64,000 bases of DNA from an uncultured Gemmatimonadota bacterium (GTDB taxonomy: Bacteria; SM23-81; DAOVCL01). Positions 1-64,000 of the stretch are shown here, piece after piece. Made by a program: the position numbers and the translations under genes. The first letter of the stretch is position 1, and the number at the start of each line of letters is the position of its first letter. The DNA is taken from the NCBI GenBank assembly GCA_964626665.1, contig CAZVGK010000002.1, forward strand, positions 64,001 through 128,000. The letters are read 5' to 3'. Below the pieces are notes generated by a model. It did not search any database. It saw only the letters and a program-made list of their open reading frames with translations, and was not told where the DNA came from.

Positions 1-285
1 GCCACACTGGGCTCTGAAGTGAAGTCCGTCTTTGCCGGTCAGGTCCTCTACGAGGGGTGGCTAAGGGGTTATGGGAGGTTCCTGATCATCGGCCACGGCT
101 GGGGCTACTACACCCTCTATGCCCACCTCTCCCAGACCCTGGTGGTTAAGGGGGAAAGGGTGAAAGAGGGGGAACCGGTGGCCCTTTTGGGGGAGACGGG
201 TTCGCTCTCTGGCCCGCAGCTTCATTTTGAGGTGAGAAAAGGAAAGAAAAGACTGGATCCGTTGCAATGGTTAAGAAAGAGGTAG
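1..285 (+). CDS. M23 family peptidase domain (EnvC/NlpD-like), 5'-truncated by the window edge
   Basis: Open frame from base 1; motifs GYGRFLIIGHG, TLYAHL and GPQLHFEVR are typical of the M23 C-terminal domain. Confidence 0.85.
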   Translation, partial: ATLGSEVKSVFAGQVLYEGWLRGYGRFLIIGHGWGYYTLYAHLSQTLVVKGERVKEGEPVALLGETGSLSGPQLHFEVRKGKKRLDPLQWLRKR

Positions 286-1382
286 AGGAACCTTTCCCTC
301 AGGTTATCGGCCAGAAAAGGCCAAAGCTCATCCTCTGGAGGGCACTAAAAAGGGAAAGGTTGGCCCATTCCTATCTTTTCTATGGTGGGTGGGGTGTGGG
401 AAAGGATACCCTGGCCCTGGAGCTGGCCAAGGCGGTGAACTGCCAGGGGGAGAAAAGGCCCTGTGGGATCTGTCAGAGCTGTAATTGGGTAGCCAAGAAC
501 AGTCATCCTGACCTTATCTTCCTCCAACCTCTTCCCAAGAACCTTCCCCCTGAGGAGGTGGGGAGGTTGGCCCAGAAAAGGATCCAGAACCCATACAGTG
601 AGGAGGAAATGGAAGGTTCTCTCTCTATCTCCATCAATGCCATAAGGGCGATGGAGAAGTGGGCAACTCAGAAACCTTTTATGGGGAGGAGAAGGGTGGT
701 GATCATCTCCCACTGTGATAGGTTAACTACCCCCGCGGCCAATGCCTTGCTCAAATCACTGGAAGAACCCCCGCCCTACCTCCTCTATCTCCTCACCACC
801 TCTCACCCTCCAGCCCTTCCCCTGACCATCAGATCCAGGTGTCAACTTGTCAGGTTGGGGAAGCTCTCCACATCGGAGATAGATTCGGCTTTAAGAGGAA
901 GGCTCTCCCTTTCCCCCTCTCAGGCTAAGCTTCTCTCCCACTTAGCGGAGGGAAGCCTGGGTAAAGCCCTGCGACTGCACCAGGAGGGATGGCAAAAGTT
1001 AAGGAGGGAGGCCTTCTCTCTCTTAGAGGAGGCCCTCTGGGGGGAACCTCTCATGGTTGTGAACTCCATTGAGAGCAGGTTTAAAGGGAAGGAAAGGATG
1101 AAAGCCAGGGAGGTACTGGAGGTTCTTTTCTCCTGGTATAGGGATCTCCTCCTCATCTCCCAGGGGAGGGAGGAGCTTGTTACCAATGAAGATCAGATGG
1201 AGAGGTTACGGAAGGAGTCGGGGAAGGTTTCCCTGACCAAGATAGAGGGGTCTTTGGCCAAGTTAAGGGAAGCTCAGACTGCCATTAGGTTCAACGCCAA
1301 CCTGAGGCTTGGGTTGCTCATTACCTTTCTTGGTCTGAGGAGGATAGTCAGAGATGAGGGAGATATTTCAGATAGGCTTTAG
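267..1382 (+). CDS. holB: DNA polymerase III subunit delta'
   Basis: HSYLFYGGWGVGK, zinc motif CGICQSC, HPD, AANALLKSLEEPP, TIRSRC; upstream of PSP1 and metG. Confidence 0.93.
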   Translation: MVKKEVEEPFPQVIGQKRPKLILWRALKRERLAHSYLFYGGWGVGKDTLALELAKAVNCQGEKRPCGICQSCNWVAKNSHPDLIFLQPLPKNLPPEEVGRLAQKRIQNPYSEEEMEGSLSISINAIRAMEKWATQKPFMGRRRVVIISHCDRLTTPAANALLKSLEEPPPYLLYLLTTSHPPALPLTIRSRCQLVRLGKLSTSEIDSALRGRLSLSPSQAKLLSHLAEGSLGKALRLHQEGWQKLRREAFSLLEEALWGEPLMVVNSIESRFKGKERMKAREVLEVLFSWYRDLLLISQGREELVTNEDQMERLRKESGKVSLTKIEGSLAKLREAQTAIRFNANLRLGLLITFLGLRRIVRDEGDISDRL

Positions 1383-2175
1383 GGGCTGGAGGAAAGGGTA
1401 TTTCCTTAATTCCAAGTCCCTACAGCTACAGATAGGAGATTGGGTGCTGGTCAGTGCGGGGAAGGGAGAGGATATGGGGAAGGTAATCAAGAAGGCCTCT
1501 GTCAGGGACGGTTTCTCCCCTTCCCAGGAGATCCTGAGGAAGGCAACCGCAGAGGATATGGAGAGAATGGAAGAGAACAGGGAGAAGGAAAGGGAAGCCA
1601 GGGGAATCTGCCAAGCGCGGATCGAGGAGAGAAATCTCCCGATGAAGCTTGTCGATGTGGAATATCAGTTCGATGGGAACAAGCTGATTTTCTACTTCAT
1701 CTCCGAGGAGAGGATTGACTTCCGGGGGCTGGTCAGAGAGCTGGCCTCTGTCTACAAGACCAGGATAGAAATGAAGCAGATAGGGGTTAGGGATCAAGCA
1801 AAGAGGATGGGGGGCTATGGGATCTGTGGCCGTCCCCTTTGTTGTGCTACCTTCTTAGAGGATTTTGAACCCATAACAACCCAGTTGGCCAAAGGACAAA
1901 ATCTTACCCTTATCCCTTCCAAGATATCCGGGGTTTGTGGGAGGCTTATGTGTTGTCTTCTCTTCGAGCGGAAACTCTACGAAGAGGAACTGAAGAAATA
2001 TCCCCGTATCGGAGCCAAACTGCATACGGAAAAGGGGCCAGGCGTGGTGGAAAAGGTGGACATATTCAGCGAGAAGGTAACGATTGCCCACACAGATGGG
2101 ATAATCGAGGAGTTACCCCTTTCTGAGCTGCGTAAGCCAGCGAGGAAGGGCCGAAGCTTTTTCAGAAGAAGGTAG
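1354..2175 (+). CDS. ricT: PSP1 C-terminal domain protein (YaaT/RicT family)
   Basis: RIDFRGLVRELA, RIEMKQIGVRD, GICGRPLCC, KISGVCGRLMCCL; conserved holB-PSP1-metG order. Confidence 0.9.
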   Translation: MREIFQIGFRGWRKGYFLNSKSLQLQIGDWVLVSAGKGEDMGKVIKKASVRDGFSPSQEILRKATAEDMERMEENREKEREARGICQARIEERNLPMKLVDVEYQFDGNKLIFYFISEERIDFRGLVRELASVYKTRIEMKQIGVRDQAKRMGGYGICGRPLCCATFLEDFEPITTQLAKGQNLTLIPSKISGVCGRLMCCLLFERKLYEEELKKYPRIGAKLHTEKGPGVVEKVDIFSEKVTIAHTDGIIEELPLSELRKPARKGRSFFRRR

Positions 2176-2187
2176 GTAAATAAGAAC

Positions 2188-2395
2188 CAGCAAGCGGTTG
2201 TCGGTATTCAGTATTCAGGAATCAGCGATCAGTATTCGGGGGTCAGTTTACAGGAGGCAGGAAGAATTTTTGACGACTGACAACTGATAGCTGTCGACTA
2301 ACAACTGACTACTGACAGCCGACTACTGTTTGTAGGCTGACTGCTGATTTCTGACAACTGGTGACCGACTACTGTCTACTGCCTGCTGTAAACTG
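2188..2395. repeat. Inverted pair of 7-nt-periodic tandem arrays
   Basis: CAG/CGG every 7 nt from 2188 to 2258 (11 units), then CTG/CCG-like triplets every 7 nt at 2277-2326 and 2337-2393. Confidence 0.85.
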
Positions 2396-2415
2396 TATAA
2401 ATCAACGGAGGTTTT

Positions 2416-4281
2416 ATGGCCCGTTACATAACCACTCCTTTGTATTATGTTAACGCTGAACCCCATATTGGTCATGCCTATACAACTGTATTGGCCGATG
2501 TCTTAGCCCGCTACGGGAGAATGGGCAAGGGGGAGACCTTCTTCCTCACCGGCACTGATGAACATGGACAAAAGCTTGCCGATGCGGCAGAGAGAAAAGG
2601 GTTATCCCCATTGAAGTTTTGCGACCAGATGGTCGAGAGGTTCCAGGATCTCTGGAGGCTTTTGGGTATTGAATATGACGATTTCATCAGGACCACAGAG
2701 GGAAGACATGAGAGGGTAGTAAAAGCGATCCTGACCGACCTCTACCAAGGGGGGGAGATCTACAAAGGACAATATAACGGCTGGTATTGTGTGCCTGATG
2801 AGAGGTTCTGGACTGAAAAGGACCTCATTGATGGACGCTGCCCTGACTGTGGCCGGGAGGTGATTAGGCTGACTGAGACCAACTATTTCTTCCGGATGTC
2901 CGCATATCAGGATTGGCTGGTAAAATATATTGAGACACACCCGGACTTTATCCTTCCTCTTAGCCGGAGGAATGAGGTGTTGGGGTTTTTAAGGAAACCC
3001 TTAGGGGACCTCTGCATCTCCCGACCTAAGTCCAGGCTCAATTGGGGGATAGAGCTCCCCTTTGATCCAGATTATGTCTGTTATGTCTGGTTCGATGCCC
3101 TCCTCAATTACATCTCCGCCCCGGGGTATCTCTTCGCGCCAAAAAGGTTCGATGGGCTCTGGCCGGCCACCTATCAGCTCATTGGCAAGGATATTCTTAC
3201 TACCCATGCCGTCTATTGGCCCATAATGCTCAAGGCCATTGGCCTTCAGCCTCCCCAGACCATCATCGCCCATGGCTGGTGGCTTGTAGGGGAGAAAAAG
3301 ATGTCCAAGTCGCGGGGAAATGTGATCAACCCAGCGGAATTGGCCAAAACCTATGGGGTTAATGGCTTTCGCTACTTCCTGATGAGAGAGATGACCTTGG
3401 GACAGGATGCCGGCTTTAGTGAGGAGGCCTTGGTGAGGAGGTTAAACAGCGATCTGGCCAATGACTTGGGAAATTTGGAGAGCAGGCTCTTAAAGATGGT
3501 CACGGGCTGGTGGGAGGGAAGAATCCCTCCGCCGAAGGACTATCAAAAGGAGGATGAGGAGCTCAAGAGGTTGGCCTGCGAGGTAGCCGGGAAGGTAAGG
3601 AATTTAGTGGGTAAACTCAAGATCGATGGGGCCATTGAGGAGACATTTAGGCTGATTAGGGCCACCAACAGGTATTTGGAGGTCACCTCCCCCTGGAGGC
3701 TGCAGAAGGAAGGAAAGAGGGAACGGTTGAGAACTGTCCTCTATATGGGCTGTGAGGCCCTCCGGATAGTCTCCTTTCTCCTGAGTCCGGTTATGCCGGA
3801 GAGCTGTAGAAAGATCCAAGAGAGGTTGGGAATGGATGAAGTGCCACCCTCCTGGGATGATGCCCAAAGATGGGGGCTCCTCTCCCCTGAGAGCAGGGTG
3901 AAGCGGGGGGAACCCCTCTTCCCGCGCATAAAATATACGGAGAAAAGGGAGGAGGAAGAGATAGTCAGTTGGGAGGAATTTAACAGGCTTGATCTACGCA
4001 CGGCTGAGGTAGTAGAGGCAGAAAGGGTAGCGGGGACGGACAAGCTGCTCAAGCTGAAGATAGACCTGGGCGGTGAACCAAGGCAGATAGTTGCAGGGAT
4101 TGCTCATCGCTACCCACCCGAGAACCTGATCGGCAAGCAGATAGTGGTGGTGGCTAACCTCCAACCAGCAGTGATCAGGGGGGTGCAATCCCGCGGGATG
4201 TTGCTGGCTGCGGTTTCCGGAAAGGACCTCGTCCTCATCAGGCCAGATGGGAAGATCCCCGCGGGAGCACGGGTAAAATAA
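2416..4281 (+). CDS. metG: Methionine--tRNA ligase with C-terminal tRNA-binding (OB) domain
   Basis: HIGH and KMSKS motifs, YVWFDAL, C-terminal LDLRTAEV...NLQPAVIRGVQSRGMLL. Confidence 0.97.
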   Translation: MARYITTPLYYVNAEPHIGHAYTTVLADVLARYGRMGKGETFFLTGTDEHGQKLADAAERKGLSPLKFCDQMVERFQDLWRLLGIEYDDFIRTTEGRHERVVKAILTDLYQGGEIYKGQYNGWYCVPDERFWTEKDLIDGRCPDCGREVIRLTETNYFFRMSAYQDWLVKYIETHPDFILPLSRRNEVLGFLRKPLGDLCISRPKSRLNWGIELPFDPDYVCYVWFDALLNYISAPGYLFAPKRFDGLWPATYQLIGKDILTTHAVYWPIMLKAIGLQPPQTIIAHGWWLVGEKKMSKSRGNVINPAELAKTYGVNGFRYFLMREMTLGQDAGFSEEALVRRLNSDLANDLGNLESRLLKMVTGWWEGRIPPPKDYQKEDEELKRLACEVAGKVRNLVGKLKIDGAIEETFRLIRATNRYLEVTSPWRLQKEGKRERLRTVLYMGCEALRIVSFLLSPVMPESCRKIQERLGMDEVPPSWDDAQRWGLLSPESRVKRGEPLFPRIKYTEKREEEEIVSWEEFNRLDLRTAEVVEAERVAGTDKLLKLKIDLGGEPRQIVAGIAHRYPPENLIGKQIVVVANLQPAVIRGVQSRGMLLAAVSGKDLVLIRPDGKIPAGARVK

Positions 4282-4339
4282 AGGAACAGGGTCATCCAGG
4301 TGCCCCCAAAATCTTGCTGAATAAAGGAGATATTATCCT

Positions 4340-6208
4340 ATGTTAAAGTGGCTAATTGTGTTCACATTCCTTCTACCGGCTCCATCCACAGAGGCTCAGG
4401 CCGGGGAGATAGGGGAGAACTTCCATTTGGGCCTTAGGGAGACATTGAAGTGCATCAAGCTCACTCCAGGGGACATCTATCTGAGAAATGACTACTTGGA
4501 GTCGGACTCCTTTAGACTGGATATAGTCGAAGATCTTCTCAACCATCCCCTAAGAGTTGCCCCTTGGCTTGATTCCCTAAACAGCGCATTAAGCCAGGGG
4601 AGCTTCAGCCAAAGGCTCGAAACTGCGGAGAGGATCTTGGATCTGAGTCCGGAAAGCCCTTTGGTTGATACCACTGGGTTGGGATTATACCTGCGAGGGG
4701 TCAGTTTTTTTTCTCTTAACCCAGGTTTGCGGACAGCCATAAGCTACCTCTTGACTGGGATAAGGGAGGCCAACCTCCTAATGGGAGAGGCTTTCTCCCC
4801 ACTCAGCCCGGAGGAGAGGGATTCTCTCTTTAGGGAGGGACCAGAGGTTCTCAGGGAGGGAACATTTGATCCTCAGAAGCCCATTGAGGTTACCGAGAAG
4901 GAGAAGGAAGAGGAGGAGAAAAGGGGTAAGAGGGTCCTGGGATTGGCCCAAAGGGTGAAAAGGGAAAAGATAATATCCGCTGGCCTGGCCCTTACCCGGG
5001 GTTTGGAACTTAGCCAAGGTTATCTTGCTGAGGAGGATGGCCTGGGGAGAGGATTGTTACTCGATCTTATGACTCCTTGGGGTAGGTTGTTAATGGGAGG
5101 AGTTGGCCCCAACGAATATCGCCAATCAGATGTAGCGATGATTATCGACTTGGGCGGGGATGACCGCTATGACCACATCACCACCCCTGATGATGGATGG
5201 GCAACGGTTATTGTGGACCTTTCCGGTAATGATTCTTACTTGGGGGGTGAAGGGAGTTTTGGTAGTGGGCTCTTTGGGGTGGGACTGCTCTGGGATAGGG
5301 AAGGGGATGATACCTATATTGCCGGGAACTACTCCCTGGGGGCGGGTTTCTTTGGCTGTGGTCTCCTCTGGGATGAGGGGGGAGATGACAAATACATCTG
5401 CGATACAGCAGGCCAGGGGGCAGGGGCCTTTGGGGTGGGCATGCTCTGCGATGATGGGGGCAACGACGAATATAGATCTGCCCTCTTCTCGCAGGGTTTT
5501 GCCTTTGTGGGAGGGTTTGGTTGGCTCTCCGATCGGGGGGGGAATGATCTCTACTACTCCGGGGGAAAATATACCGATAGGTTGAGGTACTTTGACCACT
5601 ACCTTAGCCTCTCCCAGGGGTTTGCCTATGGTCTGCGACCCTATGCCTCCGGTGGGGTGGCCCTGCTCTACGATCAATCGGGAAACGACAGCTATATCTC
5701 AGATATCTTTGGACAGGGGTCAAGTTACTGGTATGCCCTCTCCGGCTTAATTGATGGGGAGGGGAACGACAACTACATCTCCTATCAGTATGCTCAGGGG
5801 GCGGCCACCCACCTTACCTTAGCCGCCTTAGTGGATAAGGCAGGCGATGACAACTACATCTCCCATGGGGTTTCCCAGGGATGTGGCCATGACCTCAGCT
5901 TTGGCCTCTTAGAGGATTGGCGGGGTGACGACAACTACGCCACTGGGGACCTCTCCCAGGGGGCGGGAAATGCCAATGGCATTGGTATCCTCTTTGACTT
6001 TGCTGGCGATGACAACTATCAGGTCCGTAAACAAGCTAACACCAATGGTTATGGTGATTTCAGGAGGGATTATGGTTCAATTGGGGTATTTATCGATCTC
6101 TCGGGTAAGGATAGCTATGCAGGCGGTTACCGGAACCGTTCCTTTTGGACGAAATCGAGGTATGGGGTGGGAGCAGATCTGGAAAGGCCTCTGAGGGAGG
6201 CCCGATGA
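4340..6208 (+). CDS. Secreted protein with about 12 DxxGxDxY glycine-rich repeats, function unknown
   Basis: N-terminal signal peptide; repeats DLGGDDRY, DLSGNDSY, DREGDDTY, DEGGDDKY, DDGGNDEY etc. Confidence 0.8.
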   Translation: MLKWLIVFTFLLPAPSTEAQAGEIGENFHLGLRETLKCIKLTPGDIYLRNDYLESDSFRLDIVEDLLNHPLRVAPWLDSLNSALSQGSFSQRLETAERILDLSPESPLVDTTGLGLYLRGVSFFSLNPGLRTAISYLLTGIREANLLMGEAFSPLSPEERDSLFREGPEVLREGTFDPQKPIEVTEKEKEEEEKRGKRVLGLAQRVKREKIISAGLALTRGLELSQGYLAEEDGLGRGLLLDLMTPWGRLLMGGVGPNEYRQSDVAMIIDLGGDDRYDHITTPDDGWATVIVDLSGNDSYLGGEGSFGSGLFGVGLLWDREGDDTYIAGNYSLGAGFFGCGLLWDEGGDDKYICDTAGQGAGAFGVGMLCDDGGNDEYRSALFSQGFAFVGGFGWLSDRGGNDLYYSGGKYTDRLRYFDHYLSLSQGFAYGLRPYASGGVALLYDQSGNDSYISDIFGQGSSYWYALSGLIDGEGNDNYISYQYAQGAATHLTLAALVDKAGDDNYISHGVSQGCGHDLSFGLLEDWRGDDNYATGDLSQGAGNANGIGILFDFAGDDNYQVRKQANTNGYGDFRRDYGSIGVFIDLSGKDSYAGGYRNRSFWTKSRYGVGADLERPLREAR

Positions 6209-7122
6209 AGAGATTGCTCTGGCTCGGCCTGGTTATTCCTCTCTTCGCTTCCCCTCTCTGGGCCCAGGGGAAATCGGTGGAGGAGCTCTTCCATGAGGCC
6301 TCTTCGGCGGAGCTACAGTATGCCCCCCTACGGAAGCCGGCGGAGGAGGAGTTGGTGCGCAGGGGAGAGGAAGCCATCCCCTACCTAGTGGGCAAGTTGG
6401 GAACAAGGGATGCCCGGGAGAGGCATGCCTTAGAGAGGGTCTTGCGGCGGATCAAGGGGCCGGCGGTGAAACCCCTAATCGAGGCTCTGAGGACCAATGA
6501 CCTCTATGCGCTTAGGTTGGGGGTAAGGATCTTGGGGCTAATTGGCGATGAGCGGGCCCTTTCCCCTCTGGTGAAGCTATCCTCCCATCCCGATTGGAAG
6601 GTAAGGTCTGTGGTGGCCTTTGCCTTGGGCAGAATTGGGAAGAAAAGGGCTACCTCGGTGCTTATCTCTGCCCTGCGGGATTCGGTGGATCTGGTGCGCA
6701 AATCCGCGGCAGTGGGCTTGGGAGAGTTGAATGATGAGCGGGCAATTTCCTCCCTCCTCAGGAGCCTATCCGATCCCTTTTATGCGGTGCGCAATGCGGC
6801 GGCCCAAGATTTAGCCAAGTTGGGGGGTTCTGTTCTGGATTCTCTCCTAACTATTCTCCAGGAGCCACCGGGAGAGGGGAGATATTTTGTAATTCAGGTC
6901 TTAGGGGAGATAGGCAACAAAAGGGCCCTTAAGCCCCTGGTCTCTCTCCTGCAGGCCAGGGATTGGGCTACCAGGGCCTTTGCCGCCCAGGCGATAGGGG
7001 GAATCGGGGGGGAAGGGGCCAGAAGGGCCCTTGGTTCAGCCAAAAAGGGAGAGAGACACCCCTATGTCCTCCTGCAGATAAGGAAGGGACTTAGTAGGTT
7101 GGAGAAGGGTGAAACCAAGTAA
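6205..7122 (+). CDS. Secreted HEAT-repeat protein
   Basis: Likely start is the ATG at 6205 (ATGA overlap with the upstream stop); signal peptide MKRLLWLGLVIPLF; repeated VRxxAAxALGxxG units. Confidence 0.85.
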   Translation: MKRLLWLGLVIPLFASPLWAQGKSVEELFHEASSAELQYAPLRKPAEEELVRRGEEAIPYLVGKLGTRDARERHALERVLRRIKGPAVKPLIEALRTNDLYALRLGVRILGLIGDERALSPLVKLSSHPDWKVRSVVAFALGRIGKKRATSVLISALRDSVDLVRKSAAVGLGELNDERAISSLLRSLSDPFYAVRNAAAQDLAKLGGSVLDSLLTILQEPPGEGRYFVIQVLGEIGNKRALKPLVSLLQARDWATRAFAAQAIGGIGGEGARRALGSAKKGERHPYVLLQIRKGLSRLEKGETK

Positions 7123-7147
7123 AGCGAGTTCCCTCCAGAAATTTAGC

Positions 7148-7600
7148 ATTCAAAAGTGTGCTGTCAGGAGTTACCTCTTCGTCAGGAATCCCGTCGGAAC
7201 GGGGCTGACAGCTCTGGAAGAGTCTGGAAACCTTGTGGTGATCGGTCAGATCCCCTGATCTGAACGTTCCCCGAGCCGTCAGACCCCCGATTCTGACGGC
7301 AAAGAAGTAAGCAGCAGAAGAGGGCTTCTGCCACCTCAGGGGAACTCGGCTAAAGCCTGGAACTACCGATTCTATGGTCTTTGCAGTTGAGCCATTCATG
7401 AATTGCTCCTGCTCTTAGACATCTCGGAAATTCTAAAATTTCCGAGATGGTCATCAGGGGGTTTGGGGGAAAGGATGTGTTTTCCCCCAATGGGGTGACA
7501 GGATTTCGGTGTGAGCTGGCGGAGCACCGAAATCCGCCATAGGGGCGATAGCCCCTTGGAAGTTAGTGAACGAAGTGAACTGACTTAACTGGGAGGGAGC
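7148..7600. repeat. Intergenic mosaic of REP-like palindromes
   Basis: 7148-7220 is near-identical to 10389-10460; also CCGTCAGA.CCCCGATTCTGACGG, ATCTCGGAAAT..ATTTCCGAGAT and other hairpins. Confidence 0.75.
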
Positions 7601-8518
7601 CTGATAAGAAAACGACTTTATCTCATAAGCTTATTTTTTCTTTTCTTCCTCTTTTTCTGCACCCAAAGGGGGCAGGGAAAAATTCCCTTTACCCTAAGGG
7701 TGATCCCCTCCTACCCAAAGGTAGAGGAGATCATCAGGGGGAATTACCCCTCCCTTTCCTCTGCATTGGGGGTGGAGCTTGCTGGAACCTTGACTGTTTA
7801 TGTTGTCTCCAACCAAGCTCAGTTTGAGAAATTGGTGGGAGCTGGCTTCCCCGATTGGGGATTGGCCTGTGCTCTTCCCTCCAAGAGGGCCATTGTTCTG
7901 AGGGATCCGAGAACTACCAAGAAAGGGAAGAGGAGCTTAGAGGAGGTGGTTACCCACGAGTTCACCCACATTCTCCTTCATTGGAACCTTGATGGGGTCC
8001 ATATTCCCCGCTGGTTTGATGAGGGGCTGGCGATGAGCCAATCTCAGGAGTGGAGAATGGGGATGGACTTTACCCTGGCAAAGGCTAAGCTTACCGGCTC
8101 CCTTTTGCCCTTGCGAGATATTGACCGGGTGAATACCTTTTGGTGGCAGAAAGCTGATCTGGCCTATGCGGAGAGCTTCTCTGCACTACTTTGGCTGGAA
8201 AAGAGCTTTGGCCCCACCGCGGTGCCTGAGATAGTTAAGGGGTTAAGAGATGGTTATTCAATGAATGGGGCTATGTGGAGGGCCACTGGCCTGGGGTTGA
8301 GGGACTGTGAGAACCTGTGGCTCCAATGGGTGAGGAGGAGATACAACCTATTGGCCCTTTTTGCCGATACATCCCTTCTCTGGTTGGGGTTGACTATCCT
8401 CTTCGTTGTGGCTTTCCTCATCAAGAGATGGAGGCAGAGGGCCATTCTCAAGAGATGGAAAAGGGAGGAGGCTTTTCTCTCCCCTTCAAATGATAAGGGA
8501 AATAAGGTATCTCCTTGA
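7601..8518 (+). CDS. Peptidase MA-family zinc metalloprotease with C-terminal membrane anchor
   Basis: HExxH (THEFTH) and IPRWFDEGLA; frame is open upstream of GTG 7700 to a CTG at 7601 with GGAGG, adding a signal-peptide-like leader. Confidence 0.8.
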   Translation: MIRKRLYLISLFFLFFLFFCTQRGQGKIPFTLRVIPSYPKVEEIIRGNYPSLSSALGVELAGTLTVYVVSNQAQFEKLVGAGFPDWGLACALPSKRAIVLRDPRTTKKGKRSLEEVVTHEFTHILLHWNLDGVHIPRWFDEGLAMSQSQEWRMGMDFTLAKAKLTGSLLPLRDIDRVNTFWWQKADLAYAESFSALLWLEKSFGPTAVPEIVKGLRDGYSMNGAMWRATGLGLRDCENLWLQWVRRRYNLLALFADTSLLWLGLTILFVVAFLIKRWRQRAILKRWKREEAFLSPSNDKGNKVSP

Positions 8519-9350
8519 ATACCTGCTCCTGAGGGCCGTAGAGAGGGTCAGTCAGGTCCTTTCCTGGAGGAGTTGCCAGAGATTGGGGGAACGCGTTGGG
8601 AAGTTTGCCTTTGACCTCTTAGGTTTCAGAAGGAGGGTTACCCTCATCAATCTCAGGTTAGCCTTTCCTCAGATGGGCAGAGGAGAGCTTATCTCCTTAG
8701 GCAGAAGAAGCTATCAGAACCTAGGACGCACATTCTTTGACCTCTTAAAGCCTTTCCCTCCTCACCTCCTAAGGAGAATTAATTTTGAGGGTTTGGAGAA
8801 CCTTGACCGAGCCTTGCAGCAGGGGAAAGGGGGGATAATCTTAGGTGGACATTTTGGCCGGTGGGAGCTTTCCATGGCCGCTTTGGCCCAAAAAGGTTAC
8901 CCCTTGGATGTTGTGGCCAAGGAGCAACACAACCAACTGGTTGATAGGTTGGTGAATGGGTATCGGATGAGGTCCGGTGTGGCGGTGATCAGGGCGAAAG
9001 GAGGAGCCTGGAAGGTGATTGGTGCTTTGAGGAAAAACAGGTTGGTGGGTATTTTGGCCGATCAGGATGCAGGAAGGGATGGCCTGGTGGTTAATTTTTT
9101 CTCCCAACCGGCCTCCTTTAGCTCTGGCCCGGCCTTTATCGCCGAGAAGAGCGGCTCCCCTCTAATTATGACCTTTATTATTCGGGAAGGGAAGGGAGAG
9201 AGGATGATCATTACTCGCCCTCTCCCTCCTGGAGGAAAGAAGGAGAGAACCCAAGCCTATGCCACGGCCTTAGAGGGGTTCATCAGGAGCCATCCTGACC
9301 ACTGGTTCTGGCCCCACAAGAGATGGAAGAGCACAGTTGGTCTTTATTAA
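8490..9350 (+). CDS. lpxL: Lipid A biosynthesis acyltransferase (LpxL/HtrB family)
   Basis: GHFGRWE, ILADQD, HPDHWFWPHKRWK; probable start is the ATG at 8490. Confidence 0.85.
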   Translation: MIREIRYLLEYLLLRAVERVSQVLSWRSCQRLGERVGKFAFDLLGFRRRVTLINLRLAFPQMGRGELISLGRRSYQNLGRTFFDLLKPFPPHLLRRINFEGLENLDRALQQGKGGIILGGHFGRWELSMAALAQKGYPLDVVAKEQHNQLVDRLVNGYRMRSGVAVIRAKGGAWKVIGALRKNRLVGILADQDAGRDGLVVNFFSQPASFSSGPAFIAEKSGSPLIMTFIIREGKGERMIITRPLPPGGKKERTQAYATALEGFIRSHPDHWFWPHKRWKSTVGLY

Positions 9351-10389
9351 GAAGGTCTTGCTAATTCAGACCGGTTTCCTTGGAGATCTGATCCTCTCCA
9401 CCCCTTTAATTAGAGCTACCAAAGAGGCATTTCCGGCAGCCGAACTGTTTTTCCTCGCTATTCCCTCTGTAGCCCCTGCCTTGGCCCATAACCCCAATTT
9501 GACCCAGGTGATGACCTATGACAAAAGAGGAAGGGATGGGGGATTAAGGGGTTTTCTGCGGGTAAAGAAGAAGTTAAGGGAGATTAGGGTTGATCTGGCC
9601 CTAATCCCTCATCGTTCTCTGAGGTCCGCCCTTTTAGCCATAGGCGCTGGAGCCAGGGAGAGGATAGGCTTTGATCGGAGCGCTGGTTTCTTCCTCCTTA
9701 CCAAAAGGGTTACCTACCAATGGGGAATCCACGAGGTGGAAAGAAACCTCAGTCTCCTCTCCCCCTTAGGGATAAACCCCAGGCCCACCCCTCCAGAGCT
9801 TTTCCCCTCCGATGTGGAAAAAAGAAAAGCGGATGAGTTCCTGAGAGAGGCGGGAATCTCCTCCCAGGACAGGTTGGTAGGGTTTGCCCCTGGCTCCTTT
9901 TGGCCCACTAAAAGGTGGCCCGGGGAGAGGTTTGCCCAGTTGGGGATGATGGTCAGGGATTATGGAGGGAAGGTCGTCCTCCTCGGTTCCTCCTCCGATA
10001 GGGTAGTTTGCCAGGCCATCTCCTCTTTGATAGGGGAAGGGGCTATTGTGGCTGCCGGCAAGCTTTCTCTGTTAGAGGCCGCCTGGCTTCTGACCAGGTT
10101 AAGGGTGCTGGTGGCCAATGATTCGGCTCCTGTGCATATGGCCTCCGCTATGGGGACGCCAGTGGTGGTGCTCTTCGGCCCCACAGTGCCCCAGTTTGGC
10201 TTTGGCCCCTGGGGCCCCGGGGAGGTAATCGAAAGGGAGCTCCCCTGTCGCCCCTGTAGTCCCCATGGCCCCCGGAGGTGCCCTCGGGGAAACTGGGATT
10301 GTATGTTGGGAATAAAGGTTGAGGAGGTCTTTGCCAAGGTAGTTAGGTATCTCACAGAACCTCAGAGGGAAGGGGGATCTCAAACTTGA
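9337..10389 (+). CDS. waaF: Lipopolysaccharide heptosyltransferase II (GT9)
   Basis: FLGDLILSTP, TKRWP, NDSAPVHMASA, LFGPT, CRPC motifs. Confidence 0.88.
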   Translation: MVFIKKVLLIQTGFLGDLILSTPLIRATKEAFPAAELFFLAIPSVAPALAHNPNLTQVMTYDKRGRDGGLRGFLRVKKKLREIRVDLALIPHRSLRSALLAIGAGARERIGFDRSAGFFLLTKRVTYQWGIHEVERNLSLLSPLGINPRPTPPELFPSDVEKRKADEFLREAGISSQDRLVGFAPGSFWPTKRWPGERFAQLGMMVRDYGGKVVLLGSSSDRVVCQAISSLIGEGAIVAAGKLSLLEAAWLLTRLRVLVANDSAPVHMASAMGTPVVVLFGPTVPQFGFGPWGPGEVIERELPCRPCSPHGPRRCPRGNWDCMLGIKVEEVFAKVVRYLTEPQREGGSQT

Positions 10390-10700
10390 TTCAAAAGTGC
10401 TGTCAGGAGTTACCTCTTCCGCCAGGAATCCCGTCGGAACGGGGCTGACAGCTCTGGAAGGGACTGCAGGAATTAAGGGACAGAGCCTCGGCCCTGTCCG
10501 AGAGGAAAGCGGCGGACAGACATAAATGTCTGTCCCTACAGAACTTAGCTTTCTCCCACGAGCCGTTAGAACCCCGATTCTGACGGAAGAGGAAAAGGTG
10601 GCCTCTTGGCCATCCGCCCCTGCACGGAAGTAGAGGAGTTTGCCGTAGGAGGCATCTCCTGATGCCGATGACCGAGGTCTGGAGATCTCTCCCCCAATTC
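10389..10700. repeat. Intergenic mosaic of REP-like palindromes
   Basis: Copy of 7148-7220, GGGACAG..CTGTCCC hairpins, CCGTTAGAACCCCGATTCTGACGG. Confidence 0.75.
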
Positions 10701-10842
10701 AAGGGAGTTATTGGTGGCGATTGAATGTTTCCATCAGAGTGCAGATTACTATGAAAGAGATATCGAGCATGAGGTGGATGAGAGCGAAATAAGAGCCAAC
10801 CTCTACCAAGCAGGAGCAGAGGTTCCCAAGCCTATCCAGGAT

Positions 10843-11697
10843 TTGCTTTCACATCGATCTCCGTCTCATAAGTTTATCTCTTGGCTTAGACTTTGTCGGG
10901 CTCCTAATCTCATCCTGGTTTTCCTCTCAGTGATGGTAGGAGGTTTTATGGGGGGTTTTTCTCCCCTTTGGCGGATCCTGATCGCTGGCCTTTCGGCCTC
11001 CTTGGTGGCCGGCGGAGGGAATGTCTGGGATGATATCTTCGACCTGAGGATAGATAGGGTAAACCGGCCCTCTCGTCCCCTTCCCTCCGGGGATATCGAT
11101 CTCATGGGCGTCTTAAGGCTTGCTTCCCTCCTCTTTTTGGGGGGGCTTGGTTTGAGTCTACTTTTAGGTTTAGAAGCCATATTTTTGGCCCTTCTTTCCT
11201 TTCTTCTTCTCCTCTTTTATCCACTCTTCTCGAGGAGGAAAGGGCTGGTGGGGAATCTGGTGATCAGCCTCTTGAGCGGGTTTGCCTTCCTCTATGGGGG
11301 AATAGCCGTGGGAAATCCCCAGGGGGCCCTGATCCCAGCCCTTTTTGCTCTACTTTACCATCTGGGGCGGGAGCTGTTGAAGGATATTGAAGATCGGGAA
11401 GGAGATAGGGCCGGAGGGAAGACGACCTATCCGCTGGTGCATGGCCTTAATGCCTCCCTCAGGCTGGTTACCCTCAGCTTTGGTGGCTTAATTTGTTTGA
11501 CTTTTTTACCTTTTTTGCTTAATATTTACCATCTCCCTTACCTGTTAACCGTGGGCTTAGGGGTGGACGGTTTTCTCCTCTTCCTGCTCTGGTATCTCTG
11601 GAGGAGGAGGGAGGCAAGCAGTTGGTCAACGGTGAACCAATTGCTGAAGCTAAATATGGTAGTTGGCCTTTTGGCCATCTGTTTAGGAAAGGTTTAG
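10843..11697 (+). CDS. UbiA-superfamily prenyltransferase, DGGGP synthase-like
   Basis: NVWDDIFDLRIDRVNRPSRPLPSG and RELLKDIEDREGD Asp-rich motifs, multiple TM helices; start uncertain (ORF open from 10711, TTG 10843 more plausible). Confidence 0.8.
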   Translation: MLSHRSPSHKFISWLRLCRAPNLILVFLSVMVGGFMGGFSPLWRILIAGLSASLVAGGGNVWDDIFDLRIDRVNRPSRPLPSGDIDLMGVLRLASLLFLGGLGLSLLLGLEAIFLALLSFLLLLFYPLFSRRKGLVGNLVISLLSGFAFLYGGIAVGNPQGALIPALFALLYHLGRELLKDIEDREGDRAGGKTTYPLVHGLNASLRLVTLSFGGLICLTFLPFLLNIYHLPYLLTVGLGVDGFLLFLLWYLWRRREASSWSTVNQLLKLNMVVGLLAICLGKV

Positions 11698-12135
11698 ATG
11701 AGGCTTGTCCTCCAAAGGGTAAGAAGAGCTCAGGTCAAGGTAGATGATCAGTCGGTGGGCAAGGTAGGCCGGGGCCTGGTCGTTCTCATTGGGGTGAGGA
11801 ACGGGGATGGGGAGGAGGATGCCCGGTATTTGGCAGGAAAGGTAGCTAATCTGAGGATCTTTGAGGATGAATCCGGGAGGTTCAATCTCTCGACTTTGGA
11901 TGTGGGTGGGGGAGTTCTGGTTGTCTCCCAGTTCACCCTTTACGGGGACTGTAGAAAGGGGAGAAGGCCAAGCTTTACCCAGGCATCCCCTCCAGAGGAG
12001 GCCCAGCGACTCTACGAGCGGTTCGTCTCGTTCTTAAGGGAAGAGGGGTTGCGGGTGGAAACCGGCATATTTGGGGCTAAGATGTTGGTGGAGATAGAGA
12101 ACCAGGGACCAGTGACCCTGATCTTGGAGAGTTAA
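11698..12135 (+). CDS. dtd: D-aminoacyl-tRNA deacylase
   Basis: [25 protein letters not shown] motifs. Confidence 0.96.
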
Positions 12136-12136
12136 A

Positions 12137-12730
12137 ATGATCTGGAGGCCCCAATCCGAAGGGAAGCTGATTTTGGCCTCATCGTCGCCACGGCGGGCCC
12201 AGTTGCTGCGGCAGGTAGGCATCCCCTTTCGCACAATGGAGGTGAATGTGGAGGAGGGATTTTCAGAAGAGAGGTCCCCAGCCGACTATGTCCTCTCCTT
12301 GGCGGAGAGAAAGGCCCTCTCTGCTGCCTCCAAGCTAAGAGAGGGGATTGTGCTGGGAGCAGATACCATAGTCTTTTTTCAGGGGGAGATAATGGGGAAG
12401 CCTCAGGATGCCCAGGAGGCGAAGGAGATGCTCTCCCGATTAAGCGGTCATACTCATCAGGTCTATACGGGCCTTGCCTTAATCGATGTGGGTAGAGGAA
12501 GGAAGGCCACGGGATTTGAGGTGACTAAGGTGAGGTTTCGCCCCCTTTCCGCAGAGTTTATCGCCAGCTATGTGGAGACGGGGGAGCCCTTGGACAAGGC
12601 CGGGGCCTATGGAGTGCAGAAAAAGGGCGCCCTTTTGGTGGAAAGAGTGGAGGGATGTTTCTATAATGTGGTAGGCCTTCCCCTCTCCAAGCTATTGACC
12701 CTTCTGCAGGAGCTGGGATATGGAACTTAA
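12137..12730 (+). CDS. maf: Maf family nucleotide pyrophosphatase
   Basis: LASSSPRR, GADTIV, KAGAYGVQ, NVVGLP. Confidence 0.95.
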   Translation: MIWRPQSEGKLILASSSPRRAQLLRQVGIPFRTMEVNVEEGFSEERSPADYVLSLAERKALSAASKLREGIVLGADTIVFFQGEIMGKPQDAQEAKEMLSRLSGHTHQVYTGLALIDVGRGRKATGFEVTKVRFRPLSAEFIASYVETGEPLDKAGAYGVQKKGALLVERVEGCFYNVVGLPLSKLLTLLQELGYGT

Positions 12731-13460
12731 GAAGCTCGGCCGTTATCTGCAGAAGGAGAGGAGGGAGCGCAAGATAAGTCTGCGGGATATTGCTGGGGAG
12801 ACCAGGATAAACATCAAATATCTAAAGGCGATAGAGGAGGGTAGAGTTGAGGAACTTCCCCAAGACCCCTACCTTACCGCCTTTCTGAAGTCCTATTGTC
12901 AGCAGGTAGGCCTAAATTTTCCAGAGGTAAAGGGGATGTTTTCCCAGGAGGAAATCCCCTCGGTAGTGGAGCAACCTCCCTCTTCCCACCCAAGGTTTTG
13001 GCTGGGACTCCTGCTGCTTCCCATTCTCCTCCTGCTCATCATCCTCTTTCCCAAAAAGTCAAAGAGAACAACAGTTTCCCCCCCTTTATCAGGGAAGCCA
13101 CAGGCCAGATCCCTTGTAACCCCCTCTTCTCTCCCGGGAAGCCTGATTGTGATTAACCCAGATACCTTACCTCAGGGACCTCCGTTTAAGCCCGATACGC
13201 TTAAGCTGGAGTTGGTGGGGCGGGAGTCAACCTGGGTCTTTATCGAGGGGGATTCAGAGGTGCTTTGGCAGGGCATATTGACCCCAGGGCAGAGGAAGGT
13301 GCTCTTCTCCCTTAATGGTTTCCAAGCCACGGTGGGAAATGCCGGGGGGGTGGAGCTCTTCTTTAATGGAAAAAGTTTACGCCGGCTGGGCCCCAGGGGT
13401 AAGGTAGTGCATAACCTAAAGATCGATAGGGAAACCGCAGGGAAACTTTTGCGACAGTGA
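12720..13460 (+). CDS. rodZ: RodZ-like protein (HTH, TM helix, DUF4115)
   Basis: N-terminal HTH (YLKAIEEG), single TM helix, C-terminal VGNAGGVELFFNGK. Confidence 0.85.
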   Translation: MELKKLGRYLQKERRERKISLRDIAGETRINIKYLKAIEEGRVEELPQDPYLTAFLKSYCQQVGLNFPEVKGMFSQEEIPSVVEQPPSSHPRFWLGLLLLPILLLLIILFPKKSKRTTVSPPLSGKPQARSLVTPSSLPGSLIVINPDTLPQGPPFKPDTLKLELVGRESTWVFIEGDSEVLWQGILTPGQRKVLFSLNGFQATVGNAGGVELFFNGKSLRRLGPRGKVVHNLKIDRETAGKLLRQ

Positions 13461-14245
13461 GCGATAAGATAATCTTCTTAGGAACTGCCGGGGCGAGGTT
13501 TGTAGTTACCAGCCAGATTAGGGCCTCAGGGGGGATGTGGCTCTCTTTAGGGAAAACAAACCTCTACCTGGATCCCGGGCCGGGGGCCTTGGTCAAATGC
13601 AGGTCAAGGAGGGAGAAGCTCGATCCAGTAAAGCTAAATGGGATAATCCTCTCCCACCGGCATTTGGACCATAGCTGCGATGTGAATATTATGATAGAGG
13701 CGATGACCAAGGGGGGTTTTGAGAAGAGGGGGAAGGTTTTTGCCCCGGCCCAGGCCTTGGAGGATGATCCGGTCATCCTACGCTATGTGCGGGAGTATGT
13801 AGAGGATGTGGTTGTCTTAAAGGAAGGGGGGGAATACCAGCTTGGGGAGGTAAGTTTCTCCACCCCCCTCAGGCATATCCATGGAGAGGCGGAAACCTAT
13901 GGGATAAACTTCAGCTTCTCCCCTTATACTATCTCCTACATAGCGGACACCAGGTTCTTCCCCCAACTAATTGAGCAATACCGGGGCCAGCTTCTGATCA
14001 TCAATGTGGTCAGGCTTAAACCCTCTGAACTGGATCATCTCTCTCTGCAGGATGCCGAGAGGATAATCACCGAAGTGAAGCCCAAGGCCGCCGTCCTCAC
14101 CCATTTTGGCATGACAATGATCAGGGCCAAGCCCTGGGAACTTGCCGCTGAGCTCTCTCAGAGGACAGGAGTGGAGGTCATCGCCGCCCGGGATGGAATG
14201 ACCTTCGAGCTGGAAAAATTGAAAAGGGCCTTCAAAATAGGATAA
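13457..14245 (+). CDS. MBL-fold metallo-hydrolase
   Basis: FLGTAG, DPGPG, SHRHLDH (HxHxDH), ADT, THFG. Confidence 0.9.
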   Translation: MSDKIIFLGTAGARFVVTSQIRASGGMWLSLGKTNLYLDPGPGALVKCRSRREKLDPVKLNGIILSHRHLDHSCDVNIMIEAMTKGGFEKRGKVFAPAQALEDDPVILRYVREYVEDVVVLKEGGEYQLGEVSFSTPLRHIHGEAETYGINFSFSPYTISYIADTRFFPQLIEQYRGQLLIINVVRLKPSELDHLSLQDAERIITEVKPKAAVLTHFGMTMIRAKPWELAAELSQRTGVEVIAARDGMTFELEKLKRAFKIG

Positions 14246-14325
14246 GCGGGTAAGAGAAGGTTTCTGATTGGTTGAAATCCTTTTAGCCCCAATTATTCAT
14301 AAGATCCATTTCAGATACTTCGAGC

Positions 14326-14465
14326 GGTCAGATGCCCTCATCTGGCCGCCTCCTAATGAGCTATCAGGTGTTCTCACCTGCAAGCAAGAGAGGAGGGCGG
14401 CAGAATCGGGGTTTTGCCACCTCACTTCGGGGATAAAAAGTAGGGACAGACCTTCAGGTCTGTCC
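14326..14465. repeat. REP-like palindrome cluster
   Basis: GGCAGAATCGGGGTTTTGCCACCTC (also near 18699 and 42814) and GGGACAGACCTTCAGGTCTGTCC. Confidence 0.7.
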
Positions 14466-14491
14466 GCTTACCTTAAGGAAAGGAATTCAAA

Positions 14492-17242
14492 ATGCTAAAA
14501 AAACTTGCTATTTTCACAATGCTTTTTGGCCTATTTGCCCCCGTTGTTCAGGGTGGGGAATTAGAGGAAATCCAGCGGGCTATCAAGGAGAAGGGGGCAA
14601 AGTGGACTGCCGGGGAGACATCGGTGTCCAAGCTTCCTCCTGAGGAGAGAAGAAGGCTCTTAGGGGCCATATTAGAAGGCCCTGAGAGAGGGGGAAAGGT
14701 GGCTTTGTTCACCGCCGATTCTTTACCTGCTCAGTTTGACTGGCGGGACTATGGAGGTTACGATTGGACAACCCCTATCAAGGACCAAGTAGGGTGTGGA
14801 AGCTGCGTAGCCTTTGCCGTGGTAGGGGCATTTGAAGGGGATATAAAGGTTAATTTCAATGCTCCCCAGTTGAATATTGACCTTTCAGAGCAATACCTTT
14901 TCTCCTGTGGAAGAGGCCCCGGGGGGTGTGAGTATGGGTGGGATAACAGCTCTGCTCTAAACTATCTTAGATCGCACGGGACGCCAGACGAGGCCTGTCT
15001 TCCTTATGCTGCCGTTGATAATAACTGCGACCAGGCTTGCTCAGATTGGCAGATGAGAGCCAGGGGAATTGAAGAATGGATGGGCGTACTCGGGCTGGTA
15101 GAGCAGATCAAAGCCGCCCTCTACTCCAAGGGGCCATTAGTTACCGATATGTCAGTCTATACGGATTTTATGTCTTACGACAGTGGGGTATATGAATATG
15201 TTTGGGGGGATTATGAGGGCGGGCATGCAGTGGCCATTGTGGGCTGGAGCGATCCGGATTCTTGTTGGATCTGTAAGAACAGTTGGGGCACATCCCATTG
15301 GGGAGAAGATGGATGGTTCAGGATAAAATGGGGGCAATGTGGCATAAATTCGGGGGTAAAATGGATGACCCCCTCCCAACCCCCCTATCCTAAGCTGCTA
15401 TTTGCCTCCTATATCGTTTCTGATACAGAGTTTGGTGACGGCGATGGGGTTTTAAACCCAGGGGAGAGGGTGGATCTTCTGGTGGCCTTGAGAAATGAGA
15501 TAAGCTGGGGCCAGGCGGATACTGTTACAGCAACTCTTAGGTGTGATGATCCTCGGGTTACCATCTTAGACAGCCTGGGAAGTTATGGAGTCATTCAGGA
15601 TGATGACTCGGCATTCAACTCTGCTGATCCCTTTCAGGTCTCTGTCTCTGAAAGCGTGGGAGTGGAAGCAATCTCGATGGAACTCTACATAGAGGCTAAT
15701 CAGGGGGGAGATCACCCCTATTCCACTCTCCGAGGATTTGAGCTAAAAGTGGGTTGGGCTCAGCGGGGATGGCCGGTTCACCTCCAAGATGTCGTTCAAT
15801 CATCCCCCTTGATGCTGGACATTGACGGAGATAATCAGACGGAGGTTATCTTCGGTGGTTTTGATGGCAGACTCTATGTGAAGACCTTCGATGGGCAGGA
15901 TAAGGGTGGTTTCCCCTTCCAGGCTGGGTGGTTTATCGAGGGTTCTCCAGCGGTGGGGGATATAGATAGGGACGATACACTGGATATAGTCTTCGGCTCC
16001 TGGGATTACAAGATATACTGCTTGAGAGCCAATGGCCAGTCACTTTTCCCTCCTGTTTCTACTGGGAGTTTTATCCAAGCCACTCCGGTTCTTGCTGATC
16101 TTAATGATGATGATAGTCTGGAGATAATCGTGGGAAGCTGTGACAGGAATTTCTATGTGTTGAAAAGCGACGGCTCAAGTTTTAATGACAGTTTCCCCTA
16201 CTGGGTGGGCAGTTCCATCACCCTGGGGGCTGCCGTAGGTGACATTGATGGAGATGGCCAAAAGGATTTAGTCTTTGTCACTTCCAATAACAAGGTGTAT
16301 GCCCTCTCCCAGGATGGGAATCTTTTGCCAGGCTGGCCTGTTCAGTTGGGAGGAAAGGTAAGCTCTCCCCCCTCTATCGCCGATCTGGATGGAAGTGGCT
16401 CCAAGGTGGTGGTTGGATGTGAGGATAAGAAACTCTATATCCTGAACCCTGACAGCACATTTGATCTTGTCTTCTCTGCCGGGGGAATGATAAAGGGTTC
16501 ACCTTCCTTTGTCCCTGTGGGAGAAGGTTTAGCCATTGCCTTCGGAACAAGTAATGGACTGCTATACCTTATCAAAGGGGATAGTTCCTTAGTCGCTGGT
16601 TGGCCTATCGATGTGGGTAACTCTTTAGAATCCTCCCCTTGCTTCTCAGACCTGGATGGTGATAGCTTACCTGAGATAGTGGTCTTGAGCAAGGATGGCA
16701 ATCTCTATGCTTACAACCTCAATGGGGAGATACTCCCTCATTTCCCCATACCAGGAGGAGGGAAAGGCCCTTCTTCACCGGCTATTGCCGATCTGGATGG
16801 GGATGGGGACTTGGAGATAGCCTTTGGCCGCAGCCTGGGGGTTCAGATCATCGATTACAAGGCTCAATCAAGTCAAGGTGGATACTGGAGTATGTTTCGG
16901 GGGAACCCCTGCCGCACCGGTAACTATGCTGATATATTCACCGGGATTTCTGAGAGAGAAGAGGAAAGGATCGTTCCTCTCAGGTATACCCTCTATCAAA
17001 ACTACCCCAACCCTTTCAATCCCACTACGATAATCAGATATAGTTTACCGCAAACCGGATATGTTAAACTCACCGTCTACAACATTCTCGGAGAGAAAGT
17101 GTTAAGCTTGGTTGATGGCTATCAAAAGGCAGGGGAGAAGAGGGTCAGGTGGCAGGCCAACTCCTTCTCTTCGGGTATCTACTTTTGCCAGCTAAAGGTA
17201 GATGGGCAGACTGTAACCAAGAAGCTTGCTTTGGTCAAGTAA
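14492..17242 (+). CDS. Secreted C1A (papain-like) cysteine protease with FG-GAP-like repeats and T9SS-type C-terminal sorting domain
   Basis: QVGCGSCVAF, GGHAV and KNSWG triad motifs; DIDGDG repeats; C-terminal YTLYQNYPNPFNP...KKLALVK. Confidence 0.9.
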   Translation: MLKKLAIFTMLFGLFAPVVQGGELEEIQRAIKEKGAKWTAGETSVSKLPPEERRRLLGAILEGPERGGKVALFTADSLPAQFDWRDYGGYDWTTPIKDQVGCGSCVAFAVVGAFEGDIKVNFNAPQLNIDLSEQYLFSCGRGPGGCEYGWDNSSALNYLRSHGTPDEACLPYAAVDNNCDQACSDWQMRARGIEEWMGVLGLVEQIKAALYSKGPLVTDMSVYTDFMSYDSGVYEYVWGDYEGGHAVAIVGWSDPDSCWICKNSWGTSHWGEDGWFRIKWGQCGINSGVKWMTPSQPPYPKLLFASYIVSDTEFGDGDGVLNPGERVDLLVALRNEISWGQADTVTATLRCDDPRVTILDSLGSYGVIQDDDSAFNSADPFQVSVSESVGVEAISMELYIEANQGGDHPYSTLRGFELKVGWAQRGWPVHLQDVVQSSPLMLDIDGDNQTEVIFGGFDGRLYVKTFDGQDKGGFPFQAGWFIEGSPAVGDIDRDDTLDIVFGSWDYKIYCLRANGQSLFPPVSTGSFIQATPVLADLNDDDSLEIIVGSCDRNFYVLKSDGSSFNDSFPYWVGSSITLGAAVGDIDGDGQKDLVFVTSNNKVYALSQDGNLLPGWPVQLGGKVSSPPSIADLDGSGSKVVVGCEDKKLYILNPDSTFDLVFSAGGMIKGSPSFVPVGEGLAIAFGTSNGLLYLIKGDSSLVAGWPIDVGNSLESSPCFSDLDGDSLPEIVVLSKDGNLYAYNLNGEILPHFPIPGGGKGPSSPAIADLDGDGDLEIAFGRSLGVQIIDYKAQSSQGGYWSMFRGNPCRTGNYADIFTGISEREEERIVPLRYTLYQNYPNPFNPTTIIRYSLPQTGYVKLTVYNILGEKVLSLVDGYQKAGEKRVRWQANSFSSGIYFCQLKVDGQTVTKKLALVK

Positions 17243-17255
17243 GGGAAGTAATTTA

Positions 17256-17440
17256 GGGGCGATGTGACCGTTGGCAAAACTTAGGTTTCCCCTTCTGCTC
17301 AGAAAGCAGAAAAGCCGATAGAATTTACAAAAGGAGTCTAAAAACTCTGGCTAAACTATGGAAGCGGGAGTTAGGATTGTTTTTGTGGTTCCTCTATAAA
17401 AAGATCCAGTAACGATCTTATAGGGTTTGCATCGCCTTTT
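17256..17440. other. Candidate structured non-coding element (about 185 nt) closed by a terminal stem
   Basis: GGCGATG (17258) pairs with CATCGCC (17430-17436); internal hairpins TTCTGCTCAGAAAGCAGAA and CTATAA..AGATC..GATCTTATAG. Confidence 0.35.
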
Positions 17441-17451
17441 GTAAAAACCGT

Positions 17452-17480
17452 TTGACAAAGCCGAGGGGATTTTGTAATTT
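17452..17480 (+). promoter_or_regulatory. Sigma70-type promoter of the STAS gene
   Basis: TTGACA-17 nt-TAATTT. Confidence 0.55.
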
Positions 17481-17535
17481 TAAGATGAAACTAAACCTTT
17501 AAAAACCCGTAATATTAAACGGAGAGGGCCCAAGC

Positions 17536-17874
17536 TTGAAGTTCTCATACAGGGAAGAGGATGATGTGACCATTGTGGAACCCCAGGGGAAGATTATGGG
17601 CGGTCCGGACGCCAGTCATCTCCATGAGAGGTTGTATGAGCTTATTGACCAAGGGAAGAGGAAGGTGGTAGTGAACCTCTCTGGGGTGAACTGGATGAAT
17701 AGCTCAGGGCTGGGTATATTGATCGGCAGTCTGATTAGCCTGAGAAACAATGGGGGAAACCTAAAGTTGGCTCAGGTAACCGAGAGGATAAAAAACCTCC
17801 TGCAGATTACGAAACTGGATGCAGTGTTCGATAGCTATGAGACGGTAGAGGAAGCCATAGAGAGCTTCAGTTAA
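17536..17874 (+). CDS. STAS domain anti-sigma factor antagonist (RsbV/SpoIIAA-like)
   Basis: VNWMNSSGLGIL phosphoacceptor motif, 112 aa. Confidence 0.92.
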   Translation: MKFSYREEDDVTIVEPQGKIMGGPDASHLHERLYELIDQGKRKVVVNLSGVNWMNSSGLGILIGSLISLRNNGGNLKLAQVTERIKNLLQITKLDAVFDSYETVEEAIESFS

Positions 17875-17905
17875 GCAAGGTGAAACCAAATCATCTTCCC
17901 ATTGT

Positions 17906-17932
17906 AAGGTAGGTCTGAAGCCTACCTTTTTT
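17906..17932 (+). terminator. Probable intrinsic terminator
   Basis: AAGGTAGG-TCTGAAG-CCTACCTT followed by a T run. Confidence 0.55.
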
Positions 17933-18297
17933 GATATATCCCTTAAGCGAAGCTTTGCCCCCAATCAACGGGGCGTGAAGCCTGGCCCGTGGGTAGTTTC
18001 ACACCCTACGGGGCCAGTAGGAAAATCCGAAATCCGAAATAAATTCCGATTGACCCCGTTAGATAAATAATTCTGTATCTAACGGGGTAAACCAACCCCC
18101 CAATTCTCTGAACCAAAAACAAGTTTGCTTTAGATGTTTGGGACATTTGCCCCCGGATTATGCATTGGGAAACCACAAGATTTCACCAGATTATCACCAG
18201 ATATGGAGAACAATAGGCTCACAAAAACTTCAATTCAGACTCCTCCTTCACCTAAAGGATGAGAATCCATATCCTGGAAGGTTCTTATGTAATCTGT

Positions 18298-18938
18298 ACT
18301 ACAACCTTGTAAGATAAGATCATGTTTTTTGAGCAAAGTTTTCCAGGTAGGCTTGAGCGGCCAACTTCTACCGCACTTTAGTGCCGGTCCCCATACGGGC
18401 TAAAGCCCGGCAAAGGTTACCCCGACTAAAGTCGGGTAGAATGAGATTGCTTCGTCGTCCCAAAAGCTTCTGGGACTCCTCGCCCTGTTAGATAAGTCTC
18501 ATAAATTTTGGCTCTTGCCAAGATGTTATTGATATCTAACAGGGCGAGCAATGACATTCCCCTTACCGGTCATTGCGAGGCTTGCCCTAAGCTGCAGCGA
18601 GGTGGCAAGCCGAAGCAATCTCCGACTTCTACCGCACGTTTGCCCTGAGGGATCTCCCCGAGCAGGTAGATGCCCTCATCTGACGGCAAAGGAAGAGTGG
18701 CAGAATCGGGGTTCTGCCACCTCGGTGATTCTTATTCGGGTAGATTCGTTTATTTGTGTCATTCGTGTTCCGGAGATTCAGTGAAATCCGTGACTGTTGT
18801 TTGGTAGCAACCGCAGAGCCTCTAAGATTGCAGAGAAGATAAAAAGCAGAAGGAAGATGAGATAAAACGATTGGTTAAAAATCTTTAAACTTTGCGTTCT
18901 TTGCGGTGAATTATTTGGTTGCGGCTTTGTCGCGCTGT
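18298..18938. mobile_element. ORF-less composite REP-carrying insertion, copy 1
   Basis: Flanked by CTGT (18294-97, 18935-38); ends and module order homologous to 42414-42946. Confidence 0.7.
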
Positions 18939-19030
18939 GCAAATCTGCGTTCATCTGCGGTTTGATTGGGTCGTGAAGGAGGTTAGTGAAGCTAAAAATT
19001 GCAAATTGGAGACAACGATAAGGGAAACAG

Positions 19031-20803
19031 ATGTCCCTAAAAATTAAAAAAACTGATGGTAACCTTAAAGTCCAGGGCAATCTTCAACCGTCCCACCTCT
19101 GGCTTCTCATTAAAGCAGGTAAACAACTCAACTCCACTCTGGATTTTGAGGAGCTTCTCTCCCTCACGGCAGGGTTAACCAGAGAGCTTATGGGGGTTGC
19201 GGCCTGTTCTCTCCTCTTGCTGGATAAAAGGAGAGAGGAGCTCTTCTTCCAGATCCTCTCCAATCAGAGGGTAAAAGAGCAAGAGGCGATAAGGCTGAAA
19301 GTGGGTGAGGGGGTTGCCGGTTGGGTGGCCCAAGAGGAAAGGGCGAGGATGCTAAACCAACCCCAGAAGGATCCCCAATTCTCCCCAGAGAAAGAGGGGG
19401 ATGCCTCTCAGAAGATGCTCTTTGCCCCTTTGCAGGGAAGGGAAAAGGTCTTGGGGGTCTTGGAAGCTATTAACCGCCTGGATGGAAAGCCGTTCACTGA
19501 GGAGAACTTGACCCTTTTCTCAGCTTTTGCCGAGCAGGTAGGGATTGCCATCGAGAACTCTCGCCTTTATAATCAGGTAAGAAAGGAGATGGTGGAGAAG
19601 TCTACCCTCTACGAGATAGGGAAAAAGATTACCTCATCCCTGAAATTAAGCGAGGTCCTGGAGTTGATCATCGATTCCCTCCGTAAGGTGGTGGACTACG
19701 ATGCTGCTGGGATTTACCTCATCGACCCTAATAGCCAACACATCAGGAGGGAGATGACCAGGGGTTACCTCCCAGATATGGAGGATAGGATAAGGCTAAA
19801 GGTGGGAGAGGGGGTGATGGGGTGGGTGGCTAAGACCGGGAAGGGAGAGATTGTCCCGGATGTCTCTCAAGACCCTCGCTATGTAATGGCTAAGGAGAAT
19901 ACCAAATCGGAGTTGGCCGCTTCCCTGATGAGTGAAGGGAAAGTTATTGGGGTGTTTAACTTGGAGAGCGAAAAGCCAAATGCCTATGACGAAGAAGACC
20001 TTCTTCTTCTCACCACCTTTGCCAGTCAGGCAGCGGTAGCCGTGGAAAACGCCCTCCTCCACGAAGAGGTAACCCAGAAGAAGCTGCTAGATAAGGATTT
20101 AGCCTTGGCCAGACAGATTCAACGAAGCTTTCTGCCTAAGCTCCGCCCACGCATACCAGGTTTTGACATCTCTGGCATAAATCTTCCCTCCCAGCAGGTG
20201 GGGGGGGACTACTACGATTTCATCCATATAGCAGATCGACAGTTGGGATTGGTAGTGGGGGATGTCTCGGGAAAGGGGATTTCGGCTTCCCTGATAATGG
20301 CCAGTTTCCGGGCCAGCCTAATTGCCGAGGTGAGAAATAACTACGCCATAGGCAAGATATTGAAGAAGGTAAACAACCTTCTCTACGAGAGTACAGAGGA
20401 GGACAAGTTTGTCTCCGCCATCTACGGGGTTCTGGATACCCAGGGAAGGGTCTTTACCTACGCCAACGCTGGGCATAACCCCCCCATTCTCCTCGGGAGG
20501 GGAGGGAAAATAAGTTACCTGGATACCGGGGGTATAGTTTTGGGGTGGCTCTACAACTCGGTCTATCAGGAGGATAGAATTAAGCTGACCCCCGGAAACA
20601 TCTTGGTGATGTACACTGATGGGGTAACCGAGGCAACCAATCAACAGGGAGAGGAGTTCGGGGTTGACAGATTACTGGAGATCATCAAGGAAAACATTGG
20701 TTTGGCCGCGAGGGCTCTTCGGCTGAAGATAGTAGAAGAGGTGAGGAGTTTTACCCCCTCTCAAGGGGATGACCTCACTCTGGTAGTGGTAAAGGCGGAA
20801 TGA
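19031..20803 (+). CDS. GAF-GAF-SpoIIE (RsbU-like) PP2C phosphatase
   Basis: Two GAF domains; VGGDYYD, GDVSGKG, NAGH, YTDGVTE, DDLT. Confidence 0.93.
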   Translation: MSLKIKKTDGNLKVQGNLQPSHLWLLIKAGKQLNSTLDFEELLSLTAGLTRELMGVAACSLLLLDKRREELFFQILSNQRVKEQEAIRLKVGEGVAGWVAQEERARMLNQPQKDPQFSPEKEGDASQKMLFAPLQGREKVLGVLEAINRLDGKPFTEENLTLFSAFAEQVGIAIENSRLYNQVRKEMVEKSTLYEIGKKITSSLKLSEVLELIIDSLRKVVDYDAAGIYLIDPNSQHIRREMTRGYLPDMEDRIRLKVGEGVMGWVAKTGKGEIVPDVSQDPRYVMAKENTKSELAASLMSEGKVIGVFNLESEKPNAYDEEDLLLLTTFASQAAVAVENALLHEEVTQKKLLDKDLALARQIQRSFLPKLRPRIPGFDISGINLPSQQVGGDYYDFIHIADRQLGLVVGDVSGKGISASLIMASFRASLIAEVRNNYAIGKILKKVNNLLYESTEEDKFVSAIYGVLDTQGRVFTYANAGHNPPILLGRGGKISYLDTGGIVLGWLYNSVYQEDRIKLTPGNILVMYTDGVTEATNQQGEEFGVDRLLEIIKENIGLAARALRLKIVEEVRSFTPSQGDDLTLVVVKAE

Positions 20804-20812
20804 ACTGCCCTG

Positions 20813-21177
20813 AACGATTTTGTAAGATCCTGTTTTTTAGTATGGGCCTTTGCTCTTTGTGGATGTTATCATCCACAAAGGATCTCATCTCTGTCAGGGC
20901 GGGAGCCCTGACAGCAGAAAAATTGTGGGGACCCCGATGGATCGGGGTCCGTCGGGCCCCTTGGGCTAAAGCCCGGTAGAAGTGTAGGGGTCACATTTAG
21001 GCGATCAGAATGAGCTTGATGAATCAAGCCCCTATACAGGATTTGCCAAACCTGACTGTGACAAAATTGGGGTTTTGCTAGCTCAAAAAGAACCCGACGA
21101 GTAGTGAGCTACGAGCTACGGTAGTAATTTTTCTCTCAGTAAAATCTGGGTAATCTGTGGCCCTTGTTTGGCCCTGT
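20813..21177. mobile_element. Degenerate composite REP-carrying insertion, copy 3
   Basis: Left end TTTTGTAAGATCCTGTTTTTT and right end GTGGCCCTTGTTTGG..CTGT match copies 1 and 2; different REP payload. Confidence 0.5.
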
Positions 21178-21332
21178 GTACCGTGGGGGTCTTCTTCCCT
21201 TGGGGATGGAAATTACGAAGATGCCATTCACCCCGCTCACGGATTGGGAAGGGGTATAAGGGCATTATAAAGCAAGGCCGATTGCAGCCTATTCGTATTT
21301 GAAATAACCTCGCAGGGCCAACGGAGAAGCTG

Positions 21333-21770
21333 TTGCAAAGAGAGCTTTCCCAGGAGGAAAAATTGTCAGAGGGGAGGGGAAGGAAGGTAAATTTGACCCT
21401 CTCTCATTCTCCTTCGGCGGTGAGAAAGGCCGATGAGATCACCGAGAGGGTGGCCAGCCAGATGGGCTTTGATTCTCAATCAGTTGATGAAATAGCAATT
21501 TCAGCAACCGAGGCGGTGAACAACGCCATAGAGCATGGCCGAGGCAAGATATTTCTCTCCCTCATTCCCTCCCGGGATAGATTGACAATAGAGGTATGGG
21601 ATGAGGGTTACGGTTTTGACCCCCAAAAGCTCAGGGACCCCTCGAGCCCCAAAAACATAATGAAGCCTAGAGGGAGAGGTATATTTATTATGCGTTCCCT
21701 GATGGATGAGGTGAGGATCGAGTTCGGGCCGGGGACAAAGGTGACCTTAGTCAAATATTTGAGGAGATAA
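21333..21770 (+). CDS. Anti-sigma factor Ser/Thr kinase (RsbW-like HATPase_c)
   Basis: EAVNNAIEHG, DEGYGFD, GRGIFIMRSLMD, GTKV. Confidence 0.92.
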   Translation: MQRELSQEEKLSEGRGRKVNLTLSHSPSAVRKADEITERVASQMGFDSQSVDEIAISATEAVNNAIEHGRGKIFLSLIPSRDRLTIEVWDEGYGFDPQKLRDPSSPKNIMKPRGRGIFIMRSLMDEVRIEFGPGTKVTLVKYLRR

Positions 21771-21773
21771 GCT

Positions 21774-23999
21774 ATGGTTACCTACCAGGTCATCACCATT
21801 ATTGGCTTTCTCATAGGGGGGACCGTTATTCTCCTTATCGGGTTGGTTATCTGGAGGGTTAACCCTAAGAGGAAGGAGAACGAAGCTACCGGCCTGATGC
21901 TCTGCTTTGCCGGCTTGGGGCCACTTATGGGAGCGATAGGCCTTATCCTGGACAAGTTAAATCCAGGAGGGATAGCTTTCTATGCCCCTTTTCTGGCCAA
22001 TTTCTTCTACATTTGGGAGTTCTTCTTTCCTTTTCTCCTCATCTTTGCCCTGGTCTTCCCTCAGGAGAATCCCTTCTACCTTAAGCACCGTTGGCTAAAA
22101 TATCTCATATTTCTTCCCCATACCTTCCACTTCTTCTTCATCACCACCTTCTATGAGTGGGGAAAGCTAATCCCCCGTTCCCTCCTTGAGGCCATCTCCG
22201 ATCAATTAGGCCCTCTCTCTGCTCCTTTCCATTTTTTGGTCAAGTTTACTGGGTTAACCTTCTCCCTCCTCTTCAAGTTCCACCTTAAATTCTTCTCCTC
22301 CATAAACCTGGTTTATTTCCTCTTGGGTATGTGGCTTCTCCATCGAGGTTATCAGGGGATAAAGAACCCCAAGCTCAGGAAGGGAATGGGCCTGCTTCTT
22401 TATGGGATAAGATCAGGAGTGGGGCTCTACGCCGCTGTTTACATCCTTCCCGTTCTCCTCCCCTTCCGTATCCCAGGTGACCTCAAGCTGTTTTTGGCCC
22501 TCTTAGCCGTGGCAGTGGGCAGTGGGTCCGTTGCCTGGGCCGTAATCAAGCATCAATTTCTGGATGTAGGGGCCATTGTCAAACAGGGTTTAGTTTACTT
22601 CTTCACCTTAGGGCTTTTTATCCTTGGCTATCTCCTGGTAATCAGAAGGCTAAGTCACGCGCTCACCCTTTCTCTGGGGAGGGATCTTCCCCTTTTTGAT
22701 GTGGCTTTCCTTATCCTGGTTGTCCTTATCTTTCGCCCCCTGATGGATAGGCTGGAAAGGGTGATGGAAAGGGTCAACCCCAAGGAGAGGAGAGATTATC
22801 GGGCACTGCTCAGGAGGCTGAGCAGTGAGATAAGCTCCCTTTTGGACTTTGGTAGCCTAAGGAGGAGGCTGGAAGATACATTGAAAGATGGACTGATGAT
22901 TCAGGGGATCTTTTTGGTGATCAGGGAGAAGGGAGATGGGGGTTTTTCGGTTGATTGGGGGGAGGGAAAGGCTAAGGTAGATCTAAATGAGAGGACGATG
23001 AGGGAGATGGTTAGAAGGGGAGGGCCCATTTTGGCGGAGGAGTTTATGGAGCACCTGCCTGACAGGGATTCATTCCAGCCGCATTTTAAGCCTTACCTCC
23101 TCTTTCCCCTCTTACGGGGGGAGGAATTTATCGGCTTCTTTGGCTTGGGGGAGAAGCTACGGGGGTTTCGCTATACCTATGATGAGATCACCTTGCTTGG
23201 TTTCCTCTCCAACCAACTGGCCGTGGCCCTGGTGAACTCTCAACTCTATGAGGAAGCCTTGGAGAAGAGGAAATTGGAAGATGAGATAGCTCTGGCCCGC
23301 CATATCCAGAACTCCCTCCTTCCCTCATCTCCCCCCCGCCTTCCCGGCATGGAGATAGCAGTGGAGACCAGGCCCTGTAGACAGGTGGGGGGGGACTACT
23401 TTGACTTTCTCACAACCAAAAAGGGGGATTTAGGGATTGCCATCGGTGATATATCCGGGAAAGGAATGCCTGCTGCCTTGCTTATGTCCTCACTTCAGGC
23501 CTCCCTGCGAGCGGAGGTGGAGAACGGGCATCCCATTCAGGATTCGATGAGGTTGGTTAACTCCCTTCTCTTCAAAAGCACCAGTCCGGAGAAGTTTGTT
23601 ACCCTTTTCTATGGGGAACTCAACCCCCACCAGAGGACCCTTGCCTATTGCAATGCTGGCCACAACTATCCCCTCCTCGTGCATCCCACTGGAAGGGTGG
23701 ATAGATTGGAGAAGGGAGGAACCATCTTGGGGGCCTTCCCTGATGTACAATATGAGGTCGGTAAGGCTCAACTCTCCCGGGGGGATCTCTTAATCCTCTA
23801 TACCGACGGGGTGACGGAGGCCCTAAACCAGAGGGAAGAGGAGTATGGCGAGGAGAGGTTGCTTAGCTCAGTTGTAGATCATCGAGGGCTATCCCCCCGA
23901 GAGATAAAGGAGAAGATCATCAATGGGGTAGAGCGGTTTAGCAGCCCCGCTCCCCTCTACGATGATTTGACCATTATGGTTTTAAAGATGAGCGGATAG
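21774..23999 (+). CDS. Polytopic membrane sensor with GAF-like and SpoIIE PP2C domains
   Basis: About 9 hydrophobic segments, then VGGDYFD, GDISGKG, NAGH, YTDGVTE, DDLT. Confidence 0.9.
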   Translation: MVTYQVITIIGFLIGGTVILLIGLVIWRVNPKRKENEATGLMLCFAGLGPLMGAIGLILDKLNPGGIAFYAPFLANFFYIWEFFFPFLLIFALVFPQENPFYLKHRWLKYLIFLPHTFHFFFITTFYEWGKLIPRSLLEAISDQLGPLSAPFHFLVKFTGLTFSLLFKFHLKFFSSINLVYFLLGMWLLHRGYQGIKNPKLRKGMGLLLYGIRSGVGLYAAVYILPVLLPFRIPGDLKLFLALLAVAVGSGSVAWAVIKHQFLDVGAIVKQGLVYFFTLGLFILGYLLVIRRLSHALTLSLGRDLPLFDVAFLILVVLIFRPLMDRLERVMERVNPKERRDYRALLRRLSSEISSLLDFGSLRRRLEDTLKDGLMIQGIFLVIREKGDGGFSVDWGEGKAKVDLNERTMREMVRRGGPILAEEFMEHLPDRDSFQPHFKPYLLFPLLRGEEFIGFFGLGEKLRGFRYTYDEITLLGFLSNQLAVALVNSQLYEEALEKRKLEDEIALARHIQNSLLPSSPPRLPGMEIAVETRPCRQVGGDYFDFLTTKKGDLGIAIGDISGKGMPAALLMSSLQASLRAEVENGHPIQDSMRLVNSLLFKSTSPEKFVTLFYGELNPHQRTLAYCNAGHNYPLLVHPTGRVDRLEKGGTILGAFPDVQYEVGKAQLSRGDLLILYTDGVTEALNQREEEYGEERLLSSVVDHRGLSPREIKEKIINGVERFSSPAPLYDDLTIMVLKMSG

Positions 24000-24138
24000 T
24001 CGGTGCCTGGGTAAAGGCTCTCAGGAGGTGGGCTAATAGGGCACAAAAGGCCTCTCCCCAATTGGGGATTTTTACCTGACAGATAGACAGAAGATTTGGA
24101 ATCTGGGTAGGGGAGATCAATCCTGATGCAAAATTCAC

Positions 24139-24167
24139 TTGCCATCTGCCCCTCTTTTTATTAGCTT
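24139..24167 (+). promoter_or_regulatory. Possible sigma70 promoter of ppiD
   Basis: TTGCCA-17 nt-TAGCTT. Confidence 0.4.
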
Positions 24168-24197
24168 AGGTTAAAGCTTTAAATAAGGAGAATCAAA

Positions 24198-25973
24198 ATG
24201 ATGCGCAAAATGCTTAGATTTACTAAGATCACCTTCTGGGTTGTGATTATAGCCTTTGTCGGGTTTATGGTCTTCAATGTAGGAATGAAGGTAACATCTA
24301 CCAAAAGGAGATCGAGTATGGTGGTGGGGGAAGTGAATGGCATCAAGATAAGCTACCAACAGTTTCAGAATACCCTGCGCCGACAATATATGGAAAATCG
24401 GGACAAGGTCAAAGAGATGGATAGTCAGGCAGAAGAGAGGTTAAGGGAAGAAACCTGGAACAACATTGTAAATTACGCCCTTCTCGATCAGGAGGTAAAA
24501 AAGAGAGGGATAAAGGTCTCCAACTCGGAGGTAATTGCCTGGGTGGCTTCCAACCCTCCCCCATCGGTCCTCTCCGATACTACCTTTCGCACTGAGGATG
24601 GGAAATTTGATTACCAAAGATATATGAAGCTCCTCAGCAACCCTTATATCGATTGGAGCTCATTGGAAGAGAAGGCCCGTTCGCTTCTGCCCGTGCAGAA
24701 GCTACAAAACCTGGTCTTCAACACGGTAAGGGTGACTGCCAATGAGGTTGAACAAGAGTATATCAGGAGAAATGAGAAGGTAAAGGTGCGCTGGCTGCAG
24801 GTTCTCCCCTCCGATTTCCACAAGGAGAAGATTCAGGTTTCAGATGAGGAGGCGCAAACCTACTATCAGGAACACAAGGAGGATTTTCAGGAGCCCCCGA
24901 AAACCAACCTCAAATATCTCCTCTTGGCCAAGGAGCCCAGCAAAGCCGATGAGGAGAGCGTCAGGGTTAAAATTGAGGAGATAAGGGATATGGTAATCTC
25001 TGGGGAAGACTTCTCAGACCTGGCCCAGGAATACTCCCAGGGGCCATCGGCAGCTAAGGGGGGAGATCTGGGTTTCTTTGAAAGAGGGAGTATGGTTAAA
25101 CCATTTGAGGATGCTGCCTTCTCCCTCAAGCAGGGTGAGATCTCCCAGCCAGTGAGGACCAGATTTGGCTGGCATATTATTAAAGTGGAGGAAAGGGGGG
25201 AAGACAAGGTTCATGCCCGTCATATTCTCCTCAAGGTAGAACCCTCCCTCCAAACCCTGGATGAGATCAGAAATAGAGCAGAGGACTTCGCCCATTTGGC
25301 GGCGAAGGAAAGGCTGGTTAAAGCTGCCGATGACAGCCTTCAGCTTAAGGAGACCGGCCTCTTCAACCAGGGCAGATACATACCAATGATCGGGGTGAAT
25401 CCAACGATCTCTAAGTTTGTAGAGGAAAACGATGTGGGTAAGACCAGCAGTTTGGTGGAGACAAAGGCCGGATACTATATCTTCCAGATAGTTGAGAAAA
25501 AAGGGGCGGAGGTCCCTCCCCTGTCCGCGGTTAAGGAGAGAATTAAATCTCAATTAAGCCAGCAGAAAAGGAGGGAACTTGCCCTCAGGGAAGCTAAGTC
25601 AATTGCTCAGAGGGCAAAGGAAAAGGGTTCTCTCATCAAGACCGCCAGGGAATACAAACTGAAGACCAAGCCAACGGATTACTTTACCCGCATGGACTAT
25701 ATTCCTGATGTGGGCCGCCTCCCCCGATTTATTGGCACGGCTTTTCGGTTAAAGAAAGGTGAGATAAGCCCCGTGGTGGAGACTGAAAAGGGGTTTTATA
25801 TACTACAGCTTTTAAGCAAAAAGGGAATTGATGAGAAGGGTTTTGCTGAGGAGAAGGATGATTTGAGAAAGGAGATCCTTCAGGCCAAGCGGAAGGAGGC
25901 CTTTACCAAGTGGTTTACAGCAATCAGGGACAAAGCCGTAATCAAGGACTATCGGAATCAGTTTTACAAATAA
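24198..25973 (+). CDS. ppiD: PpiD-like membrane-anchored peptidylprolyl isomerase (SurA N domain plus rotamase)
   Basis: N-terminal TM helix; FSDLAQEYS..SAAKGGDLGFF..MVKPFEDAAF..FGWHIIKV parvulin domain. Confidence 0.85.
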   Translation: MMRKMLRFTKITFWVVIIAFVGFMVFNVGMKVTSTKRRSSMVVGEVNGIKISYQQFQNTLRRQYMENRDKVKEMDSQAEERLREETWNNIVNYALLDQEVKKRGIKVSNSEVIAWVASNPPPSVLSDTTFRTEDGKFDYQRYMKLLSNPYIDWSSLEEKARSLLPVQKLQNLVFNTVRVTANEVEQEYIRRNEKVKVRWLQVLPSDFHKEKIQVSDEEAQTYYQEHKEDFQEPPKTNLKYLLLAKEPSKADEESVRVKIEEIRDMVISGEDFSDLAQEYSQGPSAAKGGDLGFFERGSMVKPFEDAAFSLKQGEISQPVRTRFGWHIIKVEERGEDKVHARHILLKVEPSLQTLDEIRNRAEDFAHLAAKERLVKAADDSLQLKETGLFNQGRYIPMIGVNPTISKFVEENDVGKTSSLVETKAGYYIFQIVEKKGAEVPPLSAVKERIKSQLSQQKRRELALREAKSIAQRAKEKGSLIKTAREYKLKTKPTDYFTRMDYIPDVGRLPRFIGTAFRLKKGEISPVVETEKGFYILQLLSKKGIDEKGFAEEKDDLRKEILQAKRKEAFTKWFTAIRDKAVIKDYRNQFYK

Positions 25974-25987
25974 GAGGATACAGAATT

Positions 25988-26489
25988 GGGGTCAGCCCTC
26001 AGAAAATAGATTTTCTTCGGTCCTTTCACCCAACTCCCTAAACTGGCCATCCCCACTGAGAAGTTCTTTTGCTTTTTGCGATATATAACTCACATTCCCT
26101 CCTGTGTTCCCCCCAAACTCTATACCGATTGCCACATTGGTCGCCCCACCGTACCTCTGAGCCAGATACACGAGCTCTGTTCCCATGACATCCGCCGGCA
26201 CGCAGGACCTCCTCAGATACACCAGCAAGCCCAATTTCTCCACAGCACCTTCGAGGCACTGGAGGAAATGTTGCTGATCAAGCTCATCACCGAAGATCGC
26301 CTATCGTTCGTTCCCTCGGTCTGTGAGGTGATAGAGCGCACCAGGCCACCCAATGCGCAGAGGCCTTGCCATAGGTGAGTAACCTTCAGAGACAAGGAAT
26401 ATCCCAACAAATTATTATAATGGCTTGCCTACTACCGGAATAGTATAGCAACCCAAGAATGTCAATATCTATTTTCTGAGGGCTGACCC
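25988..26489 (-). mobile_element. Non-autonomous element: internally deleted RAYT-like transposase between 23-bp inverted repeats
   Basis: GGGTCAGCCCTCAGAAAATAGAT at 25989-26011 with a perfect inverse at 26467-26489; 26372-25992 reads MARPLRIGWPGALYHLTDRGNER*AIFGD... fused to a DnaA-C-like HTH tail. Confidence 0.8.
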
Positions 26490-26815
26490 AAAGCTTTGGC
26501 GTATTTGTCTTTGTCCGATCGTGCCATCATTGTGCCATCACCGTGCCGTGACCGTGCCATCATCATTTAGTACAAGGAGGGGGGAAGAGGTCACATCTTT
26601 TTTTGATCTTTGCAAGTGAAAGGGAAGTTGATGCTTAACATAATTCAAGACGCCTGAAAGTAAAGATATAACCCCTTTTTATTTTTCCAAGCGACCGCCC
26701 CCCCCTTGAAGGACCTGAACTTACAGAAGTATTGTCAAATGTCAAGGGTTGACCCTACTTTCGCATGATTGGGGGAACTCTACCCTATTTGTCGTAGGAA
26801 ATTTGAAAAAATAAC

Positions 26816-26844
26816 TTGACAATGCCGACCCCAAAAATTATATT
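26816..26844 (+). promoter_or_regulatory. Sigma70 promoter with no downstream ORF
   Basis: TTGACA-17 nt-TATATT. Confidence 0.6.
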
Positions 26845-26850
26845 AAGTTT

Positions 26851-26955
26851 GTAATGTAAGTAGCCGATACTTACATTAGTAGTTCTTTACTCAGAGTAAG
26901 GAACCCACAAAGGTCTCTGCCGCTGAACCGTAATCAGCGACATTTTTATTTTCAG
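26851..26955 (+). ncRNA. Candidate small RNA with three hairpins
   Basis: Perfect 11-bp stem TAATGTAAGTA/TACTTACATTA, second stem 26882-26904, terminator-like CGCTGA/TCAGCG plus T-rich tail. Confidence 0.45.
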
Positions 26956-26957
26956 CC

Positions 26958-27344
26958 TTACCATCTTGGATTGCTCCTCATCTTCCTCAATGCTGAACGA
27001 CTTCTCACGAGGTAGGCCGTAATGAATCGAGCTTGTGTAGAGTCCTTTGGGTCAATTTGGATGATCACTGCATAAGGAGTGTTTGATTCTAATGCAATCC
27101 TTCGCACCTTTCCGTTCGGTATCACCCTACGATAGATTTCCATCGTTGCATCTTCAAGGACATATTTGATCCAATCGATCCTCTCTGCTCTACTTTTGTC
27201 AAATCGATCCTTAACTGGGAATTTCCGACTACTTGATGAAAAGAACGCGTGATTAAAATTTTCTCGAAAGAATTTCACAGTGATTCCATCGAAGGTCAAA
27301 ACAGAATTCGCCTTTCCTACATATTTGTTGATATGGAGATTTCG
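26958..27344 (-). pseudogene. 5'-truncated small basic protein, possibly a BECR/PBECR-fold nuclease
   Basis: TFDGITVKF..NFNHAFF..RAERIDWIK..YAVII..FITAY; frame stays open up to the repeat site at 27345. Confidence 0.5.
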
Positions 27345-27361
27345 GGGGACACCATACTGAT

Positions 27362-28023
27362 TTATGTTTTTGGCTTTCTGCCTGGCTTCTTAGGTTTTAA
27401 ACTGAGACTAAGCATACTTTCCAATTGGTCAATAGATGCCATGCTGCCCAGTGGCCGGCCAGTCCTTTCATGTTTGCGTATGCTTTGTTCCTCTTCAGAT
27501 GTTACCTTCTCTGAGAGAAAATCTGACCAGTCTTCTTTAACCAGCGAAAGCAATGGTTTCATATTGACCAGTTGGTCATTCTTTCCCCTGATATGAGATC
27601 TCGCACTGCTCAAGCCCACCCCTCAGCTCTATCCACTAACCCAGCCCGCACCGGATTGTTCTCAATATATCTGACACAGACAAGTAAATACCTCTCATCC
27701 ATTACATGGGAAGCAAAACGTCCCTGCCAGAGATGGCCTCTCCATCCTTCACGAAAGTTTACCCGGCGCGTATATCGACGATGGGCCTCTCCGATAGCAA
27801 GCCTGAGACTCTCTCTTTCTGAGGGTACGGCAATGAGATGAACATGATTCGGCATCAGGCAATATGCCCAGATGTCAACATCATACGTCCTGCACCAGTG
27901 TGTCATAAGTTCGATGTAAGCTGTGTAGTCTTCATTTGAGAAGAAGGTTTGCAGCCTTCTGTTGCCCCTTTGGGTAATATGGTGGGGTAAGCCCGGCGCA
28001 ACGCCCCTTGCTATTCTCGGCAT
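27362..28023 (-). pseudogene. Y1 HUH (RAYT/IS200-like) transposase, frameshifted near 27615
   Basis: PHHITQRGNRR, MPNHVH (HUH), HLWQGRF, RYIENNPVRAG; continues in a second frame (SSARSH...PKKPGRKPK). Confidence 0.9.
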
Positions 28024-28049
28024 AGGGGTAATTTAGTTGGGGGCTACGC

Positions 28050-28078
28050 TTATGTCAAGAAATAAGTATGGTGTCCCC
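28050..28078. repeat. Family-B site (TTATGTCAAGAAATAAGTATGGTGTCCCC)
   Basis: Perfect 29-bp inverse at 29413-29441; partial copies at 27345-27363 and 28478-28504. Confidence 0.85.
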
Positions 28079-28095
28079 AGAATCATGCCAGAATC

Positions 28096-28245
28096 ATGGG
28101 TAGGTACTTCTCCGGCATTGCTCGGAGAAGGGGCAGGAAGATAGCCAAGCTCTCCTTGGCCAGAAAGATTGCCAAGGGAGTTTACCACATGTTGAAGAAT
28201 AAGATGACCTTCGCTGAATATAAGAGCAGATACTTAGCCAAGTGA
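28096..28245 (+). pseudogene. C-terminal remnant of an IS110-family recombinase
   Basis: Translates YFSGIARRRGRKIAKLSLARKIAKGVYHMLKN, the typical IS110 C-terminal helix pattern. Confidence 0.7.
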
Positions 28246-28477
28246 GCTCCTCTTTATTCTTTCACCCCATAGGGGTACTTGTCAAGACTGGGCAGCTTGG
28301 CGTCCCGAATAGTGATATCTTGCGTCTCTCCCCGAAGCGCCCATAGAAGAGTGGAGCAAATCCCTTAGATAATTCGGGAGCTTAAACGGGAGGGCACATA
28401 ACCAAGGGAAGGTTAAAATGAGGGAATAAATAAGGAGGGTCGTCTTAGAAAAAAGGGGTTGACGAGCTTCTTTATAG
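28246..28477 (+). ncRNA. IS110 3' non-coding end, predicted bridge/seek RNA
   Basis: Two stem-loops with internal loops carrying TGTCAAGA and ATAGAAGA; end motif GGTTGAC..TTTATAG abuts a family-B site. Confidence 0.5.
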
Positions 28478-28509
28478 AAGAAATAAGTATGGTGTCCCCA
28501 GAATTACTC

Positions 28510-28697
28510 CCAATAATATCTGGCCCCATAGTAATATAAACCAAGGCCGGTCTCTGAGTCAAGCTCTTTGCCTGTGAACTTGTGGGTGTTGGCCAGGGAG
28601 CCTGTCTCCTCGCTTACCCTTCCAAAGGGATAGTAGTGGTAGTCTTTAACCACATCTCCAGAGCTGTTGGTGATGACCACAGGTGAGCCAAGGGGTC
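28510..28697 (-). pseudogene. RHS repeat-associated core fragment
   Basis: LGSPVVITNSSGDVV..YYPFG..KFTGKELDSETGL..YYYGARYY, cut at both ends by repeat sites. Confidence 0.85.
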
Positions 28698-28819
28698 TAA
28701 GTAAAAAATGTAGCTTTGACCCCAATTTGTCTAAAGGATGTTTAGTTCTCTTTCTCAAGATGGGTTTCTTTGGCTTTGTTATGAACTTGTGGAAGTGGGG
28801 AGAGATGGATCGGTGTTGG

Positions 28820-29308
28820 TTAAGATGACTCCTGTTTTTTATTGCTCTTTGTTTCTGTTTGAGAGACTAAAATGACAAGTTGACGTTTTAATAACAGCCT
28901 CTTGGACCAGAAATCAAAAGAATAATGACAAATTAACAAGAATAGTATAACTGGAATCATCACGAGAAATTGGGATACAACCTCAGCAAGGTATGTCATT
29001 ATTTGCGTTAATAATGTATCCCCTTGTGTCACAATCATTTCTAGAGTTCGACCTGTTCGAATCAAACCTAAAAAGACTGTTAACACCAAAATGAGTACGA
29101 CAAGAATCCCCGTTGCCATCTTACCAATAGACAGTTTATTCTCCATTATTAGTAAGGTTCTTTTTACCCGAGAATCCAACTCGAAATCTTGAGAAGTCCT
29201 CAATTCTTCTTCAATCTTTCTTAGCCTCTTGCTTTCCTTCAGATGAACGATTATATTTCCACCTATTATTAGAGCTATAATAGAAAACGATATTATCGAG
29301 TAATACAT
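28820..29308 (-). CDS. AT-rich membrane protein with about 3 TM helices, putative immunity/cargo gene
   Basis: 162 aa ORF with a GGAGAGAGG ribosome-binding site; lies just downstream of a truncated gene 3' end (29330-29410). Confidence 0.6.
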   Translation of the reverse strand: MYYSIISFSIIALIIGGNIIVHLKESKRLRKIEEELRTSQDFELDSRVKRTLLIMENKLSIGKMATGILVVLILVLTVFLGLIRTGRTLEMIVTQGDTLLTQIMTYLAEVVSQFLVMIPVILFLLICHYSFDFWSKRLLLKRQLVILVSQTETKSNKKQESS

Positions 29309-29780
29309 TTTCCTCTCTCCAATTAAGGGTTATTCCGTTTCTTTCTTCTTTTCCATTTTCTCTTTGTCCTTAGACTCTCTAAGTTCTTCCATCATCTTGT
29401 AGTACTAATTCAGGGGACACCATACTTATTTCTTGACATAAACATGGCACACAACTTGGCAAATGGGGTCAGGTAAATGAGGTTAGGTTGAAGAGTAGAA
29501 ATAAATACCGCTGCAATTTTGATTCTATGGATTGGGGGGGAATTCGGGACACTTCCTATATTTCTTGGCAGTTGGGCTTGGCAAATTGACTTTGAGGAAA
29601 AGAAAGAACGGAGTGGTGGGGCACGGGACTGAGCACTGGGTATGAGGTTGAGAAAATCCAGGGCCTCAGGGCAATCCGCTTAGTGGAGATCGATCCATTA
29701 GTGGATCGCCTACCTCATTGTTCCATATCCACCCCGCTCTGGGAAACAAAAAAGAACATACCAATCCCACTTTGAGTTAC

Positions 29781-29803
29781 GGGGCAAGCCCTCAGAAAAT
29801 AGA
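29781..29803. repeat. Family-A site, solo copy
   Basis: GGGGCAAGCCCTCAGAAAATAGA matches the 25989 and 30902 sites. Confidence 0.75.
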
Positions 29804-29974
29804 CTTTCAAGAATCTCGGAACTTACGATGAGCACCGATCTGAACAGACTGCCATGCTCGTCCTCTCCCCCTTAATCTAACGCCTAATTCTGACTTCCGA
29901 GTCTCTCGGTCTCAAATCAAAAAGGACGAACAGAAATCCCCCCTGCAATTGCCAACGAGACGGTTGTTTCCTTG

Positions 29975-30274
29975 CTACTGTCGGAAAAGCCTCAGAACTC
30001 TGTCTGTTTCCTTCTTCGACACAATTCGGAGGATTAAGACCGTTTGTTGGTGAATTCCATAAAAGAGACGAAAACTATCTATCGGAGTATTTACCCGTAG
30101 CCGGAAGAGAGGATATTTCATACCTTTGATTTTCTTCTTGATGTTGCCGCGGGGGAACGGGTCTTGCTCCAGAATCTTTGCTCTCTTTAAAATGATATCT
30201 CGAGTTCCTCCTGGAAGTTTCGATAGGTCCTTTTGTGCGTGGGAAGCAAATTCAACTCGGAACCTATCGGCCAC
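29975..30274 (-). CDS. RelE/ParE-family toxin
   Basis: FRVEFASHAQKDLSKL..DPFP..KKIKG..FRLRV..FRLFY; overlaps the antitoxin gene. Confidence 0.85.
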   Translation of the reverse strand: MADRFRVEFASHAQKDLSKLPGGTRDIILKRAKILEQDPFPRGNIKKKIKGMKYPLFRLRVNTPIDSFRLFYGIHQQTVLILRIVSKKETDRVLRLFRQ

Positions 30275-30530
30275 GCCTTACTCCTTTGCTAAGGAGAGCC
30301 GTGCGACTTTTTGTCTTTCCTCCTTTTAGTTCTTCTTGGGCTTTTTCGAATTCTCCCTCAAGGTTGTAATGTTTCGCCAGGATAAAATTCTCAATTTCGT
30401 CCTCATGAATCTCGATAAGGAGATATCGTGGTTTCCCAAACTTGGTGATGATGATCGCTTTCTCCCCCTCGAGTTCTTTGAGCAGTTGAGATGTACCTGA
30501 ACTCAGTTCTCTAATGGTGGCAAATTTCAT
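30264..30530 (-). CDS. Phd/YefM-family antitoxin
   Basis: MKFATIREL..IIITKFGKP motif; upstream of the RelE-like gene. Confidence 0.85.
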   Translation of the reverse strand: MKFATIRELSSGTSQLLKELEGEKAIIITKFGKPRYLLIEIHEDEIENFILAKHYNLEGEFEKAQEELKGGKTKSRTALLSKGVRRGR

Positions 30531-30569
30531 CTATGACCTCCTGCAAAGTGTGACTACAAGTGTATGTAC

Positions 30570-30598
30570 AAAATACTGCATCAGAATCAATTTGTCAA
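30570..30598 (-). promoter_or_regulatory. Sigma70 promoter of the TA operon
   Basis: TTGACA-17 nt-TATTTT on the minus strand. Confidence 0.55.
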
Positions 30599-30901
30599 GG
30601 TCTTTTTAGGGGAAATTTCTGCTCAACAAGTGAGGCTGGAAGGTCAGGCCGAAACTTCTCCCCTCAGATCCGGCGGTTAGGAGACCTGTCTGAGAGGGGA
30701 ACGAAAAGTGGCCAATTGGGGGAGGAGCCGGGATGATGGAGGAAATTCTGGATCAAATCGGGCTGGATTTCAGTCGGGAAATAGATATCATCGCTCCTTG
30801 TGGATGATAACATCCATAAGGAGCGCAGATCCCCTCTCGATGACGTTGAGCCTCCCTACGAATTTAACGACAGGTTGAATTCCACCCTCTGCACAGAATT
30901 T

Positions 30902-31224
30902 GGGTTAACCCTCAGAAAATAGATCTTTAGGGACCTCTCTGTTCACTCCTTCAACTGGCTATCCCCACTGAGACACCCTTTCATTTTTTGCGTTACATAG
31001 CTCATATTTGTTCCCGCAATTCCCCCAAACTCTATGCCGATTGCTAAGTTGTTCTCCCCATTGTACCTTTGTCCAGATACACGGGTTTCGTTTCCATGCC
31101 ATCTGCAGGCACGCAGGGCCTCTTCAGATACACCAGCAAGGCCGAATCTCTCCACAGCACCTTCGAGACACTTTAGCAGATGTTGCCGATCACGGTCATT
31201 TTTTATTTTCTGAGGGTTGACCCC
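30902..31224 (-). mobile_element. Second, shorter copy of the deleted RAYT-HTH element with family-A inverted repeats
   Basis: GGGTTAACCCTCAGAAAATAGAT at 30902 and its inverse at 31204-31224; interior homologous to 26012-26280. Confidence 0.8.
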
Positions 31225-31609
31225 AATTTATCCCACTAAGAGGGAAAAGCCAAAAATAAAATCCAAAATACTAATCCCAGCGAGGAAGTAGGTATAGACA
31301 ATATCACGAGTGGGTCTGCGTAAATGTTTTCTCATTATTTGAAGATAATTACGGATGTGCGAAAGGGGAGTCGGATCTTTATCCTCGATTTTTTGCAGGG
31401 GAGAAGCTGATTGATGTGTATGTTATGGCTGAAGATAACCTAAAATCAGAGGTAGAGAGGTAATCCGATTCCCTATTCTAATTTGTCTAAATTTAAGGGC
31501 TGATCTCTTTATGGCCCTTACAAAAAATATACAGATCAAATGGCCTATTGTCAAGCCAAACTTCCGTTGGCTTCCCTCATCATTTTCCTTGCCCAATCAA
31601 AAAGAGGGG

Positions 31610-31637
31610 TTGACTTTGGGCCTGGATTTGCTATAAT
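31610..31637 (+). promoter_or_regulatory. Extended -10 sigma70 promoter of exbB-exbD-tonB-lysC-asd
   Basis: TTGACT-16 nt-TATAAT with a TGn extension. Confidence 0.7.
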
Positions 31638-31685
31638 AAGGCCGACCCATCGTTACCTGAAAATTATAATCTTAAGGAGGCCTTT

Positions 31686-32303
31686 ATGTCCTTTTTTTCC
31701 ATTGTGGCCAAGGGGGGATGGTTGATGGTGGCCATCTTCATCTGTTCTTTGGTGGCGGTGGCCATTATCGTGGAGAGGTGGATAGCCCTGCACAAGGCGA
31801 GGATAAATACCCACTCCTTCTTTATGGAGATTAAGGGATTGATCCTGAGGGAGGAGATAACCGAGGCCATTGAGAGGTGCAAGAAGACCCCCGGTCCAGT
31901 TGCCTCCATATTGAAGGCCGGCATAGAAAGGCAAAAGGAGACCAAGGAGGAGGTCAAGGAAGCTGTGGAGAGCTCGGGGAAGGTGGAAGTGCACCAATTG
32001 GAGAGATACTTGGGTGTTCTGGCGACCATAGCTGCTGTGGCTCCTCTCTTGGGTTTTTTGGGGACAGTTACCGGAATGATCAAGGCATTTATGCGCATTG
32101 AAGCTTTAGGGGGGAATGTGAACGCCACCGTCCTGGCTGGAGGGATCTGGGAGGCTTTGGTGACCACCGCTGCCGGCCTTACCGTGGGGATACCGGTCTT
32201 GATATTCTACAATTATTTCCAGGGAAAGGTAGATAGGTTCGTCTATGAGATGGAGGAGAGTTCCAGCAAACTCCTGGAGACCTTGGGCAAGAGAGGAGGC
32301 TAA
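31686..32303 (+). CDS. exbB: MotA/TolQ/ExbB proton channel protein
   Basis: APLLGFLGTVTGMI, LAGGIWEALVTTAAGL. Confidence 0.92.
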   Translation: MSFFSIVAKGGWLMVAIFICSLVAVAIIVERWIALHKARINTHSFFMEIKGLILREEITEAIERCKKTPGPVASILKAGIERQKETKEEVKEAVESSGKVEVHQLERYLGVLATIAAVAPLLGFLGTVTGMIKAFMRIEALGGNVNATVLAGGIWEALVTTAAGLTVGIPVLIFYNYFQGKVDRFVYEMEESSSKLLETLGKRGG

Positions 32304-32305
32304 TT

Positions 32306-32704
32306 ATGGATTTCGGCCCTACTCGCAAGCTAATAACCACCTTCAGCACAATCTCCTTGGCCGATATTATCCTCCTTCTGCTCATCTTCTTTCTCCTCTC
32401 CTCCTCCTTCATTGTGCAACCTGGTATAAAGGTTAACCTGCCCAAAACCTCCGCTTCCCAGGTAGAGTCAAAGAAGAGAATCTACCTGACCGTTACCAAA
32501 TCGGGCAGTCTCTATCTAAATCAGGAGAAGGTAGGGAAGGGGGAATTAGGAGCCAAATTGCGGGGGCTTCTCTTAGAGAACCCGGGGGAGTTGGTGGTGA
32601 TTAAAGCGGACAAGGAGCTTACCCTGCAGGAGATGATAAAGATAATGGATATAGCCAAGAATGCCGGGGCACAGAGGTTCCTCATTGCCACCCAACCGGA
32701 ATAG
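32306..32704 (+). CDS. exbD: ExbD/TolR biopolymer transporter
   Basis: LADIILLLLIFF TM helix with conserved Asp, VNLP, IKAD. Confidence 0.92.
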   Translation: MDFGPTRKLITTFSTISLADIILLLLIFFLLSSSFIVQPGIKVNLPKTSASQVESKKRIYLTVTKSGSLYLNQEKVGKGELGAKLRGLLLENPGELVVIKADKELTLQEMIKIMDIAKNAGAQRFLIATQPE

Positions 32705-32707
32705 GCT

Positions 32708-33448
32708 ATGAAGTGGTTTAACTTAAAATTCTCCTTTTTGATTTCACTCCTCTTTCATTCTTCACTCTTTTTTATTTTTCTTTGGATAAAGGTCATCCCC
32801 CAGATTGAGCCTCCTCCTGCTGTGGAGGTGAGCTTTAGTAGCCCACCAGAGGCCGAGGGAAAGGTGGCTCCGGCCCCTACCCTCCCTGGGGAGAAGCCCA
32901 AAAGGGGAAAGGAGGGAGGGGAGGAATTGGTCAGGCTGCCCAAGCGTCGGATGGAGGAGAAGGAGTTACCCCTTCTTCCCTTGCCTCAGAAGGGGAAGCT
33001 CACCCCTGAGCTAAAAGGAAAGGAGGAGGTTCCCCATTTGATGCAAGAGGAGGGGAAAGAGGCCCTCTCCCCTGGTTTGGGGGAGAAGGAACTTCTCGCC
33101 CCTGGCCCTTTGGGAAAGGGGGAGAAGGGAATCCCTCCTCTGACTCCTGTGGGGAAAGGGCCGGGTCAAGCCTATAAGATTGAGGGGCCAGCGGCTCAGA
33201 GAACCGTTCTCTTTCAGGTTTTTCCCAAGTATCCTCAAGGGTTGGGGAAAGAGGCTAAAATCAAAGTGAGCTTTTCCGTCCTCCCAGATGGGTCAGTGGG
33301 TATGGTGATGCCCCTGCAAAAAGGGGAGCCCCTTTTAGAGGATTTGACCTTGGATGCCTTGCGGCAATGGAGGTTTAACCCCCTTCCCCCCCAGAAGCCC
33401 CAGGTCGAACAGAGGGGGATCATCACCTTTATCTACAGGCTTAGATGA
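32708..33448 (+). CDS. tonB: TonB family energy transducer
   Basis: SLLFH TM motif, Pro/Lys/Glu linker, PKYP and QWRFNP C-terminal domain. Confidence 0.85.
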
Positions 33449-34650
33449 TCTGTGTGTTGAAGTATGGGGGGAGTTCCTTGGCTACCCCCGCACTGATCAA
33501 AGGGGTAGCCCGCCAGGTCGTCTCCCGAAAGAGGGAAGGAAAGGATGTGGTGGTGGTGGTTTCGGCGATGCGGGATACAACCGATGAGCTCCTCAAATTG
33601 GCCCATCAGGTGGCCGAAGACCCTCCCCAAAGGGAGACCGATATGCTCCTCACCGTCGGGGAGAGGATCTCAATGTCCCTCCTCTCTATGGCCATAAATT
33701 CCTTGGGGACTGCGGCCATATCCTTTACCGGCTCCCAATGTGGCATCATTACCGATGACCATCATACAAATGCCCGCATAAAGGATGTGCGGCCCTTCAG
33801 GATAGAGGAGGAACTTGGTAAGGGGAAGGTGATTGTTGTGGCTGGATTTCAGGGGGTATCAGAGCAGAAGGAGGTGACCACCCTGGGTCGGGGGGGATCG
33901 GATACCACTGCTGTGGCCTTGGCCTATGCCTTGGGGGCCAAAGAATGTGAGATACTCACCGATGTGGATGGGGTCTTTACCGCTGATCCCCAGATTGTTC
34001 CTCAGGCCAGGAGGTTGCCCTGGCTTTCCTACAAGGAGATGTTGGAGTTGGCCAGTTATGGAGGGAAGGTCCTCCACCCCCGTTCGGTGGAGCTGGCTCA
34101 GAGGTTTAAGATACCGCTAGCGGTGAGGTCAAGCTTCTCCTCAAAGTTGGGAACAGTTATCAAGGAGGACGGGAGAATGGAGGAGATATGCGTGCGCGCT
34201 GTGGCCTGTAGAAAGGGAATGGGGGTTGTCCTGATCAGGCCATTTTCCCAGGGGGCCCAGGGGGTCTCCCATATATTCCGCAGCCTATCAGATTTCGGAG
34301 TGAACATCGATCTCATTGTCAAAGGGGAGGGAGGGGAGATAGCCATCACCCTGGAGAGGGAGCAGTTGCCCATAGCGCAGAGGGTCCTGGTGAGGCTAAA
34401 AGGGGAAGGTGAGATCGAGGATATAACCGCGATTGCTGGGTTGGCCTCCGTCTCCATCATCGGCAGTGGAATAGGGGAGAGCCCCGGGATAGCCACTAAG
34501 CTGTTCTCTGTCTTAGAGGCTGAGGGCATAAGGGTAAGATTTGTCAGCTCCTCCCACCTATCCATAACTTCGCTGGTCAAAGAGGAGGCCGCGGAAAGGG
34601 CCACGAGGGTTATTCATCGGGCGTTTGGCCTGGATAAGGCGAAGGAATGA
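33445..34650 (+). CDS. lysC: Aspartate kinase
   Basis: [27 protein letters not shown] domains. Confidence 0.96.
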
Positions 34651-35645
34651 GGGAATTTTCCCTGGCCATAGTGGGGGCCACAGGTCTGGTGGGAAAAGAG
34701 ATGCTCAATCTATTGGAGGAGAGGGATTTTCCCCTTTCCCGGTTGAGGCTTTTTGCCTCAGAGAGGTCGACTGGGTTAGCCCTACCCTTTCGGGGCAAGG
34801 AGTTGAAGGTAGAGAGGCTGGAGAAGGGCTGTTTTCGGGGGATAGAACTGGCCCTCTTCTCTGCAGGAGCTCAGGTGAGTTTAAAGTATGCCCCGCAGGC
34901 CCAAAGTGATGGGGCAATCGTCGTAGATAATAGCGCTGCCTTCAGGATGGAGCCCCAGGTTCCTTTGGTGATCCCGGAGATAAATTCTGGTGATCTTGCG
35001 GACCAAAGGGGTTTGGTGGCCAATCCTAACTGTTCCACCATTCAGATGCTTTTGGCCCTCTATCCCCTCTATTTGGCCGCAGGGGTGGAGAGGGTTTTTG
35101 TCTCCACCTATCAGTCCGTCTCCGGAACTGGTCAGGATGCCTGGGAGGAGCTGACCAGGCAGAGCAGGGACCTGCTCAGGGGGAGGAAGCCCCATCCCTC
35201 CGTTTATCCCCACCAGATAGGTTTCAACCTCATCCCCCAAATAGGGGATTTTGACCGTAAAGGTTACTCCATGGAGGAGATCAAGTTTGCGCAGGAGACC
35301 CAGAAGATCCTTCACGACCCGAGGATTAGGGTCTATGCCACCACTGTGAGGGTTCCCGTCTTCCGAGGTCATTCCGAGGCGGTAAGCTTGCAGACTAGGA
35401 AGAGGCTCACCGCCTCCCAGGCAAAAGAGCTTCTCTCCCAAGCCCCTGGGGTTAAGCTTAGCGAAGGGGAGGACTATCCCCTACCCCTTGACTGTGTGGG
35501 AAGGGATGAAGTTCTGGTAGGCCGGGTAAGGGAGGGGGGAGAGGGGGAGAACATCCTCCAATTATGGGTGGTAGCTGATAATCTGCGCAAAGGGGCAGCA
35601 TTAAATGCGGTGCAGATAACTGAGCTGCTTAAGGATGAGCTCTAA
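34647..35645 (+). CDS. asd: Aspartate-semialdehyde dehydrogenase
   Basis: [31 protein letters not shown]. Confidence 0.97.
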
Positions 35646-35782
35646 GATAAAACTATAAAGGTTTTAAAAGAGGCCAACAGGGATAAGAGAAGATCTTAAA
35701 ACAACAGGAAACCAACGATGAAAAGGAAAGATACTTTTTTCTTCTCATCCAATCCCTGGCTCAATCATAGAAGGAGGGAAGG

Positions 35783-36448
35783 ATGAGGGTACCAGTATTT
35801 AGGACCTTTACAAGATCTCCCTTTGACGGATTGCTTAAACACGCGGCCAAGGTGAAAGAGTGCGTTACCGTCCTCCAGGAGGCGTTGGAAGTGTACTCCA
35901 AAGAAAGATATGGGGAATTTAAAGGTTTAGCCGATAAGGTATCAAAGTTGGAGGAGGAGGCCGACTGGATCAAGGGAAATATCAGAAATCACCTCCCGCG
36001 CGGGATCTGGATGCCGGTGGACAAGGCCGATTTTCTTATGGCTCTGAAGGAACAGGATGCCATACTGGACTTTGCCGAGGATGCAGTTGTCTGGCTCTCC
36101 TTTCGCCAGACGCCAATTCCAGAGGAGCTAAGGGAGAGATTTCTGGATCACCTATCAAAGGTAGTGGAAACGGTTATCATCCTGGAACAGGTAATGGAGA
36201 ATGTTAAATCCCTGGTTACTTCCCCGCGCAGAGGGGACAGGGAGCGATGCAAGGAGAGGTTGAAGGAGGTTCACCACAAGGAATGGGAGGCCGATCAGGT
36301 AGAGAGGAGATTGGCCCTTGATCTTTTTAACAACGAGTTAGACCCCATCTCCCTCTTCCATCTGCTAAAAGTCGTTGATTTGATAGGGGATATAGCCAAT
36401 CATGCCGAGAATGTCGGAGACAGGGTAAGGGCCATGATGGCCAGATAA
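35783..36448 (+). CDS. DUF47/TIGR00153 phosphate transport regulator
   Basis: LEEEADWIK and EWEADQVE repeats; upstream of the PiT transporter. Confidence 0.88.
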   Translation: MRVPVFRTFTRSPFDGLLKHAAKVKECVTVLQEALEVYSKERYGEFKGLADKVSKLEEEADWIKGNIRNHLPRGIWMPVDKADFLMALKEQDAILDFAEDAVVWLSFRQTPIPEELRERFLDHLSKVVETVIILEQVMENVKSLVTSPRRGDRERCKERLKEVHHKEWEADQVERRLALDLFNNELDPISLFHLLKVVDLIGDIANHAENVGDRVRAMMAR

Positions 36449-36463
36449 TGGGGAGGAAGTAAG

Positions 36464-37687
36464 ATGGAATTTGGGACCCTGTTCTTCATAGCCACCGCGC
36501 TTGTTGGGCTCTATATGGCCTGGAATATAGGAGCCAATGATGTCGCCAACTCTATGGCCTCTGCGGTGGGGGCTCGGGCGATAACCATCAGACAGGCGGT
36601 GGTAATAGCGGGGATCTTGAACTTGGCTGGGGCAGCCCTTGTTGGCTCTCATGTGACCCATACGGTGACCAGGGGCATCGTCAGCCCTGAGGCAATAGCC
36701 AGCTCACGAATGGTCATCTTGGGCGCCTTCTCCACCCTTTTGGCAGCCAGCGGATGGGTCTTTTTGGCTACCTGGAAGGGCTTCCCGGTCTCCACCACTC
36801 ATTCCATCATCGGTGCCCTCATCGGTTTCGGTCTGATAGCCGGGAATGCCTCGGCCATAAGATGGGGGAAGTTGGGGGAGGTGGTAGCCAGTTGGATCAC
36901 CTCACCGGTCCTTAGCGGGGTCTTGGCATACCTTCTCTTCAAGGCCATAGAAAAACTTTTCCTCCGAAGCGGGAGGGAAAACCTTAGACGGTTGAGCCCC
37001 TACTTTGTGGGGGCGACATTTCTGATAGTAGGGCTTTCCCTTTTCCTGAAGACCTCCTTGGGCGATAGCTTAGGTATAGGTACATCGGGTAAGATCATCC
37101 TATCCCTTCTCTTAGCTGTCTTGGCCGGGGGGGGAGGGTGGGTTTGGGTCAGCCTCTATCTGCGACGAGAAGAGGGGAGGGGAGTAGAGGATGTCTTCCG
37201 CAACCTCCAGATAATGACCTCCTGCTATGTCGCCTTTGCCCATGGAGCCAACGATGTGGCCAATGCGGCGGGGCCTATGGCCACCGTTCATTCGGTGATT
37301 GCCAACGGGGGTATCGCCGAAAAGGTAGAGGTCCCCTTTTGGCTCTTAGCCTTCGGCGGGGGGGGGATAGCTCTGGGCATCCTCACCTGGGGTTACCGGG
37401 TGATCAAAACGGTTGGTTCTAAGATAACCAATCTGACTAACACCCGCGGGTTTGCCATAGATTTTAGCACAGCCACAGTAGTTCTTCTCTCCTCCAAACT
37501 GGGCCTTCCCGTTTCCACCACCCATGCCTGTGTCGGGGCAGTTGTGGGGGTGGGTTTGGCGAGGGGACTGGAAGCGGTAGATTTTAGGGTGGTGAAGAGG
37601 ATAATTGTTTCCTGGATGGTGACCATTCCTGTGGCCGCCCTTTTGGCTATGGGGTTCTATGGTCTCCTGGCCAGGTTTATGCTTTAG
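36464..37687 (+). CDS. pit: Inorganic phosphate transporter, PiT family
   Basis: Two GANDVAN motifs and two PVSTTH motifs. Confidence 0.95.
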   Translation: MEFGTLFFIATALVGLYMAWNIGANDVANSMASAVGARAITIRQAVVIAGILNLAGAALVGSHVTHTVTRGIVSPEAIASSRMVILGAFSTLLAASGWVFLATWKGFPVSTTHSIIGALIGFGLIAGNASAIRWGKLGEVVASWITSPVLSGVLAYLLFKAIEKLFLRSGRENLRRLSPYFVGATFLIVGLSLFLKTSLGDSLGIGTSGKIILSLLLAVLAGGGGWVWVSLYLRREEGRGVEDVFRNLQIMTSCYVAFAHGANDVANAAGPMATVHSVIANGGIAEKVEVPFWLLAFGGGGIALGILTWGYRVIKTVGSKITNLTNTRGFAIDFSTATVVLLSSKLGLPVSTTHACVGAVVGVGLARGLEAVDFRVVKRIIVSWMVTIPVAALLAMGFYGLLARFML

Positions 37688-37696
37688 GAGGGATTC

Positions 37697-40600
37697 TTGT
37701 ACCTTTCTCGGCTCCAGATATTTGGTTTCAAGTCCTTTCTTCAAAGGATGGATCTCAAATTTGATGGCCAAGTCTGTGCTTTGGTGGGACCTAACGGCTG
37801 CGGAAAGACCAACATAGTGGATGCCATTAGATGGGTCTTAGGGGAACAGAGGCCCTCCCTCTTGCGCGGGGAGAGGATGGAAGGGGTTATCTTCCACGGG
37901 ACTAAGGTCAGAAAACCTTTGGGGATGGCTGAGGTCACCCTGACCATAGACAACTCCGCCAATCTGCTGCCCACGGAGTTTACCGAGGTGACCCTTACCC
38001 GCCGGCTCTTTCGTTCTGGGGAGAGCGAGTACCTGCTTAACGGGGTTTCCTGCAGGCTCAAGGATTTCCATCAGTTGCTCTTTGATTCCGGAATGGGGGT
38101 AGGTGCCTATTCCATATTGAGCAGGGAGCAGATCGACAGCCTGCTCAGCTCCAAGGAGGAGGAGAGGAGAGCCATCCTGGAGGAGGCTGCGGGGATCACC
38201 AGGTACAAGTCCCAGAGGAGGGAGGCCCAGAGGAAGTTGGAATTGACCAAGAAGGACCTGGTAAGGATTGCTGACCTCATCTCGGAGGTGGAGAAGAGGA
38301 CTTCCAACCTGGGCCGTCAGGCGAGGTTGGCCCGGCGGTGGGAGGAGAGGAAGAAGGAAATTAATAGGCTATCCCTCCTCCTGACCCGCAGGGACTATGG
38401 GAAACTGAAAGCCAGGTTGAATCAAATTGGGGAGGAGATGAAGGCCCTGCGGGGGGAGATCTCTCAGGAGGAGGGCCGGGGAAATAAGATTTCCCTGAGA
38501 TTAGATGGGATTGCCGCGCAGCTTAGGGAGAAGAGGGAGGAGCTCTCCCGCCGCAGGGAGAGGTTGCACGAGTTTTCCCGCAGGGTGAGCGCTCTGAAGG
38601 GGGAGGTATCCCTCAGGGAGGAGAGGATAAGGAACCTTAGGGAATTGGCCCGGCGGGAGAGGGGGGAGGAAGAGAGGTTAAGGGATAGGTTGGCGCAGAC
38701 CCAGGGGGAGAAAGAGGATATCGAGAGGGGATTGCAGGTTTTAACCCCTCAGATTAGTAAGCTTGCGGGGGAGGGTGAACGGCAGGAAGTCTCCCTCTCC
38801 CAATTAGAGGAGAAACATCTAAGCCTAAAGGGAGAAATTGCTGCCCTGAGGAGGGAGCTCGCTGGCCTGATGGAGGGTTATGGAACCAGGCTAACCGAGA
38901 AGGAGAGGTACACTGCCGAATTACAGGGGATAACCAGTCAGGAGGAGAGGCTAAAAGGGGAGGGAAAGGAGATTGAAGAGAAGTTAAGGGCCAGTGAGAG
39001 GAGGAGAAAGGAAGCAAGGGCTAATGTGCAATCGCTAACCGCCAAGCTGAGGGAGATAGAGGAAGAGCTGAGAGGTGAACAGGAGGGATATGGGGTTGCC
39101 CAGGAGAGGCTGAAGAAGCTGACTGCCAAGAGGGATGAGTTGCAAGGGATGATCTCCTCCCTTGATTCTCAGATCAGGTTTTGGAAACAGTTGGTGAGCC
39201 AAAGGGAAGGTCTCTCCAACGGGGCCAAGGCCCTATTGGAGAAGGGAATCCCGGAGGTGCGGGGAGTGGTGGCAGATTTAATCAATGCAAAAGAGGGCTA
39301 CGAGACGGCCATCGCCGGTGCTTTGGGACCCATGGCCTGCGGGCTCATTGTAAGGGATTTGGCTTTGGCTCAGGATTGTCTTCTCCTCCTGAGGGATGAG
39401 GGGTTGGGGAAGGCTTCTTTTATTCCCCTCAGGGGAATTCCCAGACCGCGGCCGCTCCCCCCCCTTCCCCCGGGAGCCAGCGATTGGGCCAGGGATCTGG
39501 TGGGGTGTAACCCCCAATATAGCCCAATTTTGAACTTTCTGCTTGATAGATGGGTGGTGGTGGAGAAAATCCCCTCTCATCCAGGGGGGGATCTCAACTG
39601 GGTGAGCTTAGATGGGGAGACCCGTCTGGCCTGGGGGATGGTGAGCGGAGGCTCCCCGGATGTTGCCCCCCCTCTTGTGGGGAGGGAGAGGAAACTTGCG
39701 CAATTTCTCTCCGACCGGAGAGGCTATGCCGAGGAGGAGAGGAAGATTGTACTGAAGGTGGAAAGCGCTCAGGAGGAATTGGAAAGGAAGAGGGAGAGGA
39801 TAGGGATTTGGGGGGGGGAGAGGGAGGAGATAAGGGGAAGGTTGCAGGAGGTTGAGAGGGAGTTGGACAGGGAGGAGTTTTTCTCCAAGGAGCATGCAGA
39901 GAGAGAGAAGGAGATAAAGTTTAGGCTCCAGGAGAACAGGGAGAGGGGAAAAGAGTTAAGGAATCTATTGGCTCCCCTCCTGGAAGATCTCAAGGACCTG
40001 GAGGCGAAAAGGAGGGGGATAGAGGAGAAGCTGTGGGAAAGGGATGTTCAGTGGGAGAGGGTCAACGGGGAGCGGAGGGAGCTCACCAGGGATCTGAACG
40101 AAGGAAGGATGAAACTGATTAGCTTAGAGGGGAGAAGGGGAGAGTTAATATCCAGGTTGGGACGGATAGATGAACTCCAGGCGGCGCTTAAGGAAAATAT
40201 TCGGGAGAGAAGGGAAGAGGGGGAAAGGATTCAAGGGGAGAGGGAGAAGCTTGTGGGGGGGAAAAGCGAGATGGAGGAGCAGCTTGCCCAATTGTTCTCC
40301 GAGGAGAGTGGGAAGAGGAAGGGGATGGAGAAGATCGCCGACCAGGAGAGGAAGCTTGGCCAGGAACGGGAGAAGGGGGAGGTCCAGTTAAAGGCCCACC
40401 AGGGAAAGGCTGCGGAGATGGGGCTTAGGCTCCATCAATTGGAGGTGGAGTATGCCCAGGTGGAGGCCCAGGTTAAGGGCTTGAGAAAGAGGGTGCAGGA
40501 TGATTTTAGGGTGGAGATAGATCAGGTTCAGGAACCCGTCCAGGTGGAGGTAACCCAGGAGGGCATTGAGGCTTTAAAGGAGAGATTGCGGAGGCAGGGG

Positions 40601-41194
40601 CCGGTAAACCTTTTGGCCCTTGATGAGTACCAAAAGGAGAAGGAGAGGTTGGACTTCCTGCGGACGCAGAGGGATGATTTGCAGGAGGCAGAGGTTTCCT
40701 TAGAGAGGACGATTGCCAAGATAGACTACACGGCCCGGGAGAAATTTCTGCAAGCCCTGGAGAGGGTCAATCTTCACTTTCAGGAGGTCTTTGGCGAGCT
40801 CTTCTCCGGGGGTGAGGCCTGGCTGAGGCTGAAGCCAGGTGCCGATCCCTTAGAGGCTGAGGTGGATATATCGGTCAGCCCAAAGGGAAAGAGGCTTTTC
40901 AGCCTGGGACAGCTTTCCGGGGGGGAGAAGACATTGACCGCCATAGCTTTGCTTTTCTCCCTCTATTTGGTTAAACCCAGTCCCTTCTGCATCTTAGATG
41001 AGGTGGATGCTCCTTTGGATGATGGGAATGTGGAGAGGTTCCTGAGGTTAGTGAGGAGGTTTTCTCAGAATTCTCAGTTTATTATCATCACCCATAACAA
41101 ACGCACAATGGCAGAGGCCAACGTCCTCTATGGGATAACCATGGAGGAACCAGGTATTTCCAAATTGGTCTCCGTAAAGGTGGAGGGAAGTTAG
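37697..41194 (+). CDS. smc: Chromosome segregation protein SMC
   Basis: FGFKSF, GPNGCGKTN, coiled coils, hinge GKASFIPL, LSGGEK, LDEVDAPLD. Confidence 0.97.
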   Translation: MYLSRLQIFGFKSFLQRMDLKFDGQVCALVGPNGCGKTNIVDAIRWVLGEQRPSLLRGERMEGVIFHGTKVRKPLGMAEVTLTIDNSANLLPTEFTEVTLTRRLFRSGESEYLLNGVSCRLKDFHQLLFDSGMGVGAYSILSREQIDSLLSSKEEERRAILEEAAGITRYKSQRREAQRKLELTKKDLVRIADLISEVEKRTSNLGRQARLARRWEERKKEINRLSLLLTRRDYGKLKARLNQIGEEMKALRGEISQEEGRGNKISLRLDGIAAQLREKREELSRRRERLHEFSRRVSALKGEVSLREERIRNLRELARRERGEEERLRDRLAQTQGEKEDIERGLQVLTPQISKLAGEGERQEVSLSQLEEKHLSLKGEIAALRRELAGLMEGYGTRLTEKERYTAELQGITSQEERLKGEGKEIEEKLRASERRRKEARANVQSLTAKLREIEEELRGEQEGYGVAQERLKKLTAKRDELQGMISSLDSQIRFWKQLVSQREGLSNGAKALLEKGIPEVRGVVADLINAKEGYETAIAGALGPMACGLIVRDLALAQDCLLLLRDEGLGKASFIPLRGIPRPRPLPPLPPGASDWARDLVGCNPQYSPILNFLLDRWVVVEKIPSHPGGDLNWVSLDGETRLAWGMVSGGSPDVAPPLVGRERKLAQFLSDRRGYAEEERKIVLKVESAQEELERKRERIGIWGGEREEIRGRLQEVERELDREEFFSKEHAEREKEIKFRLQENRERGKELRNLLAPLLEDLKDLEAKRRGIEEKLWERDVQWERVNGERRELTRDLNEGRMKLISLEGRRGELISRLGRIDELQAALKENIRERREEGERIQGEREKLVGGKSEMEEQLAQLFSEESGKRKGMEKIADQERKLGQEREKGEVQLKAHQGKAAEMGLRLHQLEVEYAQVEAQVKGLRKRVQDDFRVEIDQVQEPVQVEVTQEGIEALKERLRRQGPVNLLALDEYQKEKERLDFLRTQRDDLQEAEVSLERTIAKIDYTAREKFLQALERVNLHFQEVFGELFSGGEAWLRLKPGADPLEAEVDISVSPKGKRLFSLGQLSGGEKTLTAIALLFSLYLVKPSPFCILDEVDAPLDDGNVERFLRLVRRFSQNSQFIIITHNKRTMAEANVLYGITMEEPGISKLVSVKVEGS

Positions 41195-42130
41195 ATGGGG
41201 AGGCTTTCATCAGGTCTTTTCAAGACCCGTGAGCTTTTCTGGGGAAGATTGGCTAAGGTGTTGGGCAGATCCCAGATCAACGGGGCGGTTTGGGAAGGGA
41301 TGGAGGAGGTGCTCATGCTCTGCGATATCGGTCTGGAGGCGACTACCCGGCTCTTGATTGAACTCAAGGAGAGGGTAAGCAAGGAAAGGCTGCAGGATCC
41401 CTTCCTTTTAATTGAGGCCTTGAAGGGAAGGTTAAAGGCCATTATGAGGGAGGGCGGAGGGGACGATCTCAGGCCACGGACCAAGCCCTGGGTGATAATG
41501 GCGGTGGGAATTAACGGAACAGGAAAGACGACCACTATAGGAAAACTCTCCCATCTCTACCACAAGGAGGGCTATCGGGTTTTGCTGGCTGCCGCGGATA
41601 CCTTTCGAGCCGCAGGAACTGAGCAGTTGTCCCTCTGGGCCCAGCTTTCTGGGGCGGATGTGGTTAGGAACCTCCCGGGGGCCGATCCGGCTTCCGTGGC
41701 CTATGATGGCTTGGAGGCGGCCATAATTAGAGGTTACGATCTGCTTATTGTGGATACGGCAGGAAGGCTGCACACCAAGGTAAACCTGATGGAGGAACTG
41801 CGGAAGATAAAGAGGGTTCTGGCGAAAAGGCTTCCGGGGAGTCCCCATGAGGTTTTGCTTGTCTTAGATGCCACCACCGGTCAGAATGCCATCTCCCAGG
41901 CCAGGCTTTTTCACGAGGGAATAGGGATAACCGGGTTGGTGCTGGCCAAACTGGATGGGACCGCCAAAGGGGGGATAGTGGTGGCCATAAAGGAGAAGCT
42001 GGGGCTTCCTGTGCGGTTTGTGGGCACAGGGGAGGGAGTGGATGATCTGGAATCCTTTGATCCCGATGAGTTCATCGATGCCCTCTTTGAGGGAGCCCAA
42101 GTGGACCTAGGATCGAAGAAAAGCAGTTAA
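41195..42130 (+). CDS. ftsY: SRP receptor FtsY (short form without acidic domain)
   Basis: GINGTGKTT, DTFRAA, DTAGR, KLDGTAKGG. Confidence 0.96.
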   Translation: MGRLSSGLFKTRELFWGRLAKVLGRSQINGAVWEGMEEVLMLCDIGLEATTRLLIELKERVSKERLQDPFLLIEALKGRLKAIMREGGGDDLRPRTKPWVIMAVGINGTGKTTTIGKLSHLYHKEGYRVLLAAADTFRAAGTEQLSLWAQLSGADVVRNLPGADPASVAYDGLEAAIIRGYDLLIVDTAGRLHTKVNLMEELRKIKRVLAKRLPGSPHEVLLVLDATTGQNAISQARLFHEGIGITGLVLAKLDGTAKGGIVVAIKEKLGLPVRFVGTGEGVDDLESFDPDEFIDALFEGAQVDLGSKKSS

Positions 42131-42243
42131 ATTCACTGGGGGGGGATCAAATCTCCAGGAGGGGTAACACAGATAGCGAAGCTTCGAATTGTAAAATGGA
42201 AAGTGCAAAGTGTAAAAATCAAATAGCTTCCACGCCTGCTAAG

Positions 42244-42295
42244 GTAGCCGCAACCTTTAGGTTGCGAAAATACGCAGACTGAAGTCTGCGGCTAC
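42244..42295. repeat. GTAG-type REP doublet upstream of the RAYT gene
   Basis: GTAGCCGCAACCTTTAGGTTGCG..CGCAGACTGAAGTCTGCGGCTAC; repeated at 43370-43422, half copy at 50035-50057. Confidence 0.85.
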
Positions 42296-42314
42296 CAGGG
42301 GGAAACCAACGCAA

Positions 42315-43354
42315 ATGAAACGTATGAATCCGAATACTTCCATTAGAGAGAAAGGACATCGGCTGCCCAGAGAGCTTTATCGAGGGCAAATAGCTGTTGC
42401 TTTCACGCTCTGTACTACACTTTTGCAAGATCTTGTTTTTTTGATAAACTTTTTTCAGGGTGCCTTAAGGGAATCTTCAGTTAAAGCTGAGAGGCGCAAG
42501 ATTGCTTCGTCGTTTCACTCCTCGCAATGACATATTCCTTTGCCTGTCATTGCGAGGCTTGCCTGAGCCGAAGCCCTGAACGAAGCGAGGTGGCAAGCCG
42601 AAGCAATCTCCTGCTTCTACTGCACTTTAATGCGAGTTACTATGGAGTGCGTCAACTCCTGTTGACGCATGCTGTGACAGGAGTCACAGCACTCCAAAAG
42701 GGGCTAAAGCCCTATCCACCCCAGCTAAAGCCGGGTAGAAAAAAGCTCACCCTGAGCTGTCAGACCCTCCCCGAGCCGTCAGAACCCCAATTCTGACGGC
42801 AGAAAGAGGTGGTGGCAGAATCGGGGTTCTGCCACCTCAACAAGAGAGATCGCAGTGAATAGGAACGTTTTCTTATCTATTCGTGTTCTATCAGTGTAAT
42901 CGGTGTAATCCGTGGCCCTTGTTTGGTTACGGCTTCGCTGCGCTGTGTAAAAGGTAAATTTTCTTTCCTGGAGAATCCGCAGATAGCAGAGATTTGCATC
43001 GAATTTTTAGAAGAGACTGCGTCCCTTTCTGGATGCATTGTGGTAGTATATCGTTTTATGCTTGATCATGTCCATTTTATTCTTTCTGGTATAAAAGACG
43101 ATGCTAACCTATGGGGAGCCGTAGTGCGTTTTAAACAAAAGACAGGGTTCTACCTGAAGAGACGCAATGGTCTATTTCAATGGCAAAAGGATTTTTACGA
43201 TCATATAATTCGTCAAAACGAAAATCTAATAACGCAGGTTAGATATATTCTGGATAATCCTGTACGGAAAGGATTAGTGAATAACTGGAATGATTATCCC
43301 CTTAAGGGGAGTATAGGCATTAGGTTAGAGGAAGTGTTGCGGGGATGTCTATAA
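42315..43354 (+). pseudogene. REP-associated tyrosine transposase (RAYT), interrupted by a 533-bp insertion
   Basis: N-part REKGHRLPRELYRGQIAVAFTLC (to 42413) joins VKGK...DHVH...WQKDFYDHIIR...YILDNPVRKG (from 42947). Confidence 0.85.
42414..42946. mobile_element. ORF-less composite REP-carrying insertion, copy 2
   Basis: CTGT at both junctions; its removal restores the RAYT frame. Confidence 0.75.
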
Positions 43355-43369
43355 CCGAGTATTACTATG

Positions 43370-43422
43370 GTAGCCGCGACCTCGTAGGTTGCGAAAATAC
43401 GCAGACTGAAGTCTGCGGCTAC
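43370..43422. repeat. GTAG-type REP doublet downstream of the RAYT gene
   Basis: Direct repeat of 42244-42295. Confidence 0.85.
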
Positions 43423-43449
43423 CAGGGGATTTTGAATTAAATTAAAGGA

Positions 43450-43677
43450 TTGATTATGCCTAAAAATAACGCAAAAGCAAATGAGGTCAACCAGACTGGG
43501 CTTTACTGGCCAGGGAAGCGAACGGAAATAGAAAGGGTTATCCTTCCCTTTCAGGTAGTAGAGACCATCAATGAGTCCAAGGCAGACAGGGAGAAAGCCC
43601 AGAGGGATGCCTGGAGCAGGGGCCTGGATTCCTATCTCCAGATGATGTATGATCGGCGGTGCTGGCTAAACCCGTAA
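43450..43677 (+). pseudogene. Internally deleted remnant of a type III-like site-specific DNA methyltransferase N-terminus
   Basis: LYWPGK..ILPFQVVETINES fused directly to RDAWSRGLDSYLQMMYDR; catalytic motifs absent. Confidence 0.6.
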
Positions 43678-43691
43678 GCAGGGGGTAAAGG

Positions 43692-44819
43692 ATGGCTAAA
43701 CTTGAGCAGATTATACTACAGCTCCGGAAAGAATTACAAAAATGGCGTGGTAAATCCATTAAGGAGAAATCTACCTGTATGGTATTTATCGAACCGCTTT
43801 TGGAGGCTTTAGGTTGGGATACCAGAGACCTAAATGAGGTGGAGCCTGAATATACAACGGTAGACGGAAAACAAGTAGACTATGCATTAAAGATTACAGG
43901 AAAACCAGCCCTCTATTTAGAAGCTAAACCCCTGGACGATGACCTGAAAGACCTTAAAGCCATTACGCAAATTGTCAATTACGCTAATGCTGATGGACTT
44001 GATTGGTCTGTGCTGACTAATGGGGTTCGGTATCAAGTTTATCGAAGTTCCGAAAAAGTTCCCGCACCAGACAAACTTCTCTTTGAATGTTCGTTAGACT
44101 CCAAGGATAATCCAGGAGTCCCCATCGAGGAGATCGCTCGCATGCTTAGCCGCTTATCAAAGGAGGCGATTGCTGAGGGAAAACTTGATTCTTGGGGTAA
44201 AGCCATATTTACAGATATGAAAATCCGGAAGTCCTTAGAGCAGATTTTCATGGATCCTCCTCGTGCGTTACTCAACCTGGTGAGGACAGTAAGCGGTGAT
44301 CCTTCCCTCCAGCCTAAGGAAATTAGGGAGTCCTTCGTGCGAATTTGGCAGGGGACTCAAGAAGGTCAGAACGCAGAGTTGGCTTTCAAGGCCCAAAGAG
44401 TGCAGGAGTTCGAGACGGCAAAAGTAGGGAAAGGTGTGAAACCTCAGTATTCTCTGGAACAACATATTCAAGGGAAACCTCAAGCTACTGTGGAGTTGTT
44501 CCGTCGGCTCGATGGAGCAATTTTGGCATTTGCTCCAGGAGGGATCCAAAAGCAACCTCGCAAGCATGTGATAAACTACCTACACAATGGGAAGATCTTC
44601 TGTGGTTTGCATATACTGAAGAGCAGCTTGAGAATCTGGGTAAAACTTAGATATGAGGATTTGGCCAATCCGCCCGATTTCGTTCGTGATGTGAGCAAGA
44701 TCGGCCACTGGGGTGTGGGAGAGACTGAGATCGACTTAAGCGACGAAGGGCAACTGCAAGCAACTTTGCGCTTAATTCGTGATAGTTTCGAAAGGAGGCT
44801 GGAGACAAACGTCCTATAG
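43692..44819 (+). CDS. HsdR-N-like PD-(D/E)xK restriction nuclease with C-terminal DUF5655-like domain
   Basis: FIEPLLEALGWD..EVEPEY..VDYAL..YLEAK..LTNG; C-terminal RDVSKIGHWGVG. Confidence 0.75.
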   Translation: MAKLEQIILQLRKELQKWRGKSIKEKSTCMVFIEPLLEALGWDTRDLNEVEPEYTTVDGKQVDYALKITGKPALYLEAKPLDDDLKDLKAITQIVNYANADGLDWSVLTNGVRYQVYRSSEKVPAPDKLLFECSLDSKDNPGVPIEEIARMLSRLSKEAIAEGKLDSWGKAIFTDMKIRKSLEQIFMDPPRALLNLVRTVSGDPSLQPKEIRESFVRIWQGTQEGQNAELAFKAQRVQEFETAKVGKGVKPQYSLEQHIQGKPQATVELFRRLDGAILAFAPGGIQKQPRKHVINYLHNGKIFCGLHILKSSLRIWVKLRYEDLANPPDFVRDVSKIGHWGVGETEIDLSDEGQLQATLRLIRDSFERRLETNVL

Positions 44820-45055
44820 GGTCATACTTGAAATGGTTCTGGGTCAAAGTAGCTATATAGCCCAGTATATGCATAGGCTTAGAGTTTCCCCTTTGTGCCT
44901 CTCCTGCTGTGTGATTATCGGTGTTGAACTATCGAGGAAAACTGAAACCTACTGAGGTTTCTCGAAGTAGATACCTTGGAAAGGAAGCTGGCCTATGGTA
45001 AATTTTGTAGTGAGGTGGTGGGGTGGGAAAATTCAAACCTTATCAGGGGGTTAGA

Positions 45056-46999
45056 ATGAAGAGAGTTTACTGGGTTTTCCCCTTCCTCCTATTGGGGCTT
45101 CTGGCCTGGGGCTGTGCTGCCCAGCGCCAAGCGATTCCAACGGGGATGGTGCAAACTCTAAAAGGGATCCAGGGCGAGAAATATCCGGATGCTAATGCGG
45201 TGGTCGTTTTTGATAGCATAAGAGTAGACCTTCAGCCCTCGGGGAAATATGTCCAGAGGGAGCACAAGCTGGTCAAGATACTCACTGAGCAGGGAAAGGA
45301 GAACTACAGTCAGGCCAATTTCGGCTATTTCAGCCTTTACGATACCGTCATAGTGGCTATGGCTCGGGTCGTGGGACGAGGGGGGACAACTATCAATGTC
45401 CCCGCGGAGGAGATTAAGGACATTCCCCTTCCTGTCTTTGGGAAGTTTTTCCTACCCAATGTGAGGGAGAAGATCATTACCTTCCCTAACTTAGTCCTGG
45501 GTTCTTCGGTTGAGTTTATCACCAAAGACATAATGAGGAACCCACCAATGGAGGATAATTTTGACACCTACCTCCTCTTTGAGGGGATGGATCCCCTCTC
45601 CTGTCAGGTATTTGAGCTCATAGCACCCAGGGGAATGGAGGTCAAACATCTGGTGAAAAATGGGAAACTAAATTTTTCCCGCCAGGAACTGGGAGATAAA
45701 GTACTCTACCGCTGGGAGGCAAGAGGTGTCCCCCGAGTTATCCGTGAGACCGGTATGCCACCACTATGGGATGTGGCAACTAAACTCCTGATCACCACTG
45801 TCCCCTCCTGGGAGGATTGGTCCAGATGGTATTACGAGGTGGCCAGCCCCACCTTTGAACCCGATCAGGCCATAAGGGATAAGGTGACCGAATTGACCTC
45901 AGGTCTGCAGACAGAGGAGGAGAAGATCAGGGCCCTCTACTATTTCGTATCCCAGAAGATAAGATATGTGGGCACCTCTATGTCCGGGAAAAAGTCTGGA
46001 TTTAAACCTTTTCCTGCACCTAAGACCTTCAAACAACAGTTTGGGGTCTGTCGGGACAAGGCGGCCCTCTTGGTCTCTATGCTCAAGGTTCTGGGGGTGG
46101 ATGCCTATATCGTCCTGACCAATCCTGTTATCCGTGTAGAGAAGGAACTTCCAGCGGATCAGTTTAATCACGCCATAGTGGCTATAAAGAATTCCGAGGG
46201 AAAGTTCTGGTGGCTCGATCCGACTGCAGAGGATACCAGAGAGTTTCTCACCCCCTTTGAGCAGGACAAGGCCGTGCTGGTCTCCAATCAGCAGGGGGAG
46301 GACTTAGAGTTTACCCCTGTAATACCACCTACCGATGGGATGGCCCATATAGTGGCTGTATCCTCTCTCAAACCCGACGGCAGCTTGGAGAGCCAGGTGA
46401 CCATGGAGCCGCATGGGTCCTATGATGTTGTCTTCCGCTCCTGGCTGAAGCGGATACCTCCAATGCAGAGGGAGATGATGTTTCAAGGCCTCCTCCAATC
46501 GGTCTCCCCCGGGGCAATGGTAAAAAACATAGAGATCTCAGACCTGAGCGATCTCTATACCCCAGTGAAGATAGAGATCGACTACACAGTTGCTGACTAT
46601 TGGATGAAAGCCGGCGACTACTATCTCTTCTCAGCCCCTACTGCCGTGGGGACATTCGACTTTCTCTCCTTTGCCTTCCTCAGGGGGGCAAGTTTACCCC
46701 AGAGGAATTATCCACTGAATATCAGGACCACTTTTGGTTCCTCCATTGAGGAGGAGATCAATCTCCCCCCGGGCTTTATCCTGAAGGCCATTCCCTCGGC
46801 GATAGAGAGTTCCTATCCTCATTTTTCCTTTCAAGCCTCCTATCAGACCCAGGGAAAGAAGGTGCGCTTCACCAGGAGAGTCCTCTATAATCAGCCAAAG
46901 ATTTCCCTCGCTGAGTATGGGGATCTGAGGGATATGTTACAAGGAGTGGAGAGATCTTCTAAGGGGAAGATCATATTAGTGGCTAAACAAAATTTATAG
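45056..46999 (+). CDS. DUF3857/transglutaminase-like lipoprotein with intact catalytic triad
   Basis: Lipobox LAWGC after ATG 45056; GVCRDKA, FNHAI, LDPT. Confidence 0.85.
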   Translation: MKRVYWVFPFLLLGLLAWGCAAQRQAIPTGMVQTLKGIQGEKYPDANAVVVFDSIRVDLQPSGKYVQREHKLVKILTEQGKENYSQANFGYFSLYDTVIVAMARVVGRGGTTINVPAEEIKDIPLPVFGKFFLPNVREKIITFPNLVLGSSVEFITKDIMRNPPMEDNFDTYLLFEGMDPLSCQVFELIAPRGMEVKHLVKNGKLNFSRQELGDKVLYRWEARGVPRVIRETGMPPLWDVATKLLITTVPSWEDWSRWYYEVASPTFEPDQAIRDKVTELTSGLQTEEEKIRALYYFVSQKIRYVGTSMSGKKSGFKPFPAPKTFKQQFGVCRDKAALLVSMLKVLGVDAYIVLTNPVIRVEKELPADQFNHAIVAIKNSEGKFWWLDPTAEDTREFLTPFEQDKAVLVSNQQGEDLEFTPVIPPTDGMAHIVAVSSLKPDGSLESQVTMEPHGSYDVVFRSWLKRIPPMQREMMFQGLLQSVSPGAMVKNIEISDLSDLYTPVKIEIDYTVADYWMKAGDYYLFSAPTAVGTFDFLSFAFLRGASLPQRNYPLNIRTTFGSSIEEEINLPPGFILKAIPSAIESSYPHFSFQASYQTQGKKVRFTRRVLYNQPKISLAEYGDLRDMLQGVERSSKGKIILVAKQNL

Positions 47000-47008
47000 G
47001 GAGGAAAA

Positions 47009-48973
47009 ATGTGGAGGAAAATAGGCTTGGCGATTATCTCCCTCTGCTTGCTCATTGGGGGAGGAATAAAGGGTATAGCTCAAGGGGAGAGCATCCAGGA
47101 GATCGTGAGAAATTCACCCTCTGCCTCCGACTATCCCCAGGCCGGAGCCCTTATCCTTTTGGATGATACCAGGGTTGTCCTCACAGATAAAGGAAACATA
47201 ACCCAGAGACATCTTTTGGTTAAGCTCTTTAAGAAGAGGGGAATTGAGAAGTGGGGGGATATAAAGCAGAGGTATGACAAATCCCACCAAAAGGTGAAGA
47301 TCGATATGGCCCGCACATTTAAGCCGGACAGTTCAATAGTGGAACCGCCAGCCGATGCCATTTCCGATGTCAGTGCGCCTGAGGTGCAGTGGGCCTCTGC
47401 CTACTCCAATGCGATGATGAAGGTCGTCTCCTTTGCCGGCCTGGAGCCGGGATCGGTGATAGACTATAAATGGGAGGTCAGATCGGAGAAGAAGGGGGGT
47501 GGCTTATTATCCAAGTTCTTCGGCTGGCTTAAGGGAAGGCATAAAAAGGATTTCTGGACTGGGACTAGATTTCAGTCCACAGATCCTATTGTGAAGAAGA
47601 GCTTTACCTTCGATGCCCCGGCAGATTTCCAGTTTAAGCCGGCCGTTCTCAATGGGGATATAACCCCTCAAAAAAGAGAGGAGGGGAAGAGAGTAGTTTA
47701 TACCTGGGAGGTAAGTGATAAAAGGCAGATAATTGAGGAGCCCGATATGCCTCCTCTGGCCCGGATTGTCCCTCGCCTTCTCATTACCACATTTGGAAAT
47801 TGGGAGGATGTGGCAAAGTGGTTCGCCAAGAAGTTTTATCCTCAGGTTAAGCCGACTGGCCAGGTAAAAAGAGAGGCTACAACCCTTACCTTTGGGGATA
47901 CAACTGAGAAGGAGAAGATAAGAGATATCTTTCTTTTTGTGGTCAAAGAGATTAGGACCGTCTATCTCCCCTTAGGCCAAGCGGGATATAAGCCAAATTC
48001 AGCTTCCCAGGTCTTGGAGAACAGGTATGGTGACTATCGGGATAAGGCCGTCCTCCTGGTTTCCCTGCTTAAAGGGGTGGGAATAGAGGCCTATCCGGCT
48101 TTTGTTAACCACTCTCAGGTGGAAATTGATGAGGATTTGCCTTCTCCAGGCCAATTTAATGATTTGATTGTCGCCGTCCCGCAGGCTAAAGGAGGCTACC
48201 TCTGGCTCGACCCTGCGGCGGAAAACTCAGGCTGGGGTTATCTCCCCCCTGAGGAGCAGGGAACCAAGGCCTTGGTGGTCAAACCGAACGGAGGGAAGAT
48301 AGTGGACATTCCCCTGCTTCCCCCGGAAGAGAACAGGTCGTTAGCTTCGATGAAGTTTGATCTGGCCTCAGATGGCAGTCTGTCCGGAGTGGTGACCAAT
48401 CGGTTAAAGGGGTTCATCGATCAAAGGGCCAGATCTGCACTTAAGGACAAGACACCTCAAGAGTTGGAGAAATTCTTCCAGGAGGCAGCAAACCGTGTCT
48501 CCCAGGGGACCGAGCTTGTCTCCGATAGCCTCACCGATTTGAAGAACTTAAATACCCCGGTGAGGGTTAAGGTGTCCTTCAAATCCCCCCAATATGCCAT
48601 TTTAGAGGGGCAGATGATGCTCTTTGAGATTCCCTCGAATCCCCTCTCCTTCTTCGGGGTTTTCCCTACCCTTCCCTTCAGGAAATATGATATGCTCATC
48701 CCCTCCCCGGTGAGAATGGAGGAGAGAACGACGATTGAGATCCCCCCTGGCTTTATGGTGGCGCATCTCCCTGCAGAGATGAAGATCGATAAGCCTATGG
48801 GGGAATTTAGCCTTAGCTGCCAACAAAAGGGGAGGCAGATCATCTACACCAGAAAGCTTACCCTAAAGGTAAAGAGGGTGGGAAGGGGGAGGTACTGGGC
48901 CTTAAAGCAGATGTTTGATAAGTTGGCCAAGCCCCAGACAAGGCTGGTTATCTTGGAGAAGGAGGCCGCATAA
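47009..48973 (+). CDS. DUF3857/transglutaminase-like secreted protein with degenerate catalytic residues
   Basis: Paralog of the upstream gene; GDYRDKA and FNDLI replace the catalytic Cys and His. Confidence 0.85.
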   Translation: MWRKIGLAIISLCLLIGGGIKGIAQGESIQEIVRNSPSASDYPQAGALILLDDTRVVLTDKGNITQRHLLVKLFKKRGIEKWGDIKQRYDKSHQKVKIDMARTFKPDSSIVEPPADAISDVSAPEVQWASAYSNAMMKVVSFAGLEPGSVIDYKWEVRSEKKGGGLLSKFFGWLKGRHKKDFWTGTRFQSTDPIVKKSFTFDAPADFQFKPAVLNGDITPQKREEGKRVVYTWEVSDKRQIIEEPDMPPLARIVPRLLITTFGNWEDVAKWFAKKFYPQVKPTGQVKREATTLTFGDTTEKEKIRDIFLFVVKEIRTVYLPLGQAGYKPNSASQVLENRYGDYRDKAVLLVSLLKGVGIEAYPAFVNHSQVEIDEDLPSPGQFNDLIVAVPQAKGGYLWLDPAAENSGWGYLPPEEQGTKALVVKPNGGKIVDIPLLPPEENRSLASMKFDLASDGSLSGVVTNRLKGFIDQRARSALKDKTPQELEKFFQEAANRVSQGTELVSDSLTDLKNLNTPVRVKVSFKSPQYAILEGQMMLFEIPSNPLSFFGVFPTLPFRKYDMLIPSPVRMEERTTIEIPPGFMVAHLPAEMKIDKPMGEFSLSCQQKGRQIIYTRKLTLKVKRVGRGRYWALKQMFDKLAKPQTRLVILEKEAA

Positions 48974-49132
48974 AGGCTTTGTAATCCACCGAGGGTGGAG
49001 TCAAGGTTGGCCCAAGCTTTGCTCGCGGTTTGGCCAGCTTAGCCAAGGGACTTCGGAGGAGGAGTATTAGCCCTGATAGCCTGGCGCAGGCCTCCGAAGC
49101 CCCTTGGTTTAGCGGGAAAAGGGGATGTAAGG

Positions 49133-49630
49133 ATGATCTTTTATGAGGAGATATTGAGGTCGTTTCAAAAACATGAGGTTAAATATCTACTCGTGGGCGG
49201 TTTTGCTGTCAATCTTCTTGGTTCAATGCGCAGCACTGCTGATTTAGATATTCTCGTTGAGCTAAGCGATGATAACCTCAGAAAGATCGTCAAAATTTTA
49301 ATAGAACATGGTTATCGGGTAAGACAACCTGTTGACCCAATGGAAGTTGCAGAGGGGGAGATACGAAGGGATTGGATTGAAAATAAGCATATGAAGGCTC
49401 TTAACTTCTATAAAGAAAATGAGTTAAAGGAAGTGGATATAATCATAGAATCTCCTGTCTCCTTTGAGGAGGCTCGAGAAAGCTTTATACCTATGAAGAT
49501 TGATGATTTGGTTTTGCCCGTAATCTCTATAGATAAGCTAATCAAGATGAAGCAGAGCACAGGAAGAACTATTGATAAATTGGATATAGAGGAGTTAGAA
49601 AAGATCAAAAAACTAAAGGAGAATATGTGA
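49133..49630 (+). CDS. Nucleotidyltransferase-fold protein (DUF6036/AbiEii-like)
   Basis: LVGGFAV..G..RSTADLDI, LIKMK..GRTIDKLD. Confidence 0.8.
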   Translation: MIFYEEILRSFQKHEVKYLLVGGFAVNLLGSMRSTADLDILVELSDDNLRKIVKILIEHGYRVRQPVDPMEVAEGEIRRDWIENKHMKALNFYKENELKEVDIIIESPVSFEEARESFIPMKIDDLVLPVISIDKLIKMKQSTGRTIDKLDIEELEKIKKLKENM

Positions 49631-49788
49631 TTACTAAGTGGGAGACGGAAGAGGAGCGTCTTCTGAGACTTATGAAAATACCTCCCAAGAAAAAGTTGGA
49701 GTGGCTCAGGCAGATGAATGAATTCCTTGTAAAATCCTCATCGAAACGCGACAAGCTAATTAGATGGGAATTGAGGAAAATGCGATAG
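49627..49788 (+). CDS. Small 53-aa helical protein coupled to the nucleotidyltransferase, putative antitoxin
   Basis: GTGA overlap; MITKWETEEERLLRLMKIPPKKKLEWLRQMNEF; below the ORF-track size cutoff. Confidence 0.6.
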   Translation: MITKWETEEERLLRLMKIPPKKKLEWLRQMNEFLVKSSSKRDKLIRWELRKMR

Positions 49789-49914
49789 TTTTGTTCAACA
49801 GGTCAGTATTTTATGAATGGGAAGGTCTTTAGTCCGACCTATTCATAAATTTCCAATGGATTGGTGCAATCTTATGTCGCCTTGGAAATTAGGGATAACC
49901 CCATCGGCAAAATT

Positions 49915-50250
49915 GAGGGGGCAGAACCCTGTTCTGCCCGGTCAGATCAGGGGATCTGACCCTCTGCTTGGCAATTTGCAGCTACTGTGCAGATTTTTAT
50001 GATAGACTGCACTGCAAAAAGGTCGAAAAATTAGGTAGCCGCAACCTTTAGGTTGCGTAAGTAGTGTCTGTCCGGGATTCCAGTTTTGAGGGAAATGTCA
50101 TTGCTCGCCCTGTTAGATATCAATAACATCTTGGCAAGAACCAAAAATTATGGGGCTTATCTAACAGGGCGAGGAGTGAGGAACGAACGACGAAGCAATC
50201 TTTCTATTCTTAGGAGATTGCTTCGCTCCTTTCAGTCGCTCGCAATGACG
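49915..50250. repeat. Intergenic mosaic of REP-like palindromes
   Basis: GTCATTGC..GAAGCAATC/GATTGCTTCG..GCAATGAC pair with a nested CCCTGTTAGATA..TATCTAACAGGG element, plus a GTAG REP half. Confidence 0.75.
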
Positions 50251-50340
50251 GATATTTCAATTTTGGTAGTTTCCGGGCAGCCATTAAGTAGTTGATTTGT
50301 AATTTGAGATAAAAAATAGGAAGTGTCCCTATTTTAAGAG

Positions 50341-51705
50341 CTAAGTGGGGGAGAGGCCATATCTCTCTATCTTCCGGTAGAGGGTCGATGGATCAACCCT
50401 GAGGATCTCTGAGGCCTTGCTCTTTTGCCATTTCGTCTCCTTAAGCACCCAATAAATGTAGGCCTTCTCCACCGCCTCTATTGTGGGTAGAGAAGGCGGT
50501 TCCCTGCGAACCAACTGGGGTGAAGGGGGGTTGCTGAGGTTCTCAGGCAGCTCATCTGGCTTGATCTCGTTGCTTCGGGCCAAGATCACTGCCCTCTCCA
50601 AGACATTCTCTAACTCCCGCACATTTCCCGGCCAGGAATAGCCCAGCATAAGCTCCAGGGCCTCCGGGGAGAGGTTTTTCTTCTTCCCGGTTGCTTGGGC
50701 ATACCTCTGGAGAAATACATTGGAGAGGAGTTCTATATCATCCCTTCTCTCCCTGAGAGGGGGGATGCAGAGGGGGATCACATTTAGCCTGTAGAAGAGG
50801 TCGGGCCTGAACTTTCCCATCTTGATCATAGCCTCCAGGTCTGCGTTGGTCGCCGCTATCAATCGCACATCCACTGGGATTGGTTTCGTCCCCCCCACGG
50901 GCATAATCTCCCTCTCCTCCAGCACCCTGAGGAGCTTGACCTGAATGGAAGGTGAGGTCTCTCCTACTTCATCTAAGAAGAAGGTTCCCTTATCGGCCAC
51001 CTTAAAGAGCCCATCCTTATCCCTCACTGCTCCGGTAAAGGAACCCTTGATGTGACCAAATAGCTCACTCTCCAAGAGGTTCTCCGGTAGGGCAGCGCAG
51101 TTTATGGAGACAAACGGGCCGGAGGATCGTTGGGAACCATTATGGATGGCCCTGGCGATAAGCTCCTTTCCTGTCCCACTCTCCCCATAGATGAGAACCG
51201 TGCTTTCGGTCTGGGCTATCTTCTGAGCGGTCTCCTTCAACTCCTGGGCCTTCTGGCTGTTGCCGATGAAGTCACTGAAGTCAAAATCTCGCTTGATCCT
51301 CCTCTTTAGCTCCCTGTTCTCTTGAGTTAGCCTTTTGTGTTCCAGGGCCCGGCTTACGGCTAACTTTATCTCCCCCACCTTGAATGGCTTGGTGATGTAA
51401 TCGTTTGCCCCCATCTTTAAGGCCTCTATGGCCGTATCCAAGGAGGCAAAAGCGGTGAGAACTATGAAGCCAAGTTCGGAGTCCATCTTCCTCACCTGGG
51501 AGAGCAACTCCAGTCCGCCCATTTGAGGCATCCGCAGATCGGCGATCACCAGATCAAAGGGGGTTTTGCCCAGAAGTTTCAGGGCCTGCAGGCCGTCTGA
51601 GGCCGTAACAACATCATAATTCTCCTTTCTTAGGGTAAACGACATTACCTGGCAGAGGCTCTCCTCGTCGTCTACAACCAAGATTTTCCCTTTAGCCTCG
51701 GGCAT
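50341..51705 (-). CDS. pilR: Sigma54-dependent response regulator, PilR-like
   Basis: REC domain, GESGTGKE, ESELFGH..GSFTGA, WPGNVREL, Fis-type HTH; context. Confidence 0.88.
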   Translation of the reverse strand: MPEAKGKILVVDDEESLCQVMSFTLRKENYDVVTASDGLQALKLLGKTPFDLVIADLRMPQMGGLELLSQVRKMDSELGFIVLTAFASLDTAIEALKMGANDYITKPFKVGEIKLAVSRALEHKRLTQENRELKRRIKRDFDFSDFIGNSQKAQELKETAQKIAQTESTVLIYGESGTGKELIARAIHNGSQRSSGPFVSINCAALPENLLESELFGHIKGSFTGAVRDKDGLFKVADKGTFFLDEVGETSPSIQVKLLRVLEEREIMPVGGTKPIPVDVRLIAATNADLEAMIKMGKFRPDLFYRLNVIPLCIPPLRERRDDIELLSNVFLQRYAQATGKKKNLSPEALELMLGYSWPGNVRELENVLERAVILARSNEIKPDELPENLSNPPSPQLVRREPPSLPTIEAVEKAYIYWVLKETKWQKSKASEILRVDPSTLYRKIERYGLSPT

Positions 51706-53335
51706 ATCCTTCCCCTTCCAAGGTGATAAAGAAGATTGTTCCCTTTCCTGGCTGGCTCTCCACCTTTATCTGGCCGCTATGTTCCTCAACGATCCTCTCG
51801 GCTATGGAGAGGCCTAACCCAGTCCCCCCTTTCTTGGTGGAGAAGAAGGGCTGGAAGATCCTCTCCCTGTCCGCGGGGGCTATCCCCCGGCCATTGTCCC
51901 TGATGGACAATCTCACCTCGCCGTTTTTTGCACCAGCCACCTCAAACCGCACCCACCCCTCTCCCTCCAAGGCCTCCAAGCCATTTAGGCCTAAGTTGAG
52001 GAGGGCCTGCTTCAGTTGATCCTCGTCACCCCTTACCCAAAGGGGCACATCCCCCAATTTGGCCTCTATCTTTCCCCTTTTGGGGCTCCCCGCATCCCGC
52101 CGCAGGAGGGCAGCCACCTCAGCGGCCAAATTCCTCAGATCCAGGGTTTTAAACCTCCCCTTGCCCGGCCTGGCGAAGGAGAGGAAATCCTGGAGGATTC
52201 CATTTAACCTGTCCGACTCCTTGATGATGAGGTCCATCAACTTCCCCTCTTCTCCCGTCAATTTGAGCTCGCTCTGCAAAACCTCCACCGATCCCCTGAT
52301 GGAGGAGAGGGGATTTCTGATCTCATGGGCCACATTGGCCGAAAGCTGGCCTACAGCGGCCAGCCTGTCGGCCTTCCTCATCTTCTCCTCCAACTTCTTT
52401 ACCTCCGTAAGATCTTGAAACACGGCGATTATCCCCCTTACCCCCCCCTGGTTATCCTTTAAAATGGAGGTGTTTATCCCCACCGGCCTCTCCCTTCCCT
52501 TATCCCTGATGAGCAGTTCCCCCCGGGATTCCCCCTTCCCGCTGTAAAGGGACTGCCTCATCAACTCACCTAATTCTGGGAATTGAGGGGAGATAACCTG
52601 CTCAAATCCCCTGCCCACGATCTCTTCCCTCTTTCTCCCCAGAATCTCCTCTGCCGTGTGATTGAAGTAGGCTATCTCTCCATTCCGATCCAGGGTGATG
52701 AGGCCACTTCTCATATGTTGCAGGATGTCGTCTGTCTCCAGCTTGGCCCTGCTCAGTTGGATGGAGGCGCTCTTTAGTTGCTCTGCCCTCTCCTTTAACC
52801 TCTCGGCCAAGAAGCCGCTAAGAAAGGCGGTGAGAAAGAAGAAGCAGATGTAGAGGTAAAGGGCCAGGAATATCTTATCGCTGGGATAGGAGATTGCCCC
52901 CGCGGGGCTAAGCAGTATCCCCTTGCTCTCCAGCCAGATGATCAGCTCATAGAGCACACCAGCCCAGGTGGCCACTAAAAGCCCGCCCTTTAACCCAAAG
53001 AGTATGCTTCCACTGATGATGGAGAAGACAAAGAGAAGGATAAATGGACTGTTTACCCCACCGGAGTAGTGAACTATCCCCCCCTCCAAGACCACCTCAA
53101 AGAGGAGCTGAAATCCCAAAAAGCCGGGGTAAGGTGTATCCCCCACCTTCCTCCCCCGACGGAGGGCAACAAGGTAGACCAAGGTCCCCATACCGTAGAG
53201 GACCAGAAGGGGATAGAGAAAGCTCTCCTCACGGAGGAAGAAAAGGATAGCCCCGGAGATGAGGAGAAAAATCACCAGTCTGGAGACCAACAGCCATCTA
53301 AACCTGCTTAAATCGTCCTCCATCTGGATTTTCAT
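51692..53335 (-). CDS. pilS: Membrane PAS sensor histidine kinase, PilS-like
   Basis: About 6 TM helices with SGGVNSPF, PAS, AHEIRNPL, GTGLGL. Confidence 0.88.
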   Translation of the reverse strand: MKIQMEDDLSRFRWLLVSRLVIFLLISGAILFFLREESFLYPLLVLYGMGTLVYLVALRRGRKVGDTPYPGFLGFQLLFEVVLEGGIVHYSGGVNSPFILLFVFSIISGSILFGLKGGLLVATWAGVLYELIIWLESKGILLSPAGAISYPSDKIFLALYLYICFFFLTAFLSGFLAERLKERAEQLKSASIQLSRAKLETDDILQHMRSGLITLDRNGEIAYFNHTAEEILGRKREEIVGRGFEQVISPQFPELGELMRQSLYSGKGESRGELLIRDKGRERPVGINTSILKDNQGGVRGIIAVFQDLTEVKKLEEKMRKADRLAAVGQLSANVAHEIRNPLSSIRGSVEVLQSELKLTGEEGKLMDLIIKESDRLNGILQDFLSFARPGKGRFKTLDLRNLAAEVAALLRRDAGSPKRGKIEAKLGDVPLWVRGDEDQLKQALLNLGLNGLEALEGEGWVRFEVAGAKNGEVRLSIRDNGRGIAPADRERIFQPFFSTKKGGTGLGLSIAERIVEEHSGQIKVESQPGKGTIFFITLEGEGYARG

Positions 53336-53340
53336 CTTCT

Positions 53341-54540
53341 TTATTGGATGACTCCGATGAGGTCAAACATCGGAAGATACATTGCAATTAAGACGAAGCC
53401 GATGACTGCTCCCATCACCACTATCACCACAGGTTCTATTATCGAGGTGAGGGCACCAACCGCCGCATCTACCTCATCCTCGTAGAAATCGGCTACTTTT
53501 CCTAACATCTCGTCAAGGCCTCCCGTCTTCTCTCCTACGGAGATCATCTGCACCACCATAGGGGGGAAGACGCCAGTTTCCTGCAGGGGCTGGGCGATGG
53601 TATCCCCCTGGGCAATTGCCGTTACCGCTTGGCGAACCGCATTGTAGATAACCTTGTTGCCAGCGGTCTTGGCGGTAATCTCTAAGCTATCCAGGATAGG
53701 AACTCCACTGCTTAGCAGGGTTCCCAGGGTTCTGCTGAACCTGGCGATTATGCTCTTGCGCAGCATGTTCCCTATGATAGGGATCTTCAGTTTAAACTTG
53801 TCTATGATCAGCCTCCCAGAGGGGGTCTTGGAAAAATACCTATAGGCTATGCCCAACCCAATCAGGAGCACAATACCCCAAAGAATGTTTGACCTGAGGA
53901 TGCCGCTGAGAGCCAAAACTATCTTGGTGGGGAGGGGAAGTTCAGCCCCAAATCCCTGAAAGAGTCGGGCGAAGACGGGGACGATAAAGGTGATCAGGAA
54001 AAGGGTCGCCCCCGCAGCCACCACGCTGATCACCGCCGGATAATACATTGCCCCCTTGATCTTCCTCTTCAGGGCGTCAACCTTTTCCCGATAGCTGGCC
54101 AACCGCAAAAGGATTGTATCCAGAGCTCCTCCTATCTCCCCGGCCTCCACCATATTGACGAAGAGCTCATCGAATATCTTGGGGTGTTTGCCCAGGGCCT
54201 CGGCCAGGGTTGAGCCGCTCTGTACCCTTTCCCTCACATCGTTCAGGGCATTCTTTAAAGCAGGGCTCGTTGCCTGATCAGAGAGGATCTCCAGGGATTG
54301 CACCAGGGGAAGTCCGGCCTCAATCATCGTGGCAAACTGCCTGGCCATCCTGGAGATCTCCGTGGATTTGACCCTTCTGCTTATATGGAGGTGGATCTCC
54401 CTGGGCTTGGATCGGGCCTCGGTAACCAAGATCCTTTTCCTTCTCAGGATCCTGCGGACTTCATCCTGGGAGCGGGCGGCTATCTCCCCGGTCACCTCAG
54501 AGCCGGAGAGCGTTTTTCCCACATATTCAAAGACTGGCAA
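53341..54540 (-). CDS. pilC: Type IV pilus inner membrane platform protein
   Basis: RQFATMIEAGLP, AGEIGGAL, VGEKTGGL, IAMYLPMF. Confidence 0.95.
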   Translation of the reverse strand: MPVFEYVGKTLSGSEVTGEIAARSQDEVRRILRRKRILVTEARSKPREIHLHISRRVKSTEISRMARQFATMIEAGLPLVQSLEILSDQATSPALKNALNDVRERVQSGSTLAEALGKHPKIFDELFVNMVEAGEIGGALDTILLRLASYREKVDALKRKIKGAMYYPAVISVVAAGATLFLITFIVPVFARLFQGFGAELPLPTKIVLALSGILRSNILWGIVLLIGLGIAYRYFSKTPSGRLIIDKFKLKIPIIGNMLRKSIIARFSRTLGTLLSSGVPILDSLEITAKTAGNKVIYNAVRQAVTAIAQGDTIAQPLQETGVFPPMVVQMISVGEKTGGLDEMLGKVADFYEDEVDAAVGALTSIIEPVVIVVMGAVIGFVLIAMYLPMFDLIGVIQ

Positions 54541-54682
54541 AATATACCCCCTTTCCAGTAAGAGCTAAAAATTGAAAATTGTAAAGTGCAAAAGTTAAAC
54601 TGATCTTTTCTTTCAATTCGGACAAAAGTTCACCCCAGTATCTCACCAAAGTCCCTGCCGTCAATGCGAAGCTTCGCTAAGC

Positions 54683-55750
54683 CTATATTGCTCGTCTGCG
54701 GGCCATCATCTCCTTCAGTTCCTGTGGATTTGTGCTGCGAGAGAGGGCATCCTCTAAGCTTATCTTCCGCGCCAGATGGAGCTCCATCAAGGATTGATTC
54801 ATCGTCTTCATTCCATATTTTTGACCAGCTTGGATAAGGCTATATATCTGATGAACCTTACCATCCCTGATCATAGCCTTGATCGCCGGGGTGCAGATCA
54901 TCACCTCCAGGGCCAGGACCCTTCCCCCCCCGATTTTGGGGATGAGCTGTTGAGAGACCACTGCCTGGATAACAAAGGAGAGCTGGATCTTCACCTGTTC
55001 CTGCTTTTCCTTGGGGAAAACATCAATGATCCTCTTGATGGACTCTATCGCCGATCCGGTGTGCAGGGTGGCAAAGGCCAGATGACCGGTTTCAGATATG
55101 GTTAAGGCTGATTCCATAGTCTCCAGATCCCTCATCTCGCCGATCATCACCACATCGGGGTCCTGTCTCAGGGCATACTTCAAGGCTTGGGCAAAGGAGT
55201 CGGTGTCCGCCTTCACCTCCCTCTGATTTATCAGACAATTGTTGTGTTTGTGTAGGTATTCAATGGGGTCCTCCACGGTGAGGATGTGCAACTTCCTTTC
55301 CCTGTTTATCTTGTCCAGGATGGTAGCCAGGGTGGTTGATTTTCCGGACCCAGTGGGCCCGGTGATCAGGACCAATCCCTGAGGGAGGTTGGCCAAGTCG
55401 GAGACCTGTTTAGGGATACCCAACTCCTCAAAGGAACCTATCTTAAATGGTATCTGCCTGATGGCCGCGGCCACACATCCCCTTTGCAGGTAGATGTTGC
55501 ACCTAAACCGGGACATATTTTCCAGGCCAAAGGAGAGATCGAGCTCCTTGCTCTCCTCGAACCTCTGCTTCTGCTTCTCGGTCATTATGCTATAGGAAAG
55601 CCTCTTGGTGTCCTCCGAAGTGAGGGGAGGATGTTGAGATTTATTCAGCGCTCCATCCACCCGGAACATCGGCGGGGCTCCAACTGTGAGATGAAGATCT
55701 GAGGCTTTTAGCCTGAACATCTCCTCTAACAGTTCCCTGAGAGTCAACAA
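54683..55750 (-). CDS. pilT: Type IV pilus retraction ATPase
   Basis: ASDLHL, GPTGSGKSTT, EDPIE, LRQDPD, GEMRD, TLHT, AIKAMIRD (AIRNLIRE-like). Confidence 0.93.
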   Translation of the reverse strand: MLTLRELLEEMFRLKASDLHLTVGAPPMFRVDGALNKSQHPPLTSEDTKRLSYSIMTEKQKQRFEESKELDLSFGLENMSRFRCNIYLQRGCVAAAIRQIPFKIGSFEELGIPKQVSDLANLPQGLVLITGPTGSGKSTTLATILDKINRERKLHILTVEDPIEYLHKHNNCLINQREVKADTDSFAQALKYALRQDPDVVMIGEMRDLETMESALTISETGHLAFATLHTGSAIESIKRIIDVFPKEKQEQVKIQLSFVIQAVVSQQLIPKIGGGRVLALEVMICTPAIKAMIRDGKVHQIYSLIQAGQKYGMKTMNQSLMELHLARKISLEDALSRSTNPQELKEMMARRRAI

Positions 55751-55817
55751 GTTAAACTCCTTTTTTAATTTGCCTATTTGTAATTACTTACCACTGACAA
55801 CCACGGACTAACACAGA

Positions 55818-55933
55818 AATGGTCAATGATCAATGAACAATTATCAATGAAAAATGGCACCTACCTCAGGATTTTCTGGCGTCATTTCATTTTAACTTGC
55901 CAATTGTTAATTGATCATTGATGATGGTCCATT
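55818..55933. repeat. Inverted pair of 7-nt-periodic arrays between pilB and pilT
   Basis: AAT every 7 nt at 55818-55853, then ATT-like triplets every 7 nt at 55889-55931. Confidence 0.75.
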
Positions 55934-55979
55934 CCACCAGATTCCGTGGGGAATGTTACATAAAATTCAATTGGTCTTC

Positions 55980-57674
55980 TTACAGATTTCCTGCCGTTTC
56001 CCCTAAGACCTCTTCCACTGTGGTTATCCCTTGTTTTAGTTTCTGTAAGCCAGCTTCCCTGAGGCTGAGCATCCCCTCCTCATTGGCGGCAACCTCCAGT
56101 TCCTGAGATGATTTCCCCTCTAAGATCAATTTCTCCAGCCTTCCAGTTATGGGCATCACCTCATAAGCTGCCGTGCGGCCAGAGAAGCCCGTGTTGTTAC
56201 AGGTAGGGCATCCTTTCCCCCGATAGAACTCCATCCCCTTGAGCTCCTGAGGGGGGAGGTCTAGTCTCCCTAAGATCTCCGCGGGGATCTCTACCTTCTC
56301 CTTACAATGCACACATATCTGGCGAAATAACCGCTGGGCGATGATCATCCTCACCGAAGAGGCTACCAAAAAGGAGGGAATTCCCATATCTACCAGCCTG
56401 TTTATAGTGCTGGGGGCATCGTTGGTGTGCAGGGTGCTGAAGACCAAGTGCCCGGTGAGGGCAGCTCGAATGGCGATTTGGGCCGTCTCCAGATCCCTTA
56501 TCTCTCCAACCATAATTATATCCGGATCCTGCCTTAAGAATGAACGGAGGCTGGCGGCAAATGTCAGACCTATCTCCTGGTGCATCTGGATCTGGTTTAT
56601 CCCTCCAATGTTATACTCCACCGGGTCCTCTGCGGTCATTATGTTTACATCTGGTTTGTTTAATTGGCTTAAGGCCGAATAGAGGGTGGTTGTCTTCCCG
56701 CTTCCGGTAGGCCCGGTAACCAGGATCATCCCATAGGGTTGATGGATGGCGTAATCGAACTGCTTGAGGGAGCCTTCAGGAAAGCCCAATTTGGTAAGAT
56801 CAAGCATTAAGCTCTTGGGATCCAAGATTCTCATCACCACCTTTTCCCCAAATATGGTGGGAATGGTGGAGACCCGTAAGTCGATCTTCCTTCCGGCAAC
56901 CTTTACCTTTATCCTGCCATCCTGAGGCCTTCTCCTCTCCGATATATCTAAATTGGCCATTATCTTTATCCGGGAGACGACGGCTGCCCGCAGCTTGTAG
57001 GGAAGGGGAGCCATCTCCTGCAGGATCCCATCTATCCTATATCTGACCCGTAACTTTTTCTCGTAGGTTTCTATGTGGATGTCACTGGCCTTTCTTCTGA
57101 TGGCATCTGTAATCAAGCCATCAACCAACCTAACCAGGGGTTTGTCCTCGATGGCCGACTTCAGCTCCTGCTCGTCTAAACTCTCTTCCTCAACGATCTC
57201 CAGGTTACCCACATCCAGATCCTTCATCAACCTGGAGAGGGATTCTGATTCGTCGTAATATTGATCTAAGGCACCCTTTATGTCATTTTCATTGCTGATC
57301 ACCAGTTGCACATTAAACCCGGTAATGAACTTGATCATATCCATTACGAATATGTTCTCTGGGTCGGAGATGGCCACAATCAGGGTTTTGCTTAGCTTGC
57401 TCACGGCGATGACATTGAATTTGCGGGCGATGTCCACGGGGATGAGTTTGACCACCTGGGGGTTAAGTTCAATCTCTGTAAGGTTCAGTGTTCCGATATT
57501 TAGCTGGCGGCCCAAGAATTCTGTGATCACATTTTCATCCTTGACCACCCCCATCTCCACCAGGATCTGGCCTATCTTCCCCCCTTTCTCCTTCTGGATG
57601 GAAAGGGCCTTCTCCAATTGCTCTTGGGTTATCTTGCCAGCCTTTACCAGCAGGCTGCCTAATTTACTGGCCAC
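55980..57674 (-). CDS. pilB: Type IV pilus assembly ATPase with MshEN-like N-terminus
   Basis: KLGSLLV..ITQEQLEKAL..KIGQILV, ASDIHIE, GPTGSGKTT, CxxC zinc motifs. Confidence 0.95.
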   Translation of the reverse strand: MASKLGSLLVKAGKITQEQLEKALSIQKEKGGKIGQILVEMGVVKDENVITEFLGRQLNIGTLNLTEIELNPQVVKLIPVDIARKFNVIAVSKLSKTLIVAISDPENIFVMDMIKFITGFNVQLVISNENDIKGALDQYYDESESLSRLMKDLDVGNLEIVEEESLDEQELKSAIEDKPLVRLVDGLITDAIRRKASDIHIETYEKKLRVRYRIDGILQEMAPLPYKLRAAVVSRIKIMANLDISERRRPQDGRIKVKVAGRKIDLRVSTIPTIFGEKVVMRILDPKSLMLDLTKLGFPEGSLKQFDYAIHQPYGMILVTGPTGSGKTTTLYSALSQLNKPDVNIMTAEDPVEYNIGGINQIQMHQEIGLTFAASLRSFLRQDPDIIMVGEIRDLETAQIAIRAALTGHLVFSTLHTNDAPSTINRLVDMGIPSFLVASSVRMIIAQRLFRQICVHCKEKVEIPAEILGRLDLPPQELKGMEFYRGKGCPTCNNTGFSGRTAAYEVMPITGRLEKLILEGKSSQELEVAANEEGMLSLREAGLQKLKQGITTVEEVLGETAGNL

Positions 57675-57683
57675 ACTTCCTCC

Positions 57684-58160
57684 TTAATCCCCGAATATCT
57701 GGTCCAATCTCTCGTTGGCCTGATCGGTGAACCCTGTCCCGATCCCTTCCACCTCCTCGGGCTTGCTCTTAAGAACCTCCTCCAACTCCGCCTCGGCCTC
57801 CCGTACATAGAGCCGGACCATCCCGATGGTCGTGCGGTCATCGAAGACCACCCCCAGAATGCTTCTCTCCCCCACCAGGGAGACTAGGATGTTGTCCCTC
57901 TTGCCCTCATGGAAGAGAACACTGAATTCTGACTCCCCCAAGAGCTTGGCCATCTCTTTGGTGGAAGCAAAGCTCCCTGCCAGGAGGGCGGCCAGGCTGG
58001 TAGTGTCTAAGGAATGGGTAAAGCCCTGTTTGGCAATGAGGTGACCGTCCTTGTCCACCAAGAGCGAGCATTTGGCCTCACTCTCCCGGAGGAGTTTCTT
58101 CAAAACCTCCTCTATCCTTTCGAATTGTCCTTTATGGATAATAGAAAATCCTTCATTCAC
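57684..58160 (-). CDS. mglB: MglB roadblock/LC7 GTPase-activating protein
   Basis: LLVDKDGHLI, DTTSLAALLAG, EFSVLFHEG, VFDDRTTIGMVRL, acidic C-terminal helix. Confidence 0.9.
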   Translation of the reverse strand: MNEGFSIIHKGQFERIEEVLKKLLRESEAKCSLLVDKDGHLIAKQGFTHSLDTTSLAALLAGSFASTKEMAKLLGESEFSVLFHEGKRDNILVSLVGERSILGVVFDDRTTIGMVRLYVREAEAELEEVLKSKPEEVEGIGTGFTDQANERLDQIFGD

Positions 58161-58180
58161 TTTCTGCCTCCTCTTTTGAA

Positions 58181-58355
58181 CTTAGCTCCCTTCGGTCGCT
58201 AACTTCCCATAGGGTCTCCCGACCCTCTGGCGCTCCGCAATCCTACGCTTGCTCGGATTGCTCCGCTGTCCAGATTGAATCCCGCACTTATGCATAAGCG
58301 CGGGACTTCAAACAACCCCCAAAGTTTCGGAATTTCTTAGAATTTCCGAAACTTA
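58181..58355. repeat. Palindrome mosaic between mglA and mglB
   Basis: CTTAGCTC.CTTCG (also at 63970), TCCCGC..GCGGGA, and AAGTTTCGGAA..TTCCGAAACTT overlapping the mglA stop. Confidence 0.6.
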
Positions 58356-59158
58356 AAGATCCGCCAGAGGAAAAAGCCCTTCTTTTTTGGTTTCTCCTTA
58401 GGTTTGGGTGGCTGCGCAACCCAGGGAGGGGTGAACCGCAGTGGGCTTATTCTGTGGGGATGGTAATCCTCCCGAGGGATTTTGGGGATCGCCGGGGAAG
58501 GGGTGGGCTCCATTGCTCTGCTTTGCACTGGCTTTGGCTGAGGAGGAACCGTTGGCTCCGGTGGAGGCATCGCATCCCGGGTGGTGGTCTTTTCCAGCAC
58601 TATCTTGGATATGGACTTTAAGGTATCAAAAACCCCTATCCCCTTGTTGGCCGCCGCCTCAAAAGAGGGAACCCCCCTATAATTGAGGAGTTTGTTGAGT
58701 TCCGCGACGGATGCCCGGTCGGGCAGATCCCTCTTGTTGTATTGGAAGACCAGGGGAATGTCATCCAACCTATATCCATATTCCTGCAAATTCTCCCCTA
58801 AGTTTTGCAGACTCTCCATATTTTCCTTCATCTTGCCCCTCTGAGAGTCTGCCACAAAGACTATGCCATCTACTCCCCGCAATACAAGCCTCCGGGTGGC
58901 GTTGTAATAGACCTGCCCCGGTACCGTATAGAGCTGAAACTTGGTGGCAAACCCCTGGATTGACCCTAAATCCAGGGGGAGAAAGTCGAAGTAGAGGGTT
59001 CTGTCCTTCTCCGTGGCCAAGGAGATCAACTCACCCCTTCTCTCTCTGGGTATCTTCTGATGGACCCATTGCAGATTGGTCGTCTTACCGGAAAGTCCAG
59101 GGCCATAATAGACTACCTTGCAAGATATTTCCCTAAAGGCATAATTTATGGAGACCAA
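58337..59158 (-). CDS. mglA: MglA small GTPase with Pro-rich C-terminal extension
   Basis: KVVYYGPGLSGKTTN, DRTLYFD, TVPGQ, NKRD. Confidence 0.93.
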   Translation of the reverse strand: MVSINYAFREISCKVVYYGPGLSGKTTNLQWVHQKIPRERRGELISLATEKDRTLYFDFLPLDLGSIQGFATKFQLYTVPGQVYYNATRRLVLRGVDGIVFVADSQRGKMKENMESLQNLGENLQEYGYRLDDIPLVFQYNKRDLPDRASVAELNKLLNYRGVPSFEAAANKGIGVFDTLKSISKIVLEKTTTRDAMPPPEPTVPPQPKPVQSRAMEPTPSPAIPKIPREDYHPHRISPLRFTPPWVAQPPKPKEKPKKKGFFLWRIFKFRKF

Positions 59159-59511
59159 TTCTCCTCCTCCTGAAACCTTGCATGCAACCGCTGTAGGGTA
59201 TTCTTTAACTCCAGCCAGACAAGCCCCAGATTGGCTTCTGGCTCGGTGAGGGCTATCAACAGCCCCAACTCCGCCCCCACAAAGAGCACCTTACCTAACT
59301 CCCCGGAGATCATCCCCTTGATGACGGGTCCAGGATCTAAGTTGGAAAGCGATCTTTCTGAGGTTTGCAGGAGAGCAATCGTTTCAGCGGCCACAACCTC
59401 CTGATTTATCCCTTCCTCCACCTCAGAGGCGATGATCATCCCATCTCTCCCCACCACCATACTTCCCCTCACCCCACTCGTTTTATTTAACTGTGTGAGC
59501 ACCTCTTCCAC
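59146..59511 (-). CDS. Roadblock/LC7 domain protein
   Basis: GVRGSMVVGRDGMII..ANLGLV pattern. Confidence 0.85.
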   Translation of the reverse strand: MEEVLTQLNKTSGVRGSMVVGRDGMIIASEVEEGINQEVVAAETIALLQTSERSLSNLDPGPVIKGMISGELGKVLFVGAELGLLIALTEPEANLGLVWLELKNTLQRLHARFQEEENWSP

Positions 59512-59513
59512 CC

Positions 59514-60284
59514 TTAGCCTCCTCTGATGGTCTCGAGAGCTTTTCCCACTTTAAGCTTAATGGATGCGGGGGAGATCTCCTTCTCTGTGAAAAGGATAAG
59601 ATAGCCAAACGAGGAGTCGAAGAGCCAGATCCTATGGGCTGTGGTGACGAGCTCTATCTCTTGGGTAGCCCCGAACTCCATCCTCTTCATTCCATTCTGG
59701 GCTAAATTGTAGATGGCTGCCCCAGCCACAGCCAGTTCTTCGGGTTTCCCTTCCGTCAAGTTTCCTCCGAAGAGGAGGCCCTCCTTATCCACAAGGGTCA
59801 CACCGGCAACTCCAGGATCCTTATAGAGTCCGTCTATCACCTCGGTCAGCAACTTCCCCCCCCTTCTCTCCCTTCTGGCCCTCTCCTCTGCCACTCTGAG
59901 CAGCCCGGTTATCTGTTGGTTGCCGGGTTGGGAAAGGGAGAGTTCCTTGAGCATCTCCTTTGCCTCGTTTATCCTTCCCCTTTTCAGAAGCAGGCTAGCC
60001 AAGAGCGGGCCCACGGTGTCCTGGGGGAGGCCATGATCGCTAACCCAGTCGACCTCGTATGCGGCCTCATCAAAAAGGTTCATATCCAGGGAGATCTTGG
60101 CCATAACCAAGTGGGCCAACCCATAGTGAGGGTGAACATTTAGTCCCGCCTCGCAGACCTTGTGGGCCTTGTCCAACATCCCCTTCTTCCGGTAGGCATC
60201 GGCCAAGGAGGCAAAAATTGTGGAGTTGGGGTTCTGGGCCAGTATCCTCTGGCAGGTTGCTATCCTTTGGCTAAGTTGGTCCAA
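59514..60284 (-). CDS. TPR plus roadblock/LC7 domain protein
   Basis: NPNSTIFASLADAYRK TPR-like N-terminus; GVAGVTLVDKEGLL roadblock C-terminus. Confidence 0.8.
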   Translation of the reverse strand: MDQLSQRIATCQRILAQNPNSTIFASLADAYRKKGMLDKAHKVCEAGLNVHPHYGLAHLVMAKISLDMNLFDEAAYEVDWVSDHGLPQDTVGPLLASLLLKRGRINEAKEMLKELSLSQPGNQQITGLLRVAEERARRERRGGKLLTEVIDGLYKDPGVAGVTLVDKEGLLFGGNLTEGKPEELAVAGAAIYNLAQNGMKRMEFGATQEIELVTTAHRIWLFDSSFGYLILFTEKEISPASIKLKVGKALETIRGG

Positions 60285-61002
60285 TCCCCTCTCCTTTCCC
60301 CAACCTCTCCAGGGCCCTCTGTAGGCTTATCCTGAGCCTATCAGTTGCCTGAGCTAACTTTCCTATCTCATCCCCGGAATTGGTGGGTATCCTTTCCTCC
60401 ATATATCCCAGGCTTACCCTCTCGGTGATGAGCGCCAACTGGAGGAGCCTTTTGGACAACCTGTGAGAAAAGAGGAGGACCAAGACCCAAGAGAGCAGGA
60501 GGGATCCGCCAAGGAATACCCCAGCAGTTACCCAGTAACCCCTTGGATTTTGGGCTAGTGAGGAGAAACCTAAATAGATGGTTCCCAGTGTCCCCTCTAA
60601 GATAGGGATGGTTAACTCATATCCTGGACCCTGAGCAGATTTAACTGCCTTAACCACCTCAGCATCCTGTTCCCCCCCCTGGATGATGGACTTTATCCTC
60701 CTCTGATCCTTGAGGGTGTTGGCCCTGATCTTTCCCTTCTGGTCGGTTATCAGGATGTAGGAGACCCCCTTTATGCCGGCAAACCTCTCTACCAGGTCCC
60801 GCAGCTCTATATCTGACCCTCTTACCAGAAATCCCTCGCTCTGTAAGGCCAAATCCCTTCCCAATATCCTTCCCTCTTCAATTGAGTCATTCAATAAAAT
60901 CCTCTCGTGGGTGAGTCTGAGTCCGGTTAGGCCGGAGAGTGCAATAAAGGTGGTCAAACTCAAACCGATAAGGATAAATTTTCCCTGTACTCCCAATTTC
61001 AT
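60271..61002 (-). CDS. Membrane sensor-like protein with HAMP domain and no output domain
   Basis: Two TM helices around a periplasmic domain; GDEIGKLA HAMP motif near the C-terminus. Confidence 0.8.
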   Translation of the reverse strand: MKLGVQGKFILIGLSLTTFIALSGLTGLRLTHERILLNDSIEEGRILGRDLALQSEGFLVRGSDIELRDLVERFAGIKGVSYILITDQKGKIRANTLKDQRRIKSIIQGGEQDAEVVKAVKSAQGPGYELTIPILEGTLGTIYLGFSSLAQNPRGYWVTAGVFLGGSLLLSWVLVLLFSHRLSKRLLQLALITERVSLGYMEERIPTNSGDEIGKLAQATDRLRISLQRALERLGKGEGIGPT

Positions 61003-62126
61003 ATCTCCCCCTTAGAGAATTCTATGGGGACGGTGGTCCAGAACCTTACCCTTTTCCCCTGGTAGGTGCCAGGAGAAAACCTCCATCTCTTAACAAGCCC
61101 CAAGGCCAGGTTCTGACAGTCTCCATCAAGGTCAGATCTCTTTACTTTTGTTCCCGTGACTTTCCCCTCCTCATCAACCCAGGCTTCAACTAAAACCTCT
61201 CCGAGGCATTTCCCATTGGTGGGAAGGGGAGGTCGCCCAATGATCCGGGGTAAGCTGTCCAACATCCCCACCGCGACAAGGTTGGGTTCTCCTTGGTTTG
61301 ACCCTTCCCCTCTGTCGGCAAGAGGGGGGGAAAGGGAGGCGAAGATGACCTCCCCCAAGTTACTATCCTCCTCATCGTCATATATCCTTTTATCGATCTC
61401 TGATGGCTGGCCCTCCTTCCAGAGATTCCCTTGGGCCTGAATCTGTAGGGGGGAGAGATTGTAGATATCATATAGGGTGTTGCTGTGGATCTGATTGCCT
61501 CCCCCTTCCTCCGGGGAACCCAAGGAAGGGCAGGAGTAGTCCAGTATCACAACTCCATAGCGGTTTGCCCTAATCTGGCAACCGCGCACAATGGGACGAG
61601 AGAGGTACTTGCAGAGGATGCCCTCCTCTCCATTCCCCCATAGCTGGCAGTTCTCCACCAGGGGGGAGGAACGGTTGACACAGGCTATCCCCCCCCTCAG
61701 GTTCTGACAGATGATATTCCCTATGAGTTTAGGCGAGGAGGCCAGACAGAATACCCCATAGCGGCCATATTCAATGAGGCAGTTCTGCAGAATGGAAGTG
61801 GAATCTGATGATCTGAATTCTATCCCCCACCAATCTCCTGGCTGGGGTTGGGGGGAGGACGAGGTGAAGATAATCTTCCCCTTATCCTCTCCCTTGGCCA
61901 CCAATTTCCCCATTACCAATATCTTCAATGGCTCTTTCCGGGGGACAAATTTGACTACCGTCTTAGGGGCTAGGGTGAGGGTTACCCCTGAGGGTATAAT
62001 CAGATCAGAGCCTACTACCACTTCGCCTTTCCAGGCAGTATCCCCCTGGAGCATCATCGATTTCCCTCTCCCTGTTGCCCCAAAAGCTATTAGAAGAAAA
62101 GAGATAGCCAGTGTTCTTCTCATCAT
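60999..62126 (-). CDS. Secreted right-handed beta-helix protein with C-terminal TonB_C domain
   Basis: Probable start MMRRTLAISF at 62126; PGDWWGIEF and SSPxIxN beta-helix repeats; VDEEGKV..RWRFSPG. Confidence 0.75.
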   Translation of the reverse strand: MMRRTLAISFLLIAFGATGRGKSMMLQGDTAWKGEVVVGSDLIIPSGVTLTLAPKTVVKFVPRKEPLKILVMGKLVAKGEDKGKIIFTSSSPQPQPGDWWGIEFRSSDSTSILQNCLIEYGRYGVFCLASSPKLIGNIICQNLRGGIACVNRSSPLVENCQLWGNGEEGILCKYLSRPIVRGCQIRANRYGVVILDYSCPSLGSPEEGGGNQIHSNTLYDIYNLSPLQIQAQGNLWKEGQPSEIDKRIYDDEEDSNLGEVIFASLSPPLADRGEGSNQGEPNLVAVGMLDSLPRIIGRPPLPTNGKCLGEVLVEAWVDEEGKVTGTKVKRSDLDGDCQNLALGLVKRWRFSPGTYQGKRVRFWTTVPIEFSKGEI

Positions 62127-62710
62127 ACTCCCTTGAGGGTTCCCTTTTTGAACTCCTCCCTCTTTTCCGGGGTGGGTATCTCCTCCAACAACCCCTCTAT
62201 GATTTCCCCTTTCTGGGTGGCATTTAGGGGGACTGAAAAACCCTTCTTCCTTTCCTCTAAGATGTAGTCGGCAATGGGCCCAATCGCCCTTTTTAACCCT
62301 TCCTCTATGGATGCCCACCATACCTCATCTCTCTCGGTGGCCTGCTTAGGGGGGGCAACTCCTTTCCGTAGCCTGTTTTTTAAGTCGGAGATCTGTAAGC
62401 CGGTGGAGAGGCGAAGGAGAACGGGGTTTATCTTTGGGCTATAAAATAGGCAGAGGATTCCCCCCTCTAAGTTCTTGATTAGGGCCTTCTCCTTTTGAAA
62501 GCTAATTTCCATCTCCTCTACCTCCTCACCAATCCCCTCGAGGCCAAAGATGGACCTGGCCAGGATGGAGGAGGCCTTAGCTACCTCCTCCTCTCCCCTG
62601 TGCTCTTTGAGGGAGGAGGCTAAGAGCCTACCCTCCCTATCACTGAGGAATATCTCAGTTATCCCTGGGATAGCCCCTATCCTCTTTACTATCTCCTCCA
62701 TTTCACTCAT
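62123..62710 (-). CDS. Roadblock-like domain protein with helical C-terminal domain
   Basis: IPGITEIFLSDREGRLL pattern; C-terminal AIGPIA helical domain. Confidence 0.7.
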   Translation of the reverse strand: MSEMEEIVKRIGAIPGITEIFLSDREGRLLASSLKEHRGEEEVAKASSILARSIFGLEGIGEEVEEMEISFQKEKALIKNLEGGILCLFYSPKINPVLLRLSTGLQISDLKNRLRKGVAPPKQATERDEVWWASIEEGLKRAIGPIADYILEERKKGFSVPLNATQKGEIIEGLLEEIPTPEKREEFKKGTLKGV

Positions 62711-63953
62711 CCTTTAAGATATTCTTCACCTCAGTCTCTAGCTTCTCCTTTTGGGTTCCCTCCTCGAGGAGAAGGCCCAAATAAAGGCACCTTCCTTCCA
62801 TAATGAGGACTTGGCCATCTTGCACTTGAACCCAACCGGATCTCAGGCCGTTTAGGCCCAATAGATCCGAGACCTGGGATATCGCCCCACCCAAATAGAG
62901 GGATGTTGCTCCCCAGAGGTCTGTGAGGCGGGAGGAGTCGGGCCCCTCTATGCTGGAGCCTAAGACAACTCCATCCTTGGCGACAATGACCGCTCCCCTT
63001 ATCCCCTTTAGCCCTTTGAGTTCATAGGAGAGATCAGCATATCTTGTCTTCCCTTTTCTCTGGGATGTCTCCTGGGAGGAGGGCTCTGAGGGAGGAGTCT
63101 CCTCCAGGGTGGGCCCCGGGGTAGGGGAGGGTGGAGGGGGAGGCTCTGAGGGTGATGTCCCCTTCATTCTGTGGTTTACCCCCGCTATTTTGGACTCCTC
63201 CAAGTGAGGGACCTCTGTGGGGTTGCCATCCTCATACCTGATGGCCTCTCCCTTCATATTCTCATCTAAGACCTGGCTTCCTCTTAAGAGAAGACTTTGC
63301 CAGTCAGAGTCAATCGTCTTTGGAGGGGTGGTGAATTGATCCCTGGTCTCAAATTTCCCGTTTTGCCAGCCTAAGATTTTGAAAAAGGCTTCCTCCCCGG
63401 TCAATTCCCCGCATTGGGAATGGATTATCTCCCCTCCCTGGAAATAGATCTCCCCCTCCTCCCTGGCTTGGGAGACCTTGAGGGCGCAGGTTAACTTCCC
63501 CAGGCAGTTTATCTGGATTATGTCGGTGAGCTGAAGGTTGTTTGGCTTGTCCTTTAAGGCCCCCTTATGAGGGGGCCTCTTCTTCAGGGCCTTATCTATT
63601 AGTTCTTCCATTTCCTCAATCTCAAAGGGTTTCTCTATGTAATAGAGGGACCCGGAGGTTACCGCCTCCTGCTGGACCTGTGAGGAACCATAAGCGGTCA
63701 TCACGATCACATCGACGGATGGATAGATGGATTTCGTCTTGCTTAAGAGCTTGAGGCCGTTCATTCCGGGCATCCTTATATCGGTGATCACTATGTCAAC
63801 TGGGGTCTTCTCCAGTATGCTCAATGCCTCCTCACCGCTGTTTGCGCTGAGGATCTCCAAGTTGCTGCGGGCTTTAGAAAGGCTTTTGGACATACCCCAG
63901 GTGAGTGTCTCCTCATCATCTACGATCAAGACCCTATTTTTAACCTTGCTCAT
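62703..63953 (-). CDS. Response regulator with DUF4388 (PATAN-like) and roadblock domains
   Basis: VDDE..TDIRMP REC domain; LTDIIQ..GEIYFQGGEIIH..GEEAF DUF4388; GIRGAVIVAKDGVV roadblock. Confidence 0.85.
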   Translation of the reverse strand: MSKVKNRVLIVDDEETLTWGMSKSLSKARSNLEILSANSGEEALSILEKTPVDIVITDIRMPGMNGLKLLSKTKSIYPSVDVIVMTAYGSSQVQQEAVTSGSLYYIEKPFEIEEMEELIDKALKKRPPHKGALKDKPNNLQLTDIIQINCLGKLTCALKVSQAREEGEIYFQGGEIIHSQCGELTGEEAFFKILGWQNGKFETRDQFTTPPKTIDSDWQSLLLRGSQVLDENMKGEAIRYEDGNPTEVPHLEESKIAGVNHRMKGTSPSEPPPPPSPTPGPTLEETPPSEPSSQETSQRKGKTRYADLSYELKGLKGIRGAVIVAKDGVVLGSSIEGPDSSRLTDLWGATSLYLGGAISQVSDLLGLNGLRSGWVQVQDGQVLIMEGRCLYLGLLLEEGTQKEKLETEVKNILKDE

Positions 63954-64000
63954 CTATCCCCCTTCTGAACTTAGCTCGCTTCGCTCACAAAGTTTTCCAT

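Follow-up and report, generated by a model that had tools for sequence, protein, structure and literature searches.

Genes and Repeats of the Locus

Within the window, by which we mean the whole 64,000-nt stretch of DNA analysed, from an uncultured Gemmatimonadota bacterium, the 5.2 kb from 25988 to 31224 lie between a PPIase (PpiD/SurA-like) gene and tolQ-exbD-tonB and contain repeated sites, broken transposase genes and gene fragments. The features are as follows; TIR stands for terminal inverted repeat, and the name TIRtron anticipates the assignment that we consider very probable below.

25986–26492 (−): A1, an A-type TIRtron, internally deleted and dead; inverted repeat of 29 nt, 93% complementary
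26740–26761 (−): D site, GGGTCAACCC with TTGACA immediately after it; short promoter end resembling a TIR, from a three-copy family
26958–27344 (−): 5'-truncated gene of a 141–143-aa family, its first ~17 codons replaced by a B TIR
27341–28083 (−): B1, a B-type TIRtron; TIRs 27341–27363 and 28057–28083, an inverted repeat
28084–28245 (+): probable, weakly matching remnant of the C-terminal part of an IS110-family transposase gene; begins at B1's outer edge
28478–28506 (−): solo B TIR, promoter-type end; 27 nt identical to 28057–28083 (direct repeat 100%, inverted repeat 97%)
28507–28710 (−): RHS repeat-associated core fragment, ending ...YYGARYYWE against a B TIR
28820–29308 (−): 162-aa open reading frame, hydrophobic by eye, no Pfam or NCBIfam match
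29406–29456 (+): solo B promoter-type end; TIR, TTGACA and 20 nt, then broken off
29465–29540 (+): decayed A/E-like end, GGGGTCAGG..., from the motif search
29546–29745 (+): C-type end, GGGACACTTCCTAT and then TTGGCA, joined to a non-coding module of ~200 nt; 12-bp closing stem
29773–29807 (+): solo A TIR, gene-3'-type end; direct repeat 74%, two mismatches to the A pattern
29975–30530 (−): type II toxin-antitoxin pair; ParE/RelE-like toxin 29975–30277, Phd/YefM-like antitoxin 30264–30530
30792–30829 (no strand): perfect hairpin, REP-like, from a family distinct from the TIRtron ends; −15.9 kcal/mol, z −8.6
30897–31228 (−): A2, a 322-bp A-type mini; TIRs 30897–30921 and 31204–31228, an inverted repeat

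The families of repeated sites reported in a preliminary description of this DNA are real. At up to three mismatches, the family A pattern GGGTCAGCCCTCAGAAAATAGA occurs five times in the window (25989+, 26468−, 29782+, 30902+, 31202−) against a chance expectation of 0.01 (100 shuffles), and the family B pattern GGGGACACCATACTTATTTC four times (27345+, 28059−, 28480−, 29413+) against 0.00 in shuffles; the coordinates first given for both were correct to 1–8 nt. The C site at 29546 likewise stands, being one mismatch away from a genome-wide hairpin family, and the motif search added an overlooked site, GGGGTCAG at 29465. The two proposed D sites differ: 26740–26761 belongs to a family with three genome matches at up to four mismatches (26722–26756 matches C2:186512–186547 at 92%), whereas 28712–28728 is a weak case, matching the reference copy at 76%. 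The families do have GGG(T/A)CA in common, the consensus of the outer end being GGGG(T/A)CA(C/G). It should be noted that the bare 8-mer GGGGWCAS is not enriched across the whole window (15 occurrences vs. 14.1 expected, six of them in 25988–29472); a repeat search of the stretch shows that the inverted repeats at the sites reach 23–29 nt. The A and B ends do not fold as hairpins (z −1.3 to +0.6).

Elements with Paired Ends

In A1, A2 and B1, Y1 gene DNA is flanked by A or B sites in inverted orientation, which upholds the proposed tie of the sites to RAYT-like Y1-HUH transposases: every TIR pair contains a transposase gene or its internally deleted remains and nothing else, and all transposase genes in the stretch are broken. 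The TTGACA noted earlier after several sites is present at 26460–26465, 28053–28058 and 29435–29440, and just inside one end it is the promoter of the transposase gene. The Y1 gene of B1 runs from 28023 to 27362 behind a promoter TTGACA-17-TAAATT (28058–28030, score 10/12), with a frameshift near 27610–27622 that breaks the reading frame. Its protein matches Y1_Tnp (Pfam, 3.1e-14) and reaches 72 bits on the NCBIfam model REP_Tyr_transpos, under the cut-off of 80; it is 52% identical to an intact protein encoded on contig C21 over aa 1–137, and its tail, in another frame, matches aa 140–219 of that protein at 1e-7.

The TIRs of A1 are at 25986–26014 (gene-3' side) and 26464–26492 (promoter side), and the gene remnant between them, from 26372 to 25992, has an in-frame stop after codon 23 and no Pfam match. 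Over its first 23 aa the remnant shares 61% identity with the N-terminus of an intact Y1+Bac_DnaA_C protein encoded on C58 (4e-8), and the HTH region shows a weak likeness (E 0.088). A2 contains only the decayed 3' third of a gene and matches A1 at 78% nucleotide identity across 309 nt, the protein remnants at 3e-21. No intact family A gene was found in this genome, in the 20 relatives searched or among longer proteins; the 23 residues, the weak HTH likeness and the common layout suggest the link of family A to Y1.

Solo Ends and Truncated Genes

The solo ends and small repeats have counterparts elsewhere. The B end at 29406–29456 is 98% identical to C10:81260–81309, the end of a 208-bp B mini, and 29481–29535 matches L013:3334–3388 at 84%, the counterpart lying ~50 nt after the PPIase gene in the same-genus genome G001. 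The C-end module at 29546–29745 has four full and two partial copies in the genome, is absent from the 20 relatives searched, and folds at z about −3 on both strands. The hairpin at 30792–30829 has 37 genome matches at up to six mismatches, one of which adjoins a Y1 gene at C2:27723–28364.

Several neighbouring genes are truncated exactly at the sites, as the preliminary description had stated. The reading frame at 26958–27344, cut at a B TIR, has 66 relatives at E ≤ 1e-3 among 80 candidates, only one of them with a Pfam domain; aligned with 11 relatives it diverges before residue ~18, and a search of the genome did not turn up its missing start. With no match in Pfam or NCBIfam, the frame gives no support to the label "nuclease-like". 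The RHS core was correctly described as cut: the piece at 28507–28710 stops at a B TIR and covers half of its model (TIGR03696, Rhs_assc_core; 7.4e-9, 36 bits, cut-off 32.5, profile positions 1–38 of 76). At 28084–28245, a weak match to NCBIfam transpos_IS110 (E 0.011, 14.8 bits, profile positions 306–341 of 343) hints at an IS110-family C-terminal stub, which is related to neither of the genome's two IS110 genes, and a putative gene 3' end of ~24 codons lies on the minus strand near 29410. The toxin at 29975–30277 (ParE_toxin 1.3e-4, 22.9 bits) falls just under its cut-off of 23, and the antitoxin (PhdYeFM_antitox 2.4e-4, 21.3 bits) under its cut-off of 29.8.

Gene fragments adjoin all four B ends of the stretch and their other halves are missing. 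Half-missing genes are likewise found beside a C21 TIRtron, and a C hairpin at 50313 sits at a synteny break, again with a fragment lacking its other half. These gene breakpoints exceed what plain insertion predicts.

Distribution in the Genome and in Relatives

A genome census found 96 ends in 55 clusters (A 12, B 13, C 65, E 6), and the 5.2-kb stretch is the densest and largest cluster, with 10 ends from three families; the largest cluster in 500 random placements had five ends. The C family (24-nt hairpin; 65 copies when two mismatches are allowed) lies mostly between genes; its ends start GGG rather than GGGG, begin (A/T)TAGGGACAC and are self-complementary, and are therefore REP-like. Intact relatives on C21 and C58 share the element layout of the copies in the stretch. 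The two on C21 are near-identical (221 aa, Y1_Tnp 5.3e-16), have the TIR AAAATAGGGACACTTCCTATTTT followed by TTGACA, and reach 78.7 bits on REP_Tyr_transpos, just under the cut-off, whereas the C58 copy (323 aa, Y1_Tnp 1e-9 plus Bac_DnaA_C 3.1e-12, TIR GGGGTCAGGTCTTCATTCTAC) scores 84 bits, over it. The B/C-type proteins have no Pfam HTH, and an AT-hook match is insignificant (E 0.31). Minis of 172–335 bp keep both ends and gene scraps. None of 18 paired elements shows a target duplication, and the window contains no tyrosine recombinase gene.

Outside this genome, 58 loci with 250 nt or more to either side were examined (57 from a set of 80, plus L108), and a flanking inverted repeat was found at 41 of these. 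In 35 of the 41, GGG[AT][CG]A[CG], mostly TAGGGACA[CG], lies ~35–48 nt upstream of the start codon, often followed by TTGACA; relatives of the intact enzyme in other phyla share these (G)GGGACA[CG] ends. The PPIase gene and tolQ are on separate contigs with other neighbours in each of the two same-genus genomes, and 29481–29535 is the only part of the interior in common, in G001 only; judging by these contigs, the region between the two genes is variable. The anatomy of the elements, their family link, their clustering, the truncations and the end-motif conservation at homologous genes in other phyla are read directly from assembled contigs of public runs.

Interpretation and Alternative Explanations

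The sites are very probably the terminal inverted repeats of TIRtrons, small elements with a RAYT-like Y1 (HUH) transposase gene. The preliminary description knew of no named system, but Di Nocera, De Gregorio and Rocco (2013, PMC3733652) describe RAYT-like genes flanked by TIRs with GGGGWSAS and name them TIRtrons, the enzymes TIRYTs; according to Quentin et al. (2018, PMC6006769), TIRYTs fall mostly in TnpA-Y1 subclass 2.1 with a Bac_DnaA_C or HTH tail, all those of subclass 2.1 having an HTH. Points against this assignment are the RAYT-model scores of B1 and the C21 protein just under the cut-off, the B/C-type proteins without a Pfam HTH, the family A ends for which no intact gene was found in the genomes searched, the self-complementary C ends and the gene fragments at the ends. 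The contrast drawn earlier with the hairpins of IS200/IS605 is valid, but it is the published criterion parting TIRYTs from RAYTs and IS200 and therefore not a new feature.

A TIRtron is built from one TIRYT gene, preceded just inside one end by a promoter of its own, and from a pair of inverted ends of 23–30 nt; by analogy with TnpA-REP and IS608 TnpA, the enzyme may recognise and cut at the GGGGWSAS end. The gap between the PPIase gene and tolQ-exbD-tonB would be a long-lived, selectively neutral landing pad. Family A is present there as a dead element and a mini, family B as a frameshifted element, and five or six solo ends are of A, B or C type; the gap also contains further small repeats, a toxin-antitoxin pair and gene relics, namely the RHS core, the IS110-like stub and the 143-aa gene. 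The minis, like the solo ends, are probably non-autonomous or decayed derivatives. Breakpoints at TIR edges could arise by insertion into genes and subsequent homologous recombination or deletion among like copies, and their coincidence would imply no cargo-handling function; the state of the cut genes is consistent with a junkyard in decay, altered by insertions and by recombination between copies.

It is very unlikely that the sites are instead recombination sites of a dedicated RAYT-like system that captures, cuts and shuffles toxin, immunity and toxin-antitoxin cassettes, as first proposed. Fragments do end exactly at TIR edges at all four B ends, ends of different families adjoin here and also on C7, C4 and C16, and an A-type pair, 96% complementary, brackets the entire 5.2 kb. 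A second cluster, on C21, has nine C ends interleaved with several toxin-antitoxin pairs and a ~3.5-kb duplication in which a TIRtron was copied with part of the adjacent toxin gene; this duplication is tandem, however, and is explained by unequal recombination between like copies. No cargo piece (26958–27340, 28084–28477, 28507–29405, 29808–30790) has a second copy in the genome, where the parts of the stretch that recur are limited to DNA derived from transposases and to small non-coding repeats, and no cargo was found in the same-genus relatives. The ends mostly avoid genes: a frame of at least 100 codons crosses 19 of 96 ends vs. 63% of 2000 random positions, and the median open frame across their outer edge is 47.5 codons vs. 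158. Capture and shuffling of cargo is unsupported because the cargo is single-copy, the ends are mostly intergenic and the TIR pairs contain transposase DNA only, and the stretch's own transposase genes are all broken.

That the ends are classical REPs or REPINs served by a single domesticated RAYT, the stretch being a BIME-like cluster, is highly improbable: the C family behaves so, and a separate true REP-like hairpin is present at 30792–30829, but the A and B ends do not fold, lack the GT[AG]G foot and have only 12–13 copies, and the enzyme genes are multi-copy with IS-like decay (two C21 copies, the frameshifted B1, the gutted A, the scrap-bearing minis). The 38-bp ends of Tn3-type elements likewise start with GGGG and contain TCAGAAAA, and the A end may resemble Tn21-type inverted repeats; yet ends of a DDE transposon family, such as Tn3-type miniatures with the Y1 genes as passengers, are extremely improbable, in agreement with the preliminary reading that the sites are not DDE-type IS ends, since the genome, 99.65% complete, has no DDE_Tnp_Tn3 match, the four paired A elements show near-constant AATT on both sides instead of a 5-bp target duplication, and each end family is paired with a particular Y1 protein type and keeps a constant spacing to the start codon, both here and at 35 of 41 loci elsewhere.

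Comparison with Known Systems

The TIRtron assignment can be set against four known groups. With IS200/IS605 (IS608, ISDra2) the elements share the Y1 HUH catalytic domain (Pfam Y1_Tnp) and the lack of a visible target duplication; IS200/IS605 elements lack terminal inverted repeats and have subterminal hairpins that lie on one strand and differ from one end to the other, and the NCBIfam IS200 model gives 14–21 bits vs. a cut-off of 55. With MITEs and IS-rich junkyards the stretch has in common non-autonomous copies that have lost internal sequence but keep both ends, as well as solo ends, nesting, truncated neighbours and repeats at which contigs break off, but here the partner is a single-strand Y1 transposase rather than a DDE enzyme, and target duplications are absent.

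REPtrons, REPINs and RAYTs (TnpA-REP of Escherichia coli, Pseudomonas REPINs) are closer: the enzyme clade is the same, with REP_Tyr_transpos as the best NCBIfam model, and the gene is bordered on both sides by a short repeat in inverted orientation, which is also dispersed in intergenic DNA. RAYT genes are single and vertically kept, whereas those found here are multi-copy and decaying, and the A and B ends, low in copy number, have neither palindrome nor GT[AG]G tag.

Compared with TIRtrons and TIRYTs as far as the available parts of PMC3733652 and PMC6006769 describe them, the stretch differs in its gene-scrap minis and near-identical duplicate genes, an IS-like behaviour, in the stacking of three families in one 5-kb gap, in a B/C-type enzyme without a recognisable HTH and in the self-complementary C ends. 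The likenesses to the same accounts are a RAYT-like Y1 gene with long inverted repeats at similar distances that are not REPs, the outer motif GGGGWSAS (here A GGGGTCAG, B GGGGACAC, E GGGGTCAG), one type with a Bac_DnaA_C tail, several TIRYT types in a single genome, and TIR families of moderate abundance, found singly, as dimers and in clusters.

Terminal Repeats between a PPIase Gene and tolQ

RAYT-like genes that lie between long terminal inverted repeats (TIRs), and not between REP hairpins, are termed TIRtrons and their enzymes TIRYTs in passages of two published surveys, which also give GGGGWSAS as common to many of the TIRs (PMC3733652, PMC6006769). The sites analyzed here fall in a gap (25974-31685) between a PpiD/SurA-like PPIase gene with Rotamase and SurA_N domains (24198-25973) and the tolQ/exbB-exbD-tonB group, which starts at 31686. 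Both main site families of the preliminary description, A and B, proved to be real: The window holds five copies of the family A 22-mer at up to three mismatches, against 0.01 expected, and four copies of the family B 20-mer by mismatch search, against 0.00 expected. Repeat finding extends the arms of both families to 23-29 nt, 91-97% complementary and pairing as inverted repeats.

TIR pairs and single ends in the gap
25986-26014 with 26464-26492: A1 TIR pair, inverted repeat
26740: D end
27341-27363 with 28060-28082: B1 TIR pair, inverted repeat
28478-28506: solo end
29406-29456: solo end
29465: decayed GGGGTCAGG end
29546: C-type end
29773-29807: solo end
30897-30921 with 31204-31228: A2 TIR pair, inverted repeat

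The outer motif reads GGGGTCAG in family A and in a further family, E, and GGGGACAC in B, all of which match GGGGWSAS; family C, with three G (TAGGGACAC), is one G short of it. The A and B ends fold no better than their shuffles (z −1.3 to +0.6); the C ends fold as hairpins (z −2.95 and −4.8), and self-folding is mentioned for some of the TIRs in parts of an earlier description (Di Nocera et al. 2013, PMC3733652). Two 27-nt B ends, 28057-28083 and 28478-28504, are 100% identical and in direct orientation, with an IS110-like stub and 230 nt without assignment between them. Further dispersed repeats (26571-26676 and 31361-31472) have 3-4 copies each on other contigs at 72-83% identity. An Rfam search of 25500-32000 gave no family at E ≤ 1.

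The Repeats Enclose Y1 Transposase DNA

A link of the sites to Y1 enzymes, proposed in the preliminary description, was borne out by the interior of B1, which is a Y1 transposase gene (Pfam Y1_Tnp, 3.1e-14) with HVH and RYIENNP motifs visible in the alignment. Contig C21 of the same genome has two genes for an intact 221-aa protein (the C21 protein), with which the B1 product shares 52% identity; the C-terminal part of B1 resumes in another frame (1e-7 to the C21 protein), showing that the B1 gene carries a frameshift. Sequence scoring predicts a sigma-70-like promoter (TTGACA-17-TAAATT) immediately interior to the TIR that lies 5' of the gene. The A-type element A1 is dead: 23 N-terminal codons, 61% identical to the start of an intact 323-aa protein of contig C58 (the C58 protein), are followed by a stop and then by decayed sequence. 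A2 is a related 322-bp mini, an internally deleted copy that keeps both ends.

The intact genes share the layout of these elements, the C21 genes lying between AAAATAGGGACACTTCCTATTTT (family C) with TTGACA just inside, and the C58 gene, whose product combines Y1_Tnp with Bac_DnaA_C, between GGGGTCAGGTCTTCATTCTAC. REP_Tyr_transpos scores are 72 bits for B1 and 78.7 bits for the C21 protein, both below the cut-off of 80, and 84.1 bits, above it, for the C58 protein. The helix-turn-helix (HTH) tail of the C58 protein matches Bac_DnaA_C at 3.1e-12; the A remnants are weakly alike (E 0.088), without a Pfam match, and a Pfam search of the B/C-type enzyme recognized no HTH. No parent gene for family A was found in 20 relatives or among the longer proteins searched.

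Distribution in the Genome

Nine Y1_Tnp matches occur in the genome (3.17 Mb in 63 contigs, 99.65% complete), and the thresholds chosen give 96 TIR ends (A 12, B 13, C 65, and E 6). Chained at gaps of at most 3 kb, these form 55 clusters: 36 singles, 13 pairs, 2 triples, and one each of 4, 5, 9, and 10 ends. The largest, with 10 ends, is the stretch studied here, whereas the largest cluster in 500 random placements of 96 points held five; paired ends inflate the cluster counts twofold, and the excess over random stays. Moderately abundant TIR families present as singles, dimers, and clusters are also reported for some genomes in passages of PMC3733652 and PMC6006769. Different end families adjoin on contigs C7, C4, and C16 too. 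None of the 16 Phage_integrase matches of the genome is in the window, the nearest on the same contig being >90 kb off. Several integrase-family fragments are, however, no more than a few kilobases from TIR clusters (contigs C17, C47, C10, C59, and C4), which suggests that decayed mobile islands tend to be the setting of the clusters. On C10, a tyrosine-recombinase pseudogene with six internal stops (C10:80917-81297) overlaps a 208-bp B mini (C10:81095-81302).

The 9-end cluster, C21:23920-29579, is a second hotspot. It contains two intact 221-aa TIRYT genes differing at four residues, a solo end, and two minis of 227 bp, and at least four small TA-like gene pairs lie among these. In a tandem duplication of ~3.5 kb, a TIRtron has been copied together with part of the adjoining RelE-like toxin gene, and one of the duplicates is without the antitoxin and the 5' part of the toxin gene, lost exactly at the TIR.

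Outside the core ATAG, at a distance of 7-12 nt, 23 of the 65 C ends have a second TAG, compared with 3-15% in five control windows. The second TAG could mark a longer TIR subfamily or hint at insertion next to ATAG. The window has a perfect C-type hairpin at 50307-50336 as well; 6 nt further on comes what is left of a small gene, its stop codon (GCTAAG). The small gene kept upstream of this site (50313) in G001 and G002, two genomes of the same genus, was not found in the source genome by BLASTN, so that the hairpin marks a break in synteny. The C-type end at 29546 opens a noncoding module of ~200 nt (29546-29745) with four full copies, found in this genome only (the others at C35:18519-18721, C3:58380-58588, and C4:43058-43288). 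At its start are the end and a box resembling TTGACA, at its close a 12-bp GGGGTGGTG/CCACCCC stem, and comparison of the four copies showed no common downstream gene. The module may be a foldback repeat or else a small RNA expressed from a TIR promoter; as there are just four copies, and the two strands score the same on folding, we treat it as a foldback DNA repeat.

A separate REP-like family, unrelated to the TIR ends, is represented by a perfect hairpin with a 15-bp stem at 30792-30829 (z −8.6). It has 37 genome matches at up to six mismatches, a few of which are the same palindrome on both strands, and its stems show paired changes from CTCC/GGAG to CTCT/AGAG. One of the copies is found right upstream of a divergent 213-codon Y1 gene (C2:27723-28364), suggesting a true REP/RAYT pair.

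Relatives in Other Phyla

Species-representative genomes were scanned with the C21 protein and the best 80 of 459 relatives taken. Twenty-three of these loci, cut by contig ends, were left out. The other 57 have flanks of some 250 nt or more on either side and, together with the one relative found for the C58 protein, make up the 58 loci examined. A flanking inverted repeat was present at 41 of the 58, and 35 of those 41 repeats contain GGG[AT][CG]A[CG] (GGGWSAS), four of them with GGGG. Its usual form is TAGGGACA(C/G); it precedes the start codon by about 35-48 nt, stands again 0-50 nt past the stop, and often has TTGACA next after it. Hosts include Desulfuromonadales, Planctomycetota, Omnitrophota, Nitrospirota, and WOR-3. 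The end core (T)AGGGACA(C/G) is conserved at a fixed distance ahead of the start codon in many phyla. E-type relatives were found at one locus elsewhere, its repeat being without the motif.

Gene Fragments at the Ends

In G001, a decayed A-like end about 50 nt past the PPIase gene is homologous to window positions 29481-29535. This indicates that 3.5 kb (25986-29464) are extra in the present genome, and that the landing pad is older than the split of the two species. In G001 and G002, tolQ and the PPIase gene are on separate contigs, and contigs break or neighbors differ at this point; the flanks of the C10 B mini are kept in neither, and the two genomes yielded no clean pair of filled and empty sites.

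Gene fragments adjoin all four B ends. A gene of a 143-aa family, which has no homologue in six other genomes of the phylum and no Pfam or NCBIfam name, has lost about 17 codons, the missing part being nowhere in the genome; an RHS core piece ends at profile position 38 of 76; and the weak IS110-like stub begins at the edge of B1. We favor an explanation by insertion and decay: Elements would insert into dispensable genes of a neutral gap, and recombination or deletion between the many like copies would then strip one side, giving fragments that end exactly at a TIR with no special enzyme activity needed. On C21, the duplicated segment is in tandem and has like copies at its borders, the outcome expected of unequal homologous recombination.

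We regard it as improbable that the TIRYTs do more than transpose themselves, homing to end-like sequences, rearranging TIR edges, and so actively driving the turnover of toxin, TA, and mobile-element islands. Homing would gather several families in self-renewing hotspots, and one-ended or aberrant cleavage and joining at a TIR edge would delete or duplicate adjoining DNA. Such activity would explain the breakpoints at the TIR edges of all four B ends, the C21 TIRtron duplicated with part of the neighboring toxin gene, the C hairpin at the synteny break at 50313, and the second TAG beside C ends.

The same truncations, the C21 duplication, and the hairpin at the end of synteny with G001 and G002 might also be read as traces of a dedicated system for shuffling cargo at the sites, the function put forward in the preliminary description. 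This is not supported. Each cargo piece is present just once in the genome, the recurring parts being TIRtron DNA and small noncoding repeats, and the TIR pairs enclose transposase DNA and nothing else. At the 96 ends, the median length of the open frame running across the outer edge is 47.5 codons, versus 158 at 2,000 random positions, and the frame reaches at least 100 codons at 19 of 96 ends versus 63% of random positions; the ends therefore avoid genes, as do REPs and MITEs. The stretch is contained, as assembled contigs, in 24 public runs, and the contigs of four of these show no whole-element TIR-to-TIR joint at the locus; the joints found (e.g., 27382 to 27919) come from other copies and represent mini variants. 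Rare excision being invisible in contigs, this weighs neither for nor against either reading. Targeting of B ends by an IS110 element was rejected, the stub (28084-28245) being a weak match (E 0.011) between two identical 27-nt B ends and unrelated to the two IS110 genes of the genome, neither of which is beside TIRs.

For annotation, the finding explains one kind of contig break and gene fragment met with in these sediment bacteria. The genome is a compact natural series of intact genes, a frameshifted gene, gutted copies, minis, and solo ends of four related end types. To our knowledge, no enzyme of the TIRtron class has yet been tested, and the series and the conserved core offer ready substrates for a first biochemistry of a Y1 enzyme on inverted, nonhairpin ends.

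Comparison with Known Systems

REPtrons (RAYTs) combine a single-copy gene with GT[AG]G-tagged palindromic REPs in high copy number, whereas the A and B ends are without a hairpin, number 12-13 copies each, and belong to genes that are duplicated or decayed. Family C comes nearest, with a hairpin and 65 copies, but its foot is ATAG, not GTAG. IS200/IS605 elements lack terminal inverted repeats, carry their hairpins subterminally, and encode a short TnpA matching the IS200 model; here TIRs are present and transpos_IS200 scores 14.3-21.1 bits against a cut-off of 55. A DDE insertion sequence or Tn3-derived MITE would have a DDE transposase partner and target-site duplications. A search of the genome for the Tn3 family of DDE enzymes (DDE_Tnp_Tn3) gave no match, and no direct repeats flank the 18 paired elements. 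An integron- or shufflon-like array would place a tyrosine recombinase gene beside sites bounding promoterless cassettes; the present sites pair as inverted ends, with transposase DNA and not cassettes between them, and the window has no Phage_integrase match.

The arrangement, which the preliminary description did not know as a named system, matches exactly that of TIRtrons and TIRYTs in the passages of PMC3733652 and PMC6006769 that define them. A full-text search for these two names gave three records, and in the two listed (PMC3733652 and the preprint of PMC6006769) the class is described by sequence only. According to parts of these accounts, 20 of 26 described TIRYTs belong to TnpA-Y1 subclass 2.1, with members carrying Bac_DnaA_C or HTH tails (PMC6006769, PMC3733652); Bac_DnaA_C, HTH_23, or HTH_28 are the C-terminal HTH domains of the subclass (Quentin et al. 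2018, PMC6006769). Long nonhairpin TIRs are seen here in families A and B, a Y1 gene between them in B1, and GGGGWSAS in A, B, and E, with C having three G. Judged by these features, the system is of the known TIRtron/TIRYT kind, and the stretch is a dense and instructive new example of it.

Follow-up and report, generated by a model that had tools for sequence, protein, structure and literature searches.

A probable inactive remnant of an RNA-guided IS1111-group insertion sequence at a repeat flanking a RAYT-like gene in an uncultured Gemmatimonadota bacterium

Positions 28097–28478 of the 64,000-nucleotide stretch analysed here (the window) most probably represent the inactive 3′ third of an RNA-guided insertion sequence (IS) of the IS1111 group, which would have inserted into a near-cognate copy of a repeat termed B and would later have been truncated by a deletion. 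We assign this reading a probability of about 0.87. It is carried by the homology to related elements, the element ends, the fold of the predicted RNA, the covariation of guides with flanks in relatives and the position of the junction. An earlier reading of the letters (the sequence-only reading) had listed the main features, all of which we found where it had placed them, and together with their surroundings they are arranged as follows.

27341–27363, minus strand: left-type flanking repeat of the RAYT-like unit (inverted repeats I24/I25; genome copies)
27362–28023, minus strand: RAYT-like Y1 transposase gene, context outside the IS (PF01797, NF047646)
28035–28098, plus strand: B1, intact B repeat (sequence, repeats, genome alignment)
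28097–28245, plus strand: 3′-terminal 49 codons of a transposase gene of the IS110 family, IS1111 group (homology to P0002 residues 296–344)
28237–28301, plus strand: target-binding module of the predicted bridge/seekRNA (structure, covariation, guides compared with flanks)
28303–28379, plus strand: donor-binding module of the predicted bridge/seekRNA (structure, covariation, match to the right end)
28380–28478, plus strand: remaining right end of the element (sequence and comparison with relatives)
28479–28512, plus strand: core AG, then the right half of B2 and its tail, the occupied target (repeat comparison)
28513–28758, minus strand: RHS-associated core domain fragment cut by B2, context (TIGR03696)
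29408–29456, minus strand: B3, intact inverted B copy with its target unoccupied (repeat searches, genome alignment)

This layout accounts for the mosaic of the locus, with a RAYT-like gene, a B repeat, an IS tail, half of a B copy and a cut RHS fragment following one another. A contig from X1 covers 27300–29442 with zero differences, indicating that the mosaic is not an artefact of one assembly alone, where X1 may be the source sample of the assembly and not independent support.

The open reading frame at 28096–28245 (plus strand) encodes 49 amino acids, and the next 232 nt or so are free of open reading frames. Searching with this peptide among longer proteins yielded three relatives. Over all 49 residues the peptide shares 88% identity with the C-terminal end of P0002, a protein of 344 residues comprising PF01548 and PF02371, supporting the proposed IS110-family remnant; identities to P0001 (211 aa, an internally deleted form) and P0003 (288 aa) are 90% and 65%, respectively. 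The expected match to IS110 profiles was obtained for the relative P0002, which scores 183 bits on the NF033542 profile 'IS110 family RNA-guided transposase' (cut-off 140), but not for the peptide itself, as a Pfam scan of the 49 residues alone gave no family at E ≤ 1. Judged from its sequence, the peptide thus belongs to the IS110 family by homology to P0002, with the PF01548 and PF02371 domains themselves absent from the window. The peptide aligns with P0002 residues 296–344, starting downstream of the GLAPTTRGSG motif carried by P0002 and of every catalytic residue, so that the remnant cannot encode an active enzyme. The ATG at 28096 arises from the junction, and no catalytic residues remain. 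DNA homology with the relatives begins at 28097, and the contigs of other copies (runs X20 and X21) part from the window at exactly this position, continuing into transposase sequence. Within the window's own genome, which is 99.65% complete, we found no other copy of the remnant, no 5′ part of the element and no cognate transposase; the copy has neither a catalytic domain nor a left end.

IS1111-group elements are described as encoding transposases of 330–350 residues with a GL-P----S(t)G motif (PMC11187229) and as having subterminal inverted repeats (7–17 bp), a long non-coding region 3′ of the gene and a short left end (PMC11187229; PMC11208160). Size and motif are found in the relative P0002, with the motif lying upstream of the truncation point of the window copy. 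In the window 233 nt follow the stop codon, and the left end of the relative L025 extends for about 98 nt ahead of the start codon. The inverted repeat GACGAGCTTCTTTATA is present in the right end, the window having the right arm only. By these features, namely a 16-nt subterminal repeat, a long downstream non-coding region and a 344-aa protein, the remnant appears to match the IS1111 group.

Relatives of the element, numbered with the prefix L, were collected by scans of metagenome contigs (80 loci) and species genomes (3 loci); G000 denotes the window's own genome, G001 and G002 genomes of the same genus. At the DNA level, window positions 28097–28483 are matched by L025 (90%), L018 (87%), L016 (80%) and L017 (73%). 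A search of a plasmid collection for a named close relative gave a best identity of about 33%. Two of these relatives carry insertions of their own. L016, located in G001, has a group II intron inside its 3′ non-coding end (428–2292), with a 569-aa open reading frame between RF02005 (428–659) and RF00029 (2209–2292), and its right flank agrees with its guide at 0 of 9 positions. L018 contains an insert of about 170 nt in the non-coding end (1047–1214) from a repeat family that is abundant in the window's genome, exemplified by GTGGCAGAA..TTCTGCCAC, with more than 100 partial matches across many G000 contigs, including the window families D2, D5 and I16; the host of L018 therefore has the same abundant repeat family as G000.

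The left end, derived from L025 and L020, reads ...TCA-AG-TTATAATATAAAGAAGCTCGTC, and the right end, derived from L025, L018 and the window, reads ...TTGACGAGCTTCTTTATAGA-AG-.... In the window the right junction is ...TTTATAG|AAGAAATAAGTATGG at 28471–28485 (in its longer form ...CTTTATAG|AAGAAATAAGTATGG), with the element terminus ...TATAGA at 28478. The right arm of the subterminal inverted repeat lies at 28461–28476; the left arm in the relatives is TATAAAGAAGCTCGTC, and in L025 and L020 the complement of the right arm lies 6 nt in from the left end, which makes the left copy of the 16-nt inverted repeat subterminal. A left end starting AAG-ATAT, as the sequence-only reading had expected, is present in 8 of 11 relatives, but the two closest ones start with TTAT. 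The core is most simply the dinucleotide AG, as L017 has CAG at its left copy and AAG at its right copy, and the right-target guide of L038 likewise has CAG. The right end also contains a −35-like TTGACG (28459–28464). Four of the five AG-core elements with both ends combine a right-end TTGAC(A/G) with a left-end TATAAT, 16–17 nt apart if circularised; for the fifth, L026, this spacing in the circle is 19 nt. A hybrid promoter of this kind in the circle is stated for ISPpu10 (PMC12288879). Other relatives, L027–L030, have a TG core; their right-target guide has AG opposite a TG target core, leaving the first core base unmatched there, and L028–L030 are inserted in a recurring motif CTTCG(T)CGCT..GCAATGAC.

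The non-coding end harbours a candidate bridge/seekRNA of about 150 nt with two loops, predicted to bind target and donor. Loop 1 is closed by an outer stem in which 28237–28249 pair with 28290–28301, and comprises TTATTCTT at 28254–28261, the hairpin ACCCC-ATA-GGGGT at 28264–28276 and TGTCAAGA at 28280–28287. Its 5′ side (28250–28263) forms the right-target guide and its 3′ side (28277–28289, containing TGTCAAGA) the left-target guide. Loop 2 is enclosed by an outer stem of 28303–28310 with 28372–28379 and has an inner GCG..CGC stem at 28322–28340. Its 5′ side (28311–28321) contains GATATCTT at 28314–28321, and its 3′ side (28341–28352) contains ATAGAAGA at 28343–28350, equal to the right end plus core. 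The donor module also includes a small hairpin at 28353–28363.

A covariance model of the 3′ region, proposed as a check by the sequence-only reading, was built from ten non-identical 3′ regions aligned with MAFFT, for which we wrote out a structure of six helices. This model, R1, gave 19 matches in 86 sources (315,435 bases), including five elements it had not been trained on (L027–L030 and L003; 22–35 bits) whose proteins are only about 30% identical. The RNA module of the window scores 163 bits, as high as intact copies, with all helices intact. In the alignment of the R1 matches (17 distinct rows, 33 pairs, six helices), 91.6% of the cells pair and 26 of the 33 pairs show changes on both sides, where these counts carry a bias toward the structure, as the alignment was fitted to R1. 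None of 500 shuffles attains any of five pairing measures, and slid partners pair at only 24–47%. Outer stems show compensatory changes even in the plain MAFFT alignment, RNAalifold alone detects two of the stems, the outer one of loop 1 and the inner one of loop 2, and the inner hairpin of loop 1 is swapped wholesale between relatives. The covariation thus upholds the claim that the non-coding end encodes a two-loop guide RNA: by this comparative evidence the fold appears real, and the RNA would presumably once have been made at this locus. One further element recognised by R1 lies in the same genome, at C36 18892–20106 of G000 (L003). It is an intact IS110-family element, its 3′ RNA scores 35 bits, and it has the only intact IS110-family gene of this genome with an R1-recognised 3′ end; its transposase is 34% identical to P0002.

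We compared the guides of loop 1 with the sequences flanking the insertions. The 3′ side equals the top strand left of the insertion, with exact runs of 6–9 nt in 14 of 15 cases, and guide and flank vary together: TGTCAAG in nine relatives and at B, ATCAAG in L025, GCTCAG in L017, and AGATTG and AGAGTG in the TG-core group. Only L003 (C36) departs from this, with a longest run of 4 nt between left guide and left flank; unlike this left flank, its right flank agrees with the guide (TGACCCCAT, 9 nt). The 5′ side of loop 1, when reverse-complemented, corresponds to the top strand right of the insertion. Anchored on the core and scored over 7 nt, cognate right guides averaged 4.78 matches compared with 3.14 for non-cognate ones (a sum attained in 105 of 50000 permutations); the averages over 9 nt were 5.33 and 3.60 (81 of 50000). 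This test comprised nine non-redundant AG-core elements, L043 being left out since its guide is the same as that of L038. The clearest matches were L017 (8/9), L022 (7/9) and L018 (first six positions past the core). A register-free longest-match test, in which 0 of 20000 permutations were as high, was dropped in favour of the anchored one as it is noisy in A-rich flanks; in that test the window scored 5, no higher than non-cognate pairs. In the relatives, each half of loop 1 thus follows the flanks of its own element. In loop 2, changes on the 3′ side go along with changes of the right end and core, in three states (ATAGA-AG, ATAGA-TG and ATAGG-TG); ATAGAAGA matches the element's own right end plus core. 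The comparison for the donor 5′ side was with the left ends of relatives; with the two nearest ones the match is discontinuous (7/10 by eye). The window itself scores 8/8 for the left guide, 5/7 (5/9) for the right guide and 8/8 for the donor 3′ side. The guide order, with the top-strand match 5′ of the bottom-strand match, corresponds to that described in IS1111 seekRNAs (PMC11187229).

Could the loop–site matches have arisen by chance in decayed non-coding DNA next to a gene fragment? The 64-kb window contains three occurrences of TGTCAAGA, in B1, B3 and loop 1, and two of ATAGAAGA, in loop 2 and at the right junction; neither total is above those of shuffled sequences. Likewise, the single-sequence fold of the window copy is no more stable than shuffles (z −0.78), and an Rfam scan of 27000–30000 at E ≤ 1 returned no family. 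What is beyond chance is the place of each word inside a loop of the 232-nt non-coding end. Moreover, the helices covary over 17 distinct sequences, R1 finds elements outside its training set, and guides track flanks in relatives with entirely different targets, rendering a chance origin scarcely credible.

The intact form of B, TATGTCAAGAAATAAG, is located at 28051–28066, with an inverted copy near 29431. A 27-nt stretch, AAGAAATAAGTATGGTGTCCCCAGAAT, is present at 28057 and 28478 and, inverted and with one mismatch, at 29408–29434, whereas shuffles gave 0 matches; a longer repeat at 28035–28083 recurs inverted at 29408–29456. B1 contains the unoccupied target TGTCA-AG-AAATAAG at 28053–28066 and ends in two 11-nt units, CCAGAATCATG, at 28077–28098. 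A short tandem tail follows GTGTCCCC in five of six aligned B copies (all but B3); since this tail ends the B copies, B1 is complete and IS sequence extends from about 28097. The tails of the window copy (28077–28098), of the G000 copies on C10, C7 and C53, and of the G002 copy on C47 consist of 2–3 tandem units of about 8–13 nt, which restate the repeat end (CC.GAAT...). The tail of B2 is unlike that of B1, indicating that the two are separate copies. Three intact copies carrying TGTCAAGAAATAAG are found in G000 (28053, inverted at 29438, and contig C10), besides the occupied half at 28479 and two variants on C7 and C53. G002 has one copy with TGTCAAGAAATAAG, with one mismatch elsewhere in the 26-nt pattern, and one variant, and G001 has neither.

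B lies directly before the start of a Y1 (RAYT-like) gene in four of six aligned copies. On the minus strand of B1, TTGACA-17-TAAATT is positioned directly upstream of the RAYT-like start codon, so that the IS target adjoins a probable −35 box. The RAYT-like gene matches PF01797 (E 2.9e-14), and among NCBIfam models it matches NF047646 (REP-associated tyrosine transposase) best, with 72 bits, under the cut-off of 80, compared with 18 bits on IS200. It occupies two overlapping frames, 27610–28023 (137 aa) and 27362–27619 (85 aa), and is probably frameshifted; contig C21 has two RAYT-like copies in open frames of 224 aa. The Y1 gene is flanked by inverted repeats, 27341–27363 and 28035–28098, as is characteristic of RAYT genes, the former having the core GTATGGTGTCCCC in common with B and an orientation inverted relative to B1. 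B does not behave as a many-copy short palindromic REP, with about six target-bearing and about 13 partial copies in G000, and its hairpin is weak (−6.2 kcal/mol, z −0.94). B is therefore more aptly regarded as the terminal part of a RAYT-like unit, and less so as a REP family. Another repeated unit, at 26033–26287 and 30945–31199 (76–85% alike) and with inverted 29-nt ends, TTGGGGTCAGCCCTCAGAAAATAGA, near 25986, 26464, 30899 and 31204, makes up a family of its own, small and mobile-looking.

The sequence-only reading had proposed that the guide is programmed against B and that the element parasitises the sites of another element. In favour of programming, the junction TGTCA-AG-AAATAAG falls exactly where the left guide places it within B, and the left guide TGTCAAGA matches B at 8/8 positions. 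This left half, however, is common to most of the clade regardless of target: the predicted TGTC targets do recur, as 9 of the 11 left junctions known from relatives have TGTCAAG for their flank, but all of these are outside B. The right guide of the window matches B at 5/7, a score it also reaches on the non-cognate flanks of L022 and L019, and which the guides of L025 and L018 equal on B. TGTCAAG occurs 469 times in the genome. The idealised 14-nt target has no perfect match there, five sites with one mismatch and 39 within two mismatches; B, in its three copies, has two mismatches, like 31 other sites, and five sites are hence better than B. We conclude that B is a near-cognate site and not a dedicated one.

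A lineage dedicated to B, with a guide tuned to it and spreading by occupying B copies of RAYT-like units, would account for the junction position and the perfect left guide, and for the right guide having AATAA, absent from other guides, where B has AAATAAG; with a one-base bulge, eight consecutive right-guide positions match by eye. IS1111 members that target REPs (PMC12288879) or transposon ends are also known. Only one of six B-type sites in the genome is occupied, however, with three intact perfect copies empty, and the B core motif at up to two mismatches is found in 0 of 20 related loci. Along with the five better genomic sites and the clade-wide left flank, this makes a dedicated lineage unlikely. 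The relatives sit in unrelated sites, contradicting the expectation of insertion at B-type targets, and the notion of parasitism falls back on a single event. What the sequences suggest is that RNA-guided insertion took place once, at a near-cognate site which by coincidence is part of another element.

The order of events we infer as follows. The intact element would have encoded a guide RNA 3′ of its transposase gene. Loop 1 would pair with both target strands around the core AG, its 5′ side with the top strand right of the core and its 3′ side with the bottom strand left of it, and loop 2 would pair likewise with the junction of the excised circle, composed of right end, core and left end, while the DEDD transposase would exchange strands at the core. 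The element would thereby have inserted at TGTCA-AG-AAATAAG inside B2, a promoter-side flank of RAYT-like Y1 genes. Some time afterwards, an illegitimate deletion at a microhomology of about 2 nt (28097–28098) would have fused the B1 tail to transposase codon ~296, so that the left end and the catalytic domains were lost together with the left half of B2. RAYT-like units in direct-orientation tandem are present on contig C21. On the far side of B2, RHS homology starts at 28513; the fragment scores 35.3 bits on TIGR03696, covers profile positions 1–38 of 76 and is cut after ...YYYGARYY, whereas a relative in G002 is uninterrupted through ...RYYNPGVGRF.... The rest of the RHS gene, sought left of 27341 as a test of a single-block insertion, is absent there. 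A search of G001 and G002 for the pre-deletion form or an empty site returned only the RHS fragment (G002) and scattered repeats.

Bolder readings of the locus, either that the RNA is expressed and used in trans or that the left guide of the clade seeks the edges of sigma-70 promoters, are together improbable. The promoter idea stems from the left guide TGTCAAG, whose complement is the −35 hexamer CTTGACA; the elements would then target the upstream edge of promoters lying on the other strand, such as that of the RAYT-like gene in B1. A −10-like hexamer at 16–18 nt is found in 6 of 10 insertion sites compared with 184 of 467 CTTGACA sites (39%), a difference that is not significant. As for the RNA, it would have to be transcribed as an orphan and employed at B by another IS110-family transposase such as that of C36. 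The intact helices and the score of 163 bits are compatible with a working RNA, and R1 does recognise the 3′ region of the C36 element (35 bits). Two ISs with transposases 46% identical are reported to agree in the fold and the guide matches of their confirmed or predicted seekRNAs, which led the authors to infer that seekRNAs are not confined to very closely related transposases (PMC11187229), and solo copies of a small-RNA module are described for ISPpu9 (PMC12288879). The C36 transposase, however, is only 34% identical to P0002, no sigma-70-like promoter was found on the plus strand between 27900 and 28600, and the remnant is a single copy in the genome. Its left boundary, moreover, has no left end, subterminal repeat or core and leaves 147 nt of coding sequence, as expected from random deletion. 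We thus regard continued use of the orphan RNA as very improbable; if true, a dead IS would have left a working address label for B/RAYT sites.

We therefore consider the remnant an ordinary inactive element of a known class that reveals no new mechanism. That IS110/IS1111 elements find their targets by RNA is already published, as are the 3′ RNA of the IS1111 group, its guide order and the subterminal repeats (PMC11187229; PMC11208160); insertion into REPs (PMC12288879), attC sites and transposon ends has likewise been described. The locus adds an uncharacterised IS1111-type clade from uncultured bacteria, whose ends, core, RNA fold and guide positions were derived from natural copies, and about ten distinct natural guide–target pairs that could seed reprogramming experiments.

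Compared with the IS1111-group elements ISEc11, ISPa11, ISKpn4 and ISPst6, as described in PMC11187229 and PMC11208160, the clade is alike in its DEDD transposase of about 340 residues with GL-P----SG, its subterminal inverted repeats and long 3′ non-coding region, and in a top-strand match 5′ of the bottom-strand match, the two overlapping on a short core. It also resembles IS1111 elements in the right-end −35 and left-end −10 boxes, which would come together in the circle. It differs in that no IS110-family gene among the plasmids searched exceeds about 33% identity to its protein, its RNA has no Rfam match, the clade is known here from sequence alone, its host phylum has only seven species genomes in the searched collection, and the window copy is truncated and non-autonomous.

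A target within the repeat of another element, here a RAYT-like flank, is shared with ISPpu9, which inserts in REPs (PMC12288879), with the REP-targeting ISs (Tobes and Pareja 2006), with IS4321/IS5075 in the inverted repeats of the Tn21 family and with the IS1111-attC elements. Unlike these, a single B copy is occupied here and the relatives lie at unrelated sites; B is moreover low-copy (about six sites) and not a genome-wide REP family, with no evidence of specialisation. With IS621 (PMC11208160; PMC11208158) the element shares two internal loops reading both strands around a core dinucleotide, and the discontinuous pairing of the right donor side reported for IS621 is apparent here as well. 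The two differ in the location of the RNA, which IS621 carries in its left end, ahead of the gene, and the present element in its right end, in the reversed order of guides inside the loop, in the inverted repeats, which are long here, and in the core, which is CT in IS621 and AG here.
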